DNA of 64,000 bases from Hemiscyllium ocellatum (taxonomy: Eukaryota). The stretch is from contig NC_083414.1 of NCBI RefSeq assembly GCF_020745735.1, positions 34,782,001-34,846,000 on the forward strand, read 5' to 3'. Shown here one piece after another: positions 1 to 64,000 of this stretch (position 1 is the first letter of the stretch; every line of letters starts with the position of its first letter). A program made the translations under genes and the position numbers. The notes under the pieces are model-generated. The model had not been told where the DNA came from. It saw nothing but the letters and a program-made list of their open reading frames with translations, and made no database searches.

Positions 1-900
1 TCTGATTAGCAAGTTTACAGATGGAACTAAGATTAGCGGAGTAGCAGATAGTGAAGGGGACTGTCAGGTAATATAGTAGAATATAGACTGATTGGGGAGT
101 TAGGCAAAGAAACGGCAGATGCAGTTCAATCCAGGCAAGTGCAAGGTGATGGATTTTGAACTATCCAATTAAAGAGTGAACTATACAGTAAATGGAAAAG
201 TCCTGGGACAATTGATGTACAAAGAAATTTGGGTGTTCAGGTCCAGTGTTTCCTGAAGGTGGCAACGCTGGTCAATAGAGTGGTCAAGAATGAATACGGC
301 ATGTTTTCCTTCATCGAATGGGGTATTGAGTACAAGAGTTGGCAGACCATGTTACAGTCGGTTCGGCCACATTTGGAATACTGCGTACAGTTCTGGTTGC
401 CACATTACCAAAAGGATGTGGATGCTTTGGAGAGGGTGCAGAAGAGGTTCACAAGGATGTTGCCTGGTGTGGAGGGTGCTAGCTATGAAGAGAGGTTGAG
501 TAGATTAGGATTATTTCCATTAGAGTTGAGGGGGAATCTGATTGAGGGCTACAAAATCATGAGAGGTACAGACAGGATGGATAGCAAGAAGCCCTTTCTC
601 AGAGTGTGGGACTCAATTACTAAGGGTCACGAATTCAAAGAGAGAGGGGAAAAATTTAGGAGAGATATGTATGGAAAGGTCTTTATGCAGAGGATGGTGG
701 GTGCGTAGAATGTGTTGCCAGCGGAGGTGGTAGAGGCTGGCACAACAGCATCATTTCCGATGTATCTAGACAGATACATGAATGGGATGGGAGCACAGGG
801 ATACAGATCTTTAGAGAAAGGTGACAGGTTGAAATGGAGGATCTGGATCAGCGCAGGCTTGAGGGGCCAAAGGTGTAATTTTCTCTTTCTTTGTTCTTTG
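1..900 (+). mobile_element. CR1/HER1-type LINE, 3' part (decayed RT C-terminus, 3' UTR and tail)
   Basis: ORF 229-708 carries [12 protein letters not shown]...LERVQKRFTRMLPG, typical of the CR1 ORF2 C-terminus. Ends in a TTCTTTG-like tail. Confidence 0.9.
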
Positions 901-1144
901 AGGGTCCATTCAGATGTCAGACCTCCCTTGTTGCCTGAAAATGAATGCAAATAGTTTCCTGCATAAGTAGAAAATACTTTTGTTTTACACCTTCTGAGAA
1001 GCTCTGAGAAATGTCAAAATTCCAAAGTTTTGGTTTTCTTCCTGCAAAGACTGTGCAGAAATGATTTAGAACCTTTGCATGTAGTTATGGATGATTTCTT
1101 TTACAAATAAAGTATATTTTTGATACTAAGAAAAAAATCTCTTC

Positions 1145-1592
1145 CCACGCATGTGGGAGTATTGCAAAAAGGATGGGTTGCACCTAACCTGGAGGGCACC
1201 TTGCACAGAATGCCACAAGGGAGGGTTTAAACTAGTGTGACAGGGGGCTAGGAACCGGAGCAGGAGGTCAGGGTGTGGAGTGATTGAAGAAGAACGTAGT
1301 GGTTAAGTCAAGTAAGTCTAATAGGAAGACCAGGCAGGGCCAGGATAATGAATATGGCAGGACTGGCAGTCTGAAGGGCAAGACTAGCAGCTCAATGTTT
1401 CATGCATGGTGGAGAGGGATATAAAAGGGACTGATTAAGGAGAATGTCTCAGCTGCACTAAGAGAGGACATTTTAGAGGGCTAATCCAGCAAGGTCAAAT
1501 GGGTTGAACTTCGGAATAAGAAAGGTGCCATTACCATGAAGGGGTTATACTATAGGCCTCCCAATAGCCAGCAGGAGATAGAGGAACAGATT
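1145..1592 (+). mobile_element. Old CR1 LINE, ORF1 end and ORF2 endonuclease start (5' part of an interrupted element)
   Basis: KDGLHL (ORF1 esterase-like end), then WVELRNKKGAIT..GLYYRPPNSQQEIEEQI (APE endonuclease). Continues at 3231. Confidence 0.8.
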
Positions 1593-2211
1593 ATCTACAG
1601 ATTTAGTACCAGAGAACGGGAGGATTACAAATGTTGTGCCCAAGTTCAAGAAGGGAAGTAGAGATGACCCAGGCATTTATAGACCAGTGAGCCTTACATC
1701 TGTTGTAGGAAAAGTTTTGGAAAAGACTACAAGAGATAAGATTTATAATCAATTAGTGAGCAACAATTTGATTGCAGATAGTCAACATGGTTTCATCAAG
1801 TGCAGGTCATGTCTCACAAACCTCATTGAGTTTTTTGAGAAGGTGAGCAAGCATATGGATAAGAGTAGGGCAGTTGATGTGGTATACAAGGACTTCAGTA
1901 AGGCCTTTGATAAGGTTCGACATGATAGGCTGTTGGAGAAAATGCAGAGGCATGGATTAAGGGTGAGTTAGCAGCTTGAATTAGAAACTGGCTTTCTGTA
2001 AGGCGGCAGCAAATAGTGGTTGATGGAAAATTTTCAGCCTAGTGTCTGGTTAGTAGTGGGCAGTGTGGAAGAATGTTCAGGTCGCAGGGGAACTTGGATA
2101 AACTGCAGAATTGGGCTGAGAGGTGGTAAATGGAGTTAAATGCAAATAAATGTGAGGTGATTCACTTTGGGAAGAATAACAGGAAGGCAGAATACTGGGT
2201 CAATGGAAAGA

Positions 2212-2241
2212 TTAGGGTTAAGAGTTAGGGTTAGGGTTAGG
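2212..2241 (+). repeat. Short interstitial telomeric repeat (TTAGGG)n
   Basis: TTAGGG TTAAGAG TTAGGG TTAGGG TTAGG inside LINE coding sequence. Confidence 0.7.
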
Positions 2242-2829
2242 ATATGTGGATATGCAGAGGGATCTTGGAGTCCATGTACACAGATCCCTGAAAGTTGCCA
2301 TCCAGATTGATAGTGCTATTAAGACGGCAAACAGTGTGTTAGGTTTTAGAGGATTGAGTTCTGAGCCATAATGTCATCTTGCAACTATACAAAACACTAG
2401 TGCGGCCACACTTCGAATATTTTGTACAATTCTGGTCGCAGGAAGGATGTGGAAGCATTGGAAAAGGTGTAGAGGAGATTTACCAGGATGCTGTCTGGTC
2501 TGGACAGAAGGTCTTATGAGAAAAGGCTGAGAGACTTGGGTCTGTTCTCAGTGAAAAGAAGAAGGTTAAAAGGGGACTTGATACAGGCATACAAGATGAT
2601 CAGAGGATTAGATAAGGTAGACAGTGAAAGTCTTTTTCCTAGGATGATGACGTGGCTTGTACGAGGAGGCATAGCTACAGATTGAGGGGTAATAGAATTA
2701 AGACAGATGTCAGAGGCAGGTTCTTTACTCAGGAAGTGGTAAGGGTGTGGAATGCACTGCCTGCCAATGTAATTAACTTAGCAACATTAGTGAGATTTAA
2801 ACAATACTTGGATAAGCACATGGATGATA

Positions 2830-3130
2830 GGTTAGTACAGTTAGCTCAGTGGTTAGCACTATTGCCTCACAGCACCAGGGTCCCAGGTTCAATTCTAGCC
2901 TTGGGCGACTGTCTGTGTGGACTTTGCACATTCTCCCAGTGTCGGCGTGGGTTTTCTCTGGGTGATCCGGTTTCCTCCCACAGTCCAAAGATGTGCAGGT
3001 CAGGTGAATTAGTTGTGCTAAATTTCCCATAGTGCTAGGTGCATTAGTCAGAGGGAAATGGGTCTGGGTGGGTTCCTCTTTGGAGGGTCAGTGAGGACTG
3101 ATTGAGACACTGTAGGAAATCTAATCTAAT
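2830..3130 (+). mobile_element. HE1-type tRNA-derived SINE, full length
   Basis: A box (TAGCTCAGTGG), B box (GGTTCAATTC), V-domain-like core GGTTTCCTCCCACAGTCCAAAGATGTGCAGG, (CTAAT)n tail. Inserted in the GATGAT of the LINE 3' end. Confidence 0.9.
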
Positions 3131-3230
3131 GATGATGGGATAATGTCGGGGGATGGACTTAGATTAGTTCACAGGTCAGCGCAACATCGAGGGCTGAAGG
3201 GCCTGTTCTGCATTGTATTGTTCTATGTTC

Positions 3231-4148
3231 TGTACGTAAGTACATCATAGATAGATGTAAAAACAACAGGTTACTGCAATGGGTGATTTTAACTTCCCCA
3301 ATATTAACTGGGACTCCATTAGTTCCAGGAGTGTAGACGGGGCAGAATTTGTTAAATACATCCAGGAGGATTTTGTGAAACAGTATGTAGCTAGTCCAAC
3401 AAGGGAAGAGGCCATATGAGACCTTGTATTGGGGAGTTTGACTGGCCATGTGTTTGAGGTTTCACTGGGGGAGCGTTTTGGGAACAGTGATCATAATTCC
3501 ATAAGTTCTAAGATGGTTATGGATAAGGTCAAGATTGATCTGCTATATTGGGCGAATTATACCAGTATTATGCAGGAATTAGAGAAAATAGATTGGGGGC
3601 AACCATTTGGGGGTAAATCAACATCTCACATGTGGGATATTTTAAAGACCAGTTGATCAGAGTTCAGGACCCCAGCATGTTACTGTGGGGAAGAAGGATA
3701 AGGGTGGCAAGATTTGGGAACCTTGGATGATGAGAGATATTGAAAGATTAGTCAAAAGAAAAGGGAAGCATATGTAAGGTTTAGGAAACTAAAATCAGAC
3801 AAGGCCCTTGAGGAATATAATGGAAAGGAAGCTATTTTAACAAGGAGTTAGAAGGGCTAAAAGAGGTCATGAAATGTGCTTGGCACATTAAAACCAAGAG
3901 GGCAGCTAGGGAAAGGGCAGATCCAACTTAAGATCCAAGGAGGGAATTTAAGCATGGAACCAGAGAAAGTGGGTAATCCATAATGAGTATTTTGCATTGG
4001 TGTTCACTGAGGGAAGGACATGGATAATGGTAAGATTATGGAGGGGTATGTTGATGTTCTTGGGTGTGTCGATGTTAAGAAGTAGGAGGTGTTGGATGTC
4101 TTGAAAAATATTAAGGTAGTTAAAGTCTCCAAAGCCTGATGGGTTCTA
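3231..4148 (+). mobile_element. Old CR1 LINE ORF2, continuation (endonuclease to RT linker)
   Basis: MGDFNFPNINW and GERFGNSDHNSI endonuclease motifs. Ends at KSPKPDG. Confidence 0.85.
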
Positions 4149-4880
4149 AGAGAAAGTGAGGAATGCAGATGCTGGAGATCAGAGCTGAAAATGTGTTGCG
4201 GGAAAAGCGCAGCAGGTCAGGCAGCATCCAAGGAGCAGGAGAATCGATGTTTCGGGCATGAGCCCTTCTTCAAGAATGAGGAAAGCGTGCTAAGCGGGCG
4301 AGGACAAAAGGTAGGAAGGAGGGACTTGGGGAGGGGCATTGGAAATGTGATAGGTGGAAGGAGGTTAAGGTGAGGGTGGTAAGGTGAGGGTGATAGGCCG
4401 GAGTGGGGGTGGGGGCGGAGAGGTCAGGAAGAAGACTGCAGGTTAGGAAGGTGGTGCTGAGTTTGAGGGTTGGGACTGAGACAAGGTGGGGGGAGAGGAA
4501 ATGAGGAAACTGGAGAAACTGGAACCCTCCAACCACAAGAGATGAACTCAGATTTCTCCAGTTTCCTCATTTCCCCTCCCCCCACCTTGTCTCAGTCCCA
4601 ACCCTCGAACTCAGCACCACCTTCCTAACCTGCAATCTTCTTCCTGATCTCTCCGTCCCCACCCCCAATCCGGCCGATCACCCTCGCCTTATCACCCTCA
4701 CCTTAACCTCCTTTCACCAGTCACATTTCCAATGCCCTTCCCCCAAGTCCCTCCTCCCTCCCTGCCTGCTTAGCACACTTTCCTCATTCCTGAAGAAGGG
4801 CTCATGCCCGAAACGTCGATTCTCCTGCTCCTTGGAAGCTGCCTGACCTGCTGTGCTTTTCCAGCAACACATTTTCAGCT
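4149..4880. mobile_element. Penelope-like element family A: inverted terminal-repeat hairpin with 13-bp TSD
   Basis: Arms about 4177-4518 and 4552-4885 are reverse complements. CTGATGGGTTCTA is duplicated at 4136-4148 and 4881-4893. Each arm has a hammerhead motif. Confidence 0.85.
4786..4821 (+). ncRNA. Minimal type I hammerhead ribozyme motif, core intact (PLE family A)
   Basis: CUGAAGA-A-GGGC(UCAU)GCCC-GAAA-CG-UC. Stem III is reduced to the ACGU palindrome. Stem I is weak (AUUC/GAUU). Confidence 0.7.
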
Positions 4881-5350
4881 CTGATGGGTTCTATACCAGG
4901 ATACCGAGGGAGGCAAGGGCATTTCTGGAGCCTTGACAGAGAGCTCTGTATCCTCTTTAGTAATAGAGAAGGTCTTAGAAGACTGGAGAATAGCCACAAT
5001 TGTTCCTTTGTTTAAGAAGGGCAACAAGGATAATCCAGGAAATTATAGATAGGTGAACCTCACGCCAATGGAAGGGAAATTTTTGGAGAATATTTTTAGA
5101 GACAGGATTCACTCGCATTTGTAAAGGAATAGACTTGTTAAGGACACTCAGCAAGGCTTTGAGCAGGGGAAGTGATGTTTCACAAATTTGATTGGGTTTT
5201 ATGAGGAAATGATGAAGATGATTGATCAAGATAGGGCAGCGTACGTTGTTTATATGAAATTTACTAAAGTGTTTGACAAGGTCCCTCATGGTATAAAATC
5301 AGCATGGTCATTGAAGATAGAGGGTAGTTGTGTAAGCTGCCTAGCTCATG
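4881..5350 (+). mobile_element. Old CR1 LINE ORF2, RT fragment (third piece)
   Basis: EDWRIATIVPLFKKGNKDNPGNYR...FDKVPHG, with frameshifts and stops. Confidence 0.85.
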
Positions 5351-7564
5351 GCAAAAGATCAAAGAAACTCAACTGAATCCATGAAAATGTGTACAGTTCC
5401 TTTGGTCTTTTAGGCCCATCTTTTCTGACCATTTTGTGCTGTAAATTGACTTCACACCAGACTGAAGTCACTGGTACTGTGCAGTTTTAGGATCTATTCA
5501 GATCCTTGCCACTTCAGCATGATTAAAGCATCTGACAACAAATGGAGGTCCTAATACTGATTGTAACACCAGCTCTTATCAGGATCCCAATTAGTCTTAA
5601 TCAACACTCTCCTGATTTTTCACATACTCACTGCCGTTGGGTGTTACAGAGCAATTTTGTTTGTGATAAAGAAGATTAATTATGCATATTAACACTGTCT
5701 AGATATGGCTTTCAGCTCATGGAAAGATATAGAATTGGGCAGGCTTAGCAGAGTGTTATGGGACTATTGCTTGTAAAAGAAGACCTGCTAGAAACTATCA
5801 TCTGACCACAAACATTCAGTTGTACGATATGCAGATACTGAAAGCCAAGTCTTCTCAAAGAGTTAAACCACAGAAGGTACTGCAAAAAAAAAGTGTTCCT
5901 GTTTTCAACCAACCAATATACCTCTGCTTTTTGTACTACTGAAGCAGTAGCTTATTTTAAAGCATCTAAATATTTCGTTCATTTGTTACAGTTATTTGCC
6001 AAACCATGTTCATTATTAAAGTTGCATATGGTGTAGTTTGACAGCATTACCCAGCCTGCAGAACACTTCACCAAGAAAATACAAGTAGCCGATGCACAAA
6101 CCTTGTCTGTGCTTCTAACATTAATATGCACTGCAGCTTTAGAAAGTCAGAGAGCTGGTGAATACATAATTTAATTTATCAAAGCCTCCAGCATCATTTT
6201 AAGTAGAGGTTTACTATGAAATATATCAGATCTTTTTAAAAATTCAAGACGTACCTCACGTAATGCAACTTGTCTTTCATCATTCTATTTGCAAGCTCAA
6301 TTTCTTAACTGATGACATTTGCAGTTACCCAATGGAAATGTAAGCAAAATGATTCTGCACTACTCACCTGATGCACAAAGAAGCAACACCACACCATGAG
6401 GCACTTATAAGTGTTTTCAACAGCAAAAGAAACCTGAAAATTGTCTAATACTTTGAAGTGATGTTTGGAGCTTACTCTCAGCCAAAATTACCCCTAGCTT
6501 TCCCTTAGCTGCACTCCTCCCAAGGCAGCCGGAACAACAGGAAGTGAGACAGAAGCCTTTCACATCTATGGTTATCTGTATCTATACAGAGTGCAGATGG
6601 ACTGCAGAAGCCAGTAATGCAATTTTAGTGGTCTGCCAGGTGCACTTTAATTGTGTAAATGCTATTGCTGTCGAGAATATATTGAATATCCTTCCTTAAA
6701 ATTGCTGCATCCTTTGTATTGTTGGGCTGGACAGGCCTGTATGAAACGTAGCTAGCTTGAAATCCCCCAAGTCCTGATTCCTGACACTCGAGAGGAAGTT
6801 GAAGCAGGAGCAAGCTTAATTTGTGTTGGGATTGTTTGAACACGGGTCTTATTCTTTCAAAAGTATAATAGCCATGCAATAAGCATTTATCCTACTTATT
6901 TTTGTCGCGATAAACAATGTTTCTACGTTGCCAAGGAACTAAATAGATTTACTTTCTAAGATTTATAGAATGATTTCTGGACTGCATATCTGTTCCTGCA
7001 GTCAGTGCATCATTTCCTCTGAAGGCAGAGGGTCCTATATTACTTGTAGTTAAATTGCTTTTGGAATGTCATACATTTGAAACCCTCATGCTCAGCAATT
7101 AACAAGTGAGTTGATCTGAGTTGATGATGTTGAATATTTATATATCCTTCTCCAGTTCAGTGGATTCTTCATAATGGTACAACATCTAATATAAAACGTG
7201 TTCTTATAGTTTCAATTTTTGCTCAGACTGCAGCATTTTCAGGAACACACTCAAATGTGCATTGTTTGTAAGTATTTGAATATCGTACTTTGCATGCTTA
7301 ATTTTAAAAAATCTGTACACTAAAAACCTACTGGAATTGAATTTTCTTACAAATTATATATTTCAATTCCATATCTGAAACTGAAGATGTCTTCAAAGCC
7401 CAAATGAACCAATTATGTTGTGAACCTTTTAGAACAAAAGAAGGTTAATATAAATTTTTAGTCAGGATATCCATATCCCACCAAGAGAAGGAATTGCGTT
7501 AGGTAGGACCTGAAAATCCTGTTTTGAATGGTATCCTATTGCTGGCTGTTTTCAGCATGTTGGG

Positions 7565-8400
7565 TCAGAATTAGAATATCCTTCAATGTCATGTATACTC
7601 AAGGACAAAAGGACAGGAGTACAGAGACAATGTTGCCCCACATGGCACCATCTTAGATACAAAGTACCTAGGTACAAATCTTAGATAGAAAATACAGAAA
7701 TAAAGGTAATTAGGAAAAAAACGTTACATTACCTTACAGTTATTCATAGGGTAAGCTGGAAAAATGAGAAACAAAGTTAAAGAGATAAGCATTACAGATT
7801 TTCCATAAAGGGCCTGAAGTAGATCAATGCGTGGGGCTTCCACACATAGTCTGACCAGTCTCACAAGCTGCTGACCACTCACACTGTTCTCCAATCCAAC
7901 AACTGCCCAGCTCTGCTCAGGCCTCCAGTCCACTAAATGTAACTGTTCCACTTGAGCCTCTAGCCCGCTGGCTGTCCCTGCACCACTCAGGCCTCCAACT
8001 TGCCAGCCCGTCCCCACTTGGGCCTCCAACCAGTGGCCAACCCCCTCAGGCCTCCAACTAGTGGCTGTCCACCCTCAGGCCTCTAACCGCTGGCTGTCCC
8101 TGCACCACTCAGGCCTCCAACTTGCCAGCCCGTCCCCCCTCGGGCCTCCAACCAGTGGCCGTCCCTGCCCTGCTCGGGCCTCCAGCCTGCTAGCGGTCCC
8201 TCCTCAGGCCTGCAGCCGGTTGGCCATCCCCACGCCACTCAGGCCTCCAGCCCACTGGCCATCCTCACTCTTCTTTGGCTTCCAGCCCACTCTGTTTTAT
8301 AGGAAAACATCAAAAATGGGAAAAAAGGGGAAAAAGAGAAGAAAACTCAAATAAATGAAGGAGTGGAGAAGCTCTGGTTGACATCGCCGCTAACTTGACG
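7565..8400 (-). mobile_element. Non-autonomous retroelement with a Rex-Babar-like 3' tail and an internal minisatellite
   Basis: The minus-strand end TTGAGTATACATGACATTGAAGGATATTCTAATTCT resembles the tails at about 11770-11808 and 45460-45500. Pyrimidine-rich 5' part. Confidence 0.5.
7915..8290 (+). repeat. GC-rich minisatellite, about 27-30 bp unit (CTCAGGCCTCCARCYNGYGGCYGTCCC)
   Basis: About a dozen degenerate copies anchored on GGCCTCCA, with a higher-order repeat at 7957-8040 and 8077-8160. Confidence 0.8.
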
Positions 8401-8623
8401 TAAGAAAGATCAGCATTATTGTCTGTCCTCCATGCACCAGGTCGCTCATTAAAAGTCCACTGAGAAAGGCCAATTGGAATTTTTCAATCAGCCTTAAGTC
8501 TCCTGAACCAGCTGGAGACCCTTTAGATGCCCAGAAGTATGGAACTGGTGACAGGTCAAAGGCTTAACATTGCAGGCAGCCTAGGGCCACCCGTATGGGG
8601 GAATCTGCCTCCATGTCAATTAG

Positions 8624-8930
8624 GTTAGATTATCTACAGTGTGGAAGCAGGCCCTTCAGCCCAATAAGTCCACACCGACCCTCTGAACAGTATCCCACGC
8701 AGACTCATTTCCCTACATTTACCCCTGACGAATGCACCTAAGACTGTGGCAATTTAGCATGGCCAATCCACCTAACCTGCACATCTTTGGACTGTGGGAG
8801 GAAACCAGAGCATCCGGAGGAAATCCATGCAGACACGGGGAGAATGTGCAAACTCCACACAGACAGTCGCTCGCGGCTGGAATCGAACCCGGGTCCCTGC
8901 CTCTGTGAGGCTGCAGTGCTAACCACTGGG
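8624..8930 (-). mobile_element. HE1-type SINE
   Basis: Reverse complement of CAGTGGTTAGCACTGC...GGTTCGATTCC...CCCACAGTCCAAAGATGTGCAGG plus tail. Confidence 0.9.
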
Positions 8931-11284
8931 CATCTTTGTGAAAATCCCACCGAGTGGCTGATTCCTGCATCTTCAGGGTCAGGTTCACAATGTGGAAACT
9001 GTTCCCCTTCCACTTTCCATCCTGGGTGGGAAAAATCCAGCCCTTCATTTTTTCCAGTTCAGAAAATAGCTTGCCTGAAATGTCTAAGGATAAATGATGG
9101 TTCAAAAATGTTTCTAACAATTTTCTTAAAGTTATACAGCTGGTTAACTAATAAGTCAGTCTTGGAACCAAGACTAAGATATTCTGGGATCAATCCCAAA
9201 TGTACCAAGCCACATGATACTTAATCAAACCTTCACCTAAATATGTCAGTCATTAATGATAAGACATGCTGGAGCAGACAGCTTCAACATTTACCCTCCA
9301 ATTACTTCCATCAACTAATATTCCTGGATATTTCATCACAAGGCCTTTTACTTTCAACTGATCTTTCCCCATTCTCTAGCCCCTAATCTCTCAAAAAAAA
9401 TCCATTTACATAGCAAAGTCCCTTCCTACATTAAGTGGAAAAAAAACATTACCTAACTGGATGATTCATACGTATCAGATAGACAGACTTTGTTTTCCCC
9501 ATCTCCAATAATGTTATTACTAATAACAGAAATGAAAAAGATGAAAGTGTTAATTTTTTAATGCCTCACTGGTTTTCGTTAGGATTGCTCACTGCAATTG
9601 ATCAATATTGAGATCTTGAGATTAATACTCAATCCCAGCAGACTAGAGGCCAATAGTGGAGAGTTAACAGACTTCGTTCATGTGCCTTTCCTACATCCTC
9701 TCTTATACTGAGTATTCTTCGCCAGCGTTTGTGAATGTTGCTACCCGATGGGGTAATGAATGCTCACAAACAGGAACACAGCATTACAGTGCAACATCAC
9801 TCTCCAGTGATGGAGCAACAGAGTAATGTACTTTGTGTACCTCTGTTCAGCGTATGTATAATTTTGCTGCAACCTGTTTGTACTTTTTTTTCTTCAGTAA
9901 CGTGATGGCACTCAAACTAATAGTGCAATAAAGTGGATCCAAAACAGCCAAACCATTCACTGACTCAACTTTGGTCATTGTTTTTGAAAATGAATTATTG
10001 TGGTATAGCAGTCTGCACACATGCTAGCTTGAAAGTCATTGTGCACAAAATGCAATGACATCAGTAGCACTTGCATAGATAAAACCTGAAGCCTATCCCA
10101 GTCAACTAGCATCATGTGCCCCATCTGCACAAGCAGCACAGCCATTTTCACTGGTCATTTTGGAGTTTGGAGTAACAACTCTGTTAGAGAACAGATTATT
10201 CACTTGTTGCTTGGGGTTTGGAGCTACACTGAGGGAGAACACAATACTTCATAATATTTCATGTAAAAAACACACAGCAAAACTCATTCTGCAAATCTTA
10301 ATCTAAACGAGTCAACCCTTAATTCAGTCAGGAGACTTAATTAAGACACAATATTTGTTCCTTTACCTTTTCAAATGTTCTCTGACCTCCCATGTATTTC
10401 CATCTGTTTTTCACTTCAGTTTTATCGCTTGCCTTCCAATCTCTTTTGTCGTAGTCAGGGTTCCTTTTGCTATGTCCATTGTTATTCCCGATATCCTGGT
10501 TTATTTACAGGGAGTGGACCTTTACTTTGTGGCAATAGGTTTGGAACTGCACCAATCCCATTGTCCCTGAATTTCCTTCCATTATCTTGCATAGTGTAAA
10601 GCTCCTGGGAAATGCCTATTCAGTACTAGAAAACTATTGTGAAACTTTACCGTGATAAATATCTGCACCATACTTAATTTACAAATTCACAGTGGTTTGA
10701 ATTGGAAGGCATGATTAAAAAACGATGTAACTCTGCCCATATGTTCCAAAGGAGCAGTTCAACATGCTTCAACTGGTCTGGCCCTTCAATGATTGACAAC
10801 ATATTATAAAATAAGATATATTACAATTTGAAAGTAGAATCATGGCTGTCATTTCTCACTTTGTAAGTAAGAAACCAGAAAATATAGAATTATTCAACAA
10901 AATCTTATTGAGTTAATCCTTTATAAGCTCTGACCTAAAGGAGAATAAAATTTTGTCCATACATGTTCTAGTCTTTGACTGTGTAGGTCAATCGTTTTAT
11001 AAAATTAGTCTTATCATCAGGTCTTCTCTGACCAGGGAGATTTTTGGCTTGTGGTCATCTTTCTGTGTGTCTCTATCCTGTGCCAGTCTTTAAATTTGCC
11101 ACTAACCTCCTTCAACTTTTAGCCCGTCCAGCATTGATAATCTCTGCCGTCCTTCTCTTCCTTGAAATCTTTCACCATAACATCGCTTACAAGTCAGTTT
11201 CCTCTTAAGGCATGCCTTACCCAGACGCGGTCTGTTCCTGATTATGTTCAGCAAATGTCTTTTTTCATTCACCTTCCACATCAT

Positions 11285-11808
11285 TTCAGCACAACAATGC
11301 CTCGACTTCCTGAGGAGGCTAAAGAAATTCAGTATGCCTATAAAGACTTCCACCATTTTTTATAGATGCACCATAAAAAGCATTCTATCCAGACACATCG
11401 TGGCTTGATATGGCAACCACTGTGCTCAGGACCATAAAAACTACAGAGAGCTGTGAACACAGCCCAGTGCACCATGCAAACCTTCCATCCATTGACTCTA
11501 TCTATACTCCTTGCTGCCTTGAGAAGACAGCCAACATAATTAAAGAACCCACCCAGCTCAGTTATAATGTCTTCCAACCTCTTCTGTCAGGCTGAAAACA
11601 CAAAACAGGCTCAAGAACAGTGTCTTCCCCACTGTTATTAATGAACCTCTCAAGTTTTAAACTTCTCTGCAGCCACAACATTGTCTTCCTTGCTCTGTTC
11701 TATTACCATTATGCATCTTTGTATGGTATGATCTGCCTGTACTGCACACAAAACAAAATGTTTCATTGTACTTAGATACATGTAATAATAATAAATCAAA
11801 TCAAATCA
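11285..11808 (+). mobile_element. Rex-Babar/Rex1-type LINE 3' end
   Basis: AQQCLDFLRRLKKF...YRCTIKSILS...LPSIDSIYT..CLEKTANIIKEP...FQPLLSG, with a (AAATC)n tail. Confidence 0.8.
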
Positions 11809-12100
11809 CTTCATTCTTCCCCAAAACCACATTTCAAATCTAATTAGCAAATTGTTTTTTAATATAAAATCCAAGTGTCACATCAGACAAAACACTTCAA
11901 CTCACAAATCAAGCTCTTCACATGTACTTTGTTCATCCCCTGTCCCCAACTCAGACCACACTCCTAATTGTAATACCAGATTCTGTGTCTGCAAATATTT
12001 CTTTGATCATTGCTTTTACATAATGATGCGGACACTTGTTGAAACCCTCTTCCAAATACAATGGCTCTAACTACTCAGTGGCTATTCTTACTGTGGCTAT

Positions 12101-12234
12101 GATTTGGAGATGCTGGTGTTGGACTGGGTTGAACAAAGTTAAAAACTTTGTACCTGATGAAGGAGCGATGCTCCAAAAGCTAGTGCTTCCAATGAAACCT
12201 GTTGGACTATAACCTGGTGTTGTATGATTTTTAC
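12101..12234. mobile_element. PLE family B short hairpin insertion with a mutated hammerhead
   Basis: CTGATGAAGGAGCGATGCTCCAAAAGCTAGTG (G12 changed to A). Degenerate TSD CTTACTGTGGCTAT / CTTCCTGTGGCTGT. Confidence 0.75.
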
Positions 12235-12467
12235 CTTCCTGTGGCTGTTTGTGCCATGTATAGATATTTTATGAGTCATCTATTTCTCCAGTTTTTTCCA
12301 ACATCTTTCAGCACAGTCAAATGTCTAAGCTAACCAATCCAATTAATTGCCTTTTTAAAACTCAAGTTAGTTAGACCACTTTTGGAATACTGTGTGCAAT
12401 TCTGGTCTCCCTGCTACAGGAAGAATGTTGTGAAACTTGAAAGGGTTCAGAGAAGGATTTTGCCAGA

Positions 12468-13410
12468 TGTGAGATATTATGTTTTAGATTATCTTTACTA
12501 ACTCACTCACCAGCTCACTACACTCATTAATACCGGGTTCCTGTTCATTTATTCATAACCCTTTACTAACCAGTTATATACTGTAGCACGGGTTCATTCA
12601 CTCATTCATAAAACCATGGTTTTGTAGTATAGTTTACTATCATAAGATAGACCAAATTAAAACAACCCTTTCTGATTAAAACAATCCTTTCAACCATCAC
12701 TGCTTTTTCACATCTTCAATTCTTGTCAGCCTTTGCTATAAGCAGTGTTTAGGCCTAGCTATCTCTGAATAAATGTCAATATCATAAACAATACTATCCC
12801 TATCAAGTCTCCATGAAACATTATAATATTAATCAGCCGTTACCAACCATCCCCTGGACCTGAGAAGATTACAGAACATAAAACAGTTTCCCCAATTAGC
12901 ATGTACTTGTTAAAACACCTTTCAACTGGGCCATTATCCCTTTAAGGAATGATTTGGAGGCGCTGGTGTTGGACTGGGATGCACAAAGTTAAAAATCACA
13001 CAACACCAGGTTATAGTCCAAGTTTTATTTGGAAGCATTTCATCACAACCACCTGATATAGGAGCAGCGCTCTGAAAGCTAGTGCTTCCAAATAAACCTG
13101 TTGGACTATAACCTGGTGTTGTGTGATTTTTAACCCTTTAATGAATTCTCAAAACAGCGATTTAGCAAAATTGCATGCACGAATGAATGAATGAAAGTCA
13201 CGCTGGCAAATAGTAAACAAATCTACAACCCACCTGCAGTAAACAGTTCAATATCCTTTTTTCTTTTATTAGGTGCAGGTACAATTTCTAACTTATTTAA
13301 AGCATATAGGCCTAGTTTGTTTTATTAACATTTAGTAATTTAAAAGACAAAAGGACTAACACCTTTTAATTATGCAAACAGACCGCATAGACACTCTTAA
13401 TTCCATCACA
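12468..13410. mobile_element. Probable solo LTR
   Basis: About 940-bp AT-rich block starting TGTGA and ending TCACA that cleanly interrupts a CR1. Possible 4-bp TSD CAGA/CAGG if the end is 13408. Confidence 0.65.
12951..13133. mobile_element. PLE family B hairpin insertion inside the LTR
   Basis: Inverted arms, 13-bp TSD CCCTTTAAGGAAT / CCCTTTAATGAAT, hammerhead with a mutated core (CTGATAT). Confidence 0.8.
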
Positions 13411-13589
13411 GGGTTGGAAGGTTTGAGCTTGTAGGAAGAGGCTGAATATGCTGGGGCTATGTTCCCTGGAGTGTCAGAGGCTAAGAGGTAAGCTTATATA
13501 AGTTTATAAAATCATGAGGGGCACGGATAGGCTGAATAGACAAGGTATTTTCCCTGCGTGGGGGGGGGGGGGGGGGGGGAGGGGAAGAG

Positions 13590-13991
13590 CTTGGGAGCCT
13601 CCTGTGAAGCGCTTCTGTGATGTTTCCTCCGGCATTTATAGTGATTTGTATCTGCTGCTTCCGGTTGTCAGTTCCAACTGTCCGCTGCAGTGGCCGATAT
13701 ATTGGGTCCAGGTCGATGTGCTTATTGATTGAATATGTGGATGAGTACCTAGAGGCATGGCACTCATCCACAGATTCAATCAATAAGCACATCGACCTGG
13801 GCTCAATATACCGGCCACTGCAGCGGACAGCAACTGACAACCGGAAGCAGCAGGTACAAATCACTATAAATGCCGGTGGAAACATCACAGAAGCGCTTCA
13901 CAGGAGGCTGCCAAGTACTGAGGATGTCACCTAGACAGGGGACGAAACATCTGCAACACAAGTTCCCAGCTCGGCGAACAGAACCACAACA
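13590..13991 (+). mobile_element. PLE family C: about 160-bp-arm palindrome plus hammerhead
   Basis: 13590-13749 and 13759-13915 are reverse complements. Encodes LEAWHSSTDSINKHIDL..IYRPL, resembling a PLE GIY-YIG C-terminus. Confidence 0.8.
13915..13954 (+). ncRNA. Minimal hammerhead ribozyme motif (PLE family C)
   Basis: GUA-CUGAGGA-U-GUCACCU(AGAC)AGGGGAC-GAAA-CA-UC-UGC. Core intact. The stem III palindrome has decayed from ACGU to ACAU. Confidence 0.7.
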
Positions 13992-14062
13992 AGATCTGAC
14001 AGCATCTGTGGAGAGAGAAACAAAGTTTATGTTTCGAGTCCAGCATGACGCTTCTTTAGAAA
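13992..14062 (-). mobile_element. PLE family D fragment with a decayed hammerhead
   Basis: Minus strand reads CTAAAGAAGCGTCATGCTGGACTCGAAACATAAAC...CTCTCTCCACAGATGCTG. Confidence 0.6.
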
Positions 14063-15393
14063 ACTGTGAACCAGTATCTCTTGCAAAACAATGCAAGGAA
14101 AGGATGCGGTGAGCATCCAGGTAGGCTTAGAGTGAGCATTAGGAGAGCAAATGATCAGCTCGAAGATACAGCCTGGCTGACTGCATCTTCCTGAGCACAC
14201 AGTGTCCTAGTAGAAGCATTACAACGATAGTTGCAGTTGGACCTCAAGGCACAGCAATGAATTTAAGTGAACGTATTCCATGAGAGTTCTTAGAGTCTAC
14301 CACATGTTGGATGCTGTGCCCAGTAGACATGGGGTGAGCGTGGCCAATGCCCATGGAATATACTCTGAGATGGTGGAGCCTAGTGTCCAACATGGAGGTC
14401 CTTTGGGACAAATGAAGAAAGGTTGCCAGGAACCTTCTCTTCCATGTTGAGAATTCTTGCTGTCTAGTTTGCTTGTAATGGGTGGTATGATAGAAAACTG
14501 CATATTAATGAGGTAAGATATTCAATCATGATTGGTGACGAATACTTTAACAACTCACTGGAGGTGGCTGCTCTACAAATTACCCATCCTCAAGATGGAA
14601 GAGCCTGGCACATCAGTGCAAAAGATAAGTCTGAAGCATTTGCAGCAATCTTCAGTCAGAAATGTGGAGTGGATGGTCCATCTTGACCTCCTCCAGTGGT
14701 CCCAGCATCACAGTTGATAATCTTCAACCAACTAGATTTGCTCCATCTGATATAAAGAAACAAGTAGAGACACTGGATTGTGCAAAGGCATGGTCCCTGA
14801 CAACATTCCACCAACAGTCCTTGTGCTCCAGAATTGGGCTGACCCTAGCAAAGCTCTTCCAGTAGAGCTACAACAATGGCATCTAGCCAACAAAGTAGAA
14901 CATTGCCCAGATATATCCTATACATAAAAAGGACAACAAATCCAACCTGGCCAATTCCTGCTGTATCTGTTTACTCTTGAATCATGAGGAAAATGATGGA
15001 AAGTGTCATCAATAGAGCTATCAAGCAGCACCTGGTCAGCAATAACCTGCTGATGCTCTGTTTGGCTTCTTCCAGGGACACTCAGTTCCTGACCTTATTA
15101 CAGCTTTGGTTCAAAAATGTCTATATTTGAAAAGAAACAGCTGAATTCCAGAGGTGAGGTGAGAGTGACAGCCCTTGGTATCAGGCCACATCTGACCCAA
15201 GTCGAACTGGAGTCAATGGGAACCTGGGGGGGGGACCATCTCTTCACTGGTTGGAGTCATACTTGGCATAAAGGAAAGAAGATGGCCATGGTTATTGGAG
15301 GTCAATTATCTGCAGCTCCAGGACATCTCTGCTGGAGTTCCTCAGGGTAGTGTCCTAGGCTCAATCATCTTCATCTGCTTCATCAATCACCTT

Positions 15394-16109
15394 TTTTACA
15401 ACATGGAATAAACTCCTTCCCTAATTTAAACCAGCAACACAGGAAAGACTTATCCCGTGCGGTAATCTGTGAAAATTCAACAGATCAAGAACAATTTAAA
15501 GTAAAATTTCACCACTTTATTTTGTAAAATATAACCAAGAACAATTAACTTACAAGTATTTACAACTCCTTCCTCTAACCTATCTTTTACTTTCCCCTCT
15601 ACAATACTGGTCTGATAAAACCCCTGATTAAGATTTACAAAACAAAACTTCTAATCTCAAACCAGACAGCTTTCGGTTATCTTCTGTATTCCTGTCTTCC
15701 TTTCTTCTTCTTGGGGATTCTGCTTCACAGGTTACTGATCAATAAAGGTACCTTTAAGAGAGGTGTTTTGTTTGGCAGCCTTTACATGCTGGTGGATTGA
15801 CAGTTCTCTTCTCAACTGTTCAACTGTCTCAACCCCCCAAAGCATTGGATTGTGTCATTGGCTTTTAAGATTGTCAATATACTAAATTCAAACTTGATTT
15901 GAATTTTTTTTTTTGGGGGGGGGGGGGGGGCAAGTGTAATTGAAACTGATTGGCCTAATTCAAATCTGTTTTTGTCTCTAGGCAACCAGCTACACTAACT
16001 GCTGGACCACATGCTACATTGTATCTTGTTGAGAACACTTGGTGCTGTCAGGTAGTTCTGCCAGATTTTAACTTTCTTAAAGGCAGAGTACACCCACATC
16101 TTCATTCCA
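15394..16109. mobile_element. Solo LTR
   Basis: 716-bp block ending in CA, with 4-bp TSD CCTT (15390-15393 and 16110-16113). Splits the LINE just after the FICFIN motif. Confidence 0.7.
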
Positions 16110-16319
16110 CCTTTACTCCATTATAAGGTCAGAAATGGGATGCTGAGCACCTCTGATTCTGAAATAGTCTATACCTGGAAAATATCCAGGCTTGGATGGA
16201 AAAGTGTGAAATAATCACACCATACAAGTGCCAGATAATTACTGTATCTAACATGATTGAATATCAAAGACAATGAATAGATTCTATGGTATTACTATTA
16301 CCGAATCTCCTGCTATTTC

Positions 16320-16493
16320 CAGAAGAGCCTCAATTATCCGGCATTTGATTATCCAAATATTGGATTATCCAACAAGATCGTAAAGTCCTGATACTCTGCT
16401 AAACTATGTTATCCAGCATTCGAAATTCCAGAATTTGATTAACCTAATAAAATACTCCACACCCATGTCCTTCGGATAATCGAGGTTCCTCTG
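16320..16493. mobile_element. Tc1/mariner (Tigger-like) MITE
   Basis: TIRs CAGAAGAGCCTCAATTATCCG and CGGATAATCGAGGTTCCTCTG, with internal GATTATCC repeats. Confidence 0.75.
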
Positions 16494-17204
16494 CATATCC
16501 TGGACGTTACCACTGACCAAAAACTGAACTGGACTAGCCACATCTGGCCACAGCAGCAGGTCAGAGATTAGGAATATTGCAGCAAGTAATTCATTACCTG
16601 ACGCCCCCAAACCTGTCCACTATCGACAAGGCACAAGTTAGGAGTGTGATGGAACACTCCTCATTTGTCTGGATAAGTGTTCAACAAACATAAGGTTTGG
16701 CACATCCAAGACAAAGCAGCCCATTTGATTGGCACCACACCCATAAACACTCAGCCTTGCCACCAACGACACTCAGTAGCAGCAGTGTACTAGCTGCAAG
16801 AGGCACTGTAGAAATTTACCGAAGCTCCTTAGACAGCATGACAACTTTCATCTTGAAGAACAAGGGCCAGTCACCCTTGCTGTTCTTAGTAACTCCCCTT
16901 CTAAGGGCATTGTGGATCCACCTGCAGCAAATGAACTACAGTAATTCAAGAAGGCAGTTTACCACTAGGAATGGGTAATAAATGCTTGACCAGCCTGTGA
17001 CACCCAAATCCCATGAATGAATAAATAAAAATATAAAGTTACTAGCAAGCAATAATACCCAAAACTAGCAACACACTTCCTAAGAAAGAAATTCACTTTG
17101 ATGCCTTAGTTAAAAGACGTAATGAATAGCTTTCAATGTCATTTTAGCCTCATTTATCTTCTCTCGTAATTCTGTCACGTTTCTTACCATAGCCCATGTT
17201 GGTC

Positions 17205-17378
17205 TGGCCTCTCAGATGCTGCCTGACCTGCTGTGATTTTCCAGTACCACTCTAATCTTGACTCTGATCTCCAGCATCTGCAGTCCTCACTTTCGCCCCT
17301 ATAAGACTCAGTCCATTAACCCTGTGTCTCTCCACAGATGATGTCTTTGCTGCTGTGTATTTCCAGCAATTTTTGCTT
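17205..17378 (+). mobile_element. Adjacent PLE family A 3' tail and family D fragments
   Basis: GATGCTGCCTGACCTGCTGTG...CCAGCATCTGCAGTCCTCACTTTC, then CTCTCCACAGATG...TTTCCAGCAATTTTTG. Confidence 0.65.
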
Positions 17379-18458
17379 GCAATGGTCCATACATCAAAGG
17401 TTATGCTGGGAATTATAACAAAGTGGAAAGGTGCTGATCTATATTTGAGAAAAGCAATTGGCATTAAAAGATTAACTTTTGAGAGCCAAAACTATGTTTT
17501 ACACTACATGTAGTTAACTTTTTTGAGATTTAGTTGAAAAATAAAACAAAGTTTGCTTATTGGTAGACTTTGAATAACCTGGTCCAAAAGCCATACAATA
17601 CAGAAATTGTAACTATTAGTACACCAGTGGAACATTAAGGAACCAACTACTGCAACAGTTTCTTCAAACTAAAAATCAAATAAAGTGAAATAGAATTTAA
17701 ATGTCCAGCTTTTAATGTAAATATAAAGGCATAATAATTACATTAACAATTATTTAGAATTTACAGCCCTGAACGTGGCTATTTGCCCAAATGTTCTGGG
17801 CTATTGTTTATGTTTCACATAAATCTCTTCTCAGCCACTCCATTTAACTGTCAAGGATTTTTAAGCCTCCCCTTAAGTGCATTTGTGCTATTCATCTGAA
17901 CCATTCCAATCGGATAGTAGATTCACATGCTTTATTGGATTTATGACTATCGTATCTATGACGATGATAATACAGAGAATTCTAAGTGGTTTGTGAAAAT
18001 TGCAAGCTTCAGCTCAAAGCTTTTTCCAATCTTAAGGTGATTTTCCACTGACATTTGTTTAAATGGGATTTGAAGAGGTTGCTGACTTTGAATCAACTTT
18101 CTGCTGTATACTTTATCCCTGATACTGAATCAGAGAATCAGTTTTCCCTGAGTGTACAATTCTTCCATCGGAACACAGCCACAGAATTTAGCAGTTTAAC
18201 TGCTGAGAACTCTCTCATGGATGGTGGTCTCCCCAAATCCAAATGATAACAAGTGTCAGAGTAAAACACTTCCTTTATAGAAAACAGATAGCAAGAATAA
18301 ATACTTGCATGCTTCACTATTTCTGCTCATTTGACAGTAAATCAATCATATAGAAAACAAGTTTAAATATGCATTGCAGATATATTGTCCACAAACATGA
18401 AATATAACCATATTTGTGATTTCTGTAACATATTGTGCTTAAAAGCATAATTTGTTAG

Positions 18459-19104
18459 TGTTATGGACTAGGCCAGATCACTCAAAACATTCTTAAACAG
18501 GCAGCCCAGATCATAACTTTGCAATTTGTTTTGGTAAGTGTACAGTGAAAATTATGTGGATTAAACTGGCGAGGTTGACTACCAGGTTTAAAACAGACAA
18601 AAAAAAGTTATTCACAAAATTACACAATGAAACATGAAGAACAGAATAAAGGACCTCTACATAGCTCAGTCAATCCAAACTAGACTTAAGTATGCTCTTC
18701 CGAATATACACAACAGTCCCATAAGCACACCTCCTTTAAAACACAAGACAAAAAAAGGATCAGATGCTTACAGGTTGAGGTTTGAAGGACAGAAGAGAGT
18801 TTCCACACAGCTCACTGTTGAATTCCTAACCGGTTCTGGACTGAACTAAACTGCTCAGTTCAGCTAAAGAGCTGACCACTCCCCTTTCTTTATCCAGGTC
18901 ACTTCTAAAACATGACCACTTTGCCTTGAAGTCTCATCTGTTTACGTATAAAGAAAAAGGCCTCTCGATACCCCTTAATCTCTGTACCAAACCAGACTGA
19001 TCGGAGCCCGGCTGGGTTTATTACCCTCTCTGAAAAATATCAAGGACAGAGTATCCTTCAGCCAAGGAAAAGCTTTTAGGAGAAAAAGGACTAGCTTTGT
19101 GGCA
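18459..19104. mobile_element. Solo LTR (646 bp)
   Basis: TGTTA...TGGCA termini and a perfect 4-bp TSD TTAG (18455-18458 and 19105-19108). Confidence 0.85.
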
Positions 19105-20480
19105 TTAGGAAAGTGCAGCAGGGAAATCCTTAATTTCTTACTTATGCCTGGGAACCTATAAGGTTGGATGAGGTATAAATAGGAAGTTTTTATTAGATGG
19201 CAAGTTTGATATCATAAAAAGCTTTGAAAAGCACCGCAGTACAATTTTAAAAATTAAAAAAGCAAAGAAACAGCAAGAAAAATGCTAGTAATTAAAATCA
19301 AGGAAAACCCATTGCCATTTTATAAATACACCTAAAGTAGGATGAGAACTAAGGAAGGAAAAGGGTCCATTAGAGATCAAAAGGTAACAAGAGTATGCAG
19401 GCGCACGTTGTGGATATGGCTCCTATGACATACTTTGTTTTCACAAAGAGGGGGATGGGTCAAAATCGTAGATAAGATGGATGAATGTGAAATATTAGAT
19501 GGGATAAACAGTTTGAAGAGCAAATATAAAGGGAATTAGCATTTTTAAAAGCAGATAAATAGTCAGACTGAAGTGAGCTGTCTTCATGGATACTAATAGG
19601 ATATTAATGCTCTGGTCAACATTTTCCAAATCTGTGTGGTTACTATTTCATAGGTATGCCAGCTCTCTATGCTGCATCCACTGTTCATCATAAAGCTTGA
19701 TGGAGTCATCCTCTTTAGGTTTAGGAAACTACAGGTCTAGTATAGTAATGGGAAATTATGTACTGGTATGACCAAAAGAGGCTCTTGCACTGAAGAAGAG
19801 TTGGTTGTTCTATTTTAGTGACAGGTTAGCTGGAGATGATAGATATTGTTACAGACGTTGAGGAGGACTAGAATGTTAATTTTTACTCTATTGCTGTTCT
19901 GCCCGCAAGTCCATCATCATACTCAGAATTTACCATTCTGAGGAACAGAAATAATCATTTATGGAGAGCTGGTTTAAACAAGGGTAGTTATTATGAATTT
20001 GTTGAAAGAAGAATGTGTCTGACTAATCTTTTCAGGAAACATGAAGCTCCATATGATGTATTATTCATTAATTTCAGTAACTTTAGGCAGATTTGACTGA
20101 CATGGCTGATTGGTCAGTAAAGTAAAGAGCCCTGGAATCCAAGAGGAAGTTGGATTCAAAATTGGCTCAGTTTCAGGAAGTAAGGGGTAATAGTCAATGG
20201 CTATTTTTGTAAATGGAAGGTACTCCAGTGTGACCTCAGAACCTGGTCTCTTGCTCTTAATGATAACATCAACGAATCAGATTTAGGTAGAAGAAGGGCA
20301 TGATTAAGAAAGTCCGTGGATGATAGAAAAATTGGTCATGTGATTGAATGTGAGGAAGAAAGCTTTCGACTGCATGGAGATATCAATGTCAGGTGGTCAA
20401 GAAAATTACCAATGGAATTCAGTCCAGAGAATGTGAGTTTTAACACTTGAGAAAGCAAAAGCAATGAGAGCAGAGAATAT
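19105..20480 (+). mobile_element. Heavily decayed CR1 ORF2 fragments
   Basis: IKENPLPFYKY, GPLEIK, CLTNL and WIQNWL-like remnants. Confidence 0.65.
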
Positions 20481-20949
20481 TCCACCACAATTTTGACTTC
20501 TACCTTCTAGGTGATGGACAGAGTTTTGGATGTTAGGATAGGTGAGTCACTCACCTCAGAATTCCTAGCCTCTGAGCTGCTCTTGTAATCACAGCATTTA
20601 CATGATAGTCCATTTCAATGACTAGTCATTGGTAAATCCCAGAATGTTGACAGTGGGAGAATTCAGCAGTGGCAATGCCATTGAATGTCAAGGTGAGAAG
20701 ATTAGATTCTCTTGATAGCTACGATTATTATCTGGCACAAATGTTACTTGCTACTTATCACATCAAGCTTGATCGTCCAGGTCTTGCTGTATATGAACAT
20801 GTACTACTCCAATCCTCAAGGAGTCACAAAAAATGCTGAACATTGTGCAATCATCAGCGAAAATCATCACTTCTGACTTTATGATGGAGGGAACCTTATT
20901 GATGAAGCAGCTGAAAATGGTTGGACTTCAGGTATTTCCCTGAGGAACT

Positions 20950-21408
20950 GGCTGGTGTCCCACCTCCAAGCTTGGAGGCTCAGGTTGATGTCCCACCTGC
21001 TCAGGAGGTGAACAATAATATCCCTGGACAAGTTGATTAGGGAAATGTCGAAAGTAGGTTTAAGCAGGGGCTCTCATGGTGCAGTGGCAGTATTCCTATC
21101 TCTAATCCTTAAAGGCCTGGGTTCAAGTCCTGCATGTCCCAGAGGTATGTTATAGTGCTTCTGATCAGGTTGATTTACTGAGTTCTTGTAGTACAGTGGT
21201 GGCGTACCTACCTCTAAGTCACAAGGTTCGGGTTCAAGAACCACCTGTTCCAGGTGCTATTACATGTCTGAACAGATTGATTAAAATATCTACTCTAAAG
21301 AAGGGTAGTGATCTCTCCAACTCTGAGCTAGGAGGCCCAGGTTTAAGTTCCATTTGTATAGGAGGTGAACAATAACATTCCTGAACAAGTTGATTAGGAA
21401 GTTTCTAT
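20950..21408 (+). mobile_element. Tandem tetramer of about 110-bp tRNA-derived SINE-like monomers with a TSD
   Basis: Four units with TGGTGCAGTGG-like A boxes, GGTTCAAGTCC-like B boxes and GAACAAGTTGATTA-like ends. Flanked by CCTGAGGAACT / CCTCAGGAACT. Confidence 0.7.
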
Positions 21409-21444
21409 CCTCAGGAACTCCTGCACGATGACTTAGACTAAGAC

Positions 21445-22442
21445 GATGATATTTCTGATTTTTCTTATTATTTATATCAATTTTTATTTGGAGCTGTGAA
21501 CACAAAAATGAGATGTTTGGACTTGGGTAGCAGCTTTTGTTAAAATAAAGTGATAAGCAAGTTGTTGTTTGTTTGTGAGGCCAGAATTGGAAATTAATTG
21601 CAGGTTGACTCTTGATCAAAATATTCTACGAATGCTTCGACACCAGGGGAACAACAGTATATTTAAACAGGTAGCAGACATTGGCTACTGATGAAATCAC
21701 TGTCTGGGAATTGGTTCTGGAGAGTCTGGGAGAGACCTCACGCTGCAGGGGATGACAAATGATGGACTGGTAACTGGGACCTTGTGGAGAGACAGTCAGT
21801 CTAATGGGGAGAGGGCAAATTTTTGAATTGGATTTTGGATTGTATTTTCTGTGAGGAGTCTTGGCTATTGATGTTTTGACTGTTGATACTGCAGCATGAA
21901 AATGTGGATGTTCCCTGTCTAACCTCCTGTTATCAGCTTTTGGAAGTTCAGAGATTAGAAACAAAGTTGTATTATTGACTTTCTCTGAGTGAACTAAAAA
22001 GGTGACCCTGGACTGATATCTTCTGAAAATCAACCAAGAAACAATTAACTCTCCTTGAGGAACCAGGCATTGTGAAAATCACTTAAATAATATGGCCAGT
22101 TTTGTTATTTTCTTTTATTTATACCTTAACTGTTTGCTTGTCCGTTAGTGTGTGGATGAGGTTGTAAACAAGAGTTATTGGGTTTAAACATAGACATCAA
22201 TTATTTGTTTAATTCTGCATGCTAAAATTACTGTATTATTCATAAATTGCCAAGTCTTTTGCTTTAAGCTACAAACAGTGCTGAGAATTGATTATTTGCA
22301 GAGTCTGAGATCGGTTATTCAAAAAAGTCTGTTTAGAAACCATTGGAGTCAATTATAAGGATCTTTGAAGGCTTTAATTTTATTGTGTTGTGAATACAGA
22401 GGTAGAACAACTGATTTGGTTCAGTTCTCTGTCATTGTGACA
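21445..22442. mobile_element. Possible solo LTR
   Basis: About 1-kb block interrupting the LINE and ending TGTGACA. The 5' terminus is decayed. Confidence 0.45.
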
Positions 22443-23109
22443 CAACATTGACTCCCAACAGCCACAACTATTTTCTCTTGGGCTAGCTATAACTCTAATC
22501 GGTTTTGCTTTGTTCCTTAAGTTAGCATTTAGTCAAATGCTGCCTTGATGTGGAGGGCAGTCAGCATCCCCCTCACCTACAGATTTCAATTCTTTTGTAG
22601 ATGTTTAGACCAGGGCAGTTACAAACTGAGAGCCAAGTGGCCTGCTTAAACTGAGCAACAGAGAATATGTTATTACCGGGCAAGTGCCACTTGATGGGAG
22701 TGTTGATGACCCCTTCCATCACTTTGTTGATGATTAAGAGAAGGCTAATAGAGCCGCAAGTGGCCTGGTTTTGATTCCTTCTTTATTACAGAGATTTGTT
22801 ATGAAGGCTACCCATTGGAAATGTGAATATATTTTGAATTAATTGCTGAGAATAACAGTGAATACAGCTATATCACCAAATATGAACCCAAGGATGAGGA
22901 TGTGTGGTCTTTGAGAACATGCTGAATATAATATTAACCAGATAACAGAACAAAAACCAAAGTAGCAGGCAGGTTTGAAACCCAGCTCATTTGTATGCCA
23001 ATGTACTCCACCATGGAATTTCTGAATATATGCTTAGGCCTTGAATCTCACTTGGTGAATTCTCAGTACCAACCTAGTTATTCTAAGGAAACTCTGTGAG
23101 TCAAGTCCC

Positions 23110-24340
23110 AGAAGACTGGAGAATATCCAAGGTTTAGGAAGGGCAATAGCAAATAGGGTAGTCGTTAAAGGGTGTTTTTCTCATGAAGATCTGTGGTCAA
23201 TTATGCTCCCCAAGGATCAATGCTGGGACGTCTGTTGTTTTTAATATATATGCATAAATGATTTGGTTGCAAATGTAGGTGGCCTGATCAGTAAAGTTGC
23301 AGATGATACAAAAATTGGTGGAGTTGTAGACAGTAGGGAATGATGTCAAATGATGCAGCTTACTTGGGAAATTGGGCAGAGAAATGGTAGTTGAAGTTTA
23401 ATCCACAAGTGTTGCATTTGGTAGTCCAAATCCAACAGGAATTTAGACAGCAAATGCAGGACAATTAGGAACATTGATATGCAGTGCAATCTTGGGATAC
23501 AAATCCATGGCTCCCTGACAGTGGCAACAGAAATGGTGGTAAAGAAGACATGCTTGCCTTCCTTGGCCGGAACATTGAATATAAAAGTTGGCACGCCATT
23601 TTTAGCTGTATAAAACAATAGTTAGGCCACATTTGGAGGACTGTATGCGATTCTGATCACCATACAATAGGAAGGATGTAGAGACTTTGGAGAGGGTGCA
23701 AAAGAGGTTTACCGAGATTTTGATTAGATTAGATTACTTAGATTAGATTAGATTACTTACAGTGTGGAAACAGGCCCTTCGGCCCAACAAGTCCACACCG
23801 ACCCGCTGAAGCGCAACCCACCCATACCCCTACATTTTTACCCCATACCTAACACTACGGGCAATTTAGCATAGCCAATTCACCTGACCCTCACATCTTT
23901 CGACTGTGGGAGGAAACCGGAGCACCCGGAGGAAACCCATGCAGACACGGGGACAACGTGCAAACTCCACACAGTCAGTCGCCTGAGGCAGAGATGTTGC
24001 CTGAATTGAAATGTATGGATAGAAGGAGAGGTTGGACAAACTTGAATTGTTTTCGTTAGAGCAACAGAAGCTAAGGGTTGATCGGAAAAAAGAATATAAA
24101 ATTATAAGAGGCATGGATATGGTGGATGGTCGGAGTCTTTTTCCCCAGGGGGCATTGTTTTAAGCTGAGAGGGAAAAGTTTAAAGGAGACATGCAAGGTA
24201 GGATTTTCATACAGTGTGGCAGTGCCTGGAAAGTGTTGCCAGGGGAGATGGTAGTAGCAGATATGATAGCAATGGTTAAAGCATTCTGACAGACACATGA
24301 ACCAGCATGGAATAGAGGGCAAAGGGCATGATCCTGTGCT
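23110..24340 (+). mobile_element. Decayed CR1 3' part
   Basis: PQGSMLG, KVADDTKIGGVVDS, VRPHLE and LERVQKRFT motifs. Confidence 0.85.
23722..23989 (-). mobile_element. Young 5'-truncated HE1-type SINE
   Basis: CpG-rich and very similar to 36244-36481. Duplicated (TTAGA)n tail. Confidence 0.9.
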
Positions 24341-24451
24341 ATATTGTACGTTAGGTCAAAAGAATTGATGTTTTACAAACACTTTTTTGGGCATCAATGG
24401 TCCGAAATGGAGTCCAGAGAGCAAGGTGTTATCAACTTTAATTTATTTCAG

Positions 24452-25403
24452 ACTCAGAGAGATGTGCAGCACAGAAACAGACCCTTCCGTCCAACTCGTC
24501 TATGCCGACCAGATATCCCAAACTAATCTTGTTCCATCTGCCAGCACCCAGCCCATATCCCTCCAAAGCATTTTCCCCTCTCACTCTAAACTGATGCCCT
24601 CTAGTTCTGAACTCTCCTACCTCTCATGATTTTATAAACCTCTATAAAATCAATCCTCCACCTCAGACGCTTCAGGGAAAACAGCCCCAGCCTATTCAAC
24701 CTCTCCCTACAGCTCAAATCCTCCAAACCAGCAACATCCTTGTAAATCTTTTTCGAACCCTTTCAGATTTCACAACATCCTTTCAATAGGAAGGAGACCA
24801 GATTTACACACAATATTCCAAAAGTGGCTTAACCAATGTCCTTTACAGCCGGAACATAACCTCCCAACTCCTGTACTTAATACTCTGACCAATAAAGGAA
24901 AGCATATCAACGCCTTCTTCACTATTCTATCTATATGCGACTCTACTTTCAAGGAACTATGAACTTGCACTTCAAGGTCTCTTTGTTCAGCAACATTCCC
25001 TAGGAACTGACCATTAAGTGTATAAGTCCTGCTAAGATTTGCTTTCCCAAAATGCAACACCTCGCATTTATTTAAATTAAACCTCTTATGTTCACATCCA
25101 AATCATTAATTTCTAAATGAAGAAAAGTAGTGAACCAAGCAATGATCCTTGTGGCACTTCACTGGTCACAGGCCTCTAGTCTGAACCTTCTGTCTTCTAC
25201 CTTTGAGCCAGTTCTGTATCCAAACGGTTAGTTCCCCCTGTATTCCATGAGATCTAACCTTGCTAACAAGTCTCCCATGGGGAACCTTGTCAAACACCTT
25301 ACTGAAGTCCATATAGATCACGTCCATCCACCTGCCCTCATCAATCCTATTTGTTATTTCTTCAACAACTCAGTCAGGTTTGTGAGACATGATTTCCCCT
25401 TGT
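24452..25403 (-). mobile_element. CR1/HER1 3' part
   Basis: Minus ORF LHFGKANLSRTYTLNG..AEQRDLEVQVHSSLKV, plus KSCLTNL. Confidence 0.9.
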
Positions 25404-26699
25404 TCAATGAATAAGAAAGGAAATAAGACACATTGTAGTATAATGGCCTGGATTTTAAATTCTGGGGCAAAACAATGGTGTTCATCATTGGCCTCAAAGA
25501 AAGCTGTGATGTGTATTGTACTTTCCTTGAAGCGAACTTAAATTTGGATAGGGGATTTCTGGTGTTCAGCAACAATTATGCTTTAGAGCAATTATGTAGC
25601 CAATTATTTTGAAGAATTGTTCTGGACATCAAATCTAGGGGCAACATTCACTTTATTATTTTCCAGGGATCAAAACAAAAATTGGGACACATACAAGGGA
25701 TTAAGAAAGAAGTTAAATAGTCTTAATGTTTATCTTTTACACATAAATTGAAAGCACATGGACTTTTATTATGCTGGAGAAACTGGTCATTCTAAAAATT
25801 GTTTTCAGGACTAGAATTTGTTCAGGATTAGTTATAACTTTGCGCACCAATAAAATTCCATTCCAACTGATTCAACAAGGAATTACGTATTTTTTCCAGG
25901 GTTTATTCAACATTAATTATATCTGTGAGGCTTTCAAAAGCATATATTATAGAGAACTTGGGCATTACTGATAGACTCTTTTGATCTTCTGTATTTAATC
26001 GTGCATGTGAGAATGCCCGAAATAGTAATCAGCTTTATTGTTGTAATGACAGTGATACTGGAAGTGTTATGTTTATTACAGTGTATAATCTAGGTCATTA
26101 AAAATAACTATTCTTGGGTCTTCGTAGAAGAGGAAACCTGTTCATATGTCTGTTAATCATCTACAACTGACAAATGCCTTTACTTGTTCACTTAAAATTA
26201 ATATAAAATAAAATTGCATCTAAAGACTTCCATTCTGTTACTTAAACATGAAATCATTTAAATGGAAATGATTCATCTTTCTTGTCAGGACACTGAAAGT
26301 TAATTTTGCTGAAACGTCCTTTCAATGCAGCACAGTGTGATCCTTTTTCAAGAAAATAAGAGATTTGGGTGGCTCTCTCTTTTCCATTTCTTTAATTCAG
26401 TTTTAGAAACTGCTCAAAAAAAGTCTTATTCTTCAAAACATTCCCTCCAAAACTGGTAAAAAAAATCAAGAAGAAAGAAGTAGAAGTTCTATTTCTATGC
26501 AAAATTATTAACACATTATAGGCGCTGGCATCCAGTTTGTAGTTTGAAGCTGTAGCCCTTCGTACTTTCAGTTTCCAACATTCCACTTATCACAACTGAA
26601 TAACCAACCAACAAATGTTGGGCTCATTTACAGCTAAAATGTCTACCAATTATATCAAAACATGGATTTAGAAATGAGAAACTGCCTCTGCGATCTTTG

Positions 26700-27495
26700 T
26701 GTTGAACCTCGGGAGATGGGAATGATATGAGATGAATAGTTGCATCAATCTTTACTGTGAAGAAAAAAATGGAGGCTAGAGAACTTGAAAATAAATATTG
26801 ATGTTGTTAAAAACAGTTCACCTTACAGAAGGTGTAGCGCTGGACATCTTAGAAAATATAGAGATGGATATCAGCACCTGATCAAGTGTATCCCAGGATA
26901 TTGTGGGAAGTTAGGGAGGAAATTGCAGGAACCCTAGCAGAAATATTTGTATAATCAATAAACACGGGTGAAGTACTGGAGTGTGGCTAATATTGTGCAA
27001 TTGTTTAAGAAAGGCTGTAAAGGAGAAGCCTGGAAACTATAGATATTGGTGGTGGGCAAGTCGTTGGAGGGAATTCTGAATGATATATGCATTTGGAAAG
27101 GTAAAGACTGATTAGGGATAGTCACAATAGTTTTGTCCAGTGAAAATTGCATCTTACAAACTTGATTGAGTTTTTTAATGAAGTTACCAAAAAGGTTGAT
27201 GAGGGCAGAACAGTAGATGTTGTTTACTTGAGCTTTAATAAATCCTTTGACAAGGTTTGCCATGGTGGACTAATGAGTAAAGTTAGATCACATAGGATTC
27301 AGGGTGAGCTTGCCAATTGGATACAAAATTGGCTTTAGGGTAGGAGAGATAGGGTGATGGTGGAGGATCGTTTTTGAACTGGAGGACTATGACCAGCCAT
27401 GTTCCACAGGAATCGCTACTGGGTCCACTTTTGTTTGCCATTTATATAAATGATTCAGATGAGAATATAGGAGGCATGGTTAGTAAGTTTGCAGG
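26700..27495 (+). mobile_element. CR1 RT fragment
   Basis: LTNLIEFFNEVTKKVDEGRTVDVVYLSFNKSFDKV...LGPLLFAIYIND...VSKFA. Confidence 0.88.
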
Positions 27496-27858
27496 TGTTG
27501 GTTTCTGTTCGTTCATATGTAAATCCCAGAATTATTTTAAAGTCACATGAAAATGTCACTTTTTAATGTCACTTGAGAATGTAACTTTAAGAAAGCTCTG
27601 GGATTTACATATGAAAGAATGAAAGAACTGAAACCAACATGTTCATGCTAAACGATGAGAGACTTAACAAACAATCCAGGTCTTTTTCAATATATAATTT
27701 TAGTTATATTACATTGTAAACTTTTGCTTTAAATTCTGGGTCTTATGATCTTATATTCCACAACCACCTGATATAGTAGCAGTGCTCCGAGAGCTAGTGC
27801 TTCCAAATAAACCTGTTGGTCTAGAACCTGGTGTTGTGTGATTTTTAACTTTGTACCC
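27496..27858 (+). mobile_element. PLE family B, longer terminal repeat with a 5' inversion
   Basis: About 27496-27557 is the reverse complement of about 27575-27640. Decayed hammerhead at about 27762-27800. Same 3' end as other family B copies. Confidence 0.75.
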
Positions 27859-28255
27859 TGAGGAAATTCTCAGCTCCAGGCCATCTCTACAGGTGACTGA
27901 CCTCCAGCAACCACTACAATCTTCCTATGTGTCAAGTATGACTCTAACCACCAGAGAGTTTGCCCCCGATACCCATAATTCCAGTTTTGCTAGGGCTCTT
28001 TGATGCCACGCTCAGTTGAATGCTGCCTTGATGTGAAGGGCTCATCACATCTCAGGAATTCAGCTCTTTTGTAAATGCTTGAATCAAGACTATAATAAAC
28101 CGGGCATCACTGAGCAGGTTATTGCTGAGCAAATGCTGCTTGATAGCATTGTTGAATACACCTTTCATCACTTTACTGATGATCAACTAATAGGTTGGAT
28201 TTGTCCTGCTTTTTATGTACAGGGCATACATGGGCAATTTTCAACATTGTGGGGA
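27856..28255 (-). mobile_element. Second-family CR1-clade fragment
   Basis: Reverse complement of the RT region seen at 14990-15350. Confidence 0.7.
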
Positions 28256-28439
28256 AGATGCAAATGGCAGGAATGCCTGTTGTTGCCGACTAATAGCAGT
28301 GTTTCCTCTTTTGATACTCTGGCACTATTACAGTATTGCTGTAGGTATGGGCTCATCGCCATCATTAGTACTTGCTGGTCACTTGCTGTCTTCTTGTTCC
28401 AAGTCTATTTGGCATCTTTATGACAGCAGGTCAGTTCCA

Positions 28440-28575
28440 GCTCACTTTCAATTTATGTATTTGTTTTTATTTTGGTTGTTTCCTGGCATATATTTCCTCT
28501 TAATGATAATCTTCCTGTTTTGTGCATGCACAATGTCAGAAGGTAATACATTTAGAAGCAGTTATGTAGAGTTAT
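28440..28575 (+). repeat. About 135-bp direct repeat, copy 1
   Basis: GCTCACTTTCAATTTA...AGAAGGTAATACATTTAGAAGCAGTTATGTAGA, repeated at 29392-29525. Confidence 0.85.
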
Positions 28576-29391
28576 GAGCTCATTATAATTATAGCACTCG
28601 ATAATCATTCAGCCATTTAACTTCCTTCAAATCTAAACTGCAGTTACCAGAGTTGATGTAATCAGGTCAAACAGAAAATTACCTGTATTGAATAAAATTA
28701 GCACAATCATCATGTTAGGTACTTGGAAGAATGGCTGAAGGATAATAATATGCAGAGCAATCAAAGAAATTATATGCAAAATAGTATCAAGATTATCTGT
28801 AAGGTATGATTCTCAATTTATAACATATATTGGATATGTTGGACTGAATCTTGCTTTTTGGGCCAAATGTCAGTTTCATTGAGTCATTTTGGAAGACTTC
28901 TCACTGTGAGGTCTACCAAGATCACTCATTGTATCTTAACTACCTCCCCTACCTAAATAGTGTCTTCCCCACCCAATTGTCCCTGGATAAACTTGCCACT
29001 CACTGGATATCTGCAAAAAACCCAGAATCCCTGTTACCTGCACCATTTTTAAAAGGTTGCTGTTCACCCAGATGAGCACTGGCACTCGGAAGTTGCCCTG
29101 TTCAGTGACAGACAATCAGAAGATGTCAGGGAAAGGTGAAAAAGTACCATGATCCTCTGCTAGGGGTCTGGAGATGTTGTTGAATGAAGTGGTGCAGAGG
29201 AAGGTTATCCTCTACTTGGAGGACAGGGAGTGGAAGCCACATCACTGGACTCTGGCAGCCTGGTCCACTTGGATCTAAATGGTCTTCCATGGTCCTTTGA
29301 AATGTCCGGCAGTGGCACAAGACTTTCTCCACTATGCCAAGGCAGTCTCGCATTTATCTTATCCCTGCTAATGCACTCACCTCCCACCAAG

Positions 29392-29525
29392 GCTCACTTT
29401 CAATTTACGTATTTGAGTTTATTTCTGCTGTTTCCTAATGTATATTTTCTCCTCTTGGTGATCTTTGTTTTATGCATGCACAATGCCAGAAGGTAATACA
29501 TTTAGAAGCAGTTATGTAGAATTAT
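29392..29525 (+). repeat. About 135-bp direct repeat, copy 2
   Basis: AT-rich copy embedded in C-rich Harbinger-like sequence. Confidence 0.85.
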
Positions 29526-30029
29526 TTACACTCTCACTATTGCCTACAACTTCCTCCCTCACTCACTCGTTCTCAATCACACCTCAAACCATCTCCATCA
29601 GTAAGCCTGAGTGCCCTTTGCACTCCCTCCTCACTCACCCACCTACCTGCAGCTCATTCAATCCCTCCTTTCTCTCACACCAGAAGAAGACAGTCTACAA
29701 ATAGAGCAAAAAAGATCTCAGATTGCTGTAGACGTGCCCAACATTAGGTCCCTACAAGAAGAGAATGCAGGCCCCCACAGGAGAAGACTAGGGACCAGTC
29801 CTGGTGATGCCAAAACATCATGTCCCACCAGCAGAATAGTTCCCACTCTTCAATACAATACCATATTAACTCCAAGTGTTTGAGTCTTAAATGTAATCAG
29901 ATATCCAGGACTGGAGAAATGGCCAGCTCCACCAGAAGTTACCTGCCTGTGCTCTGAGGTGACAGCACCAACATCACAGGTGAAGTATCAGCAAAGTTAT
30001 GTCTTTCAACCCTCCTACCAGCTCAGATA

Positions 30030-30859
30030 CTAATAGATGGGCCAATGGGCTGAGAAGTTGCAGATGGAGTTTAATTCTGATAAATGCAAGGTGCTGCATT
30101 TTGGGAAAGCAAATCTCAGCAGGACTTAATGGTAAGGTCCTAGGGAGTGTTGCTGAACAAAGAGACCTTGGAGTGCAGGTTCATAGCTCCTTGAAAGTGG
30201 AGTCGCAGGTAGAAAGGATAGTGAAGAAGGCGTTTGGTGTGCTTTCCTTTATTGAGTACAGGAGTTGGGAGGTCATGTTGCGGCTGTACAGGACATTGGT
30301 TAGGCCACTGCTGGAATATTGCGTGCAATTCTGGTCTCCTTCCTATCGGAAAGATGTTGTGAAACTTGAAAGGGTTCAGAAAAGATTTACAAGGATGTTG
30401 CCAGGGTTGGAGGACTTGAGCTATAGGGAGAGGCTGAACAGGCTGGGGATGTTTTCCCTGGAGTGTCGGAGGCAGCAGGCTGTCCTTATAGAGGTTTACA
30501 TAATTATGAGGGGCATGGATAGGATAAATACACAAAGTCTTTTCCCTGGGATTGGGGAGTTCAGAACTAGAGGGCATAGATTTAGGGTGAGAGGGGAAAG
30601 ATATAAAAGAGACCTATGGGGCAACTTTTTCACACAGAGGGTGGTACATGTATGGAATGAGCTGCCAGAGGATGTGGTGGAGGCTGGTACAATTGCAACA
30701 TTTAAGAAGCATTTTGATGGATATATGAATAGGAAGGGTTTGGAGGGATATGGACCGGGTGCTGGCAGGTGGGACTAGATTGGGTTAGGGTATCTGGTTG
30801 GCATGGACAGGTTGGACCGAAGGGTCTGTTTCCGTGCTGTACATCTCTATGACTCTATG
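30030..30859 (+). mobile_element. Young CR1/HER1 3' fragment
   Basis: ORF 29999-30778 encodes the CR1 ORF2 C-terminus. (CTCTATGA)n tail. Confidence 0.92.
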
Positions 30860-31878
30860 AACTTGGTGGGAACGTCAGGTTGAGGTAGCTTGGGAGCATC
30901 TCACTGTGATACCTCTGCGGCTGGCAGAAGAAGAAACATCCCAGTCCACTGGCACTTTGAGACAAGCCAGAGACCAGGCAGCTGCTCAGCCCCAGGCAAG
31001 AGAGAATCCTGTGGTGATGGCAATCAGGGACTTTGTCCACATGGGCAGCCAAGGTCAGGTACAGCAGGGAAACATGTGGGTTGCAGCAGCCTTTGTTACC
31101 TAATGAGTACAGAAGTGTAGCTATCTGTGGGGACTCAGCTGAACAGGATGGCGGTTGCCATGGAGAGCATGGTCTAACACCTTCAGAGTCTGCTGCAGAT
31201 TAGTCCTCAGGACTGAAGTGATGGTGACAGGAGCATGGGGGAACCTGGTATGTACCCCAGGTGCCCCTCCCTCACAAGGAGACGCAGTGCAAGGTGGCAA
31301 TTAGCCAGAGAAGGAATCATTCACAGGCCCTTCAGAATTCTCCACTCAGGACTGTCCACCTCCACCAAGCCTGCTGCTTCCAATCCTTGGAAGTCGAAGT
31401 TGAGTTTACCCAACTAACCTCCCTCCACACACGCAAAAGAACAGGCACCCTCCACACAAGCCAAAGAACCTGCGATTAAACTGTGATGCAGTGGGAGGCA
31501 AAGAAAAAGAAGCTTGTGGGCACTTTGGTGGCATGGGTGACAGAGCATTTTATATATAAAATATCACATTTGGATATATTTTACTGGGTTTCCTCTACGT
31601 TTACTTATTTGACTCTCTGTGAGTAGTCCTGAATATAAACGTGACAGCATGATGCCTGTCTGTCCATACAGGATGTACCATGAGGCTGTGTTCAGTGCCT
31701 TCTGGAGTTTGTGAAAGCAAGATGAACAAGGTGTATGTAGGGCCATAGGTTCTGGTGGCACTACTGTTAAACATCCCCATTCTTTCCAGGGCCTAGATGT
31801 ACAAAAATGTTGCTGCTGCATGGGATGATCACCAACAACTGGAAGATGGGCAAGGATGACAGACTCGTCAGGTCTGTG

Positions 31879-31879
<1 letters not shown>

Positions 31880-31917
<38 letters not shown>

Positions 31918-31937
31918 TGTACGCGCGTATGCGCGTA
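31880..31937. repeat. (TG)n microsatellite with a CG-containing alternating purine-pyrimidine extension
   Basis: About 17 GT units followed by ACGTGTACGCGCGTATGCGCGTA. Confidence 0.95.
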
Positions 31938-32684
31938 AGGATCTTGCCCTTTGAAAGGCCTCACATCAGTAGGTGTTGCTTCTTTAACCCTCACACACGA
32001 TGAGGCACTTACCCCACCCACTCTGAGTATGGTCAAGGCCGTTTTCTTTCACCTTATGTAGTTTCAATTTCCAGTAATGAAAGAAGGTGATAGCAAGTGT
32101 GATGTGGGCGACAGGTTCCAGCTTCTGCCAGTATGTGTGGGTGAGGCCTCAAACATCCAGATCTCCTCCCTGATAGCCCATACATGAACCCCACAGAATT
32201 TACACCTGCCCAGGTCTCCACCCATCAACATGAGCCTGCCTCTGATTGACAGGTGCCACCATGGACTTCAGTGACGACTACTCGCCTAAAACTCTGAGAG
32301 ATGGCTGCCTGCTTATTGTACATGCAGCTACTGGCACGTGGAGCAGGGAGTGATGCAGCACACTGCCATATAGCAAGACACCCACCCCTTAAACTGCAGA
32401 CAGCCAACCAGCAAGGCAAACTGCCTGGCCGTGTGACTGCACTAATAGGCCCAGTATGACAAGGCAAGGCATGGATCATATGAGGTTCCAGGTTGGTGTG
32501 AACTGAGTTAGTGCTAAGAGAGCAAACAAATAGCCCTGAACTGCAGCCTGGTTTAGACCCTGTGCTGGGTGCCTGTGCCGTGTGCAAAGTGTCCCTGCAG
32601 CAGTCTTTCAGCTGGAGTTGTTGGTGTACCCTGAAATGCCAACCTGTGCTTCCTAAGTGTTCTACAAGTGGTCCAAAAAGTGCC

Positions 32685-33357
32685 ATGAGAGTCATAGAGA
32701 TGTACAGCATGGAAACAGACCCTTCGGTCCAACCTGTCCATGCCGACCAGATATCCCAACCCAACCTGCCAGCACACGGTCCATATCCCTCCAAACCCTT
32801 CCTATTCATATACATATCAAAATGCTTCTTAAATGTTGCAATTGTACCAGCCTCCAACACATCCTCTGGCAGCTCATTCCATACATGTACCACCTTCTGC
32901 ATGAAAAAGTTGCCCCTTAGGTCTCTTTTATATCTTTCCCCTCTCACCTAAATCTATGCCCTCTAGTTTTGGACTCCCCCACCCCAGGGAAAAGACTTTG
33001 TGTATTTATCCTATCCTTGCCCCTCTTAATTTTGTAAATCTCTATAAGGTCACCCCTCAGCTTCCGATGCTCCAGGGAAAACAGCCCCGGCCTGTTCAGA
33101 CTCTCCCTGTAGCTCAGATCCTTCAACCCTGGCAACATCCTTGTAAATCTTTTCTGAACCCTTTCAAGTTTCACAACATCTTTCCGATAGGAAGGAGACC
33201 AGAATCGCAAGCAATATTCCAACAGTGGCCTAACCAATGTCCTGTACAGCTGCAACGTGACCTCCCAACTCCTGTACTCAATACTCTGGCCAATAAAGGA
33301 AAGCATACCAAACACCTTCTTCACTAACCTATCTACCTGTGACTCCACTTTCAAGGA
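32685..33357 (-). mobile_element. Young CR1/HER1 3' fragment, same subfamily as 30030-30859
   Basis: Minus ORFs 32944-33366 and 32225-32947 match the 29999-30778 protein. Confidence 0.92.
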
Positions 33358-34289
33358 GGGTGACAAGGGTTGACAAATATCCGATGCCTATGCCCATGAA
33401 TGTGGGTACGTGTGGCTGGTACCTGTCCTGTGTCCCCTTAGATGTCAGTGGCTGGTGTCCAACAGAGGTTCTTAGCAGCCAGCAGTGAGTGAGGTTGCCA
33501 GGTAACTGTCCTAATTTTCATGCCAAGAATTCTCAGTGCCTAGTTATCCTGTAGTAGAATGAGGAGAGATGTGCAGTTAATAAGGTAACTAACATGCAAT
33601 AATCCCCCACACTAACAACTTGCCATTGCCTAGTGACAATTTCATGTCAACACCTGAAACTTTGTTAAAATATACATTAAGTTGCCCTCGACATTGAGAT
33701 AGGCCTCTTTGGACTTCTCACATGATTCTGACACATTTCTCACTTGCGTCCACATCATTCAGTACCCTATAAGATTTTTCCCACTGTCATAAAAGCACTG
33801 CAGATGATTTTTGAAACTGGCCAATCTGATATGTTTCAAACCTTTTGTTGATTTTCATTAGAAAACCCTTGAGAAGGTACTGATGTATTACAATAATTGG
33901 GGAATTCGGGTCCAGATTATTCGAAGAAAGAAGGATTTGTTGATCATTTTGATCAGTTTTGACTCCACTCAGCAGACCGAAATTAACAACACTCCATCTT
34001 CACTGAAGCTACCAGATTTGGTCGGATAAGATGACAGAGTGCATCCAAAACTGAGTAAATGCTCTCCAACATCACACATTACTTCACTTTAATTGTACAA
34101 AATAGCAGTACAGAGGCAAAAGATTGTTAAAAGTACGATAGACTGATTGTTCCTCACTTGACTTTTGGGAAGAATCAACTTCTTTAGTTTAGTCAATTTA
34201 GCCTACTGCTTTTAGTCTAGTGGTCCTTCCAGTGACCTAGGCACAACTTCAACAATCTGTTTGAACTTTCCACTCATAAGTAAGCCTTA

Positions 34290-34484
34290 GTTAAAAATCA
34301 CACAACACTAGGTTATAGTCAAACAGGTTTATTTTAAGCACTAGCTTTTGGAGGGTTGCTCCTCCATTGGAAAGCTTCCAAAGCTAGTGCTTCCAAATAA
34401 ACCTGTTGGACTATAAACTGGTGTTGTGTGATTTTTAACTTGTGTAATTTGTCCACCCCAGTTCAACACCTGCACCTCCAAGTC
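34290..34484. mobile_element. PLE family B hairpin
   Basis: Inverted arms meet within truncated hammerheads. Tail on the right arm. Degenerate TSD CATAAGTAAGCCTTA / CATGAGTAGCCTTA. Confidence 0.75.
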
Positions 34485-36243
34485 ATGAGTAGCCTTAAAT
34501 ATATTAAGGAGGCAAACGGGTCAATAATCCAAAATAAATCCACCTGGAGTGGTAGTTACTGAGGTAGTTTAGAAAAATTCCAACAGTAACTTACTGAGCT
34601 GGGACAGGGGATCCTTTGTGGTACTGAAATCTTGTTTCTTTGAATGTCTTGTTTTCTCAACACAAAGGCAGATGCATACAGAACAAGAATACTCGAACTT
34701 AAGGCTGAATGCATTTAATGGTTTTTACCAACGAGCTTTCTTCCATTAAAAAATGACCATGAATTCTGTTTCTCTTCTGGGGCAACGCGTTCATTTCCCT
34801 GACAACCCCTGATATTCTCGATGATTTTACTGCTAAGATTTAGTACTTCAAGAGCTAACCATTGATGACAAATTTAAGGTTTATCTAGTTATTCTGGAAC
34901 AAAGCCATAGTCTGAGGGAACTCCTTTTCCCTTCAGCAGTGGCTGCCATATATGGCTTATGATATTTATCACTTTTTCCACAAGACCTCATACCCGGTTT
35001 GTGCAAAGTGAAGCTTCTGAACCCTGGAGGAAACAGGTTGACAGGAAACGTCCAACGCAACAAAGTCTACAAATTAAGCAAAGGCACAAGAATAGCTACT
35101 TGGGCGGGGGAAGCACCATACAGGAGGATGCTGGAAACATAATGGTCACAAAGCAAAGACAATGACACCAAAATATTATACCTTACTTAGAAAGTGTGTC
35201 TTAAATGCAGAAATGAACAGATGAGGTAACATGACTGTCAGCAGTTTGGACATGTCTATCCAACTTTAAAAAGAGATAACTGTTACAAGAAACTGCTGCC
35301 AGTCAAAGATGCAAAACAATGGGAAATGTTACAAAAAAGCATAGGAACAATTCTTGCCAATCTAGGCTTATGAAATTATATGATTTGGTTGCTGAGGCGA
35401 AAAAAAGTTCAACAAATAAAATGCAATTTTCTTTGCCATTAGTTTTCAGTAGCTATTTCCCATAACTTTAGTTAACGGAATACTACCTTTGCATTAAACA
35501 TTTGAAAGGGCTAAATGTTAGCAAATGAAATGGAGCAAATATTAGCTTTAACCTAGTGCTACACTGTTAGATACCAAATCTTTATGAAGAGATAGATGGG
35601 TATGAAACAAAATCCGCACCACAGCATTTTTACATAGTACAATATTCATTCCACATGAAGATACCAATGGTGTTTTTAAATGCTGGGAATGTAATGCAGA
35701 ACAAATAAGAAGCACAAATAATGAAACGTATTAAATTACTGGTCAAAACTATTTGTACATATCAAATCCTTTGCGTAATTTGAAGAAAGCTTTAAAAAAA
35801 AAGTACTTGGAGTTCAGATTTGGACAACAGTCATCATGCATGCATTCCTAAAATGGCAACTTTTAGGATATGCAGTGTGGCAGCATATTAGGATGCAATT
35901 TTTAAAATTCTGGGATTCAGGATTTAAATTGAACCCAAATTAAATAGACATAGAAGAATATGCATTTACAGCTGATTTGTATTGGAATTATCAATATAAA
36001 TCTCTCAGAGACTTCTCTTAAGCAAGTCATGTAATGACTAAATCATTAGAACATGTACATTAATTTGCAGAACAGAAGGTGGTCATGCAGCCCATCAAGT
36101 CTATACGGACTCTCTGTGCAATAATCCAGTATGAAGTCAGACTACCCAATAGAGGTAGTCCAAACTTTCAAGCAGGAAAGGTAAAGGAGAAGCATTGAAT
36201 GTAATATGTTTGGATTTTCAGAAGTCATTTGAGAAAGGACCAA

Positions 36244-36481
36244 CTGACTGTGTGGAGTTTGCACGTTCTCCCCGTGTCAGCGTGGGTTTCCTCCGGGTGC
36301 TCCGGTTTCCTCCCACAGTCCAAAGATGTGCGGGTCAGGTGAATTGGCCATGCTAAATTGCCCGTAGTGTTAGGTAAGGGGTAAATGTAGGGGTATGGGT
36401 GGGTTTCGCTTCGGCGGGTCGGTGTGGACTTGTTGGGCCGAAGGGCCTGTTTCCACACTGTAAGTCTAATCTAATCTAATC
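36244..36481 (+). mobile_element. Young 5'-truncated HE1-type SINE inside an old CR1 remnant (about 36180-36810)
   Basis: V-domain-like core, LINE-derived GGGCCGAAGGGCCTGTTTCC end and a (CTAAT)n tail. Confidence 0.9.
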
Positions 36482-39439
36482 AAACATTAGACTATTTAAT
36501 TATATAAGAGCCGAGTGTTGGATATAGTACATCAACATGGATAGAGGACTGGCTAATGAATAGAAAAACAGACTTGAGACAAGGAGGCATTTTCAGGTGC
36601 CACAGAAATCAGTGCTGGGCCCACAATTATTTATACTTTATATTAATTACCTGAATGAGGAAAGTAAATGTTCTGTAGGCAAGTTTGTGGATGTACAAGT
36701 AATTAGATGTACACTTGCAAAGCCAAAGCATTTGAGGCTATGGGTCAAGTGCTGGAAAACAGGATTAGAATAGTTAGGAGGTTATTTTTGACCAGCGCAA
36801 AGTTGATGGCCCAAGGCCTCCCTGAATCTAAGACTAAGTAGAGACGAGAGCAAACTTCTGGTGCTCCTTCTTAACTTAGAGCTAATTAAACTCTGCTTTA
36901 ACTGAGGTGCTTTAACTGAAGGAAGGTGCATTTTGGCAGGTTAAGGAGGAAGCTCACCACCACTTTCTGAAAGCCAGTGAGGGCGAGAAACAAATGTTGA
37001 CATTACTAGCAATTCCACAATAAATAAGATCAAATAGCAATAATAATGATGATCTCCACAGATCAGTATTATAATTATATGTAACTCAAAAAACAGGAAA
37101 TATGTTGCTGGGAATTTGAAATTTATTGCATGTGATGTTTGGCACTGTTTTGCTGATTTATTATATTTCCTGTTTGGGATTTGATTAATATGGCCAGTAC
37201 TGTCATAGTTAGTCATTAATGAACATCATAAATGCAGACAAGTGTTTCCTACCTTCAACAAGTATCACCCACAATTTGCCTGAACTATATTAAAATGCCA
37301 ATAGATCAGTTTTGTGTGGGTCTGCCACTTGCTTCAGAAGGCATGTGTTCTACATGGATTGTACCTGCATACAGCTTCATATAACAGTACAAGTTCTGTA
37401 TGTGGAAGCACACTCTTAGGGTGAGCGTTTCCTTGGGTGTGGTTTGTAATGAAAGGACTTGGGAGTTTTGTGTAGTGCATAAGATAGTGTTAGTTTCCAC
37501 TGTTTTGGCCTGAATCAAGTTCCTTCAGTTTTATTCATCATAAATCTTAGTTTTGCCTTTGTTGGGTCTGTTGGTTTTCATTCATATCTTGTGTACAGTG
37601 AAAGAAGGAGTGAGAGAATGTGGAACCCACTACAACAGGAACTAACTGAACTGAATCATATAGACACATGTAAGCAGAAGCCAGGTAACCATGTGAACAG
37701 GAAGAAAGTAGATGGTTCTGCTGATAAATCTGCCAATAAATCAAGGAGGTTTGAGTAAAGCTAAACCTCTGTTGGACAAAGTGGCTTTTTCTGTACTGTA
37801 ATTCCTACATAATCCTTTGTAACTTTGATTACAACAATTTCTTTTTGACAATTTAGGAAGTTTTTGGTAATAATGTTGCAGTCCATCTATCTGCTCCTGT
37901 TTGCCCTAGTTCTCATTCCATGGGTTGGGTCATGAACTGGATTGGTCCGTGATTGTGGGAGAAGTACTGTAACTGCCTTCTATGATGCCTAACCAGGAGA
38001 GGCTCTCATGCTTAGGGTTTGCATCAGGCTGCATTAGAAAAGTATACAGGCTGATAATCAAACTGCCTGGCTATGAAACAAACTCACCATCAAACCCAGA
38101 GCTTCTGGCCTAGTGACATTACCACAGCATCATAAGACTTCCTGCAGTGCATATATAAATGACATATCCTTCCAACCTGTCCTGTTCTCACTCTCTCTAG
38201 CCAGAATTTCCTTCCTGCACATATCTATTTTGGCACCTACTCAGAATCAGGATATCTTTTCCAATTATGCATAAAATGTGTGTATGATCTCATGTTTATT
38301 ATCTAGTATATCACTCGGTTGAGTGCCAAATCAAATTAAGCACATCTAATTGTGCTTTCTGGATGCAACTATTTTCGATTTTCAGTGTACAAGCTATGTT
38401 CCTCAGCATTCAAGTATTTAAGATTATCTTTCTTCACCGGTCAATTTAAATGTAGCATTAAGATCAATACTATACATTTTAAGGAACTAACTGAGGATTG
38501 TTTTTCTGGGGAAGTACATTCCTATTCTGTCCCTCAGCATTTTCAGTGTTCTATGTGAAGAGAATATAATGGGAAAGTAATTCAGAAAATATTCCTATCC
38601 AAATAGCATCAATAGTTTTCATCAAGAGCAAACATTTAAATACATTGGCCTGTAATTTTTGTTCAATTGTGCTAAATTCTTCAAGTAATGGCGAGAGAGT
38701 CGTTGTAAAAGACTGATGAATTTAAGCATATATAGTGTTCAGCCAAGATTGGGTTTCAGCAACTTTTTTTTGTGCTAGTTTAAAAATATTGCCTACATCA
38801 AGTAGGGCCCACCCATTTGTGCCCACACCCAGACCCATTAGGAGTTTCCAAAATCTGTGCTCATTTGCAGGTCTTTAAGGAGCTGCCAAAACGTAAATTA
38901 GAATTTTTGGAAGAACACTGAAAGGACATTTTCAAAAGGTTTAAATAAGCTTATTTTTAATGTACGCAGTCACTGATTACTGTATCTCAATCAAACAAGA
39001 AAATAATTCAATAACTTTTTCAATAACTAACAGGATTAATAATGATCTAAAATCTTTTCTGCAAAACCAATTTTCAGACAAGTTAATGTTTTTTTTTATG
39101 TATCATGGAATATTTTTAAAGAAATCTATTCTGAAAGAAAATAGCTTACAAGCTTAGTGTGCAATTGCGTGATTAGATGGTAGGTTCTGCATTGAGTGAA
39201 ATGTAAATACATCTGTGCAGAAATACACAGGTGGAGGAAAAACATTTGAAAGTGTGCACAATTTTGGATGTTACATGCACTGGAATAACCTAATTCTGTC
39301 CAAAGTGGGAACTGCCCAGTGTATATTCTATGCTAATATGAACCATACGGAGCCCCAGTCCTCAGGCTACTGCCAACAAATTTAAACAAACTTACTTTTC
39401 TATCTTTATTACAGAGCAATTTGTCTGGTTGCAGTGCTG

Positions 39440-39730
39440 GAAGACGTTAGAGGGATAGGAAGAGAGAATGGCCATAGGTGGTTTTAAAAACAATGATGAA
39501 TATTTTAAATAATTTAAACATTGCTTAACTAGTCAAAGTAGGGAAAGGAGCACAGTGATGGTGGGTGAACAGAACATGGAATGAGTTAGAACATAGACAA
39601 AGAGTTTTGGGAGATTAAGTTTTCACAGGGTAGAATGTGAGATTCCAGCCAGGAATGCATTAGAAAAGTCAAATCTACAGGCAATTAAGACATGGAGGAC
39701 TGATTTGGCAGCAGATGAGCTGCCAGCAGA
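39440..39730 (-). mobile_element. L2-clade LINE fragment
   Basis: Minus frame VLHVLIACRFDFSNAFLAGISHSTL resembles L2 TLIHAFVTSRLDYSNALLAGLP. Confidence 0.7.
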
Positions 39731-41449
39731 GTCAGAGTTACATTGGTTTGATTTGTTGATAAGTGTCACCTCACTTCTACAAGAAAAGCAGTGGAAGGTG
39801 TTAACATTCTTTAGAGCCATATTTTTGAGAGGCTCATCATGTTGATGTGATCATAGACAACAAGCTCAGGAGTAGCAACTGGCTTATTTACAAGTGAATG
39901 GAGAATGATAGTTTACCTGTTGGCAGAGCCCCCAGGGTTAACAGTGGAAAGGTCATGGAAATGGTGAAGGGCAAAAACAAAATTAGTATAAGGCACGATA
40001 AGCAGGATGAATGGCTTGCAAAATGGGACAATTTTGGGTTGCAACTCATAAGGAGACAGCAATGTGCTTTCATTCGTCCTTCAATTGTATCAAGAGATGT
40101 GCAGAGAGAGCATCTTACTCGTACTGGCTGACATTTACATGGATTCAGAAGCTCAATGCACAATTATCAAGTCGGGGCAGTCGAGCCTCCGGAAGTAAAA
40201 CATGAATTCAGCAAACATTCTGAAATTGCAAGCAATTAGTTAGGCCCAAGGAGGCAGAACTTGGAACTTCACAGTGTTGTCACTACCAGCATTACATGAA
40301 TTATCTTACACTGGCTGTTTTCAGACATGTGAACAGGTATACTTTATAGGGAGTATGGTGAGATTAGAATGCAGCTCAGTGAGTTTAGACATGATCGCAT
40401 AGCAACCACATGTTCATCCCTTTCTTTGAAGCCCTGCTCACAAACAATTGCATTAAGAGCTGAAAAATTAAAGCTACTTGATTTTCTGCTTAACATTATG
40501 GTTTAGGGAGATTGGAGTTCATATCTAATTATTTTTAAAATATTTTATAAATACAAATTCTTTAAAGAATCCACTGCGCTGAAGTAGGCCATTCTGCCTA
40601 ATTTATCTGTACTTCTGTTTATACTCCAAGCAGTCTCCTACCATTCTAATGAATTCTTTCTACTCCCTTCTCCCTAGTATTTCATAGCTTGCATACATAA
40701 TGTTAAAATCCCCTCTGGGTGATCCCACAAGATCTCTTACATGAGCTGTTCGGTGCCACTTGAGATCTTCATTGTTAATCTTCCCCAATGCTTTTAACTA
40801 TCCTACAAGAGGTGCTTGTCACAAAGACAGAAGGTAGCAGGACATCAAAGGCCTGTGCCTAGTGTTGCTGGCAGTTACTGCACTGTAGTCCAGGGGTTGG
40901 TGAAGTCAGCTACATTGTACAATAAATTTGTCTGCATTAAGGAAACAACCCTAGCATATCCAATCTTTCCTAATACCAGTAATGTTCAAGCCCTGGCAAA
41001 ATTTTGTAAATCTCCTCTGTGCTTTCTCCAGTGCAATTATGTCCTTTCTGTAACATGGTGACCACAACTGTACACAAAGCTGTAGTCTAACCAGCATTCA
41101 CACAGTTCCAACATTACATCTCTACCAATGCATTCAATACCTCACCCAACGAAGGTAAGCATCCCATATTTCACACAATATATAGTTCCCATATCTACTA
41201 TGTTCTCAAACTCATTACCATCTTCCAGGATATGAATATTTTGGTGTATTTCCATTCACTGAGTTGCTCAGTTTCTGGTAACTTGTTTACCATTTTATTT
41301 CTTTGCTCTGCGCATCCTTTTCCAGGACTTTCCCTGGCCTCTGCATTTGATTCCCTTCTGTCTGTGAAGTTGTGTAGCATCCACAGTACTAATGTATCTT
41401 CTCCCTGTCTGATGTGCATTCCTTTGGTACTCTTTCACTTCATCAACCC

Positions 41450-42000
41450 TGCTGCCTTTCTATGGACTTAACTGAAGGTTAGTCATGTATGTCATCAGTG
41501 CTTTAATTTCTACTTGTGCTCTGGCAGTGCTGATAGCCTGTAATACTATGAATCTGGTCTTTTCAAATAAATCATTTTAAACTTGATGTCATGTAGAACT
41601 CCAGATGAACTGACTTACTTTCACTGGCTGCATTTCTCTATTTTGGTAAGAAGTGGTCAGCAATCTGACTGAGTTCTTGTCATACTTATCAGCAGGTTTG
41701 ATGATCTGACTTTGATCGAAGTTGCATGCATTTTTTGACAAAAGTGCTTATCTGATATCTTGACCCATCTCCCAGCTATTAAGAAATTGACTTGCCCTCA
41801 CCTGCCCACAAAAGGATGTATCTTTTCTCTTCAGAGGTGTCTTTTAGAAAGCTACTGAATGTCAGTCTGCACTTCTGTTTGCTAAGGCCTGTACAATATC
41901 ATCATATCCTGAATTCATCATAGCCGTCACCTGTGTGACGAGTGGCCATTTCGTTTTCACTTGATTACTTTTTTCTCTTCTATGCCCAGTTCCAGTGAAG
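41450..42000 (-). pseudogene. Possible decayed Gypsy-like gag
   Basis: 41880-41779 reads KQKCRLTFSSFLKDTSEEKRYILLWAGEGKSIS*, resembling Gypsy gag N-termini. No LTRs or pol seen. Confidence 0.4.
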
Positions 42001-42735
42001 GTATGTCCTATTCATTACTTAAAAAATGAATTAAGTTTGTATGGAAGCTTCTGGAACTGAGATGAACAAGATTCTGCAAATTCAACACAAACTACTTCAT
42101 GCTTTCAAAATGCTCTGAACTGAACTCCTCTTTTCAGGAATTCAGTCCTTCAATGATGCAGACCTCCTGTCGTTTGACATCAGCCATTGTTTCAGAATAA
42201 TTGGGCTTCCAGACCTTAACAAAAGGGAATGACACAAATCCAGTTATCCATCGGATAGCAATAGCTTTTCAACTAAAGCCATTCTGGGTAGGCGGTAACA
42301 ATCAATAATCTAAGTGACATTGGCCTTTGATACCAAAATCCTTTATTATCCAAGGAACCAGATAGATACAGCCATTCTGCAAAGTACAGCACTTCAGAAT
42401 ATCAACCACAGACCTAGGCAATTACAGCAATACCTTTTTTTGAAGGCTGCCACATCTGCAAAAGTCTTTCAGACTAACTTCTAAGCGAAATCCCCTGTAA
42501 TGAAACCTGACCTCCTGGTAAGGAAACTACCATCATTTACTGCTGAACATTCATTGCTTCAGCAGAATACTGCAATCCAAGGCTGTCAAAACCACATAAA
42601 CTACGTTTTTGGACTGAAAATGCCACCTTCAAATCATCCAGAAAGACAGCTTTTTCTACAATAAGCCAAACACATTGGCCAATAACTACTCTTTTATTTA
42701 TAACTTGTAAAAGTGCTCTAGTCTCTTGAACTTTA

Positions 42736-42850
42736 ATGTGTATGTCTGTCCACGTGTGTCCATGCAAGCGTGTGTCTGTGCGTGTCTGCATGTGCACAGG
42801 TGTCTGCCCGAGTGTGTCTGTATCTGCATGTGAATCATAGCGTGTGTGTC
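42736..42850. repeat. Degenerate (TG)n-type microsatellite
   Basis: TGTGTATGTCTGTCCACGTGTGTCC...GCGTGTGTGTC. Confidence 0.8.
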
Positions 42851-44212
42851 CACAGAAAAATGGCCAGACTTTAGGAATGAATAGATAATGGTCTTTATTT
42901 AAACCCATAAACACTTGCTGCTGTTTAAAATTTAAATTTACCATATAAAATACCAAGGCTTTTAAATACACACATCTTCATTTTAAAAAAAACTCATTAT
43001 AGTCAGAAAAGGCAATCGTTTCAGTTTTCTCCGGACCCTTTCCATAGCTTTGTTTGGCACTGATTCAGGTTAATTTTTCTCAATCTAATTCAAACTGAAT
43101 CAATCTAAAATATTTGGATCTTACTCAGAGAGAACTGTTACTGCTCTGTTACATCTTCTGGTTCCAGGAGTTTGAAATAATCACACTTTTGGTTTCTAGA
43201 TTCCAGAACTTCAACAAGCATATTTGCTATTGCTCTCCATGTAAATGATGAATCAGAACATTTTTACTGAATATTTGACTGCAGTGCAGCATTGAATGTG
43301 GCATTTGAATGTAAATGTGCATAATAATTTAATATTTTGATCAATAATACAGCAATAAAGAAGGCCATTTTTTTCCATCAGAATACTGCCTTTATAACAT
43401 TAATAAGATGATGGAAATGTAGGATGGAGGTTTAGATCAATTAATCTTGTAGCTGTTAAGAGTTTGTTAGCCTCACAGTCATTCAATAGTGAACAACAAC
43501 AATTTTTATGAATACAGAAACACAGCAACATTGGGCCGTGGCATTTGCTTCTGTTAAAAATTCTAAATTTGAGAAGTTTGATGTATTGATCTGCATCATG
43601 ACATTCAGTCTGAAACAAAAACATTATTGAGTTCCCTCTTTGGTGTAATTCCTAAACATTTTCTTTTGTTCCATTAAGGTACAGACCCATCAAACTCTCA
43701 TCTCTGTTTTTAGTCAATGGAGCAAGATTTTGTTTTCTTGTCTAATACAATAACAGGAAGCAAGAATTAACATGGAAGGAAAAGGAGATAGATGTCCTTG
43801 TGCTTTCTATTTTGTTTTTGGTTAAATTTTCAACCAAAATACTCACATTTACAGTACCAATGTCTGACAACACCAACCAACTCTGTTACTAAGCAAACTA
43901 TAAAAGAAAGAAATAGGCAGCAAACACAGAACTAGACAGATTTAAATTGAAATCCAAATGAAAGCTGAAAAAGAGTTTGATAATAATTCCACATAAAATT
44001 TTGAATAGTACATTTTGCTAGAAAGTGCGACAATCCTTTAGACAGATTTTAAAAACATTCGATCAACTTTAGCAAAAAAAATGTCAATGTGATTGATACT
44101 TCTGCTTTGTTGTGAGAATAAATTTGTTTGTAAATATGATAAGTTACTAATAGTTTTAAATAAGCCTTCCAAATTATACATAAAAACTGACATGAATATA
44201 GCATGATACAGG

Positions 44213-44280
44213 GAGAAAGGGAGGACTGCAGGTGCTGGAGATCAGAGTCAAAAAGTGTGACGCTGGAAAAGCACAGCCAG
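44213..44280 (-). mobile_element. PLE family A 3' tail fragment
   Basis: GAGAAAGGGAGGACTGCAGGTGCTGGAGATCAGAGTC...GGAAAAGCACAGC. Confidence 0.7.
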
Positions 44281-44869
44281 TATTTACCACTTTAAGCAGT
44301 GACTCAACTGAAACTGTGATCTTCCTGTCTTGTGATATTATGTGCACGAGGAGTTGGGGCCAGATTGGGCCCAAACAGCAAATTATTTAATAAGTCCCTT
44401 GTAAGGCCAGAGGCACAAGAGTGCTCTCTTACTCTCCACAGGAAAAACTTAAGTACCTGCTGACATGGATTATTGCCTCCACTCACCACCCTGTGCAAAT
44501 CATAAGGTCCCTCCCAAATATCTTCAATGCATGAGTTCCATAGAGGGCATCTTTATTCTCCAAACATAGCTTCCTGCATGGTCCTTTGTTTCTGCCCATT
44601 GGCCAATTGTCACTACTCAGATTTTTGGTGGCCATCTTAAGACATGCGGGCAGTGGTCAGGATTTACAATAATTCAGGCATTACATTGCTCAGGTCAGAA
44701 CAGTTTTCTACTAGCTTCAGCCTCCATCTGACTGATTTCTGGCTCCAAGTTAAAATCAGGGCTTACCTACCTGACTTAAAAATGTCATTGTCCTGTAGTG
44801 AGAGGAATGTTTGAACACAACTCAAATCCTTTAGTTTTATATAAGTATAGGAAGAATTGAGGTGATGAT

Positions 44870-45500
44870 GATGATAGAGGAGCAAGGCTGTGAGCGGGCT
44901 CCTGAGCTCAGGGCTTGAACACTCCTGTCTGCTTTCTTTCTTTTGTTTAATTTTAACTTCTGCTCTTTTTCTTTTTTTTCCTCTTGTTTTTCTTTTCTTT
45001 AAAGCCTTTTGTGGCAGCTTAATTGGCACAGCAGTGAGAGAGGACTGTGCGTGGAATGGTGGCAGTATCCCAGGGTCTGAGGTGGCAGTGGCTGCAAATG
45101 AGGCTCCTTCTGGTGACTGGAGGTGGCAGTAAGGATGCCCTCCTGGTATTCAGGGCTGGCGGTGTGGCAACTGTGGCAAAGCTCCTCCCAGTGATCAGAA
45201 GCAGTGACAGGAAAAGGATTCTCCTCCCAGCAAATGCTGTGAGTCTCGCAGGCTGACCAAGGCTTCAGGTGTGGATAGGCCCAGTCATCTTTATCAGTGG
45301 TTCCAAACACATTTATGGAAAAAGTCTGAGACTTTGAGATCTGGATGTTTTTCTAATGTTTTGATTTTCTTTATTTTTGCTGGGTTTTTTTTCTGAGATT
45401 CTGGTTTCATGACCATGATGATGCCGAAGAATGGTGACTGTCCATTTTTCATCTAGTTGAGTACTTGAGTACATGTGACAATAAAATCTAATTCTAACTC
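44870..45500 (+). mobile_element. Non-autonomous retroelement with a Rex-Babar-like tail
   Basis: T-rich 5' tract, GGTGGCAG-rich middle, and the tail GTACTTGAGTACATGTGACAATAAAATCTAATTCTAA. Confidence 0.55.
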
Positions 45501-45563
45501 AACTGATAGTTCAGACAATGTATAGCTCAGGAATAGGTGCATCTACACAGGTTTCTAAACATG

Positions 45564-45928
45564 AAGGAGGAGAAAGTGAGGACTGCAGATGCTGGAGATC
45601 AGAGTCGAGAGCATGGTGATGGAAAAGCACAGCAGGTCAGGCAACATCACCGTTTCAGGCAAAAGCCATTCATCAGGAATGAGGCTCATGAGCCGGGGTG
45701 CTGAGAGATAAATGGGAGGGGGCGGGGCTGGCAGAAAGGTAGTTGAGAATGCAATAGGTAGCTGGAGGTTTGAGAGGTGAGAGGTCGGAGAGGAGGGTGC
45801 AGCAGATAGATGAGAAAGACGATGGACAGGTCAAGAGGTTGATGCTGAGATGGAGGCTTGGGACTGGGAAAAGGTGGCCGGGAAGGGGCGGGGGGGGGAA
45901 GAAACTGGTGAAATCCACATTAATCCCA
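45564..45928 (-). mobile_element. PLE family A terminal repeat with a damaged hammerhead
   Basis: Minus strand CTGATGAATGGCTTTTGCCTGAAACG, with the UH cleavage site deleted. TSD TTTCTAAACATG / TTTGTAAACATG. Confidence 0.8.
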
Positions 45929-47177
45929 TTTGTAAACATGTCAAATACATTTTAAACTGTTGAACACAATTTCAGCAGAGTAAGGAGCATTGTTAGTTTG
46001 CTGACTTTCAACAACTCTCTGCTGCTCATCTCACTTCATTCAGCAATATGTAGCATTGAATTGAGACGTTTCTGCATTAATAAGCTTTGTAATATAATGA
46101 ATGAACCAACATCAATTATATCCAGGAAGTACTCATTTGATCACATCTGCTGTAACGAATAATTAATGGTTGTGAGTAAACCAGATGAAACCAGATTAAT
46201 GCTTCATCCAAAATACTTTAAACTGCACAAAATCCAGTTCTTCATGTAACATAAGAAATAATATGAATTCCTATAAATCAGAAACATTTTCTCAAGCAGA
46301 AGAGGGAAAAAGCAAGGAGACCTGTTTTCCTAGGTGTCTGTCCTTTAATATTGCTGCAAAATTTCTTGCCGAGGGTGAGACCAATCTGGGGATCCAACAC
46401 AGAGATAGAAATAATGAAACAGGGGTTAGGCCTCCTGTTCTTAATGTTCTTTTAAAGTATCTCATTCCTCTTCCGATTGAATGTACAAAACAAAAAGAGT
46501 TGGAGGTAACAGATCATGCTAAAGAGTCAATGGAGATCATCAACTCAGTTCCAAGAAGAAAAAAGTGAAATTGAGATTTGTCTGAATTCCACCTTAAAGC
46601 CTGAAGCTTCTTACTGCAGCTCAGACTTGAGGTAGGACTTTCTTGCAGCCATAAATTTGGACCTCACACAGTTTTCAATTTATTTGTACATTTTCACTCC
46701 TTTCGAACAATCCTGTTTTAGATTTGTCGTTCAAAATAGGCAATTCTCCTTTATATGATCAAATCTTTTGGTCATGATCAGCAAAGCTTTAAAACCAACC
46801 ACTTAGTCCACCAAATCTGACAAACCATCTTGGCTTTCTCACAGCACATTATAATGCCAGGGCCAGATATAGCTGTACAGAGAGGTTGTCAACTAGATGA
46901 AAAATTTGACCTCTTATGTATTACTGATATTTCACAAGAATTATTTGTAATAATGAAATAAGACACTGGTTTATGGTAGATTATGTTCTGTAAAAGAGCC
47001 TTGCATCTCTTAAAAGAGTTCATTAAAAGATGCAGATAAATAGAGAGAATAGATGAAGGTTGACTTGGAGTTCACAAAGTGGATAAGAAGGATTTTTTGA
47101 AAATGCTGGTGTTGGACTGGGGTGTACAAAGTTAAAAATCACACAATACCAGGTTATAGTCCAACAGGTTTAATTGG

Positions 47178-47217
47178 AAGCACTAGCTTTCGGAGCACCA
47201 CTCCTTCGTCAGGTGGT
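47178..47217 (-). ncRNA. Minimal hammerhead ribozyme, core intact (PLE family B)
   Basis: ACCAC-CUGACGA-A-GGAGU(GGU)GCUCC-GAAA-GC-UA-GUGCUU. Stem I CAC/GUG, stem III palindrome AGCU. Confidence 0.78.
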
Positions 47218-47224
47218 ACTCCAC

Positions 47225-47265
47225 AACCACCTGATGAAGGAGCAGTGCTCTGAAAGCTAGTGCTT
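47225..47265 (+). ncRNA. Minimal hammerhead ribozyme, core intact, G-U closing pair in stem II
   Basis: AACCAC-CUGAUGA-A-GGAGC(AGU)GCUCU-GAAA-GC-UA-GUGCUU. Confidence 0.72.
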
Positions 47266-47705
47266 CCAATTAAACTTGTTGGACTATAACCTGGTATTGT
47301 GTGATTTTTAAAGAAGGATTTTGTTTATTTATAGGAAAGATTTCCTCAAATTAAAAAAAATGGAATATTCAGTTGATTAGTCAGAATTTCTGAATGGAAT
47401 AAGTAAGTTAATATTTCAGGTAAGGGCCTTTCTACAAATAAAGTCATATGGGTTGGCAAATTAGCAAGGCAAAAGCAATAAGTCCCAAACTTTGCACTTT
47501 GAGGAGAAACTAGCAGAATCTATGTAATGAGTAAAATGGAGAGCGAGAAACCCAAGATATGAGGAAAACACTGAACCACAAATGAGCCAAATGATAAAGT
47601 CTGTATGCCAACCACACATATCGAATGAAAGTGGTCACCATTATTTCCTTTACCTACAACATTTTCTCAGTAGAGGTAGTGAACATTTTCATCTTTATTT
47701 CCAGG

Positions 47706-47834
47706 TAAAAACAATGACTGCAGATGCTGGATACTCCAGAATCTGGAGTAGAGTGGTGTTGGAAAAGCACAGCAGTTCAAGCAGCATCAGAGGAACAGTA
47801 AAATCGACATTTTGGGCAAAAGCCCTTCATCAGG
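47706..47834 (-). mobile_element. PLE family A-related 3' end (hammerhead to tail), fused to tRNA-Asp
   Basis: Minus strand CCTGATGAAGGGCTTTTGCCCAAAATGTCGATTTT (CpG-decayed hammerhead)...CCAGCATCTGCAGTCATTGTTTTTA. Confidence 0.8.
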
Positions 47835-47839
47835 TCATT

Positions 47840-47911
47840 TCCTTGTTAGTATAGTGGTTAGTATCCCTGACTGTCACGTGGGAGACTGGGGTTCAATTCC
47901 CTGGCGAGGAG
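47840..47911 (+). pseudogene. tRNA-Asp(GTC) pseudogene
   Basis: TCCTTGTTAGTATAGTGGTTAGTATCCCTGACTGTCACGTGGGAGACTGGGGTTCAATTCCCTGGCGAGGAG, 72 nt, anticodon GTC at 47873-47875. About 10 differences from vertebrate tRNA-Asp as I recall it, mostly CpG transitions. No CCA. Confidence 0.9.
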
Positions 47912-49548
47912 GCTGCTACTTGGATTTACATTCTGGTGCACTTTTGTCATTTCATCTTTATTTCCAGGCCATCAAGTCTAATGTTTCCTCATGCAACTTT
48001 ACAGCAACACATCGACTTCACAGGTGGAGCATTCCTTGTGAGATTCTGCCAATTTTAATTGGAGTATGATTAAAAGAAAATAGTCATTGACATGAAAAGC
48101 TACGCTGAACAGAGGCACTCGGTGAAGTTTGATCCTCAAAGTGAAGATTTGAAGTATTTTGGTCATACACAAAAGACTTCACTTCAGGTAAAAAGCAGAA
48201 ATGATTCAGTCTAATGCCAGAAGCTTTCTAGCAAACAAATATACTGCCTTATCGGACCAGTCAGTAGTCTTGGTTTCTTCATAACATATCTAATTACAGT
48301 GTAAGCAATGATCTCTCTTGATATTGCACTTGTAGCACATATATCAACGCACCTTCAAATATATCATTCACACTCACAATTTGAGAGTTTCTTTAAGAGT
48401 GTTACTTTTCTTTTCGTAGATTGTCTATAAACTTGAATTCAAATTAACTAGTGCCTTTTCCAAAGGGTAGGAAGAAAATGTAACTCCCCTCCCATCATGT
48501 GTTATTAGCACAACATGTGGCACAAGCTCCATTTAAACATGCACAAAAACAGCTGCTGTCTCAGGACCTCAAAGAACCTCTCAGAACCTCACTGGCTGTA
48601 GTTCAGGGTTTTCAGGGGCAGCACTGCGGTGACAGGAAAAGACAAAGATCCTTTCATGTGGTGCCTAAAGCATCTACATTTCCCTGGTGTTGAAATGATC
48701 ACCCTCACATGGATGTCATGCAGCCCTGGACTAGATTCAAACTCAGCAACAATTTTATACTGACAAACTGACCCTACTTCTAGAACTAACTCCAATGTGA
48801 AGAATCATTTACTGAGTTTTTTTTTTAAACATGTGGAAACAGTTACGTTAGGATATCAGCAAACAAGGGCATCGACAGATCAGAACGCAGCTCTCACAAT
48901 ATCCTTCTTTTTGCAAACTGTGGCAGTGTTGCATTGGAAGTACAAACGTTTCATAATATTTCAGCCCATTTTCTGTTTCAAAGGCCTACTAAGTGTCGAA
49001 GGTCTATTGTTGAAGACTAGATTCAAGTGAAACCATAAACATGCCAATTGAATAACACTCACATCAAATATGAATGAAGCAGAGTGGATGAAGAGGACAC
49101 CACTGTCTCTGAACAACAGTTAAGACTATAAAGTTCTCACTCATCATACTTATTTGGCATTACCAGGAAAAGCTGGGGAATAATGCAAGATTAAGCTTTC
49201 ATAATATATTTATCTATAATATATAGATATCACCTGTTAAGTCCAGTATAGTTTATTTGTTGCAGAATAAAACATTGCTCTGAGTTGTATTTAACATGAT
49301 CATATGCACGTCAACTCTTTGTGTAATTTAATATCTAGCTGGAATATCTAGTCAGAGTGGACATGATTCCCATTTCTCTTTCCTTTCCTGCTGAAAGCAG
49401 TCACTCTCATAAGACATTGGTAACTTTCCACCCATTTGAACCTAAGTATTTGGTTGAAACAGCATCCAAACTTGAGATGAATCATAGATATATTTAGTCA
49501 TGTCCTACTTAACCTGAATCTATGCAAATGTTTTTAAAAGATTTTCCT

Positions 49549-51265
49549 GTGTGGAGGCGGAGGAGATTGGAGAGACATTAAATCAGTACTTTTCATCAGT
49601 ATTCACTCAGGAACAGGACACTGTTGCTGATGTGAATATGGAATCACAAATAATTAGAATGGATGCCCTGGAAATATGCAGGGAAGAGGTTTTGGGAATA
49701 TTGGAAAGGATGAATATAGATAAGTCTCCTGGGCCTGATGGCATTTACCCCAGGATCCTATGGGAAGCTAGGGAGGAGATAGCAGAGCCATTGGCCTGGA
49801 TTTTTATGTCGTCGTTGTCAACAGGAATAGTACCAGAGGACTGGAGGATAGCGAATGTGGTCCCATTGTTCAAGAAAGGGAGTAGGGATAGCCCTAGCAA
49901 CTATAGGCCAGTGAGTCTGACTTCAGTGGTGGGCAAAGTCTTAGAGAGAATGGTAAGGGATAAGATTTATGAACATCTGGGTAGGAATAACGTGATCAGG
50001 GATAGCCAGCATGGTTTTGTGAAGGGCAGGTCGTGCCTCACAAACCTTATTGAGTTCTTTGAGAAGGTGACCAAGGAAGTGGATGAGGGTAAAGCAGTAG
50101 ATGTTGTGTATATGGATTTTAGTAAGGCGTTCGATAAGGTTCCCCATGGTAGGCTAATGCTAAAACTTCGGAGGTATGGCATTGAGGATACATTAGAGGT
50201 TTGGATTAGGAATTGGCTGGCTGGAAGGAGACAGAGGGTAGTAGTTGATGGATTATGTTCATCTTGGAGCGCAGTTACTAGCGGTGTACCACAAGGATCT
50301 GTTTTGGGACCATTGCTTTTTGTTATCTTTATAAATGATCTAGAGGAAGGACTTGAAAGCTGGGTAAGCAAGTTTGCGGATGACACAAAAGTCGGTGGAG
50401 TTGTGGATAGTGAGGAAGGAAGTGGTAGGTTACAGCGGGATATAGATAAGTTGCAGAGCTGGGCGGAAATGTGGCAAATGGAATTCAATGTAGCTAAGTG
50501 CGAAGTCGTTCACTTTGGTAGGAATAACAAGATGATGGATTACTCGGCTAATGGTAGGCTACTTGGTAGTGTGGATGAGCAGAGGGATCTTGGTGTCCAT
50601 GTACACAGATCTCTGAAAGTTGCCACCCAGGTAAATAGTGCTGTGAGGAAGGCATATGGTGTACTGGGCTTTATTGGCAGAGGAATTGAGTTCCGGAGTC
50701 CTGAGGTCATGTTGCAGTTGTATAAGACTCTGGTGCGGCCTCATCTGGAGTATTGTGTGCAGTTTTGGTCGCCATACTATAGGAAGGATGTGGAAGCTTT
50801 AGAACGAGTGCAGAGGAGGTTTACCAGGATGTTGCCTGGAATGGTAGGAAAATCTTATGAGGAAAGGCTGAGGCACTTGGGGCTGTTCTCATTGGAGAAG
50901 AGAAGGTTTAGGGGAGATCTGATAGAAGTGTATAAGATGATTAGGGGTTTAGATAGGGTAGATACTAAGAACCTTTTACCGCTAATGGAGTCAGGTGTTA
51001 CTAGGGGACATAGCTTTAAATTAAGGGGTGGTAGGTATAGGACAGATGTTAGGGGTAGATTCTTCACACAGCGGGTTGTGAGTTCATGGAATGCCCTGCC
51101 CGTATCAGTGGTGAACTCTCCTTCTTTATGGTCATTTAAGCGGGCATTGGATAGGCATTTGGAAGTTATTGGGCTAGTATAGGTTAGGTAGGATTCGGTC
51201 GGCGCAACATCGAGGGCCGAAGGGCCTGTACTGCGCTGTATCCTTCTATGTTCTATGTTCTATGT
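49549..51265 (+). mobile_element. Young 5'-truncated CR1/HER1 LINE
   Basis: Uninterrupted RT frame, retained CpGs, (TTCTATG)3 tail. Confidence 0.95.
49551..51182 (+). CDS. CR1 ORF2 reverse transcriptase, N-terminally truncated (no endonuclease)
   Basis: 543 codons: KSPGPDGI, YRPVSLTS, QHGF, DFSKAFDKV, GVPQGSVLGP, FADD. The GTG start is only the truncation point. Confidence 0.85.
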   Translation: MEAEEIGETLNQYFSSVFTQEQDTVADVNMESQIIRMDALEICREEVLGILERMNIDKSPGPDGIYPRILWEAREEIAEPLAWIFMSSLSTGIVPEDWRIANVVPLFKKGSRDSPSNYRPVSLTSVVGKVLERMVRDKIYEHLGRNNVIRDSQHGFVKGRSCLTNLIEFFEKVTKEVDEGKAVDVVYMDFSKAFDKVPHGRLMLKLRRYGIEDTLEVWIRNWLAGRRQRVVVDGLCSSWSAVTSGVPQGSVLGPLLFVIFINDLEEGLESWVSKFADDTKVGGVVDSEEGSGRLQRDIDKLQSWAEMWQMEFNVAKCEVVHFGRNNKMMDYSANGRLLGSVDEQRDLGVHVHRSLKVATQVNSAVRKAYGVLGFIGRGIEFRSPEVMLQLYKTLVRPHLEYCVQFWSPYYRKDVEALERVQRRFTRMLPGMVGKSYEERLRHLGLFSLEKRRFRGDLIEVYKMIRGLDRVDTKNLLPLMESGVTRGHSFKLRGGRYRTDVRGRFFTQRVVSSWNALPVSVVNSPSLWSFKRALDRHLEVIGLV

Positions 51266-52714
51266 AGATGTCAGCTTGTTCATTTATTGTGGTTAACATC
51301 TCATTCGGTATTCATGTGCCCAATCTCTCTCATGGGTTACATGAGGTGAAAAAATCCTGTTTACTTTCCCCTGCGTTACCCAAAGCCTAACTATACCAAT
51401 TAATATCTAAGAGAGGTACTTTGGAAGTGAATGGAGAGAGTTAATACAGAAGTATGTTGGCAAGTGCACTTGGGTTTTGTAAAACATGTCTGATTTTACG
51501 TGTCAGCTTCACTCTTTAAGTAGTGCCTAAATCTAAATCAGAAGATTACGGGTTTCAAGCCTCATTTCAGAACTTGAATTCATCGTTGAAAGTAATTGTA
51601 CCAAAAGTTCTGCCCTTGGATCCTTGATCCTTGGCTATCTGACCCACAATGCCCAGACAATCAAGCTGCATTTTGCCAATTTTGATGTAGCCTGGACGTT
51701 TGGAAAATAAGATTATTGTTCTTAGCACAATTGTATCATTGCTGAGTAAATCCCAAATTTGAACATCAATGACCTGTCATGATCTAAAATTAAAGAGAGA
51801 TAAATGAGCATGGCCGTAAACTTAACTGTTGACTTTTTAGCTTGATGGCTTATGTCAAAGCATTCTGCAGAGAGAGTAAAAAGTTGGGTCCTATTAATGT
51901 TGGCCAATGCAATATTAAAGGAATACAGGTTTATCTGAAATCATACACGTAATATCAAGTTGACTACCTTACTGTTACACTGATTCAAGAGGAAGAGAAG
52001 GATTTTGAAACACCATTTGAAAGATAAGCAACTTATTCCCCCTTCAATCAACACCCCAACACCCAATTAACTAGTCATGTACTTCATTTTGAGATTTTGC
52101 TTCATGAATAATGTTCTGCTTGAATAACAGCAATATATTTCCAACTAATTCACTGGAGCATTTGAAAGGGGTGGTAGTAATGGAATCCATCTCATAACCA
52201 AGTGTAGCCATGTTCATGATAACTTACCCCCTTGAAATTCCAGCCACTGACTGCAGAAAGTAGGGAGGAGGTGCTACCTTGCTGTAAGGTAGGCCTGGGA
52301 AACAAAAGTGATAAAAACAGAGCAGTTAATGTCAGAATTGTTTCCAATCATCAGATAATAGATTTAAAGTTTACAAATAATCCATCAATCAGCATGAATT
52401 CTGAAGGGTCCATAGACCCAACATGAGTTTTTCCAGCTATTTCTGTTTTTGCTTCTACATTTCCAGATCAGTTCGGAGTGGGACACTCAATGACCAAATA
52501 AAAATAACTTATGTTCACCATTATTTCTTCTTATATTTGGTACTATGTGTGATCATTTTCAATTCCACCTGCCATTGGTCCATATTCAGATGCAGGAAGA
52601 CCTGAACAACATGCAGGCTTGGATTGACATGTGGTAAGTAACACTGGGGCTCAAATGCCATACAACAACATTCCTCAACAAGTTGCTTTGACAAATAGTG
52701 TTAAGGGAATTCAA

Positions 52715-54493
52715 AGGGACAACAGGGTAACTAGGGAGAGAATAGGGCCCCTTAAAGATCAGCAAGGCTGCCTCGGTGTGAAACTGCAGGAGATAGAGTA
52801 AGATACTAAATGAGTATTTTGCCTCAGGTGTTTACCATGGAGAAGGATATGGACAATATAGAATTTGGGGAAATAAATAGCAACATCTTGAAAAATGTCC
52901 ATATTACAGAGGAAGAGGTGCTAGATGTTTCAACATGCATAAAGGTGGATAAATCCTCGGAACCTGATCAGGTGCACACTAAAACTCTATTGGAAGCTAG
53001 GGAAGTGATTGCTGGGCCCCCATGCTGACATATTTGTCTCATCAATAGTCATAGGTGACATGTTGGAGGGTGGCTAATGTGGTGCCACTATTTAAGAAAA
53101 GTGATAATGAAAAGCCAGGGAATTATAGACGAGTGAGCCTGACATTGGTGGGAATCTTGACAGATAGGAGTTACATATATTTGATAAGGCAAGGATTGAC
53201 TGGGGATAGTCAACATGACTTTGTGCATGGGAAATCGTGTCTCACTAAGTTGATTGAGTTTTTTGAAGAAATATGGAAAAGGATTGATGAGGGCAGAGCA
53301 GTAGATGTGATCTATATAGACTTCAGTATGGTGTTCAACAAGTTCCTCATGGTAGACTGGTTAGCAAGATTAGAGGTCATGGAATAAAGAAAGAACTATC
53401 CATTTGAATACAGAACAGGCTCTAAGGTAAAAGGTAGACGTTGGTGGTGGAGGGTTGCGTTTCAGACTGGAGACCTATGACCAGTGGTGTGTCACAAGGA
53501 TTGTGCTGGGTCCACTGCTTTTTGTCATTTATATAAATGATTTGGATGTGAACATAGGAGGTATAGTTAGTAAGTTTGAGACATACACCAAAATTGGAGG
53601 TGAATTGGACAGTGAAAAAGGTTACCTCAAAGTACAGTGGGATCTTGGTCAGATGGGCCATGGGGTGGAAGAGTGGCAGATGGAGTTTAATTTAGGTAAA
53701 AGTAAGTTGCTGTATTTTGGAAAGGCAAATCAGGACAGGACACATATATACTTAATGGTAAGGTCCTGCAGACTGTTGCTGAACAAAGAGACTTTGGAGT
53801 GCAAGTTCATTGTTTCTTGAACGTGGAGTGACAGTAGACAAGATAGTGTAGAAAGTGGTTGGTAAGCTTGCCTTTATTGGTCAGTGAATTGAATATAGGA
53901 GTTGGAAGGTCATGTTGCGGCATGGTTTGTACAGAACATTGGTTTGGCAACTTTTCATATACTGCATGCAATTCTGGTCTCCCTGCTTTAGGAAAGATTT
54001 TGTGAAATTTGGAAGAATTCAGAAAAGATTTACCAAGGATGTTGCCAGGGCTGTGCTGTAAGGAGAGGCTGAAAAGGCTGAAGCCATTTTCCCTGGAGCA
54101 TCAGAGGCTGAAAGGTAACCTTACAGAGGTTTATAAAATCTTGTGGGGCATGGATAGAGTGAATCTCCAAGGTCTTTTCCTCGGAGTGGGGAAATCCAAA
54201 AATAGAGGGCACAGGTTTAAGGTGAGAGGAGAAAAAAATTAAAAGGGTCCTAAGGGACAACTTTTTCATGCAGAAGGTGATGCATGTCTGGAATGAACTG
54301 CCAGAGGAACTGGTGGAGGTTGATCCAAAAACAATATTTAAAAGGCATCCGGATGGTTATATGAATAGAGAGGGTTTAGAGGGATATGGGCCAAATGCTG
54401 GCTATGGGGACTAAATTAATTTAGGATAGTTAGTCGGCATGGATGAGTTGTACTGAAAGATCTGTTTCCATGCTGCACAACTTTGTGACTCTA
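52715..54493 (+). mobile_element. Decayed CR1/HER1 LINE (RT to 3' end) inside a second-family CR1 remnant (about 52590-54800)
   Basis: Frameshifted ORFs 52810, 53055, 53455 and 54009 with RT motifs. GACTCTA tail. Confidence 0.9.
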
Positions 54494-54799
54494 AATGGGA
54501 ATTCAACCACCTCCCCTTGAAGTTCTATGCCAATTCATTTAGAGATTCTCTTATCATTGCCTCTAAAGTCAATGGACCAGCCATATAAATACTGTAGCTA
54601 CAAAACTAGGTCAGAGGTTGGGAATTCTGTGGTCAAACAACTGACTCCTGTCTCCTAAAATTCTACTTTCAACAAATCTCAAGTAAAAGGTGTGATTAGA
54701 TACTGCCCACTTACTATTGTGACTCCAATACTGATAAAGCATGATAGCATCTAAGACAAAGCAGCCTGGTTGAAAAGCATCCTGTTTACCTTCTTAATC

Positions 54800-55973
54800 C
54801 GCTGGAAGGTATGATGGTAAAGAGAAAGGCTGAGGAGGCCATAACTCCACTCCATGTTGGCCTGGTTCAAAGTCGCCACTGGGTCAGTATGACCCATCTG
54901 GATTCAACCATCCAGAGGAAGAACCAGACCTTTTCTGGTCTATCACAGTAAGTGTCACCATCTTCTCTCTCTGCCACCTTACTCTAACTTTCTTATCTGT
55001 TCTTCTGCACCCATATCCCACCAAGGCTCATGATCTGCCACTCTCACATCACCTTCCCTCATTCACCCTTACCTATTCCAATCCCCATACTGCTAAACCT
55101 GCATGGCCCCTGTGCTGCTTACTCACTCACTCTACACGCCTCACCACTTTTTATCCACCTACACCAGCACCATCATCCGTGCCATCCACTTTCATTGCCC
55201 TCCATCTCTCCCCATGTCTCATTCCAAGAGAAAACAGCCTACATTAGTGCAGAAAGGGGCAAGTTGGATAATGGGATGCTGGACAACTGGCTCCACATCC
55301 CCAAAGGGAGGGTTCTGGCAGTGACTGTGAGCTGTTGAGTGACTGTGTTCAAGCCCTTGGACTGATATTGGAGACTGTCTTCAACTTAATGTGCCATGTC
55401 ACCCTGACTGGAGGGTGTTTCTTTTGGCTTAACTATCCATTATACTTTGAGCCACATTTGGTTGAAGTACTTGCAATATGCTGATTGCATAGGCTGCTGG
55501 CACATGGTGCAGGTCAGAGGTTGACAGTAGCACAGTGCTATACAGCAACACGTCTGCATCTTTGAACGAAGCTCCATGGACATGGAGTGCATGAAGCTGC
55601 TGTCCATGAAGTGTGCTCTGAAATACTCATGCCACGTGTCCAAGCTGGAGGTCCGGACCCGGATTCGTCAGCTCACTGTTCTGGCTTTCACATCAGGAAT
55701 TCTCAGCTTCTAGTTTCTATTCGGCAGGCGGTAGAATGGGTAATTGTATATTAATGAGGCAAGACTAAATATTGCTAATGATTGAGAATGAATGCTAATA
55801 GATCGGTAGCTGCTTGCTAGCAACAATCTAGGTTTGCTGTTCAACAACTGGTTGGAAAATGGGACATTTTGTTCTCAACGTTGAAATGGTCCTTGCTCAA
55901 CATCTCACCAGATTTCTCTAAACGTCTTGCCATGGTCATATCATTTAAGATTTTGAATGAGAAGATTTTGCCC
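54800..55973 (+). mobile_element. Second decayed Harbinger-like remnant
   Basis: MLAWFKVA...GTAAGT donor, C-rich intron, then EKTAYISAERGKL, paralleling 29250-29760. Ends AAGATTTTGCCC. Confidence 0.45.
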
Positions 55974-56479
55974 CAAGTGTTTGTCTCGTCTTGGCTCCAT
56001 CAAACGTTAATTTGGCTAACAGTCTCATGGACTCCTCCCCATGACTTGCCCAAAAACCTAAACAGATCATGTAAATGGGTTTGAAGGATTACAAATCTCC
56101 ACTGTATTTTAAATGTGAGCAGACAAATTAATTAAGTTCCTGACAACCTTTAATTTGTCATTTGATTAAAACTTTGCTGCTTGGTGATGTTGTTAGCTAG
56201 GATTCTTTCAAAACATTTGCTAATTTATGCAGACATCACCTTTTGTCCACTTAAAATGTGAGGAATGACTGAACAGGAAGGATTTTTAATATAATCAGGA
56301 TTTTAATTATTCCAAATTATTTGGACAGTAAATTATTTACTGTAATGTCAAACCTTTAGTTACTGCTTTTTCACAATAAGTTAGGGCCCACTATATCATA
56401 ATTCAGAGCCATGCCATTGAAGTGAGGGAAAGGAAACATAAACCAATATTTAACACTGAACTAACAACACAGTGAGCAT

Positions 56480-56640
56480 TTAGCTGAACAATGTAATTTG
56501 TCAGATGTTGCTATGTGCAAACTGGGTTCTATATTTCCTCTATTTTCACATTTCAAACACAGTTTATTTAATTGTGAAGCGCTTTGGGGTATCCTGAGAT
56601 CATGAACAGCAGCTTTATGCAAAGAATTTTGTTCTTTCTT
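56480..56640 (+). mobile_element. Ancient SINE/L2-type 3' tail
   Basis: TGTGAAGCGCTTTGGGGTATCCTGAGATCATGAA...TTCTTTCTT. Confidence 0.5.
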
Positions 56641-57314
56641 CCCGATGTTTAACTTCACAGATACAGGGACATGCAGGCAGACTGAAGTGAAGCCTATTTT
56701 AAAGGAACACATTGGGAATTTGTCAAAATGTCCGAAATAATGAGTTAACTGAAAAAGACAGATTAATGGCTATTTTCACATATATAGATTTCAAGAAACT
56801 AATAGTTTGAGATCATTTATCAAAGTTTGAAAAACAATTTGCTTAAATTGGCATTGATCAGGAATATGAAAGTCAGACTTCCGCTAACATATAAAACACA
56901 CTAACTTTGAATCATGTTCAGTGTTTAAATATACCAAGTAGAGACTACTACTGGCCAAAAACAGATTGACAGTACAATGGGCCTGAATATTTGTTAATTT
57001 TCGTGCTTGATATTTTATAATTTTATAACTTATAATTGTTTTAAAACTGAAGGCGCCTTGCACAAAATCTGAAGTAGGACTAACGTTGATTTTCACTGAC
57101 CCAGAGACGTCATTTGGTAGAAGGTAACATTTGGAAAAGAGGACTGTCAGAAAACAAATCCGGAAATGCTGTAAATATCAAAGCAGAAAAATCATCCTCA
57201 TCTTCTTTTCATCCTTTTATGATTCCTATTTTCATTGCTAAACTCAGAACTTGTAAAAGTCCATATATATTAGAAATCTTCTGTCCACATGTATATACCA
57301 TTGAAATTCTAGTT

Positions 57315-57945
57315 ATCATTATATAATCATTGGCAGGCCCTTGCAGGATGACTATCTTCTACTCTCTGGGTGAGTCCACAGGCGACTGTACAATCCAATT
57401 TGACTTCTACACTTGGGGCAGAAGATGGTCGCAAGAAGAGTTGGGTGGGGTGTTGATGATGCAGTGCACTGACTTCTGCTTTTGCCCAGATGGCAAGTCT
57501 CAAGGTGCTCGACACCTTCCTGGATGCCCTGCCTCCACTTTGGACGGTCTTCAGCCAGTGATTCCAAAGTGTCTGGAGGAAAGCTGCACTTTGCCAATGA
57601 GGCCTTGAGGGTATCACTGAAACGCTTCCTCTGTCATCTCAGGGCTCACCTGCCATTTTGAAGCTGGGAGTACAGCACCTGCTTGGGAAGTCTTGTGTTG
57701 GTTGTGCAGACAACGTGCCCAGCCCATCGTAGCCAATCAAGAGTGGTCAGTCCCTCGGCGCTGGGAATGTTGGCCTGGTCGAGAATGTTGGTGTTGGTGC
57801 ATCTTTCTTCCCAGTGGACTCACAGGATCTTGCATCGGCAGCTTTGGTGATACTGTTTCAGCACCTCGTGGTGTCTACTGTAGAAAGTCCACATGTCAGA
57901 GCCACATAGGAGAATGGGAACTACCACAGATTGTGGTCCCAATCA
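57315..57945 (-). mobile_element. RTE-clade LINE 3' end
   Basis: LRWAGHVV...RLPKQVLYSQL...ESLAEDRPKWRQGIQEGV...CPKCRSQIGLYSRLWTH (C-terminal zinc-finger remnant). Confidence 0.85.
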
Positions 57946-58322
57946 ATATCAACACTTATTAAAAGCTACATACAAAGACATTCAGAATAGAAATTCTGAA
58001 TGTAAACAGTTGCTTGTAAATATGTAGTTGTAGACTCTGTATAGCATATGGAGCAGATTTCTGAAGTCTCTTTTGTCCACTCTGTGCCATGTTTTCCATG
58101 AAGAATCAAAATTCTATGATCAGCTTGCCATGAGGTGTCTCAGAGACAACTTATCAGTTACATAAACACCTCCACAGCATAATGCATGTTTGCAGACAAA
58201 TTTCCAAATTGTCCATTTTGCTTTTCATCAGAAGAAAAGCCCTTCATTCATTTCCTGACACCAACATTACTGCAGTGTACAAGAATACCCATTTTGAAAA
58301 ATGTATTATTTAAATACTCTCA

Positions 58323-58675
58323 AAAATCTTAAGAAGTCTTCATCAACAACAAAAACTGAAGTTGCTGGATAAACTCAGCAGGTCTGGCAGCATCCATAGA
58401 GAGAAATCTAAGTTAACTCGATTTCAATGGACCCAAAATGTTAATTATGATCTCTCTCCACAAATGCTGCCAGACCTGCTGAGTTTTTTCCAGGAACTTC
58501 ATTTTTTGTTGTTGATAAAGACTTCTTAAGATTTTAAAATCCAATTTAACTCGATTTCACTGGACCCAAAATGTTAACTCTGATCTCCCTCTATGGATAC
58601 TACCAGACCCGCTGAGCTTTACCAGCATTTTCTGCTTTTGTTTCTGATTTACAGCATTCACAGTTCTTTTGTTTT
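58323..58675. mobile_element. PLE family D compound insertion (palindrome plus tandem partial copy)
   Basis: Palindrome 58323-58535 and a second direct copy at 58546-58675. TSD TTAAGAAGTCTTCAT / TTAAGAAATCTTCAT at 58329-58343 and 58676-58690. Confidence 0.78.
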
Positions 58676-61600
58676 TTAAGAAATCTTCATATCTGACTCC
58701 ATAGTGGGTAACTGAGGATAGCAGTGATTGAGGAACTGTATGAAATCCTTAGTTTCTGGACATCTTGCAAGCAAATTGTCACGACACAAATAGACAATTG
58801 AAGATATAAATTCCTGAGATGATCAAAAGGGTAAAAAGTTATGCCAGGGATCAAAAGTCGAGCAAAGAGAATTAAAAACATTTGAAACTGTAAGGATCCC
58901 ATCTTTACTACTTTTAAAAAATATTTGATGGTTTTTCCTTTCTCAAAGCAATATAACAGGAGATTATAAAATTCCTAATTTGCCCGGACCATGATAAAAA
59001 ATTAATAGATTTAAAGAAATGGTGAACTTGTTGGCATTGACAGAGATGACCTGAAATTAAACCATGTTACAATGCTGTCCATGTCCAAGAGGCAGTTATC
59101 ATTCAGAAATGGCACATTGTAAATGTATGATAATCACTTAAGTGTTCAAGCGATTCACCTTTTTCCTTCAAGTCGATTTTAGGTACTCTCGGGAACTTTA
59201 AAGATGTAATTTACAACGTGGCAAGTAATCTTATTTTGTGCCATATATTAGCGCAGCCATTGACAAATCTGTTTTGTTGTCAAGTCCCATTACAAGTGGA
59301 CATGTATAGAAAGAAGTGCATGCGATTCAGTTGCTTTGCTTACTGCTTCATGTAAGCAGCTGCTCCTTTCAGAACTAGAACAATCTTGTTAAAAGATAAC
59401 TTGAGTAATGACGACTTCTGGCAAGCAAAGGAATTTGACAGACCATATATGGTCATCACTCCCATTCTTAAGATAGCAGTAGGTGATTTTAAGGTGTGTG
59501 ACTAATAATGTATCACCAGTGTGCTGCTTGTAAGGCAGTACCATATCATGTTCTAGAAGCGCCCACACTAAATGGGGAATTTGAATTGAATAAAGTGTTC
59601 CTTGCATTCTCATTGTGCTTTTAACGGCCTTCAACCCCCACACTGCATGTTGATTACATCCCCAATGCCCCTGCCCACCACACTCTCTACATCATTACAT
59701 GTTGTACTGATAACATAGCAACACTGGCTGAACTATATAGTGGAGAATCAAGGCTTCTAAAATTGATTACACAACACAGGCATCATTACTGCACATCAAA
59801 GCATTGATCCTTATTCCAGTAATTAGTTGGAGCAAGCTTGCAGATCACCCTCCTCAATATATAATGCTAACTACAATGGAGAATGGGGTGTGGGAGGTGG
59901 TGGAGGAACAATAACAAAAGAGAAAAAATGGCTAACTTTAGAAAAAAATCCTTTATCGTTTTTCACTCATGTCCTACAGCAATCACACAAGTTCCAGGTT
60001 ATCATGGATAATATGTGGCAATCAAACTGAATGTTTAAAGTTTGTAATTTAAGAAATTCTGATGAGCTTTGACAGTGTATATAAAAAAGGTACTTACTAA
60101 AGTAAGGATAACAATGAATGTTTATAGTTTTGTCAAATGCAATTAAAAGCTTTATATCAGCTCATGAAAACATTTGTTCATCAAAATGAATTTGTTTCTG
60201 TAACATTCTGCTTGGGACGTGATGAACTTTTCCATACTGTGACTGTTAATGGATGGTATCTTAAGAAAATGTCTCTTTTAACCCATAATTGAAAGGTCTA
60301 TGATTGCTCAAAGAGTGTCAAGAAGATGTCTAAGATGCTGTCATATATGCAGCAGCATCTGTGGAGAGAGAAATAGTTAATCCAAAACGCCTCTGCAGAA
60401 GTCAACTGTGGAATTGATCTTGTTGCTAGATTACCCTACACTGCAGCCTGTTGACAGAACTGTTAAATTGAAGTTGAAATGAGTCATATCTGAACCTGCC
60501 AGTGCAAAGTAAGTTTTTTCCATTCTTCCTACTAAGTGAGTATACATTTATTTTCATTACCAACATGTGGGATTCTGCACATACAAAGTCAATTGCATAG
60601 CTGGAACACTGTTTCTTTTAGGCAATGGTGTGAAAGGGTAAAATTCAGTGCAAAAATGAATGCTTTCTGAATAATAATATGATCTGAGGTGAATGACATC
60701 ATCATTTATGAAATAACAAAAGGAATTTGAGGATGATCAATTTATATTAGAAAAGTCCAAGCGTTACAGGATGAAAATTCAAACAAATCAAATTATAAAA
60801 CTGATTTCTAACTACATAACATTTATCAGTTTCACCCTAAACAAAATTATTCTTTAGAAAAGTTAAGTGACCTACTTTCTGCAGAGTGTTTCCGTTCTTT
60901 AGAGAACATGACTTCCAACCCCCATCTTCACCCCACCGCAACCCACCATCCACTTAAATGAGTCTCATTAAACTTATGATAAGGGCGAATACCCTTAGAG
61001 GTGACTGGCTCAACAGTTATTCTCTCATTCATATCATGAAATAACTTGTATCTATTTATTATTTTCCTTAGCCTTATATTGAACACATTCTCCTGCCTCA
61101 TACCTTTCTCACCACTCAAGAGGAATCTTGGAACTAATCTTGGACCATTAATCGAGGTGTACTGATGTGTGGAGGTGCACCGACACAAAGGTCAATGTAA
61201 TTAGGAAGTTAGCCTCAAGTGGCTGCCAGGATGAATTATGAGTAATTGTCAACTTTAAAATTATGATTTCTGATTTCTTCAATGTTTCAGTTTTACCAAA
61301 TAATATACGCCACGAAACAAAGTAAGTCTGGCAAGACACAGCAGATGTAAATTTTAAGCTTTACCGTAGTGTAGCGTTAGCATAGGATATTCTGTATGAG
61401 ATAGGAAAACTGGCGCGTCTATAACCAAGAGAAACCCACAACATCAGTCATAAAGTCTGTGGTGAGTCTCACAAGTTGCAATGAAATAAACAATCAGATC
61501 ATCCCTTTAAGTGTTAGTCACTGAAAAAAAAGTGGCCAGGACACATCTCCTCTCAGCAATTGAGAGAATTAATATGGAAACCTCCAGTGACTTAGTGTAC

Positions 61601-62067
61601 TACCTCATCCAAAAAAGTGGCACCTCAAATGCAGAACTCCTCCAATCCTCCACTGAAGTTAAGCCTAAATTCTGCCCACAATGCAGTTTGCTAGGCATCA
61701 TTTTGAAAACAAACAATTTCCTCCAGATACAGATCTGTCCCATTCAATCCAACTTACGGAATTCCTGACTGTAGAGGACTATTCTGGTAAAATGTAAAAT
61801 ATGTTGTCATAACTTGCAACTTTTACATAAAATACTCGGCCATTACCAGTTGAAGTAAGCTGATCCTTTGTTTAATAGACTTGCTCCGTTACATAAGGTA
61901 CAATCATGAATTCTCCCTATCATTAATAGACACAAAATTCCCCTTTCTGTCAGGTTAACCTGCTCTCGTCTATTAAGAATGTTGCTCTTTTCAGATTTCT
62001 AATCATTGATAATTAGCAGAAATGGCAGCAGCAAAAACTAGTTGCTTACTCTAAATATTAATACATT

Positions 62068-62200
62068 TGCTAGTACTCAGCCCATATCCCTCTAACCCCT
62101 TCCTATTCATATACTCACCCAAATACCTTTTAAATGTTGTAATTGTGCCAACCTCCACCACATCCTCTGGTAGTTCATTCTATACACATGCCACCCTCTA
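62068..62200 (-). mobile_element. Short CR1 3' fragment
   Basis: Reverse complement of NELPEDVVEVGTITTFKRYLGEYMNRKGLEGYG. Confidence 0.8.
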
Positions 62201-63544
62201 CATGTTAGGCCTCCAACATCTTTCTTACTTGCCCTCACCCACCCTAATCTACTAGCCCTGCTTGCCCTCTGCATTGCCAACTCATTCACTCATGACAGTT
62301 TCCTATCTACATTTCTGGTAATAGCTATGCCACCCACTTTTGTCTCCCATAATAAATCTCTTACTCCCATTATGAAGGAATCCTGACTCTGACCATGCTG
62401 AACAGAGCCTGGACTGGTATAGGACACTGCCATTGATACACTCTACCAGGAACTGCTGAGCAAACTATATCCCATAGACTTGACTGAGCCCTGCTAATCA
62501 GTGGGACAAACTTCTTTGCTTTGTGTCTGTGCTAAACAGCATGGCAAAACAGTAGTCATGTGAGCCTGATATTGCTGGATGAGGGGGTAAGGTGCAAGAA
62601 AACAAAACAAGGCAATTCAAGGCAGGGATGCTGTGAGCATCCAGATAGACATACAGAGACTGAGCACTAAGAGAGCAATTGAAGAACTTGAAAGTTGCAG
62701 CCCAGTCCATGAGCTGGGTATATGTCCCTGAGCACAGTGTCCTTGCTGTAGTATTACAGTGAGAGCTGCCAATGTAGTCAGAAGTGTAGAAAGAACCTGT
62801 AATTGGATCCAACATGTGAAATGAGGATTCTTAGAGGCTGGCACATTTCAGGTGCCAATGTCTATGCGGTGTGTCCAGTACCAATGGCACTTGTCCTGAG
62901 ATATTGTTTCCCTGGTTTGCAACATGGATATTGTTTGGTGCAAACGGTAAGCCGAATCCACCAGGTCCAAGTTCAGGTTTATTGTTCAGTTTTTCCAACA
63001 GTGAACGTATTTGAAGAGTTCAGAAAGATGGGAGGCTAAATCCTAAAGGGATGAGTTGTACTTTTAACAAGCATTTAGTAAGTGTTAATCCCCATCAATT
63101 GGCATCTCACCACTGTCCACAGGGGATCTCACCAAGTGACAGAAGCTCATCTTAATGAAGTGCACTGTAGGAACCTTTGCATATAATTAATCTATACATA
63201 GTCCTTTCACACTTCTCATTTTGTGTGCATATAGTACATTGTGCAAATATCGAGGACAGGTTGCACAAAACAATATCCCAAGGTAGTACACGGTGAACTT
63301 TGTAATATTCATGCTCATTAATCTACTCCTATATATTCCTTCTTAATCATTCCATTTTCAAAACATATTAGCAATTAACATCCATCTGGCGGCTGCTGCT
63401 TATTGAAAAACAGATCAATTACATGACCCAGCGCTCATGGAACAAAACACTGCAACAAGTCTCTTATCCTATTGATTGCAGTGAAACGGTGTGCTCCTGG
63501 AAATACCTTGCACCACATTTCTCTGGAGAATTTCCTTCATTGTT

Positions 63545-64000
63545 GTGACACGTGGGAACACCACCCATACGAGTGCGACAGGTACTCATGTGACTTGACC
63601 AGCATTGTCTACCTCATATGCTGCAGACAAGGATGCTCCGAGGCACAGTATATTGGTGAGACAAGCAGAAGCTATGACAAAGAATGAATAGAGAGTGCAC
63701 AACAATCGAGCTTTTGCCCAAAACATCGATTCTCCTGCTCCACAGATGCCGCCTGACCTGCTGTGCTTTTCCAACACCACACTCTTGACTGCGCAATAAT
63801 TGCTAGACAGGGATGTTTCCTCCTAGTTGGGAAACATTTCAGCGGTCAGGGACATTTGGCCTTGGATCTCTGGATGACCATCTTCCAAGGAGGACTTCGG
63901 TATATGCAACAATGCAGCGTTGCCAAGCAGAGGCTGTTAGCCAAGTGCGGTACCCATGAGGATGGCCCCAACCGGGATCGTGGGTTCATGTGACTACAGG
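63545..64000 (+). pseudogene. Penelope-like GIY-YIG endonuclease remnant
   Basis: YSCDLTSIVYLICCRQGCSEAQYIGET (VY...YIG motif), then VGKHFSGQGH...GTHEDGPNRDRGFM. Runs off the window end. Confidence 0.85.
63709..63789 (+). mobile_element. PLE family A fragment inserted in the GIY-YIG remnant
   Basis: GCTTTTGCCCAAAACATCGATTCTCC (hammerhead 3' half). Degenerate 13-bp TSD TGCACAACAATCG / TGCGCAATAATTG. Confidence 0.75.

Follow-up and report, generated by a model that had tools for sequence, protein, structure and literature searches.

One 19-bp target-site duplication encloses a PLE-type hammerhead arm and an oppositely oriented tRNA-Asp copy in a shark genome

The locus lies in a 64-kb stretch of DNA, here called the window, and consists of a 244-bp insert held between two exact copies (19/19) of the 19-mer TTTCATCTTTATTTCCAGG. 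Inside the insert, the 3' arm of a mini-element of Penelope-like element (PLE) type, the pentanucleotide TCATT, a tRNA-Asp and a trailer follow one another in that order. The features, with window coordinates and strand, are:

47687-47705, no strand: left copy of the target-site duplication (TSD), matching 47950-47968 at 19/19 positions; an orthologous contig of organism C crosses from it into the PLE end.
47706-47834, minus strand: 129-nt 3' arm of a PLE-type hammerhead mini-element, its 3' end adjoining the left TSD, 5'-truncated 1 base upstream of CUGAUGA.
about 47706-47740, minus strand: optional PLE 'tail' of about 35 nt, defined against the tail-less ends at 4880 and 63786.
47806-47833, minus strand: decayed minimal hammerhead core, read from the sequence and from alignment to family copies.
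47835-47839, plus strand: putative 5' leader TCATT of a tRNA transcript; the hexamer GTCATT, made up of G47834 and this leader, is found again at the trailer end.
47840-47911, plus strand: tRNA-Asp(GTC) retro-pseudogene of 72 nt without CCA (ARAGORN; Rfam RF00005).
47912-47949, plus strand: trailer of 38 nt, with T4 at 47942-47945 followed by GTCA, read from the sequence.
47946-47953, plus strand: GTCATTTC, a repeat of the leader and tRNA start (first copy at 47834-47841) that spans the trailer/TSD boundary.
47950-47968, no strand: right copy of the TSD, an exact match to the left copy, covered by the organism C contig 47881-48394.

Much of this anatomy had been proposed in a preliminary description of the DNA. 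The duplication is confirmed as exact, with only two copies in the window by BLAST; the minus-strand PLE 3' end is borne out by family homology over 47706-47834 that stops one base 5' of CTGATGA (47827-47833); and TCATT is indeed followed by a plus-strand tRNA-Asp without CCA, called by both ARAGORN and Rfam. The trailer, described as about 35 nt ending in TTTT, is present and contains the TTTT, but GTCA stands between this run and the right repeat. The window has only six exact direct repeats of at least 17 nt spaced by no more than 600 bp; of the five besides the TTTCATCTTTATTTCCAGG pair, at least four fall in tandem or simple-repeat sequence. The RNA 3' ends of both segments face outward at the TSDs, the PLE terminus at 47706 (minus strand) and the trailer end at 47949 (plus strand), and the two 5' ends meet internally with an overlap of at most 1 nt at the PLE/tRNA junction.

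The window contains six further copies of the repeat family to which the PLE-type arm belongs; the arm is 75-85% identical to them and, by alignment, ends at the family's natural tailed terminus. In the sense direction, family copies carry CTGATGA, a helix II hairpin of 4-5 bp, GAAAC and GTC, and share a 3' terminus about 100 nt further on. A minimal hammerhead architecture is known for metazoan Penelope-like elements (PMC4209133), and the family matches it because the CTGATGA-helix II-GAAAC-GTC series lies about 100 nt from the 3' end. In the studied copy, the core comprises CUGAUGA (47833-47827), helix II (47826-47814), AAAA in place of the consensus GAAA (47813-47810) and UGUC, with the cleavage-site C at 47806. 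The hammerhead of this arm is a remnant: the 5' strand of helix I is missing, and the conserved GAAA is now AAAA. Rfam models at the gathering and E-value thresholds call the tRNA alone and leave the hammerhead uncalled. The summed contig depth of the family is about 10^5 times single copy in Logan contigs, and a 128-nt contig of organism B spans the entire arm (47705-47834).

Single-arm insertions are common in the window. A TSD search at the single arms at 44214, 17296, 63786 and 45567 yields no convincing duplication, and a search for open reading frames (ORFs) and inverted repeats beside the long arm at 45567 yields nothing PLE-like; no ORF adjoins the long arms. Since no reverse transcriptase (RT) or endonuclease ORF is tied to the family in the window, its careful name is 'PLE-type non-autonomous element'. 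Two ORF pieces at 63472-63993 look by eye like a GIY-YIG endonuclease (...VYLICC...YIGET...), with no match in Pfam, and a hammerhead-family arm truncated at both ends (63710-63786) interrupts them.

Two hairpins in the window provide a frame for the geometry of the insert. The hairpin at 4150-4880 belongs to the same family as the studied arm and is enclosed by a 13-bp TSD, CTGATGGGTTCTA (window 4136-4893). Its inverted arms measure about 380 nt, the left one with a tail of about 33 nt and the right one tail-less, and the end of the right arm overlaps the TSD by CTGAT, a possible microhomology. The mini-hairpin at 47098-47298 belongs to a second hammerhead family and is enclosed by a 12-bp TSD, AAGAAGGATTTT (window 47085-47322); its left arm has a tail of about 37 nt, the other arm has none, and both arms turn about 8-10 nt upstream of CUGAUGA. 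The hallmarks of PLE insertions, namely inverted arms, a one-sided tail of 30-40 nt and TSDs of variable length (PMC8557442, PMC3846280), are thus present here as inverted arms, one-sided tails of 33-37 nt and TSDs of 13 and 12 bp. PLE reverse transcription has two alternative internal start sites, and it is to these that the tail corresponds (PMC11167929). The proposal that the tRNA occupies the position of an inverted arm holds for both hairpins checked in the window, which show the same outward 3'-end geometry. Rfam miRNA matches over the PLE hairpins were dismissed as inverted-repeat artefacts, the mini-hairpin being matched merely as a generic hairpin. Elsewhere in the window, an inverted-arm element of a related family (CTGGATAAACTCAGCAGGTCTGGCAGCATC...) occupies 58326-58535, with an inverted repeat that runs into its apparent flanks, and is followed by a 133-bp direct duplication at 58428 and 58561; another direct duplication, with a 122-bp period, lies at 7965-8160 (exact 17-mers at 7965/8087 and 8020/8142).

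On the other side of the junction, ARAGORN identifies a tRNA-Asp(GTC). Rfam places the tRNA at 47840-47911, with two broken pairs and a score of 35.2 bits, above the gathering score of 29. GCTGCT directly follows the discriminator base, and the tRNA-Asp is therefore without CCA. Position 47870 is A in this copy and C in most other tRNA-Asp contigs; relative to the canonical vertebrate tRNA-Asp, the copy presumably carries about 10 differences, mostly through CpG decay. The octamer GTCATTTC occurs at 47834-47841 and again 112 nt away at 47946-47953, and is one of only two 8-mer direct repeats in 47800-47975. Its right copy is made up of the trailer end and the first four TSD bases, of which 4 nt (TTTC) may represent a priming microhomology. 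RNA polymerase III usually starts about 5-6 nt upstream of the tRNA.

Because leader and trailer are present and CCA is absent, the template of the tRNA segment would be a primary transcript or an RNA bearing gene flanks, not a mature tRNA. To this extent the earlier identification of an unprocessed pre-tRNA stands, with its leader, its trailer and its lack of CCA; the clean oligo-U end that belonged to it does not, since GTCA follows TTTT and repeats the leader. For the same reason, the template was probably not a cleanly oligo-U-terminated pre-tRNA, and GTCA after TTTT fits read-through into a next unit.

The source of this transcript can be approached through related sequences. BLAST of the trailer and the tRNA against the window returns no further copy. 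In organism B, a 158-nt contig corresponds to 47834-47936, comprising the G, the leader, the tRNA and 25 nt of the trailer, at 86% identity, and is a paralogous tRNA-Asp unit with the common leader and proximal trailer. A contig joint from 47935 to 47834 is found in two organism B samples and indicates that the tRNA-Asp unit is tandemly repeated elsewhere, on the strength of one contig type in another species. At 47917, organisms A, B and C all have a depth of 2-5 times single copy. The organism B match and this depth argue that the leader and proximal trailer come from a low-copy tRNA-Asp locus and not from a dispersed repeat. As judged from sequence, the source is apparently a low-copy, tandem tRNA-Asp locus. 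In the simplest reading, the template would be one full tandem tRNA-Asp unit, read through T4, with UUUC paired to the GAAA-3' of the nicked bottom strand.

Copy number and age follow from alignment of Logan contigs to 47300-48400; the contigs come from the source species, organism A, and from two species related to it, organisms B and C. The flanks lie at single-copy depth, as does the segment 47929-47965 (distal trailer and TSD), the latter in organisms A and C, so the composite is not amplified. The suggestion that the locus might belong to a PLE-mobilized tRNA-SINE or another amplified composite family is not supported by this depth. Recurrent contig joints at 47834 were considered as a preferred 5' end and rejected, since any PLE copy stops aligning where the reference turns to tRNA. 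In organism C, one contig (47300-47722) contains the left flank, the TSD and the first 17 nt of the PLE arm, and another (47881-48394) contains the 3' half of the tRNA, the trailer, the TSD and the right flank, with 24 differences in 514 nt. The PLE/tRNA junction was queried with 62 nt spanning it, sampled as three 31-mers: 3/3 words are present in several organism A individuals and 2/3 in organism C runs from two studies. Organism C thus carries all three junctions; the insertion predates the separation of A from C (a difference of about 4-5%) and is therefore old. For organism B, the left flank has contig cover up to a point six bases inside the insert, and neither sample has a contig over the right flank at 47966-48113, possibly through a deletion in that species or a filter artefact. 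As contigs of organisms A, B and C reveal neither an empty site nor an intermediate allele, the reading as one event rests on the 19-bp TSD. The insert is best read as a single old event, not as a member of an amplified family.

We propose that the insert is a single chimeric retro-insertion: a PLE endonuclease would have made one staggered break, and dual (twin) priming at this break would have produced the insert. We assign this reading a probability of about 0.6. The top strand would be nicked after ...CCAGG, and its 3'-OH would prime reverse transcription of the PLE mini-element RNA at the normal tailed start, giving a left arm that stops just 5' of the hammerhead. This start site lacks homology to the target, in line with what is reported in vitro. 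A nick in the bottom strand 19 nt away would leave two 3' overhangs. The bottom-strand 3' end (...GATGAAA) could then anneal through up to 4 nt (GAAA:UUUC) to a sense transcript of the tRNA-Asp locus whose synthesis had passed the T4 terminator and continued into the leader of the following tandem unit. Copying would run as far as the 5' end of this transcript, which lies 5-6 nt before the tRNA, where RNA polymerase III typically starts. Head-to-head joining of the two cDNAs and filling of the gaps would produce the 19-bp duplication. The polymerase that copied the tRNA, the read-through, the order of events and the joining of the cDNAs are the parts of this scheme that we infer.

Several features of the locus converge on dual priming. 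The perfect 19-bp TSD brackets both parts and nothing else, and the outward geometry of the 3' ends equals that of the hairpins at 4150-4880 and 47098-47298. The 3' end of the PLE arm coincides with its natural tailed terminus, and the tRNA segment has no CCA and starts 5-6 nt before the tRNA. The stretch 47834-47936 recurs (86%) in a low-copy organism B contig with a tandem joint, and GTCATTTC recurs after 112 nt at the leader and the trailer end. Depth over 47929-47965 is single-copy in A and C, and the junctions are common to organism C. Precedent adds to this: in vitro, a purified PLE protein makes nicks in both DNA strands and extends them (PMC11167929), and antisense tRNA/LINE-1 and 5S/LINE-1 chimeric insertions in mammals are attributed to twin priming (PMC13174262, which cites Ostertag and Kazazian 2001 for the mechanism).

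Other points weigh against it. In vitro, PLE reverse transcription requires a binding motif in the element's own RNA and begins at specific internal sites (PMC11167929), so copying of a tRNA transcript would be off-rule. The case is a single one, the GTCA after TTTT points to a template other than a normally terminated pre-tRNA, the tandem source is deduced from one contig type in another species, the right flank is uncovered in organism B, and the family in the window is not tied to a PLE RT/endonuclease ORF. The earlier idea that the second arm was copied from a second RNA molecule fits the anatomy of this insert and, coming from a single event, does not extend to a general rule for PLEs. 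Likewise, the idea that PLE RT retroposes Pol III RNA in trans finds a TSD-flanked tRNA copy beside a PLE arm; that the PLE RT itself did the copying goes further than the locus establishes.

The main rival, which we consider unlikely, is a 5' transduction, in which the PLE machinery would mobilize a single template: an antisense read-through RNA from a locus where a 5'-truncated PLE arm lay 5-6 nt upstream of an oppositely oriented tRNA-Asp gene, its 5' end being joined to the target by the TTTC microhomology. One priming event would then suffice. Single-arm insertions are common in the window; the arm itself contains, downstream of its hammerhead, the cis-acting signal for PLE reverse transcription (PMC11167929), and sequence unrelated to a PLE can be mobilized in trans by PLE terminal repeats (PMC3846280). 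The price is that a tRNA gene must be transcribed in antisense, a rare occurrence next to the sense pre-tRNA, and that two coincidences must be accepted, namely a junction at a Pol III-type start (-5/-6) and another end 4 nt past T4; moreover, the sample of contigs listed contains no second copy of the junction. Somewhat less likely again is a capture during break repair, in which a PLE endonuclease break and a target-primed PLE arm would be completed by a host pathway or another element's RT that adds the tRNA-Asp, the candidates being microhomology-mediated templated synthesis on RNA or DNA and a CR1/L2-type RT. The 4-nt microhomology at the right junction agrees with such a capture. End joining, however, typically gives short local templated insertions, which a 118-nt insert running from a Pol III-like start does not resemble, and the PLE protein alone extends both strands in vitro (PMC11167929). 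Capture of this kind is not separable from dual priming by sequence alone.

The remaining readings carry far less weight. A resident tRNA-Asp gene or older retrocopy might have received a PLE arm alongside it, or the reverse, as two independent events; the 6-nt repeat ATTTCC (47697-47702 and 47837-47842), which flanks the PLE arm alone, would speak for this. That 6-mer is at chance level and would misplace the family's 3' terminus, whereas the perfect 19-bp repeat brackets both parts, the tRNA is decayed and organism C holds all three junctions together, making such a history improbable; on the evidence of the TSD we reject nested independent insertions. The least probable reading, with a probability close to negligible, is the amplified composite family, a PLE-mobilized tRNA-SINE. 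Although tRNA heads are the usual start of a SINE and a PLE-type arm could act as a mobilization signal, the tRNA and the arm lie on opposite strands, so that the tRNA promoter is unable to transcribe the arm. The distal trailer and TSD are single-copy, the trailer has no further match in the window, and the best-supported loose ends listed at 47833/47834 run into the PLE consensus (AATGAGG...) and not into a tRNA leader. Orientation and copy number thus lead us to reject the SINE reading. Template switching and RNA ligation were also rejected, as both would place the parts on the same strand, whereas here they occupy opposite strands.

Dual priming bears on a question that the literature still describes as undefined, the formation of PLE inverted-arm insertions (PMC8557442). 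Two routes to a hairpin have been put forward: self-priming by snap-back (PMC3846280), and the reaction observed in vitro, in which both nicked strands are extended (PMC11167929). A foreign RNA has a polarity and defined ends of its own, and a second arm made from it can distinguish the two; the second arm here is not a snap-back copy because snap-back self-priming can copy the first arm only. It is about an even bet that, during PLE integration, each of the two staggered nicks independently primes its own cDNA and that the second can take up an unrelated nuclear RNA, here a read-through tandem-unit pre-tRNA-Asp. If so, PLE hairpins would arise through dual priming and not through snap-back self-priming, and the PLE machinery would be a previously unrecognized source of Pol III retro-pseudogenes in sharks. 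The recent finding of antisense tRNA capture by LINE-1 twin priming would also be extended to a third retroelement class. In conclusion, the locus suggests that Penelope-type elements copy RNA from both ends of their own break. Its value is that of a natural experiment on PLE integration, limited to a single old case.

Among known systems, the closest likeness is to the tRNA/LINE-1 chimeras (PMC13174262), in which one TSD likewise encloses a retroelement 3' segment and an oppositely oriented copy of a Pol III RNA, and which are explained in the same way as here, by two reverse transcriptions from both ends of an element-made break. Those chimeras mostly contain tRNA halves (nt 1-37), whereas this insert holds a complete tRNA with leader and trailer; unlike them, it involves a PLE-type hammerhead mini-element, with no poly(A), no TT/AAAA site and a TSD of 19 bp. 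With PLE hairpins (PMC8557442, PMC3846280, PMC11167929), the insert has in common a tailed 3' arm adjoining the TSD, a head-to-head second segment and a TSD of variable length; it differs in that the second arm is a copy of a cellular tRNA transcript and not of the element itself. Our search, which covered the literature in part, returned no PLE/tRNA head-to-head chimera and no paper joining Penelope-like elements and twin priming. Like the U6/LINE-1 chimeras (PMC6789731), the event captures a Pol III transcript during retroelement integration within one TSD; there the parts have the same orientation, as template switching or RNA ligation would place them (PMC13174262, PMC6789731), whereas here they are oppositely oriented. 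In Adineta vaga, PLE-mediated trans-mobilization involves host sequences framed by pseudo-LTRs (pLTRs; PMC3846280), and as in that case a non-PLE sequence lies inside a PLE-type TSD beside a PLE terminal repeat. There, however, the host sequence sits between direct pLTRs and is Pol II genic with introns, while here a 118-nt Pol III-type segment is antisense to a single arm. The event therefore resembles the L1 twin-priming chimeras and the PLE hairpins, and is a member neither of the template-switch chimeras nor of any SINE family.
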